This document shows, piece after piece, positions 1 to 21,692 of a stretch of DNA of 21,692 nt; position 1 is the stretch's first letter; each line of letters opens with the position of its first letter. The DNA is taken from the IMG/VR virus record IMGVR_UViG_2541047885_000001, one strand, 5' to 3'. The notes beneath the pieces are model-generated. The model saw only the letters and a list, made by a program, of their open reading frames with translations, did not search any database and was not told the DNA's origin. The translations under genes were made by a program, and so were the position numbers. Source of the stretch: a virus (taxonomy: Duplodnaviria > Heunggongvirae > Uroviricota > Caudoviricetes).

Positions 1-34
1 GTTCTTCTGACAGAACGGCGGCACAGGGATGTGC
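1..34. repeat. Left arm of a perfect 34-bp inverted repeat (partner at 1155..1188); may extend beyond the window edge
   Basis: Bases 1..34 are the exact reverse complement of 1155..1188. The arm contains two small sub-palindromes (GTTC-N8-GAAC and GCACA-N4-TGTGC). Confidence 0.85.
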
Positions 35-151
35 CTTTAAATAATTCTGTACAGATTGCAGGTGAATAGCGTACTATTACCTCAAGGGTAAACGGATTGG
101 TTTCATTTTTATTAATCCGTGTAATGAACTTATGAGATATGAGGTAATGTC

Positions 152-331
152 ATGCGAAACGAAAAATTGCAGATGCGTAGAGCGCAAGCTGCCGCAAGAC
201 GTTCTTTCAATGGAAGCGTAGAGTACGTAAAAGTTACTATGACAAAAGATCACGCAAGTCGCGTATCCCGCGCTTTCTTTGATTCTCGTAACAATAAGGA
301 AAATTATGAGTTCGTCTGCGTCGCAGAATGA
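152..331 (+). CDS. Candidate small basic protein (59 aa), first gene of a possible two-gene cargo module; below the ORF-track length cutoff
   Basis: ATG at 152 with GAGGT 8 nt upstream; open frame to TGA at 329..331; overlaps the start of the downstream ORF by 26 nt in another frame. Arg/Lys-rich translation (MRNEKLQMRRAQAAARR...). Confidence 0.25.
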   Translation: MRNEKLQMRRAQAAARRSFNGSVEYVKVTMTKDHASRVSRAFFDSRNNKENYEFVCVAE

Positions 332-851
332 TAAAAATCAAATTGTCAGATATAAGGGTCGAGTATTGCATACGCAAAATTTCTCGGCCCTTTGTGCATC
401 TGATCTTGAGCTGAAGAAAGTATCTGATGCCTTTACCCAGTATTGGAAAACGGGATACCATCCATCTCTTGGTAAAGATGCTGCATTTGCTCGTCCGACA
501 GAAATGCTTAAACTAAATGTCAGGCATACTCATGTCGATAACCAAGACTATATTCCAGAAGATAGTGATAAAAAACACACTGGTAAAAAATCATCTTGGG
601 ATGCATGGAAAAATATAGCGTCTGTGCAAGTAAAATGCATACCAACAAGTGATTGCTTTTTAGTTTATTCGGTAAATCACAATCGTGATGCGCTGGTTAT
701 GTTTTTTGTTGACGCAGATGCCCACAACATAACTGAGCAAGAAGAGTTTAAAGAGGCAGCAATCACTATCAGTTATCAATTCTTTGAGAAAACAAAAACA
801 GAACCAATGCCTTTAGAAGAAGATCTTTTTTCTGATAAATGGAAGGAATAG
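306..851 (+). CDS. Hypothetical protein (181 aa), low-GC cargo gene; no family recognised
   Basis: ORF-track frame 279..851; ATG at 306 preceded by AAGGA at 296..300. Roughly 38% GC against about 50% in flanking phage genes. Followed directly by an intrinsic terminator. Confidence 0.6.
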   Translation: MSSSASQNDKNQIVRYKGRVLHTQNFSALCASDLELKKVSDAFTQYWKTGYHPSLGKDAAFARPTEMLKLNVRHTHVDNQDYIPEDSDKKHTGKKSSWDAWKNIASVQVKCIPTSDCFLVYSVNHNRDALVMFFVDADAHNITEQEEFKEAAITISYQFFEKTKTEPMPLEEDLFSDKWKE

Positions 852-871
852 CCCGCAGCGCGGGCTTTTTT
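851..871 (+). terminator. Rho-independent terminator after the 181-aa ORF
   Basis: GCCCGC / GCGGGC stem followed by a T6 tract, overlapping the TAG stop. Confidence 0.6.
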
Positions 872-943
872 GTGGACGAAACAAAAGTCAGTGCTACACT
901 CATTGACGCCACATTGAGGTGGCTTATAGATGGAAATTTCACA

Positions 944-1105
944 ATGAAAAAAGCATTTGCTGCACTGTTCGTTTTGTTGTCTCTGGTAGCGTCAACTCAG
1001 GCCTTTGCCGGTCGTTGTCAGCACGACAGCGACACTGCTGCTGACGGCTCACGCTGCGGTGGGCGTTCTGCGGATTCCCGCCCGGGCGGCGGTGGCATTC
1101 GTTAA
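944..1105 (+). CDS. Possible small secreted peptide (53 aa) with a signal-peptide-like N-terminus
   Basis: ATG at 944 within ORF-track frame 839..1105; MKKAFAALFVLLSLVASTQAFA resembles a Sec signal with an AFA-G cleavage site. Weak RBS; Gly/Arg-rich low-complexity tail. Confidence 0.25.
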   Translation: MKKAFAALFVLLSLVASTQAFAGRCQHDSDTAADGSRCGGRSADSRPGGGGIR

Positions 1106-1128
1106 AAACAAGGCCGCGAAAGCGGCCT
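1103..1128 (-). terminator. Intrinsic terminator for the arc-ant transcript
   Basis: AGGCCGC-GAAA-GCGGCCT hairpin (1111..1128); read on the minus strand it is followed by TTTTT. Confidence 0.5.
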
Positions 1129-1140
1129 GTGACATGTCAC
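1129..1140. repeat. 12-bp perfect palindrome GTGACATGTCAC, copy 1
   Basis: Identical 12-mer recurs at 19386..19397; both copies abut a terminator hairpin at a cargo boundary. Confidence 0.8.
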
Positions 1141-1154
1141 GATAGTTTCGTTTT

Positions 1155-1188
1155 GCACATCCCTGTGCCGCCGTTCTGTCAGAAGAAC
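1155..1188. repeat. Right arm of the 34-bp inverted repeat; overlaps the last codons and stop of ant
   Basis: Exact reverse complement of 1..34; the ant stop codon (1179..1181) lies inside the arm. Confidence 0.85.
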
Positions 1189-2123
1189 CCTGCTTTGTCG
1201 TTGATATACTCCGCGTGCGTCTGGATATCACGCAGGCATTTGCTCACACCGACGATGTAGCAGAACATGGTGGTCAGCTCCGCCGCCGCGCCCGATACAT
1301 CGTGCCCGTCGTCCTGCAACTGGTTTAGCAGATTCATCAGCAGTGAGTTCTCCGTCAGGCCGAGAACACCAGACGGAGAATGAATCAGGCTGCGGTAGCC
1401 GGGCTTCAGCGGATAACCATAACATTTTGTCTGTGTTTTAATTGCCTCACGAAGCGCATCTAACATCTTGACTGCCACTTCATCATTCTCTGATGCAGAT
1501 CCAGCAGGGAGATGCTCCCCTTCAAGCGGAACCCGAGCAACAAGAGACAACGCTTCGGCGAATTGATCTTCATCAATTTCTTTGTACGAACAGCCAAAAT
1601 GAGATTTCAGTGACGACCACATGGTGATCATCGCCTTAGCCTGTTTTTCTTTTGGCAGAGACTGACCGCGACTCATGACGAGTTGTTTAATGGCTTCCTG
1701 CTGTTCAGTGGTTATTTTACCCGGCAACGCCTTTTTAGCTTTGCGTGGGTTAACCACATGGCCTTTAGTCCAGTACTCGTAGAGCACATCGTCACACTCT
1801 TCCTGATACTGGATTACCTTGTCGCGGATTTCAGGACGGACTTTGTTAGGGCTGATGGTTTGCAACCAGCCAGCAAGTTTGCGAAGTGCCAAACAAATAA
1901 TCTCACGGCGCTGTTCATCCCCAGGAAGCTGCATTGTGATTTTCACAATGCAGGTTTTAAACCGCTGCTTCATTTTCGTAAACTGTGAAGCCCAATCCAT
2001 ACCCATGCCTTCAACGATAGGTTTCATTGGGGTGTACGGTTCTCCGTTGTGATTGACAACATAAAGTTCTGCGCCGTGGAATGGCACGTTGATAGTAGAT
2101 ACCGCTGTTGCTATACTCGTCAT
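1179..2123 (-). CDS. ant: Phage antirepressor (Ant-like), 314 aa
   Basis: Sits downstream of an Arc-like gene and divergent from an Mnt-like gene, as in P22 immI. N-terminal region looks like antirepressor N-domains; size close to P22 Ant (300 aa). Confidence 0.75.
   Translation of the reverse strand: MTSIATAVSTINVPFHGAELYVVNHNGEPYTPMKPIVEGMGMDWASQFTKMKQRFKTCIVKITMQLPGDEQRREIICLALRKLAGWLQTISPNKVRPEIRDKVIQYQEECDDVLYEYWTKGHVVNPRKAKKALPGKITTEQQEAIKQLVMSRGQSLPKEKQAKAMITMWSSLKSHFGCSYKEIDEDQFAEALSLVARVPLEGEHLPAGSASENDEVAVKMLDALREAIKTQTKCYGYPLKPGYRSLIHSPSGVLGLTENSLLMNLLNQLQDDGHDVSGAAAELTTMFCYIVGVSKCLRDIQTHAEYINDKAGFF
2089..2117 (+). promoter_or_regulatory. Sigma70-like promoter antisense to the ant 5' end (candidate Psar)
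   Basis: TTGATA (2089..2094), 17-bp spacer, TATACT (2112..2117); predicted start near 2124, opposite the ant start codon (2121..2123). Confidence 0.45.
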
Positions 2124-2197
2124 GTCGTTAATTCCTATACGTAGTTTTACGATACTGAAGCCCTGACGGTCTGGCCACCGTTGGGCTTCGCTGTTTT
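2124..2197 (+). ncRNA. Candidate sar-like antisense RNA (~70-75 nt) covering the ant start codon and RBS
   Basis: Runs from the antisense promoter to a plus-strand hairpin (GAAGCCC 2157..2163 paired with GGGCTTC 2183..2189, inner ACGGT/ACCGT stem) followed by a T-rich stretch. Complementary to the ant SD (2133..2136) and ATG. Architecture parallels P22 sar. Confidence 0.4.
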
Positions 2198-2363
2198 ATG
2201 CCACGCTATTCTTCTCACCAGTGAGTCCATACACTTTCCTCAGCTGATAGATAATCTCTGTATTGAACTTTCGGCATTCTTTTTCGCCATTTCTTTCAAT
2301 AGCTAACTTCACATCGTCCGGAAAACGAACTCGTCGTTGACACATCTCTTTTGCTTTTTGCAT
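2196..2363 (-). CDS. arc: Arc-like ribbon-helix-helix repressor (55 aa from ATG 2363; the ORF track extends to a TTG at 2399)
   Basis: ATG at 2363 with AAGGAG 7 nt upstream. Translation matches the Arc pattern (basic N-terminal beta strand, RVRFPDDV..., NTEIIYQL). Lies immediately upstream of ant. Confidence 0.8.
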   Translation of the reverse strand: MQKAKEMCQRRVRFPDDVKLAIERNGEKECRKFNTEIIYQLRKVYGLTGEKNSVA

Positions 2364-2378
2364 TTCATATCTCCTTAG

Positions 2379-2447
2379 CCCCACCGTGGGGCAAAACAAT
2401 TGTCACACCGTGCGTCATTGATGTCAAGCACACGGTGAGGCATACTT
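2379..2447. promoter_or_regulatory. Divergent Pant / Pmnt promoter region with three candidate operator heptamers
   Basis: Minus strand: TTGACA (2427..2422), 17 bp, GACAAT (2404..2399). Plus strand: TTGATG (2418..2423), 17 bp, CATACT (2441..2446). CACCGTG at 2382..2388 and 2406..2412, and its inverse CACGGTG at 2431..2437; near-palindrome CCCCACCGTGGGG at 2379..2391. Confidence 0.5.
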
Positions 2448-2483
2448 CAATCATTGCAAGTAACTCAATATTTGGTGAAGAAC

Positions 2484-2915
2484 ATGAGCAGAGAAGATCC
2501 ACAACTAAGGATCAGACTTCCCGTTGAAGTAAAAGAAAAAATAGAAATTTCTGCAAAAGCCAATAAGCGATCAATGAACGCTGAAATAGTACAACGTCTT
2601 GACACCAGCTTTCTGAAAGATATTCATGAAGATGACGTAATTTCTGCTTATGAAGCAAAAATTATTGCAAACAATGCACGACATGAAATATTAAATATTA
2701 TTTTCAAAAGAACCTTTAATGAAATTAATAAGAAAATAACACTTGGACATACAAGTTTTTATATAAACCTTAATGACCTTGAACTGGAATCACTTGCAGA
2801 TAATGATTACCAGATCATCTTTGAAAAAACATTTAATAAGCTCAATGAACTAGGTTACATCATCTGTGAAAACTCATGGGATGCAGATGGTTTTGGAATT
2901 GAAATACCTGAATAG
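2484..2915 (+). CDS. mnt: Mnt-like RHH repressor (143 aa) with an unrecognised ~95-aa C-terminal domain
   Basis: ATG at 2484 with GGTGA 5 nt upstream. N-terminus (DPQLRIRLPVEVKEKIEISAKANKRSMNAEIVQRL) closely resembles the P22 Mnt DNA-binding domain as I recall it. C-terminal domain contains an internal repeat. About 30% GC. Confidence 0.8.
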   Translation: MSREDPQLRIRLPVEVKEKIEISAKANKRSMNAEIVQRLDTSFLKDIHEDDVISAYEAKIIANNARHEILNIIFKRTFNEINKKITLGHTSFYINLNDLELESLADNDYQIIFEKTFNKLNELGYIICENSWDADGFGIEIPE

Positions 2916-2926
2916 GAAGAACAAAA

Positions 2927-2947
2927 GGCGTGTACATATTACACGTC
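2927..2947 (+). other. Hairpin between mnt-like and the downstream gene (possible partial terminator or attenuator)
   Basis: GGCGTGTA / TACACGTC stem with a 5-nt loop, followed by TTTAATA. Confidence 0.3.
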
Positions 2948-3005
2948 TTTAATACAATTGAAAAACGCCACATTACTGATGTATGTTACAACAAGGAGCG
3001 ATATT

Positions 3006-3569
3006 TTGAAAACCATATCTATATTAAAGGTTGCATTAGGCGTCGCTATTATTTTGACTCTCTCAATATTGTTTTATTTTTACCACAAAAAAACTGCTAT
3101 TGCTCTTGATGGTCACACGGCAAACTCATTTTTCTCAGAGTACATAGTGCCGCTATCAGGAAGCGGTATAACAAATAAATATACTGACTATGACATCAAA
3201 TATGGAATTGATGATGGGAAGACTATTGTATTACATGTAATCATTAAAAACCTAATGACAGTAAATAAAAATACAGACTTTAACGATAAAAATACAATAC
3301 ATCACAACAACAGCAAAACATTAATTTCTTATAGTAGCAACATCTATACGGATAAATACCTAAAATACATATCAGAAGATACAATAAAAGAAACCCGCGA
3401 AAAGTTAAAAAACATATATTGTGCATCCGGCAGTTTTCACAAATTATCGCCGCAAGAGCGTTTATTCTACGAAGCAAGAAAACAACGTAAGTCAATAATA
3501 TTACATTATTATGCTGATTCAGGGGAATCACTCATATTTAATATTGGGGTTTCCCCTGAATCATGCTAA
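3006..3569 (+). CDS. Hypothetical single-pass membrane protein (187 aa from TTG 3006; alternative ATG at 2979), low-GC cargo
   Basis: Perfect AAGGAG (2993..2998) 7 nt upstream of TTG 3006. N-terminal hydrophobic helix ISILKVALGVAIILTLSILFYFY followed by HKK. Same strand as and just downstream of mnt-like. Asn/Lys/Tyr/Ile-rich. Confidence 0.7.
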   Translation: MKTISILKVALGVAIILTLSILFYFYHKKTAIALDGHTANSFFSEYIVPLSGSGITNKYTDYDIKYGIDDGKTIVLHVIIKNLMTVNKNTDFNDKNTIHHNNSKTLISYSSNIYTDKYLKYISEDTIKETREKLKNIYCASGSFHKLSPQERLFYEARKQRKSIILHYYADSGESLIFNIGVSPESC

Positions 3570-3580
3570 AGGTGTTTAAC

Positions 3581-6500
3581 TCACCGCATCACCGGATCCA
3601 CCTGGTTTATTAGTGGCGCAATCCAGAACAGGTTATTGCCTGGTATCAGGGTTCGGGCATTATGCACAATACGATCACCGGCATCACCATTCAACACTCC
3701 TGCGGTCACATCAATGATGCTATCCGCAAGACCAAATGACGGTCCGAATAGAGATCCTACGAATCCACGACTGGCATACCTAGACTGTGTGCCAGTGCCA
3801 AATAAAGCCCCCAGCCCAACAGCACCACCAGTAGCCTTTTCAGCCATGTTGTTATATTCCATCAATGGTCCAAGAATACCGGATCTATCTATACCCTCAA
3901 GCACCAGTTTCTCTGGTGACCAGTCAACATTTTTCCCTTTCGATGCTTCTTTAAGCGCATAGACCAGTGAGCCAAGAGCAATCTGAAATGCAGTGCCATA
4001 ATAAAATTGCGCAGTTCCTTCCTGTAACCCACCAAGTAGCGCACGGTTGTATGAAGCCGTTGTGAATGATTTAAACTGAAATATCGTTCGCCCCATTGGA
4101 GTACTCGCCCATAAAGGTGTGTCACCAATACCGGGGGTGATGATAGTGTTATTAACGTCTTTCAGAACCGCTGACTGGAATACTCCGGCAACGTACTGAT
4201 CATCCCATTTATCAAAGTTACCAATGTGCCATCCATCAATTACCTCGCCATGTTTCCCGAACTCACTGCGAATACGTGCAGCCATATTGTCGTTGATACC
4301 GAGTTTTGCCAGGCGGCGTGCAGGAAATGCACCGGACAAAATACCGTCTGAAATAACCATTCCGTTCATGGATTTGTTTATGTCATTAAAGCGATCCATG
4401 AGTGTCAGCTTGCCGAAGGCATCAGTAATTCGCTCCATTCCGGCTTCGACTGCTGTTGTCCTGGAAGAGCTGTCAACAAGATCACCAATTGCACGAGAGC
4501 GTGAATGCAGTACAGTTTCCAGTCCGATACCCATCTTCAACATCTCTTCTTTGCTGGCCTTAAATGCCGGTGATTGGGATATCTGAGAAGCATAGCCTTT
4601 CATGGTGTTACGGAAACCATTAACCATAACCCCTCTGGCCAGATCTGGAATAGCTGATACTGTCATTCCACCGAGTTTGGTCGTGAAGTTCACATCCCGC
4701 AGAAAAGCGCCAGCACGAACAAAAAACGAAGACGGATCATCAGGCATCCCATATGTACCAACAAGACGATCGCGTAATGCTGTTATGTCTCTGAGATCAT
4801 TTGCTCTTGATTTTGAAAGTCTGGACTGTTCTTTCCGTAATTCCTTTTCGTACTTTCGCATTAATGAATCGAGTTTACCCTGAGGAACAACTTCACCATT
4901 GCTCTCATAACGTGCTTTCAGATTTGCCACACTTTCGTCATATTTCGCCTTTATTTTTTCAGGCACTTCCCGTAACAGACTGTCATATTCGTCCTCAATT
5001 AATTGCAGACGCTCAGTCATAGTTCGTTTGCCAAATGTTCTCGTCAACTCAATTTCTGCTGCCGCTTCACGGATATGACGTTGCAGCACGTAATTCACAT
5101 CACTTTCAAGATAATCCCTGATAAGACTATCAGGAACATTTAATGTTCTTTCTTTCGTACTACCTGCGGCTTTTACAGAAAATACGCTGACAAAATCCTG
5201 TGGAACCTTAGCACCAGTAATTTTATTAATTACGATATCTGCTGCAATTTCAGCATCCTCAGGAACCAGTGTTTTATTTCCTCTCGACCACCAGTCAACC
5301 AAAATACGTCGAAATTTATCGCGTTCACTGATTATTTTTCCAACTTTATATATGCGTGGGAAATAGCTTGCCTGGCCTAATGCTTTCAGTTCTTCATCTG
5401 GCGGCAATAAACCAAGCTTTTGCATTTCAACTTTCACCCGATTTAATACAGTTCGCATCGCCTGCGCCGTTTCCTGAACAACAGGATTAGCATGCACATC
5501 ACCGCTTCGCATAGCATTCCCAACCTGCTGACGAAATGAATCAAAACTCATGTCACCACCATCAGCTTTATACTTTGCGTATGCCTGTTTATTTCCGACA
5601 ACAACAGCAGCTTCTTCACGCTGCCATCCACGTGTACGGGTTTCTACAGCTACCGGTGTTTCAATCCCCCTTTCATTTCCTTTAAGGGTGAAATTATTTT
5701 CGGCTAACTCCAGCGTTGTTTTTCGCACTGTCCTGGACGGAGACTCCATTAACCTTGTCAAAGGAGTAAGATAGCTCCCTGCTTTCCATGCAGCCTTTCC
5801 AACCACCCCACCAGAAACAGGGGTTAAATCATCCAGAGTCGCTGTATCAATTTTCATAGCACCAACACTACCACCATCGGAAAGCGAAGCGGCAGCCCTG
5901 TCAGTCACTGATGTAATGCTCATATTATCAAGAGCATCAGCAACCTCACGTGTGGCTGCAGCCCGGACGGATGGCGAAAGCGCAACACCAGCACTGGCAA
6001 ACACGCCGCTCATCATCGCCCCCGCTGCAACGTGAGCGGCACTTTCACCCCATGAGCGTGTTATTTGCTGATTATTCAGTACAACCTCGCTTAATGCTGT
6101 ACCGGCAGCACCAATCGCAATCTGTGAGCCAATACGCGCCAGTGCCCCTCCTTGAGCACCGGGAATAAACATTGACGCAACAGTAACCGGATCCATTCCC
6201 GCAGCAATACTGGCAAGGGTTCCAACTACGCCAGCATCAGACAATAAACGTCTGTCTTCATTTTCATCATCTATCTGCTGCTTAATCCACGCCGTTTCCT
6301 CTGGTGATCGGGAATCTGCAAATTTCGCCCCCCAGTATTCATAACCGTGCAACTCATTTTTATCAGCATATGGGTTATAACCCTCGACCGGTTCAAACTG
6401 TCTGGCTGGGCGGAAAAAACCAGACAGAATATTGTTCTGTCGCATTGCAGCCCCCCATACGGAAGGCTCAGGTGGCAATGGCTCAGGATTAGCCCCTTCC

Positions 6501-6595
6501 GGAAGGGCAACATCAAACCCAGTTTGTTCCGGCAAAACATTACCTGACGGGATCAGTCCGTTATTAAGATCTTCAGCTTGTGCATAAACTGGCAT
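3581..6595 (-). CDS. Internal virion / DNA-ejection protein (1004 aa)
   Basis: Last gene of the late operon before immI (the position of P22 gp16). Long coiled-coil-like segments and Gly/Ala-rich hydrophobic stretches. ATGA start/stop overlap with the upstream gene at 6595. Confidence 0.8.
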   Translation of the reverse strand: MPVYAQAEDLNNGLIPSGNVLPEQTGFDVALPEGANPEPLPPEPSVWGAAMRQNNILSGFFRPARQFEPVEGYNPYADKNELHGYEYWGAKFADSRSPEETAWIKQQIDDENEDRRLLSDAGVVGTLASIAAGMDPVTVASMFIPGAQGGALARIGSQIAIGAAGTALSEVVLNNQQITRSWGESAAHVAAGAMMSGVFASAGVALSPSVRAAATREVADALDNMSITSVTDRAAASLSDGGSVGAMKIDTATLDDLTPVSGGVVGKAAWKAGSYLTPLTRLMESPSRTVRKTTLELAENNFTLKGNERGIETPVAVETRTRGWQREEAAVVVGNKQAYAKYKADGGDMSFDSFRQQVGNAMRSGDVHANPVVQETAQAMRTVLNRVKVEMQKLGLLPPDEELKALGQASYFPRIYKVGKIISERDKFRRILVDWWSRGNKTLVPEDAEIAADIVINKITGAKVPQDFVSVFSVKAAGSTKERTLNVPDSLIRDYLESDVNYVLQRHIREAAAEIELTRTFGKRTMTERLQLIEDEYDSLLREVPEKIKAKYDESVANLKARYESNGEVVPQGKLDSLMRKYEKELRKEQSRLSKSRANDLRDITALRDRLVGTYGMPDDPSSFFVRAGAFLRDVNFTTKLGGMTVSAIPDLARGVMVNGFRNTMKGYASQISQSPAFKASKEEMLKMGIGLETVLHSRSRAIGDLVDSSSRTTAVEAGMERITDAFGKLTLMDRFNDINKSMNGMVISDGILSGAFPARRLAKLGINDNMAARIRSEFGKHGEVIDGWHIGNFDKWDDQYVAGVFQSAVLKDVNNTIITPGIGDTPLWASTPMGRTIFQFKSFTTASYNRALLGGLQEGTAQFYYGTAFQIALGSLVYALKEASKGKNVDWSPEKLVLEGIDRSGILGPLMEYNNMAEKATGGAVGLGALFGTGTQSRYASRGFVGSLFGPSFGLADSIIDVTAGVLNGDAGDRIVHNARTLIPGNNLFWIAPLINQVDPVMR

Positions 6596-9312
6596 TATTT
6601 AGATCCCCACGAAAAGTAATCTTTAAATTTGTCCATACGTTCGTTATGCAGGCGCTGATACTGCTCATCCAGAGCGCGATGCTTGTCTTTGAAGTTTCGT
6701 ATAGCCTGTCCACGCATAATTTCTTCCTGCTCGTACTGCTCCCGTTCCTGCTGCATTTTCTTATAAGGTTCCCAATCTTCTAGTGATGGTTCCCAACGCA
6801 TAGGACGCCCATGTTTGTTATAAAACGGCTGGACCCGATCGATGCCATTTTCATCCTTAGTTCTTACCATAATGGCGTAATCACCATTACGGGGTGTTAA
6901 CACGTCAGGGGTTATGAATAATTCGCCATTAATACGACTCTCAGGGGTTTTTGTCTCAACTACAGGAGCATTACCTGACGTGATCCCAAGCAACGTCGGA
7001 CTGGTTGTTATAATCTCTTTGCGCTCACCGTACATCAGCCGTTCTTTTTCAGCTTTCCACTGCGCCGCCTGCCAGCCTGACGGCCCATATTGATAAAGCG
7101 CCTCCGGTGCATATTTCATAAACTGCGCTTCTCCGTTGACCTCGCTGATACTCCAGGTGCGGGCTATCTGCTGGTTGGTCATTTGCTTCGCTACGTCAGC
7201 GTTACCACCAGCAACGCGGTAGTTAATGTCATACAGCGTCTGATAGTCATTACGGAATCTAGCTGCTTCCGGCGTCTGGTCATCCGCAGACGGATCCCAA
7301 CGGAACCACTGCGCCATATTGCTGACAGCAGAATTCATCGCCTTGCTGCGATCATTTTTGTACTCTTTTGAACTCTGCGTTGATGCCAATTGAGCTTTAA
7401 GAGCATCGGTCTGGTTGTATGTAAGGTTCTGCGCCTGCTCGATAGCCGCATCAGCAGACATGCCAGAATCAGTTAGTTGCTTAACAGTCAGATAAAAACC
7501 CTGCATATCCTTCGGCATATTTCCAATAGATGCATTGTCTGTTTCATATAACCGACTAAACAAATTCGCTGCATTTTTAACCACTTCCTGATTGCTGGAT
7601 CGGGATACTGCTGAAAGCTGCGTGATGACCTGCGAAGGCATTATGCCAGTCTGAGCCACAAGCCGAACAACCCCATCATGAGTGGAGACATCATTAATAC
7701 GAAAGTTCTGCGCCATTTCTGTGTAATCAGCAGCTTTCTGCATTGACTTGTTGCTTGGGTCTAATTTTTCACCTATTGTCAGCGCCTCATTGAATCTGCG
7801 TGAATCCCGTTGCGCCTGAATTGCTTCATTTGATCTCTGAAGCAATGCAGACAATTTTCCGTAAGCATCGAGTTTTAACGCATAGTGAGGATCGTTAACC
7901 TCAGGCTTCACTTTCTGCATTTCTTCTTGCTGCTGAGAAGGAGGTAAATACTGAATTGCCTGGAATATTCTCGCGTTATCAATCGCTATATCCAGTTGAT
8001 TGATTATTTTATCTGCATTTTTTCCATACCCCCTGATGATAGTCTCCTGAGCCGGTATATAATCTGGAACCTCACCGTTATATAGCTGGGCCATGGTGTT
8101 ATTAATAGCTGGCTCAAGCTGTTCTAATATTAACTTCCTTTGCTTTTCTATCTGACTATTAGCAAGGTTATCTATTTGATAAATAGTCAGCGGATCCATT
8201 CCAGTTTTATTTTTTCTATATCGGGAAAGCCACCCTTGTGTTTCTGATGGAAGATTTCGGATAAATTCTTCTTCTGATATTTCACCTTTACGTGGATCAC
8301 CGACTTTGGCGATCAGTTTATCCACGTTACCCATCCCCCAGTTATATGCTGCTCCGGTCAATATTTCGGAACCGTACTTACCATACAGTTGATTTACATA
8401 GTCACTGGCGAGCATTTCATGCTGTTGTTCGTCCGTAGGGTTGTATTCAACGCCACGTTTGGCCGCCAGTTCTTTCCCTGTGCCCGGCATTAACTGGTAT
8501 TTCCCCTGGGCCCTCTCTCCAGAAGATGTTTTCGGTCCTTCAAGAATACTACCATCAGGATTAAAATGACGATCACCTGATTCAACAAGGCGTATGGCAC
8601 GCATGTCCATGCCTCCAGAATCATTTTTCTGAAACTGACCATTTAACCATCCTTCCGGATTAGCAGCGGCATAATTCTTCGCCCGCATTTCTGTGGCACT
8701 GCGATCATCACTTTCTATTTCTTCCAGAATGCGTTCTTGTGACCATCCCCTGGCTGCTCCATATCTGGCAATGGCTACCATTCTGGAATTTCTGGCTAAA
8801 GTGGCAGTTTGCGGGTCATTCCAGGCATCCGCTTCATTTTGTATCCATAATTTTCTCGTTGCCTGATATTGCTCATCTTCATAGGCATTTGTCTGCCCTA
8901 TCTCATGTCTGAGAACTCCAGTACTGAACTGAATTTTCTGTGTTCTGGCTTGTTGCAAAAACATATTTCTTGCTGCTTCATCAGTCAATGAAGCAGCTAT
9001 TTCTTCCACATCCTGATCAAATCCAGATATGTACTCTTGCCCCTTACCAATCGCATTTTTGCCTTGTTGTGCATAAAAACCGGTTTGAGGGTTATAAAGA
9101 CGTTCATTGCTGCGCTGATTAAGCTGAAGTATGGCATCCTGAGACAATGCAACATTCGCTTTCTGCCTGGCTTCACCATATGCCACCGCATACTGATCTG
9201 CGACATTCGCCAGCACCTGACCTGCTTGAGGAACATCGAAGGTTTGAAAACCACCGGTTTGCACACCACGACTTTGCACCTGGCGTCCGGATGTAGTAGG
9301 AACAACAGGCAT
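6595..9312 (-). CDS. Internal virion protein with a lytic transglycosylase (SLT) domain (905 aa)
   Basis: Residues ~235-335 (about 8308..8610) carry an SLT-like signature: VESGDRHF, GKYQLMPGTG, AAYNWGMG. Position and size fit a T7 gp15/gp16-type core protein. Confidence 0.85.
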   Translation of the reverse strand: MPVVPTTSGRQVQSRGVQTGGFQTFDVPQAGQVLANVADQYAVAYGEARQKANVALSQDAILQLNQRSNERLYNPQTGFYAQQGKNAIGKGQEYISGFDQDVEEIAASLTDEAARNMFLQQARTQKIQFSTGVLRHEIGQTNAYEDEQYQATRKLWIQNEADAWNDPQTATLARNSRMVAIARYGAARGWSQERILEEIESDDRSATEMRAKNYAAANPEGWLNGQFQKNDSGGMDMRAIRLVESGDRHFNPDGSILEGPKTSSGERAQGKYQLMPGTGKELAAKRGVEYNPTDEQQHEMLASDYVNQLYGKYGSEILTGAAYNWGMGNVDKLIAKVGDPRKGEISEEEFIRNLPSETQGWLSRYRKNKTGMDPLTIYQIDNLANSQIEKQRKLILEQLEPAINNTMAQLYNGEVPDYIPAQETIIRGYGKNADKIINQLDIAIDNARIFQAIQYLPPSQQQEEMQKVKPEVNDPHYALKLDAYGKLSALLQRSNEAIQAQRDSRRFNEALTIGEKLDPSNKSMQKAADYTEMAQNFRINDVSTHDGVVRLVAQTGIMPSQVITQLSAVSRSSNQEVVKNAANLFSRLYETDNASIGNMPKDMQGFYLTVKQLTDSGMSADAAIEQAQNLTYNQTDALKAQLASTQSSKEYKNDRSKAMNSAVSNMAQWFRWDPSADDQTPEAARFRNDYQTLYDINYRVAGGNADVAKQMTNQQIARTWSISEVNGEAQFMKYAPEALYQYGPSGWQAAQWKAEKERLMYGERKEIITTSPTLLGITSGNAPVVETKTPESRINGELFITPDVLTPRNGDYAIMVRTKDENGIDRVQPFYNKHGRPMRWEPSLEDWEPYKKMQQEREQYEQEEIMRGQAIRNFKDKHRALDEQYQRLHNERMDKFKDYFSWGSK

Positions 9313-9878
9313 CAGTAACCTCCTATTTTGAATCGGGAGTCAGAATTCATAAAACCTGAGTTAGATAACATTGGCGTGTTTCCTTGCTTACTAATCGGAT
9401 TGATACTTCCGCCACCCAACTTATATGCACCGTATGCTTTTAGTGGTGCCGTTAACAAAGTGCTGGTCATCGATGATTTAGCAGCCGACTGAGCAGCAGC
9501 CCCCTGTGCCTGAGCATTCATTCCCTGAACCTGATACCCATATGCCTCACGCTGAGCATTATTCACTGTCGTTAACGCATCAAGAGTGCCGAACTGAGCA
9601 TTATCCGCAAAAACGTCAAGAGCTGTTCCGCTACTTAATTCCGCACCGGTAGCACCCATAGTAGCCGCCGCAGTGCCTGAGCGTTGACGCATTTCACGAC
9701 GACGCTGATCCGCTTCAATATTCCCACGATTGATTGAATCCTGTGCCTGAGCTTCAGCAATTTCAGCATTCCGATCAGCTATGGCTGACTGGTATTTTGC
9801 CTGCTTGCTCTGGCTGTACATTGACGCGGCTGTGGATGCCACTGTGACGGCAACCAAAGCGATGGCTGGGTTACACAT
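9312..9878 (-). CDS. Putative membrane-associated internal virion protein (188 aa, gp14-like by position)
   Basis: N-terminal hydrophobic segment (PAIALVAVTVASTAAS) then an Ala/Gln-rich region; start/stop overlaps with both neighbours. Confidence 0.7.
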   Translation of the reverse strand: MCNPAIALVAVTVASTAASMYSQSKQAKYQSAIADRNAEIAEAQAQDSINRGNIEADQRRREMRQRSGTAAATMGATGAELSSGTALDVFADNAQFGTLDALTTVNNAQREAYGYQVQGMNAQAQGAAAQSAAKSSMTSTLLTAPLKAYGAYKLGGGSINPISKQGNTPMLSNSGFMNSDSRFKIGGY

Positions 9879-10342
9879 TATTTTCTCTCCATGTGAAATC
9901 TGTGGAAATTAAGACCAAGAGCACCATAAGGCGCGGCTTCTTCAAGCCTGAATCCAAGCCAGTGCAGCCATGCTCTGGCAACATGGTTTCGCTCGTCGAC
10001 GTAGTTTTCCAGGCGCGGATAAACTGCCAGCATCTGCTGCAATACAGGGCGGCAGTGGCGAAGAAATGTCTTCTGATATTTTTCAATACGGCTGGTTCCT
10101 ACCAGCCAGGGCGTACCATTGCCACCGATCATTGACGCCGGAGATACGCCAAACATGGTTACCAGTTCTCCGTTCGCAAATCCTGACCAGGCCATAGTCG
10201 CAGTACGCAGACCAACACGCAGCGCATCTTCGGTAGTCATCAGTGATACCGCATACAGTTCGTCAATATCAGCCTGACGAACATCCGGCAAAATCATCTG
10301 AAGATGCTCTTCGGTAGCGGGAATAATTTGAACATCGATCAT
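9878..10342 (-). CDS. Putative internal virion protein (154 aa, gp13-like by position)
   Basis: ORF coupled to both neighbours by overlapping start/stop codons; sits between the tail tubular B homologue and the core proteins. Confidence 0.65.
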   Translation of the reverse strand: MIDVQIIPATEEHLQMILPDVRQADIDELYAVSLMTTEDALRVGLRTATMAWSGFANGELVTMFGVSPASMIGGNGTPWLVGTSRIEKYQKTFLRHCRPVLQQMLAVYPRLENYVDERNHVARAWLHWLGFRLEEAAPYGALGLNFHRFHMERK

Positions 10343-12813
10343 CAGAACCCACCAACAGTAAGGCGAGGAATAACGGCAAGAACAGACAGCGGCAACGGGT
10401 CAAGCTGACGGATTTTTACACGTCCGTTTTTGCCCCAGTTACTGTCCAGTTTCACTTCTACTTTTCCGGTAGCGTCATCAACAGGATTATCGTAGAACTC
10501 GAATTCACGCTGTGGATATTCGTACCATTTACCGCCGGGCGTAGTCGCCCAGATGCCGCGACTGGCATTCACAACCAGAGTAACGGACGGGATCACCTGT
10601 TTTTTGTCCAGCAGCGTTTCCTGTCCGTTAATGTTGATATCCAGTGTTTCGAATTCAGCAGTTATTGGCAGGCCGATGTGCACAACAGCCCCAGGTGATT
10701 CCAGCGTGACGGCACCTCCGGAAACCACTTTCTGTGGTTCCACGTTCGCATCAGAGAGAATGTTTACGGTCTGGCCTTCAAGATGAGACAGGCCTCCAAA
10801 TGTCCGGCGCGCCATCTGCCAGTTCGTGGTGGCCACATTCCTGAGGGATGGCGGGACGTTCCTGTTAGCACGAACCACTACAGCGGTATTGCTGGTTACA
10901 GAAATAATGTCGCAACGTAATTCTTTTGACACCTCATCGCCAGTATCAGGATCAGTTCCGGTATAAGGGAACTGTAGTTGCGCGCCAACATCACTACTGG
11001 TGAAGTACGCACCACCAGAAACACTGATTGTATATTCCGCGCGGTAATCCCATTCGCCAGAACCACCAGTGATGATCATCGTTCTGTCAGACGTATTTCT
11101 TCCATCATAGCTAAGGCCAGAATCAACAAAGAAAGCATCTTCATCGCTGGTAAATAAACGGCTGGACAGTCGCTCGATGTATCTCACTGTTTGCCCGTTA
11201 ACGGTTCGGTTAACGACGAAATACACCGCATCTTCATTGCCTTCGCTGATACTGCATGTGCTTTCATATTTTCCGGTACTGGATTGTGGTGCCCATGCAA
11301 AAACCTGCTGATCACGCAAATAGGTCATCACCAGTAATTTACCGTCATCACGAATGCAAAAGGCACTGGAGTAAGGGACAATCGAGAAGCACCAGTCAAC
11401 AATGCTGTGCTTCTGAAAAAGATGATTGGCAAGGATGGTCAGGTCGTTCCCCTGATAGCCGTCAACATCAAATGAGTAGGCCAGATCACGGACAACGCTG
11501 CCTTTCTCCTGGACGAACAGAGCAATATTCGCCACGGCAATTGGCGGGACGTTGCTTGAGCCATTTGATCCCTGAGAGCTGAATGCGAATGATGATGGGG
11601 TAAGCACTTTGTTCTGGTCGCCGGTGATGACGTACTCACCTCCGGAAGTCAGCGCCACCAGCGAACCGACATCAATCAGGTGGCGGATCTCATTAACCTG
11701 ACGCCCGGCATAGGTGTAGATAATTCTGTCGTCATCCTGCGTAGGATTGCTTTTGCCAAAATCCTTATAATCCCCGGTACGGCTGGCCCAGATAGTCTGA
11801 GGAAACGCAGTCGATGCGGCGAAGTAAAGACGTTGTTGATAATAAACAACAGTGCCAGGATAACCATTAACACTGTTCCAGGCATATTTAGCCCATTTAT
11901 AGCTGGCATTATCCTCGCCAACTACCTGCGAAGGGATATAGGAAATCACCTCGGCAGTTGCAGTAGTTCCATTTGCAGCAGAGATACGGGCAATGCCAAA
12001 ACCACTGTGCAGATACTCCCACTCAATGCCGGTATCATCATCACCGGATCCGCCCCAGCCATCCCATGATGTGCCTTCTGTATGCGAAGGGCGCAAAGTG
12101 CCTGTTTTGCCTACTGTAACGGCGCGATAGTAGTTACTGTCTGCACGGCGAATATCGCCAATTGACGTACTCTTACTGGTTTCCCATACCGGCACAGAAT
12201 CCACTGCAGGCTGTTCCAGATAGAACAATTTGCCTACCTGCTCCGCGCCAAAAATAGAGGCGCTTGCCGTTAACGTAATTGTCCCGGTGCTGGCGCTGGC
12301 ATAAACCGTCACTGACTCGTCAATATTGATATCTTCAAATGGTCCGTTCTTCGTTACCACATCAACCAGTTGCCAGTTGTCATGCGCATAGCGACGCAAC
12401 TCTTTCGGCGGGTATGCCGGATGAACAAGCGTAAGCACGTCGGCGCTTTGCGTGAATTTAATTCGGAACAGATCGGCTTCAGTATATGGCGTGGAAATTT
12501 CATAAATAACATTGCTGCTGTTCAGCACCAACGCACCATCTTTGATAACGCGCATGTACTGGTGTCCGAACTCCAGAGCATAAGTCTGAACCGTCGAGAA
12601 CTGGAACGGGATCAGGCGGCATTTCCGATTTGGGTATTTGGCGGCACCGACAAAACGCGTACCAGGTCGATTCTCAACTCCGCCATACTGCCGCACGATA
12701 AAGTTATCGCACTTGCGCAATGCCACCTGGTACTTCGCCATGTCAATACGACCGTACAACGACGGTCCAATCTCACCACCGGCAAAGCTGGGCTGGATCC
12801 AACTGATAGCCAT
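10342..12813 (-). CDS. Tail tubular protein B-like (nozzle), 823 aa
   Basis: Size and position match T7 gp12 (794 aa); N-terminal region shows gp12-like pattern; follows the gp11-like gene. Confidence 0.75.
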   Translation of the reverse strand: MAISWIQPSFAGGEIGPSLYGRIDMAKYQVALRKCDNFIVRQYGGVENRPGTRFVGAAKYPNRKCRLIPFQFSTVQTYALEFGHQYMRVIKDGALVLNSSNVIYEISTPYTEADLFRIKFTQSADVLTLVHPAYPPKELRRYAHDNWQLVDVVTKNGPFEDINIDESVTVYASASTGTITLTASASIFGAEQVGKLFYLEQPAVDSVPVWETSKSTSIGDIRRADSNYYRAVTVGKTGTLRPSHTEGTSWDGWGGSGDDDTGIEWEYLHSGFGIARISAANGTTATAEVISYIPSQVVGEDNASYKWAKYAWNSVNGYPGTVVYYQQRLYFAASTAFPQTIWASRTGDYKDFGKSNPTQDDDRIIYTYAGRQVNEIRHLIDVGSLVALTSGGEYVITGDQNKVLTPSSFAFSSQGSNGSSNVPPIAVANIALFVQEKGSVVRDLAYSFDVDGYQGNDLTILANHLFQKHSIVDWCFSIVPYSSAFCIRDDGKLLVMTYLRDQQVFAWAPQSSTGKYESTCSISEGNEDAVYFVVNRTVNGQTVRYIERLSSRLFTSDEDAFFVDSGLSYDGRNTSDRTMIITGGSGEWDYRAEYTISVSGGAYFTSSDVGAQLQFPYTGTDPDTGDEVSKELRCDIISVTSNTAVVVRANRNVPPSLRNVATTNWQMARRTFGGLSHLEGQTVNILSDANVEPQKVVSGGAVTLESPGAVVHIGLPITAEFETLDININGQETLLDKKQVIPSVTLVVNASRGIWATTPGGKWYEYPQREFEFYDNPVDDATGKVEVKLDSNWGKNGRVKIRQLDPLPLSVLAVIPRLTVGGF

Positions 12814-13418
12814 CAGGACAACCTCGCAATGGTAAACTCGTCAACCGGTGGCAGTGGTTCCTGTGATTCATTCTGGCTATGCGAGCCAGCACTAAGAATC
12901 ACGCGATTGTACATATTGAGGGCAAACGTACCGAGGTCTGCATTCCCAGTCAGCGCCATGTTAATAGCTGCCGCAAGACGCCAGGCCAACGCCTCCATAA
13001 AAATGGCATCAAACATGTTCACATCTGTAACGCGAGATACATACTTGAGCCATGCCTGCGGCTGGTCTGTGTAGATCAACTTTCCTGTTCCGTTGGTGTC
13101 TGCACCAACTTCGTACTGAACGCGCATTGCTGCTGTTGGATTGCGTACACCAGGAAGCATAATTTCAGTAATGCGCAGACAATCGGACGGGTACTGGTAC
13201 GCATATTCCCAGTCAGGCGGTGGATTGCTCGTATCTGCAAGCGCCACGCGTTTGGTAGCAAAGTTCCAGTCAAAATCAGAAAGCACAGCATCACGGCAGG
13301 CCTCAAAGTGCAGCGAACATTCCCCCGCTTCCTTGCTGGCTTCCGTCAGGCTGTTAATACTGCGGCTGTTGCCAATATTGGACAGCGCACGATTGCAGAT
13401 CTCTACTACAGAGGCCAT
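12813..13418 (-). CDS. Tail tubular protein A-like (adaptor), 201 aa
   Basis: Size matches T7 gp11 (196 aa); N-terminus (VVEICNRALSNIGNSRSINSLTE) resembles the gp11 N-terminus as I recall it. Confidence 0.7.
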   Translation of the reverse strand: MASVVEICNRALSNIGNSRSINSLTEASKEAGECSLHFEACRDAVLSDFDWNFATKRVALADTSNPPPDWEYAYQYPSDCLRITEIMLPGVRNPTAAMRVQYEVGADTNGTGKLIYTDQPQAWLKYVSRVTDVNMFDAIFMEALAWRLAAAINMALTGNADLGTFALNMYNRVILSAGSHSQNESQEPLPPVDEFTIARLS

Positions 13419-13474
13419 AAGTTTCTATACTCCTGCAATAAAGGGGCCGAAGCCCCTTGTCTGATTCGCGAGGC

Positions 13475-13819
13475 TTACACGCCCAGTTCTTTACGCTTAT
13501 CTGCGATCTTCTCGCGTAGCGTTTCGGCTTTGGCGTTATGGTGTGGCTTCTCGTTAAAGAGCAATTCGTACTCTTCACGGAGCTTATCCAGTTCACCATC
13601 ATCTGACACATCGTTGATGATTTTGGTGCTGGTTGCTGCCATTGACACCTTTCCTGCAACTTTTGCTTTTGCCTGTCTGGCTGCATCGTTAACAGGTTCC
13701 AGTGCGCTACCAGGCTCACCTTCGTATTCGATTTCTGCCCCCTCCGGCCACAGAGTGTTATGGATATGAGAGAGGCGCAGAACGCGGTATCTTGGTTTCT
13801 CACCTGACATCGATATCAC
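13475..13819 (-). CDS. Small virion-associated protein (114 aa), possibly head completion or staple
   Basis: ORF between the capsid-adjacent gene and tail tubular A; charged, helical C-terminus. Confidence 0.6.
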   Translation of the reverse strand: MISMSGEKPRYRVLRLSHIHNTLWPEGAEIEYEGEPGSALEPVNDAARQAKAKVAGKVSMAATSTKIINDVSDDGELDKLREEYELLFNEKPHHNAKAETLREKIADKRKELGV

Positions 13820-13820
13820 C

Positions 13821-14258
13821 TTAACCAGTTACTTTTGAGCGGATCGGGTACGGCGTATTGGCATCAACATCCAGACTGATACCCGCAGTGAATTTGCCAG
13901 CCGTTAGTGGGCCAGTTGCGACGGAGTAGTTAACACGCAGATATCGCTGAACACCGGCAGGCACCTTTGCAGAAACAACTCGTTTACCTGCTGTCAGGGC
14001 GGTCTTTGCCAGTGCGCCACTATCATAAATAGTGGTCCATGAGCTGTTATTCTCACTCGTCTGCAACTGGATGTTTACAGTTGCATCACCGCTTGCCGCG
14101 GCGGCTGTGTTAACCAGCGCCCAAAACTCAAGCGGGTAACCCACGCCGATATCACGACGTTTTCCGTCAATTGGACCGAGATCGATTACGTCAGTAGAAG
14201 CCGCGGTATTCGTAACCGCCTGAGCTTCGGAGAACATCAACAGTTTGTCGGTGATCAT
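13821..14258 (-). CDS. Putative capsid decoration / head-associated protein (145 aa)
   Basis: Directly downstream of the major capsid gene; Ala/Thr/Val/Gly-rich, beta-strand-like composition. Confidence 0.6.
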   Translation of the reverse strand: MITDKLLMFSEAQAVTNTAASTDVIDLGPIDGKRRDIGVGYPLEFWALVNTAAAASGDATVNIQLQTSENNSSWTTIYDSGALAKTALTAGKRVVSAKVPAGVQRYLRVNYSVATGPLTAGKFTAGISLDVDANTPYPIRSKVTG

Positions 14259-14309
14259 CTTCTTTCTCCATTAGTGGGTCTGTTACGACCCACAGGTTAA
14301 TAACAGGCG

Positions 14310-15302
14310 TTACACCACGCGGGCTTCTGTTTCCAGAAGCGCATCAGTTTCACGGATTGGTACACCACGGAATGAAGTCCACCACTCGCCTTCTGTCTCT
14401 TTTACGCTGATAGCCAGAGATGTTTTCTCCAGAGACTGCAGATCAAGAGCCTGGCCTACAGTGCGGTTCATGTAGAACACCGGGCGGCCCATGCCAAGGT
14501 TTGGAATGCGATGTAGTGCTTTAACCATCAACTTCGCAATATTTGCGGCAGAGGATGGTTCTGAAATATTGCTGACATCGATGTTTGCAATGCGAACAAC
14601 ATAACGCCAGTCACGCAGAGCAAGTCCGTTATCCCATTTGTAATGGGTGCGATAGCCTTCGTACTTGCCGCCATTAGCATCTTCCAGTGTCACCTGGCCT
14701 TTATCTTCCATCTGGATGCCAGCCTTCTGCCCTTTCGGGAAGATGCCATGCACGGTGTTTTCGCCCCACACCACTAACCAGATTGAGGTGTTATCTGTAC
14801 CCGTGCCACCAGCATCAATGATGTTCTGAGCATTACCCGCAGACAGGCTGGAATAGCGGGAGGACAGTCCCATAAACTGCTGAGGGTTAACGCTGGAATC
14901 ACCATAAAACAGCGTCTGCGCCATCTGCTGATTCATCGCTTCAATAAATGCGCGGTCTTCAGAAAGGCGGAATTCGGCGGTATTGCCGTTCAGATCAGCC
15001 AGTGACTTATCGACTTCAGCATAGGTTTCCAGCATGCCCACGGAATCGGTTACCTGCACTGTGGTTGATTTGCTTGGCTGTACGCCATAGTTCAGCAAAC
15101 GCCAGGTAGCTGAAGGTAAACCAGAACGAATGGTGGTTCGGTGTCCGGTAGGAAGGTTCCCTTCGACAAAAGGCATATCCTGAAGGATCGGGTTAGTTTG
15201 ACCGAGGAGCTCGATAATCTTATCGACTTTCCCGTTTGGATCGACGCGCTTACCCCAGTCAGCCAGCGTTAGCGCAGTTAAGCCTTTAACAGCCATTGTC
15301 AT
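14310..15302 (-). CDS. Major capsid protein (330 aa; more likely start is the ATG at 15296)
   Basis: Follows the scaffold gene; size and composition typical of HK97-fold coat proteins of T7/epsilon15-like podoviruses. GAGG sits 8 nt upstream of the second ATG. Confidence 0.85.
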   Translation of the reverse strand: MTMAVKGLTALTLADWGKRVDPNGKVDKIIELLGQTNPILQDMPFVEGNLPTGHRTTIRSGLPSATWRLLNYGVQPSKSTTVQVTDSVGMLETYAEVDKSLADLNGNTAEFRLSEDRAFIEAMNQQMAQTLFYGDSSVNPQQFMGLSSRYSSLSAGNAQNIIDAGGTGTDNTSIWLVVWGENTVHGIFPKGQKAGIQMEDKGQVTLEDANGGKYEGYRTHYKWDNGLALRDWRYVVRIANIDVSNISEPSSAANIAKLMVKALHRIPNLGMGRPVFYMNRTVGQALDLQSLEKTSLAISVKETEGEWWTSFRGVPIRETDALLETEARVV

Positions 15303-15310
15303 TTCCTCTC

Positions 15311-16006
15311 TTATTTGCCATAGAGCACTTCGGCCGCACTACGCTGGCCTTCATTACCACCGGTGACCATGCCATCTTCAGACATCGCCTTTCCGATTTT
15401 CACGAACGTTTTGACCAGATCAGGGTGATTACCCAGCCCGGTGGTGTTCAGATATTCTTTGAGTTCAGGTGTCCCGAACTGGTCAAGCGCACGCTGTGCG
15501 GCGCTAAGGTTAGAAATCAACTTGTCGCCACCGATTTCTTTGTCGGCTTTTACATCCGCAGCCCACTGCTCGGTTGTTTTCTGCCAGGCTTCTGCCTGGC
15601 GCTGCTGAACACCTGCCAGAATCTTCGGATAAGCATCAACCAGCTTTTGCGCTTGCTCGTTGGTCAGGTTTAGTTCTCGCGCCACCGGCTCGAATTCCTT
15701 CAACGCTTCTGTATCCAGCTCTACGCCTTCGGCAGCCTGAAACTCGTACTTTTCAGGCGCACCCTCTGGTTTATCGCCGTCCTTTTTTTCACCCTGCTTA
15801 TCGTTTTCAGGCTTTTTGTTATCAGCAGGTTTATCGCCATCAGCAACAGGTTGTGGCTTATCACCTTCCTGTTGTGATGGATCACCAACTGGAGCAGGGT
15901 TATCACCTGCAGGCGCTGACGGTTCTGACGCAGCCGGAGCTGCTCCACCATCGACTGGTTGCTCATTGCAAAGACGGCGATACAGCAAACGCTCAAATAA
16001 ATTCAT
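15311..16006 (-). CDS. Scaffolding protein (231 aa from ATG 16006; the ORF track starts at GTG 16012)
   Basis: Acidic, Pro/Ala/Asp/Lys-rich low-complexity N-terminal half and helical C-terminal half; lies between portal and capsid genes. AGGAG 6 nt upstream of ATG 16006. Confidence 0.8.
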   Translation of the reverse strand: MNLFERLLYRRLCNEQPVDGGAAPAASEPSAPAGDNPAPVGDPSQQEGDKPQPVADGDKPADNKKPENDKQGEKKDGDKPEGAPEKYEFQAAEGVELDTEALKEFEPVARELNLTNEQAQKLVDAYPKILAGVQQRQAEAWQKTTEQWAADVKADKEIGGDKLISNLSAAQRALDQFGTPELKEYLNTTGLGNHPDLVKTFVKIGKAMSEDGMVTGGNEGQRSAAEVLYGK

Positions 16007-16008
16007 GA

Positions 16009-16305
16009 TCACTCCTGTTCACTGGCCTCTTTGGCCATCTTCAAATACTGTTCAGGGCAATGCGCCATAACGCGCTGAAACAGTTCCAGCGCCAGATTGC
16101 GTTGCCCCTCATTAAATGCCATTGCCATAGCGTCCATCGGTGAGATAGCGGAAAACACACGGCCTTTCTCCAGCACCGACCAGACAACGCGACGCCCCTG
16201 TTCACTGCTCATGACAAAGCAAATGTCATCAATTTCACGCTGTGCCATGTCACGTTGCTTACGGGCGTTTTCTTCTTTCAGTTGATCGTCTTCGTAATCT
16301 GTCAT
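16009..16305 (-). CDS. Hypothetical small protein (98 aa) between portal and scaffold
   Basis: ATGA overlap with the portal stop (16302..16305); its stop is 2 nt before the scaffold ATG. Confidence 0.6.
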   Translation of the reverse strand: MTDYEDDQLKEENARKQRDMAQREIDDICFVMSSEQGRRVVWSVLEKGRVFSAISPMDAMAMAFNEGQRNLALELFQRVMAHCPEQYLKMAKEASEQE

Positions 16306-17981
16306 TGTGATTGCCCACCCTGACCACTAACTGCATTCGCCATAGCTGACAAAACACTCGGATCCGAAGTTTTAGCTTCGCTTAGCGTCTTGGCACCCTG
16401 TGCCGCCGCCATCCCCATCGCCATCATTTGTTGCTGCTGTTGTTGCTGTGCCCGTTGCTGGCGAGCCTGCTCAACCTGTTCCTGCGGAACAATGACGGTT
16501 GGAGACACTCCGGACATATCAGCGAATGCATCGATCGCCTGATCAACGTTGAGTTTGTCGAGAGCTTCTGGTTTCGCTTGCGCAAGTTGACCAATGAAGT
16601 TAACCGTGGACGCCAGACTGGACAGGCCGATAGACTTCTGCGCCTGAGCCATGACGGAAATGTATTCGACCTTCAGGGGCATACCTTCCATCGCGTCAGG
16701 CGGTGGCGGCAGCATGTTTTTACGCACCATCATCGAGAAAGCGCGGTCAATGAGAGGATTAAGACATTCGTCGTTCAGACGCTCCAGAACCGGCCCCAAC
16801 ATCAGAAGTTTTTCTTCTTTCATTTCGATCACCGCTTCAACAGGCATCGAGCGGGTATTGATGTTCTGCAACATCATGAACAGATCGACAAAGTAGGCGC
16901 TGTTAATGATTTGACGGGTGTCCTGAATGTCTGCCACCAAATCTGCTGTACTGGGGTTAACCAGATAAGCAGGCCTGAAACCATCCTGACCAGTAATCTG
17001 ATCGATATACGTGATGTCGCCAGGAAGAAGGGAGGCACGCTGATTCTTGAGGGAAGTCGGAGCAACCATCGGCGGATTGGTGGCTTTATCAATCAACTGC
17101 GACTTGCGCTTCTGGAGAAGCTGCAATGCCTTAACAGGTCCAAGCGCCAGCATACCCGGGCATGATGATCCATAAACATCTTCGCCGTTAACTTCCCAGC
17201 GCGGAGCCATAATTGGAAACTCATCGAATCCGGACTCACGCAACAACTTGTCGTTATCGCCACCAACCTCGTAATAAACCGATTTGAATGGCTTGTTCTT
17301 GCTATCCAGCTTCGATGTATCGCGGTCAATGTTCGGGTAAACCGAATGCATCACTTCAATCCACTTCTCGTAGGTTCCGCTTTCCCACATGCTTTTTACG
17401 GATTCGCTGACGTTATTTAGCCCGAACTCCTGAACAAGCTGACGAACAGTCATAGAGAACTTGCGAAAACAGGTGTCCACACTGCCACGAGGTGAGTTAG
17501 CCAGGTAGTAACTGCCTATCGGGAATGGCATTGTGCGAATGATGTCCTCGTCATCCTCCAGCACTGCCATTGCACCAGTGCTGTATGTGCCGAGGCTTCC
17601 GTATAACTGCGGCAGCGACTGATAGAGATTCGACTTATTGAACATATCGTTCATGCGGTTCTGCACCGCCTCAAGCCACAACTTAACAGGGCCATAATCC
17701 ATCATTTCAGGATCTGGCGTAGCCAGGCGAAACCACGGACGCGCGGGGCTTGTGATGCCTGACATCATGCCGCTGGCGAGAGTGCGCGCCGCCATAGTCC
17801 CGGTCGAATCAATAATGCGTGTATTGCGTCGATCGTTACGGTTGACCTCAGAAGTCAGAAAGCGGGAACCACGCGGGTTGATGTAATCACTCAACTCGCG
17901 CCAGTGCGGCTCGAACGACTGACGCTCGCTTTCAAGTTGTGCGAACTGTTTGTTCAATCGCTCTTTAGTTGTTTCCGCCAT
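16302..17981 (-). CDS. Portal (head-to-tail connector) protein, 559 aa
   Basis: Size and position typical of a T7 gp8 / epsilon15-type portal; RBS GGAG 8 nt upstream of the ATG. Confidence 0.9.
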   Translation of the reverse strand: MAETTKERLNKQFAQLESERQSFEPHWRELSDYINPRGSRFLTSEVNRNDRRNTRIIDSTGTMAARTLASGMMSGITSPARPWFRLATPDPEMMDYGPVKLWLEAVQNRMNDMFNKSNLYQSLPQLYGSLGTYSTGAMAVLEDDEDIIRTMPFPIGSYYLANSPRGSVDTCFRKFSMTVRQLVQEFGLNNVSESVKSMWESGTYEKWIEVMHSVYPNIDRDTSKLDSKNKPFKSVYYEVGGDNDKLLRESGFDEFPIMAPRWEVNGEDVYGSSCPGMLALGPVKALQLLQKRKSQLIDKATNPPMVAPTSLKNQRASLLPGDITYIDQITGQDGFRPAYLVNPSTADLVADIQDTRQIINSAYFVDLFMMLQNINTRSMPVEAVIEMKEEKLLMLGPVLERLNDECLNPLIDRAFSMMVRKNMLPPPPDAMEGMPLKVEYISVMAQAQKSIGLSSLASTVNFIGQLAQAKPEALDKLNVDQAIDAFADMSGVSPTVIVPQEQVEQARQQRAQQQQQQQMMAMGMAAAQGAKTLSEAKTSDPSVLSAMANAVSGQGGQSQ

Positions 17982-17995
17982 TTCAATGACTCCGG

Positions 17996-18202
17996 TTACT
18001 GACCAAGCAGCGTTTTACCGCTGGTATTAGCGGTTGATGTGTCACCCTGAGAACCGGTAAGCAGCGTAGAACTACGACCAGCAGCAGCGCGACGGCGACG
18101 AGTTTCTTCGTCGCGGGCATCAACAACGGCGGCATCCTGCTCCTGTGGTGCTGCCTGAACTTCTGGTGTTGCAGGCACTGATGGTGAGCTACCCATGCAC
18201 AT
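17996..18202 (-). CDS. Hypothetical small protein (68 aa) directly upstream of portal
   Basis: ATG at 18202 preceded by GGAGTCATTGA-T; the same 11-mer precedes the portal ATG. Hydrophilic, Ala/Arg-rich. Confidence 0.45.
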   Translation of the reverse strand: MCMGSSPSVPATPEVQAAPQEQDAAVVDARDEETRRRRAAAGRSSTLLTGSQGDTSTANTSGKTLLGQ

Positions 18203-18222
18203 ATCAATGACTCCGTACGCAA

Positions 18223-18300
18223 TTAAATTATTACCAATTTAACCACACATGATTTATTTATCGTAGGTAGTTGACATTTAACGCACAAATTATTACCTTT
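18223..18300. promoter_or_regulatory. AT-rich promoter-like region at the edge of the terL-portal insertion
   Basis: Plus strand: TTGACA (18271..18276), 17 bp, TACCTT. Minus strand: TTGTGC, 17 bp, TACGAT. Confidence 0.3.
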
Positions 18301-19011
18301 CAGGTAACCAAAGAGTTCATTCCGGTTACTAACCTGACTGGCTTGTCGTTAAATTGAACAGGTGGAGTGAGCTTTTATTTTGAGCAGTACGGCGTATGGC
18401 ACATGCGCCGATAGCGGTCTGGATACGTTTAAGGGGCACCCTCCCTTGCTCGGGCAAACGAACCAGGTAGCCGGAATGTGCAAGTCGAGCGGTTTTATTC
18501 CGCGCACGGGGATTCACCATCCCGGCGATCAGGTGTGACACCTCGGAAGAGACGAGGATGCAACAGGTAAGAGCATTGAGATTGATCGTCGTTCCTGGGC
18601 CCAAGGTCTGCTCGAAGTCAGTGCTCTTTCCGTTGTGGTGAATGCGCAGGCTGATGCGCACCCCGTGAACGTGGGGGAATGGGTAAGGCATAAGCCTGAG
18701 TTGGAAGACAAGCTGCGTGAATAGCCGGAAGTCAGGGTTACCCAACAAACTCAGTGAAAATCATGACGCATATCCTCTTGAGAGAGTGGCAGCTAACACT
18801 GAGCATATTTCAAGCCGGAGATCAGCACCGGCCACCACAACCCAATCACGTTAGGACCGTGATACGGCAGTACCAGGCAATGCGTGTAGCTTTGGCGGTG
18901 GCAGTTCTCCTTCTTCTGACCACCGCCCTTTTTACAGCAGAACGCCATTCCGATGACGTTGCGCTGTAAACCCTGCATCACCCGCCAAGGAAGGCACTCC
19001 GTTGATCATTC
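18300..19011 (+). ncRNA. ORF-poor ~700-nt region; candidate structured RNA or long regulatory leader (function unknown)
   Basis: No convincing ORF on either strand despite ~55% GC; bounded by a consensus -35 upstream and an intrinsic terminator placed 12 nt before the next RBS. Several GC-rich hairpins visible. Confidence 0.2.
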
Positions 19012-19036
19012 GCCCGGTTCGTCCGGGCATTTTTTT
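19012..19036 (+). terminator. Intrinsic terminator or attenuator immediately upstream of the 110-aa gene
   Basis: GCCCGG-TTCGT-CCGGGC hairpin followed by a T7 tract, then AAGGTGA RBS and the ATG at 19049. Confidence 0.6.
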
Positions 19037-19048
19037 AAGGTGAAAATC

Positions 19049-19381
19049 ATGAAAGAGAAGACTGCAGCTGAGCGCTATGCCGCAGCTATCAATGCCGCGA
19101 TGGCGATTGTAAACCTGCGTGAAGAGATTAAAGATCTCCTTGCAATTATCCATAACAACCTGACATGTACAGAGTTGCTTGGCGGTCAGTACAACGGTGA
19201 GGCGGTGAAGGAGGCATTTAAAAATGCCGAGGTAGGAATAATTCCAGCAAACTATGTCAAGGCTGAATGTGTGCTCCTAAAGGCACGAGTGAGTCTGCAT
19301 GAAGATCCTGGTAATCTCGGTCGAACTGCAATGCGTTACGTGATAGACGAGTCGAATGCCAAACACAATCTACCGAAATAA
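19049..19381 (+). CDS. Hypothetical protein (110 aa), cargo gene inserted between terL and portal on the opposite strand
   Basis: ATG at 19049 with AAGGTGA 5 nt upstream; in ORF-track frame 18953..19381; followed by the palindrome and a terminator. Confidence 0.7.
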   Translation: MKEKTAAERYAAAINAAMAIVNLREEIKDLLAIIHNNLTCTELLGGQYNGEAVKEAFKNAEVGIIPANYVKAECVLLKARVSLHEDPGNLGRTAMRYVIDESNAKHNLPK

Positions 19382-19385
19382 CACC

Positions 19386-19397
19386 GTGACATGTCAC
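19386..19397. repeat. 12-bp perfect palindrome GTGACATGTCAC, copy 2 (preceded by CACCGTG)
   Basis: Identical to 1129..1140; lies 5 nt after the stop of the 110-aa gene and just before a terminator hairpin. Confidence 0.8.
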
Positions 19398-19401
19398 AAA
19401 C

Positions 19402-19428
19402 AGCCAGCCTATGAGCTGGCTTTGTTTT
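19402..19428 (+). terminator. Terminator hairpin between the converging 110-aa gene and terL
   Basis: AGCCAGC-CTATGA-GCTGGCT stem-loop followed by TTGTTTT. Confidence 0.5.
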
Positions 19429-19471
19429 ATCCTCACCAGAGGATATCAACGATATTATCCCCACCAGCGGA

Positions 19472-20947
19472 TTAAGCATAGGGATCGTAATCTGTGATGG
19501 CCTTGCCTTGCTGGTTCTGCTGACCGGGAATTCGCAGACGCTTCGACACAGGGAACGCAAACGTCAGCAGTAGCGCATCGCCTTTACCCGGCGAACGCCC
19601 AAGCCGCTCCTTGATATCCTCCTTCGGTTCGATAACGATTTTACCGTCCACGCGAACTTTGTACTCTGCCGCCGACAGGTCGTCTGCAGTTTCCTGGTCA
19701 TCCAGCATGCCGCCCAGCCTCAGCCATGTCTTACATGAGTTGAACATCTCCCCACGCTTGTTAAGCATCTGCGGGTCAGTAGACGCGCCACCGAACGGAA
19801 CAAGTTGCCATGTACGACCCCAGCCGTCACCGATTGACTTCAAACCGGTTCCGTAACCGAAGTCGATGAACACCGCGTCAGCCTGATACTGGTCTTCAAA
19901 GTCAGCGATACGCTTCGCCATAATCAGATCGTCGGTAGTCTTGTTGCCAGTCCACAGCACCTTACTGTGTAGCCCCTGCCGCAGGTATATCACAGCGTCA
20001 TCAACGCCGGAGTATGCCGGGTCAACGCCGATTATCACCGGAGCATGTGCAACCTGCGCAGCGGTTACCACCAGTTTCATTGCCTCGTCAGTAAGACCGG
20101 TAGGGATAAACTGCAATTCAGATGCATCAGGGAATATGCCACGCACACGGATTTTAACGAAGTCGCTATCTTCCCCGTAGTCATCAACCCATTTCTGCAA
20201 CTGCTGTTTGTTGGTGCCTTCCACCGTCCTGCTGTCAATCTGCGCAGTTTTCCAGCGGTGTTTGTATTTGCGGAAACATTCACGGAAACGCCCGGTGTTA
20301 CGTGTAGGGTTTCCGAAAGCCACCCAGATAATCTCAGTGTCTTCGTCCGTTAGCGCACCCTCGGCAACTTCCCACACCAGATCCGCAATGTTCGACGCTT
20401 CATCAAATACCACGATGATGCGTTTACGCTCGTTGTGTAGTCCGGCGAATGCCTCAGTGTTGTGCTCAGACCAGGGGATTGCGTCAGCTCGCCACCGCTT
20501 GTCGTGCCCAGGGTCATTGCTGTACATCGCGGTAGCGGTACAGGTAAACCAGTCTTTCGTGATAGCAAGGTTTGACCACTTGATAATTTCCGGCCAGGTC
20601 TTCGTTCGTAGCTGGTTGTCGGTGTTGGCGGTCACCACGACCTTACAATCCTCGCAAGTGGACATGCCCCAGTTGATCAGCATTGAGATGAATGCGGATT
20701 TACCAATACCGTGACCAGAAGCACGTGCCAGCATAAGCGGCTGATATCGCGTCTCTGGATTCTGCAGGTGATCACGTATCTCTCGGAACGCATCAGCCTG
20801 CCACTGACGTGGGCCGGTGGCATGTGCCAGTTCAGTCCCCTCTTCCCCCCATGGGAACGCATAGAGGGCATAGCCAAGCGGATCGTGAGTGAACCCTGCA
20901 ATATCCTCGATTAACTGCTCTTCAGGAGATAACGCTGTATCTGTCAC
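19472..20947 (-). CDS. Terminase large subunit (491 aa)
   Basis: Walker A-like ARASGHGIGKS, Walker B-like IIVVFDEAS, and a C-terminal nuclease-like region (IIGVDPAYSG); ATGA overlap with the terS stop. Confidence 0.92.
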   Translation of the reverse strand: MTDTALSPEEQLIEDIAGFTHDPLGYALYAFPWGEEGTELAHATGPRQWQADAFREIRDHLQNPETRYQPLMLARASGHGIGKSAFISMLINWGMSTCEDCKVVVTANTDNQLRTKTWPEIIKWSNLAITKDWFTCTATAMYSNDPGHDKRWRADAIPWSEHNTEAFAGLHNERKRIIVVFDEASNIADLVWEVAEGALTDEDTEIIWVAFGNPTRNTGRFRECFRKYKHRWKTAQIDSRTVEGTNKQQLQKWVDDYGEDSDFVKIRVRGIFPDASELQFIPTGLTDEAMKLVVTAAQVAHAPVIIGVDPAYSGVDDAVIYLRQGLHSKVLWTGNKTTDDLIMAKRIADFEDQYQADAVFIDFGYGTGLKSIGDGWGRTWQLVPFGGASTDPQMLNKRGEMFNSCKTWLRLGGMLDDQETADDLSAAEYKVRVDGKIVIEPKEDIKERLGRSPGKGDALLLTFAFPVSKRLRIPGQQNQQGKAITDYDPYA

Positions 20948-21543
20948 TGATTGCCATCCTGACGTTCTTTCAGTCTCTTCCTGGCTGCCGCTATGCGATC
21001 AGCAATTGTCACATTCACATTAACATCCAGGCGTTCTTTGAATGCGTTGACGTCGACGTGCTTACCAATCAGTTCGAGGTTCTTCACCTTGTCAGGCCAT
21101 TTAATTTTTTTGAGGATGCCAACCAGCTCTTTCTCGTCTCCACGGCCTTCGAACATGTCGGCCAGTTCGAAACCTGTCAGGTACTGCCGCCAGACCTTAG
21201 GCCATTCCGAGACCGGCTTGATGCTCATATCGTCGTTGAGAATGTCAATCACGTCCATCTGGTCGATCTCCACCAGGCGCATGAGAACGTAATCAGCACT
21301 GACGCGCATTCGTTTGTTGCGCTCCTCCATCAACTCGGCAATCCGTTTCTGAATGCGTTCATCGCGCATCATGACACTGGCTTTAACTGCCGCTGTATTT
21401 GGGGAGAATCCTGCATTAATCGCAGCCTGAGTCTGGTTTTCAGGCGTTTTGATGTATGACTGGCAATAAGCCTCCTGCATTGCTGTTAGTGGCTTAAATT
21501 GCGTTGATTTGCGTTTATAGGTTTTAGGTTCAGCAGGCATCAT
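20944..21543 (-). CDS. Terminase small subunit (~199 aa from the ATG at 21543/21540; the ORF track extends to TTG 21588)
   Basis: Immediately upstream of and coupled to terL; N-terminal region has a terminase small subunit-like pattern (LTAMQEAYCQSYIKTPENQTQAAINAGFSP). GGTGG lies 5 nt before the second ATG. Confidence 0.8.
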   Translation of the reverse strand: MMPAEPKTYKRKSTQFKPLTAMQEAYCQSYIKTPENQTQAAINAGFSPNTAAVKASVMMRDERIQKRIAELMEERNKRMRVSADYVLMRLVEIDQMDVIDILNDDMSIKPVSEWPKVWRQYLTGFELADMFEGRGDEKELVGILKKIKWPDKVKNLELIGKHVDVNAFKERLDVNVNVTIADRIAAARKRLKERQDGNQ

Positions 21544-21550
21544 AACCACC

Positions 21551-21579
21551 GTGGTAATAGTTACCGTTGTGGTAATAGT
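21551..21579. repeat. Direct repeat GTGGTAATAGT x2 (7-bp spacer) in the terS 5' leader
   Basis: 11-mer at 21551..21561 and 21569..21579, between the upstream terminator and the probable terS start. Confidence 0.5.
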
Positions 21580-21584
21580 ACCAT

Positions 21585-21612
21585 GCAAAATAAAGCCGCC
21601 ATAGTTGGCGGC
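21585..21612 (-). terminator. Intrinsic terminator upstream of terS
   Basis: GCCGCCA-TAGT-TGGCGGC hairpin; on the minus strand it is followed by TTTATTTT. Confidence 0.5.
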
Positions 21613-21616
21613 AGTA

Positions 21617-21692
21617 TGAACCGCCCCGGGAATCCTGGAGACTAAACTTCCTGAGAAAGAGGTAAACAGGATGACTAAAAATACTCGTTTTT
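21617..21692 (+). mobile_element. Left end of an IS3-family insertion sequence (IS629-like), truncated by the window edge
   Basis: TGAACCGCCCCGGGAATCCTGGAG... matches my recollection of the IS629 left terminus; an orfA start (MTKNTRF) follows with RBS AGAGGT. Confidence 0.7.
21671..21692 (+). CDS. IS3-family transposase OrfA, first 7 codons only
   Basis: ATG at 21671; MTKNTRF matches the IS629-type OrfA N-terminus from memory. Confidence 0.65.

Follow-up and report, generated by a model that had tools for sequence, protein, structure and literature searches.

IS629 between the early-right and late operons of an Escherichia coli Uetakevirus prophage: tandem putative repressor operators and a candidate late promoter lie on the terS side of the insertion

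RESULTS

The late-gene region of an epsilon15/phiV10-like prophage

The DNA analyzed here (the window) is the whole 21,692-nucleotide stretch of IMG/VR record IMGVR_UViG_2541047885_000001. It belongs to a temperate podophage of the epsilon15/phiV10 type (genus Uetakevirus) of E. coli: the terS region is 92% identical to phiV10 and TL-2011b and 85% identical to epsilon15, and the window matches TL-2011b, which was deposited as a complete phage genome, at 97.6% identity over 94% of the window length. All of the long genes in the right half of the window are on the minus strand. The late operon begins with terS, the ATG of which lies at 21540 and opens an N terminus (MPAEP) that is conserved among relatives; leftwards of terS follow terL (19472-20947) and then the portal, protease, major capsid, and tail genes. 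Read upstream from the terS ATG on the minus strand, the order of features is a Shine-Dalgarno sequence (GGTGG), two copies of ACTATTACCAC, the tract TTTATTTT, a hairpin, 4 nt, and non-phage sequence from 21617 (Table 1). Several records annotate terS from 75 to 150 nt upstream of the conserved MPAEP start (phiV10 RefSeq, 41-715; locus L002, 5845-6522; the source scaffold L005, 5256-6004). These upstream starts cross the operators and the terminator hairpin and were probably mis-called.

Table 1. Features of the terS leader and the adjoining insertion (positions in the window)
Feature	Position	Strand	Description
terS	20944..21540	-	198 aa, first gene of the late operon; Pfam Terminase_2 (E = 2e-29); PHROG 51
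Operator O2 (putative)	21543..21557		TTACC-ACGGT-GGTTA, 1 mismatch; 18 bp from O1
11-bp repeat, copy 1	21551..21561	+	O2 left half-site plus flank
Operator O1 (putative)	21561..21575		TTACC-ACAAC-GGTAA, exact match to the palindromic repressor site
11-bp repeat, copy 2	21569..21579	+	O1 left half-site plus most of the -10 hexamer
Candidate extended -10 element	21575..21583	-	TGG-TACTAT, no -35; predicted start near 21568
Predicted intrinsic terminator, end of the early-right operon	21587..21612	-	stem GCCGCCA/TGGCGGC, loop ACTA, then TTTATTTT
Target-site duplication copy, 3 bp	21614..21616		GTA on the plus strand, TAC in the terS sense
IS629 left end (IRL, nt 1-76)	21617..21692	+	76/76 identity to LC567828.1; ends at the contig and window end

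Next, the integrity of the late genes was assessed by comparison with TL-2011b. Of the 25 TL-2011b proteins in the late region, 22 were matched full length in the window; 21 of these matches were gap-free and at least 94% identical, and the remaining one, terS, was 88% identical with one gap. The TL-2011b proteins without a full-length match were products of variable genes, including the homologue of epsilon15 gp10 and phiV10 p13 (annotated as a capsid protein), whose 324-bp gene is cleanly missing from the window at 13418/13426 relative to TL-2011b. At least 15 complete E. coli genomes share the gp10-less arrangement at 100% identity, and about 98 records match it at 99% or more; the absence of this gene was considered as a sign of decay and rejected, the arrangement being a natural variant. 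Because TL-2011b proteins are matched full length and the gp10-less arrangement recurs in E. coli, the late region shows no sign of decay at the level of sequence.

Elsewhere in the window, a P22-type immI-like module was recognized at 1179-2192. A 314-aa ORF (1179-2123, minus strand) carries a P22 antirepressor N-terminal domain (E = 1e-44), and its start adjoins a match to the Rfam sar RNA (2125-2192, plus strand; 45.2 bits against a gathering score of 43). Relatives carry a tRNA-Arg in the spacer between terL and the portal gene; no tRNA was found in the window.

A single copy of IS629 lies 76 bp upstream of terS

IS629 belongs to the IS3 family and is abundant in EHEC O157 and Shigella. 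A preliminary description of this DNA had placed the end of an IS3-family element at 21617, about 75 bp upstream of terS, and both statements were borne out: all 76 nucleotides from 21617 onward are identical to the left end of the IS629 copy in LC567828.1 (1310 bp, annotated "IS3 family IS629"), and the gap between the element and the terS ATG is 76 bp. The window ends at a contig break inside IS629. Its source scaffold, KE701653.1 (L005; GCA_000460275.1), is identical, over 8221 nt beyond an 805-N gap, to the reverse complement of the window; the gap takes the place of the IS629 interior, so that only the ends of the element were read. Across the gap, the right end (IRR) was found with 95/95 identity to the reference (scaffold positions 4356-4450), adjoining phage sequence ending in TTTTGAATAC. 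The terminal inverted repeats begin with TGAACCGCCCCGGG and give the element TG...CA ends. The trinucleotide TAC stands beside both ends in the scaffold (4353-4355 and 5332-5334), where IS-free relatives have a single TAC; the IS629 of LC567828.1 is also listed with a 3-bp duplication. In its ends, its inverted repeats, and its duplication, the element thus resembles the reference with no detectable difference, its interior being unassembled.

The proposed comparison with IS-free relatives gave a precise breakpoint. All relatives align up to 21616/21617, homology stops exactly there, and the two phage flanks, when joined, reproduce the uninterrupted sequence of the relatives exactly. Because both IS629 ends are present and the TAC is duplicated here and single in IS-free relatives, the comparison identifies the event, almost certainly, as a simple insertion of a single IS629 copy. 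The unassembled interior, together with a window that stops 76 nt into a multicopy repeat, raises the alternative that the junction is an assembly or scaffolding artefact in which a contig end was joined to an unrelated IS copy. This is extremely improbable: both flanks meet IS629 ends at the same duplicated TAC and together rebuild the sequence of the relatives, and the same junction occurs in a separately assembled Logan contig (SRR958575), which may stem from the same strain or read set.

The insertion occupies a spacer of about 120 bp between the last gene of the early-right operon and terS. In the terS sense, IS629 enters 45 bp past the stop codon of that gene and 4 nt ahead of the terminator hairpin. 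The element is inverted relative to the phage genes, with IRL facing terS; the orfA ATG lies at 21671 on the plus strand and orfA reads rightwards, away from terS, with only seven of its codons inside the window. A promoter scan found no outward promoter from IS629 toward terS.

To determine how widespread the insertion is, genome collections were searched for the junction. No record among 5,426 complete E. coli genomes spanned it (megablast), the exact junction had no match in a contig scan of one genome per species, the insertion was missing from all 80 IMG/VR viral loci, and IS629 was present at this site in 0 of 89 related loci. A text search of the literature with the IS end sequence likewise gave no match. 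This is a known IS at a new, strain-specific site, an ordinary finding. That no other sampled genome has it is consistent with a recent insertion and also with a deleterious one.

The gene and DNA upstream of the insertion

Extension of the sequence beyond IS629 revealed a 112-aa gene homologous to phiV10 p55 and epsilon15 gp49. This gene closes the rightward early operon and comes after nin-like and replication genes; lysis genes, raised as a possibility for this position, were not what the scaffold contained. A p55 homologue lies upstream of terS in 79 of 80 loci. The protein had no Pfam match and no sequence match in the PDB, and its sole NCBIfam hit was sub-threshold, to the unrelated family "LexA regulated protein" (E = 0.05). 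It belongs to PHROG 536, which is labelled "transcriptional regulator" only, and all of its 720 homologues are annotated as hypothetical. An AlphaFold2 model was of low confidence (mean pLDDT, 67.5; pTM, 0.41), and a Foldseek search of the PDB with this fold returned nothing below E = 2.5. The C terminus of p55 is Cys-rich, and the N terminus is possibly a ribbon-helix-helix.

Two elements in the DNA around the end of this gene were considered as potential control sites. The first, seen in IS-free relatives directly upstream of the position that IS629 took, is a promoter-like site, GTGACA-18-CATGAT (9/12). The second is GTGACATGTCAC, a perfect palindrome of 12 bp that overlaps the stop of the gp49/p55-like gene (L005, 4304-4315; L002, 6555-6566) and is conserved in E. 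coli, Citrobacter, Klebsiella, and Pseudescherichia. These elements bear on a reading in which the late promoter, or the start of Q-like antitermination, lies upstream of the IS near p55, read-through of the hairpin is normal, and the insertion is polar and the prophage defective. An untranslated antisense IS of 1.3 kb is expected to be polar if late transcription comes from upstream. The gene order resembles that of lambda Q-pR'-tR', where a small regulator gene likewise closes the rightward early operon, ahead of a terminator and the late genes, and the near-constant position of p55, the conservation of GTGACATGTCAC across genera, and the lack of the insertion in every other genome sampled would all suit such an arrangement. 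Unlike in lambda, however, there is no Q homologue, and the promoter-like element and operators come after the terminator and not before it. The GTGACA-18-CATGAT site is also at chance level (1 found, 0.9 expected), and p55 lacks any Pfam, NCBIfam, PDB, or fold match to Q or to an antiterminator. Where an extra gene separates p55 from terS, GTGACATGTCAC stays with p55, 300 to 470 bp away, and the operator/-10 module stays with terS. We consider an upstream start for late transcription unlikely. A specific form of it, in which p55 would act at GTGACATGTCAC and the weak promoter as a new type of switch, unrelated to Q, that carries late transcription through the hairpin, with IS629 sitting between switch and terminator and locking the prophage, is improbable.

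The spacer also varies naturally among relatives. In L079 and L083 (and also in L080, L093, and L096), an extra gene of about 110 aa is located between p55 and terS; in the L079 and L083 type, TTGAC(T) and a LexA-box-like sequence, TACTGTTTAAAT(A/G)TACAGTA, stand ahead of it. No terminator was found between the extra gene and the terS operator module in these loci. The product of the L079 and L083 extra gene has no Pfam family, and a UmuD-like reading of it was not supported. L081 (IMG/VR 3300007747_000006) has a deletion that takes out the 3' end of p55 together with the entire spacer and joins GGCATGAA straight to TACTGCCGCC at the hairpin; the fusion falls on the very TAC that served as the IS629 target.

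A predicted terminator and tandem repressor operators precede terS

The preliminary description had also reported a terminator hairpin and a pair of 11-bp direct repeats between the IS and terS, and both were located there. The hairpin (21612-21595) has a 7-bp stem with six G-C pairs and is followed by the TTTATTTT tract (21594-21587), giving the G+C-rich stem and U-tract of a predicted intrinsic terminator. A terminator scan of the region returned three terminator-like sites, against 0.6 expected. The hairpin is present in 84 of 89 relatives, in which A-U to G-U and G-C to G-U changes preserve the pairing, and the homologous hairpins are labelled as putative rho-independent terminators in the phiV10 and epsilon15 records.

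The 11-bp repeat, GTGGTAATAGT, occurs in exactly two copies, at 21551-21561 and 21569-21579; allowing up to one mismatch, three or more matches were obtained in 0 of 100 shuffles. Distant leaders retain ATTACC-N5-GGTAAT and not the 11-mer, and a comparison of leaders strongly supported the view that each repeat copy contains the left half-site of one of two 15-bp palindromes, TTACC-N5-GGTAA, arranged in tandem (putative operators O1 and O2). The half-sites of O1 are invariant and its 5-nt spacer is variable across 12 lineages, as expected of a palindrome that binds protein. O2 overlaps the terS Shine-Dalgarno sequence (21550-21546); it is kept as ATTAC(T/C)-N5-GGTAA in most of the other enterobacterial genera sampled and is degenerate in Kluyvera, L079, and L080. 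The structure of the leader RNA (z = -3.5) is accounted for by the palindromic operators.

To place these sites in a wider context, whole sequences were scanned for TTACC-N5-GGTAA. The phiV10 genome has 8 exact sites (0.05 expected in shuffles) and 14 with no more than one mismatch (1.2 expected in shuffles), and the window has 3 and 4, respectively (0.015 and 0.73 expected in shuffles). All phiV10 sites are intergenic with respect to the annotated genes, and several directly follow annotated terminators. One pair of sites (31953 and 32015) falls in PL and another (32727 and 32775) in the interval separating the repressor gene p40 from the cro-like p41, and the family extends to the integrase and replication-gene leaders. 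These counts strongly support an operator family with about 14 intergenic members in each phage genome, among them those at PL and PR on either side of the repressor gene. Seven such palindromes are annotated in the epsilon15 RefSeq record as protein_bind, "repressor, lysogeny." One of these annotated sites (12-27) lies directly ahead of terS (at 47) and is homologous to O1; a repressor site ahead of terS is therefore already in the public epsilon15 annotation. The epsilon15 counterpart of O2 is present with one mismatch and is unannotated.

The phiV10 p40 repressor is homologous over its full length to SPC32H Rep (PDB 5D50; E = 4e-42), which according to a later summary binds palindromic sites as a tetramer (PMC9638917). 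From their match to this family, the repeats are very probably operators for a Rep-type repressor. The sites ahead of the present terS and the Rep operators of epsilon15 and SPC32H share the same half-sites, the same location just upstream of terS, and the same dispersed family; they differ in that the O1 and O2 flanks are alike in the E. coli lineage, giving the exact 11-bp repeat, and in that the right half of O2 is degenerate (GGTTA). The likeness to Rep is drawn from phiV10 p40 and SPC32H, the immunity region of this prophage lying outside both the window and scaffold L005. Thus, of the earlier proposal that the repeats bind a late activator or the terminase itself, protein binding was upheld as very probable, and the nature of the protein was not: the repeats match a dispersed palindrome annotated as the epsilon15 repressor site.

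The terminase part of that proposal is a rival in its own right, namely that the tandem repeats serve, alone or in addition, as the pac site that the small terminase subunit recognizes in headful packaging. In some pac phages, the small-terminase gene has repeated boxes around its start, and the pac of SPP1 has repeats near gene 1. Here, the repeats stand immediately upstream of terS, TerS falls in Pfam Terminase_2, and epsilon15-type records are opened at this point. The same palindrome, however, recurs at about 14 intergenic sites that include PL and PR, which points to a transcription regulator and not to a unique packaging site; moreover, the half-sites are conserved across genera and the direct-repeat flanks are not. 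A pac function for the repeats accordingly appears quite improbable.

A candidate promoter overlaps the first operator

We then examined the sequence between the terminator and terS for promoter elements. A generic scan that required a -35 element found none in the terS leader. A candidate extended -10 element was recognized directly 5' of O1, the last three bases of the -10 hexamer being the TAT of TATTACC. The composite motif TGn-TAnnnT-TACC-N5-(A/G)GTAA is present in 89 of 89 relatives from at least nine genera; because the operator consensus includes the final AT of the -10, conservation of these two bases does not count as separate evidence. Variation in the -10 element is confined to position -13 (G/T/A) and positions -10/-9, yielding TGG, TGT, or TGA and TACTAT, TAGTAT, TATTAT, or TACAAT, and these variable positions are those unimportant to an extended -10 promoter. 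At phiV10 PL, the same overlap of -10 and operator occurs (AATTAT immediately followed by TACC), with a perfect TTGACA 17 bp before it and no TGn. PL, with a -35 and no TGn, and terS, with TGn and no -35, would thus represent complementary solutions, as expected for real promoters.

The natural variants with an extra gene between p55 and terS (L079, L080, L083, L093, and L096) helped to delimit the conserved region. These loci lack the hairpin and have unrelated sequence upstream; all that they retain of the leader is the block from about -15 to the ATG. Since this block is retained despite a different upstream gene, the conserved cis information lies downstream of the hairpin. Without a promoter just ahead of terS, it would be difficult to account for operators that overlap a -10 element there, which argues further against a late promoter upstream of the IS. 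On balance, the conserved motif points to an autonomous terS-proximal promoter, and hence to little effect of the IS, as a reading that we moderately favor.

Control by Rep repression only would make such a promoter fire early and not late, so an unrecognized activator may be needed. Being always adjacent, p55 is a candidate for this activator, and its cis site could lie upstream of the IS. A paper on vB_EcoP_ZX5 lists predicted promoters only and has nothing on the terS leader.

Two other exact operators were seen in the window. One, TTACC-TCAAG-GGTAA at 77-91, is preceded by TACTAT, giving the same -10/operator overlap as at terS, and lies upstream of 59-aa and 181-aa ORFs on the plus strand (152-851); the 181-aa ORF has a weak Pfam match to the YafO toxin (E = 1e-5, just above the cut-off). 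The other (18293-18307) is oriented on the plus strand, opposite to the late genes, and has TTGACA and, 17 bp further on, TACCTT. It is situated between terL and the portal cluster (region 18203-19471) and points at a 142-aa ORF (18953-19381), for which no Pfam family was found.

DISCUSSION

Our results suggest a working model for the terS leader and for the consequences of the insertion, which we judge to be probable as a whole, with moderate confidence. In this model, O1 would overlap a -35-less extended -10 promoter (TGgTACTAT), the late operon would start at this promoter of its own, downstream of the terminator, and Rep would directly hold the terS promoter off in the lysogen. The module from about -48 to the ATG would be untouched by IS629, which would displace only the DNA upstream of about -48. 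IS629 most likely does not disconnect the late genes, and a polar insertion is less likely than an autonomous promoter.

Two statements of the preliminary description would therefore need revision. It had proposed that the IS separates the late genes from their promoter; a conserved extended -10 with repressor operators lies downstream of the IS. As an alternative, it had the late genes driven by transcription coming out of the IS. With the transposase gene pointing away from terS, no promoter detected that faces outward, and an intact terminator 4 nt past IRL, such transcription into the late genes is unlikely. The probable effects of the insertion under the working model would be as follows: (i) it would block any read-through from the early-right operon; (ii) it would displace the DNA upstream of about -48, as described above; and (iii) it would add 1.3 kb to a genome packaged by the headful mechanism.

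The distribution of the putative Rep operators recalls other temperate phages. Dispersed-operator immunity is exemplified by the C1 operators of P1 and the stoperators of mycobacteriophage L5. As in P1 and L5, one repressor would serve numerous sites in both early and late transcription units, frequently located in short gaps between genes, immediately past terminators. The putative Rep operators differ from the sites of P1 and L5 in being symmetric palindromes that overlap -10 elements. To our knowledge, the repressor proteins here are unrelated to P1 C1 or L5 gp71.

The insertion itself documents one strain-specific IS629 event in a Uetakevirus prophage and has little import beyond annotation, apart from correcting a plausible but probably wrong inference that it silences the late genes. 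The leader on its terS side carries tandem putative operators set on a -35-less extended -10 element, and this element is invariant across at least nine enterobacterial genera, which suggests that the repressor directly controls the genes for packaging and morphogenesis. In the lysogen that carries IS629, the late operon would be naturally insulated from upstream transcription, so that this strain may serve as a test of late-operon autonomy in Uetakevirus.
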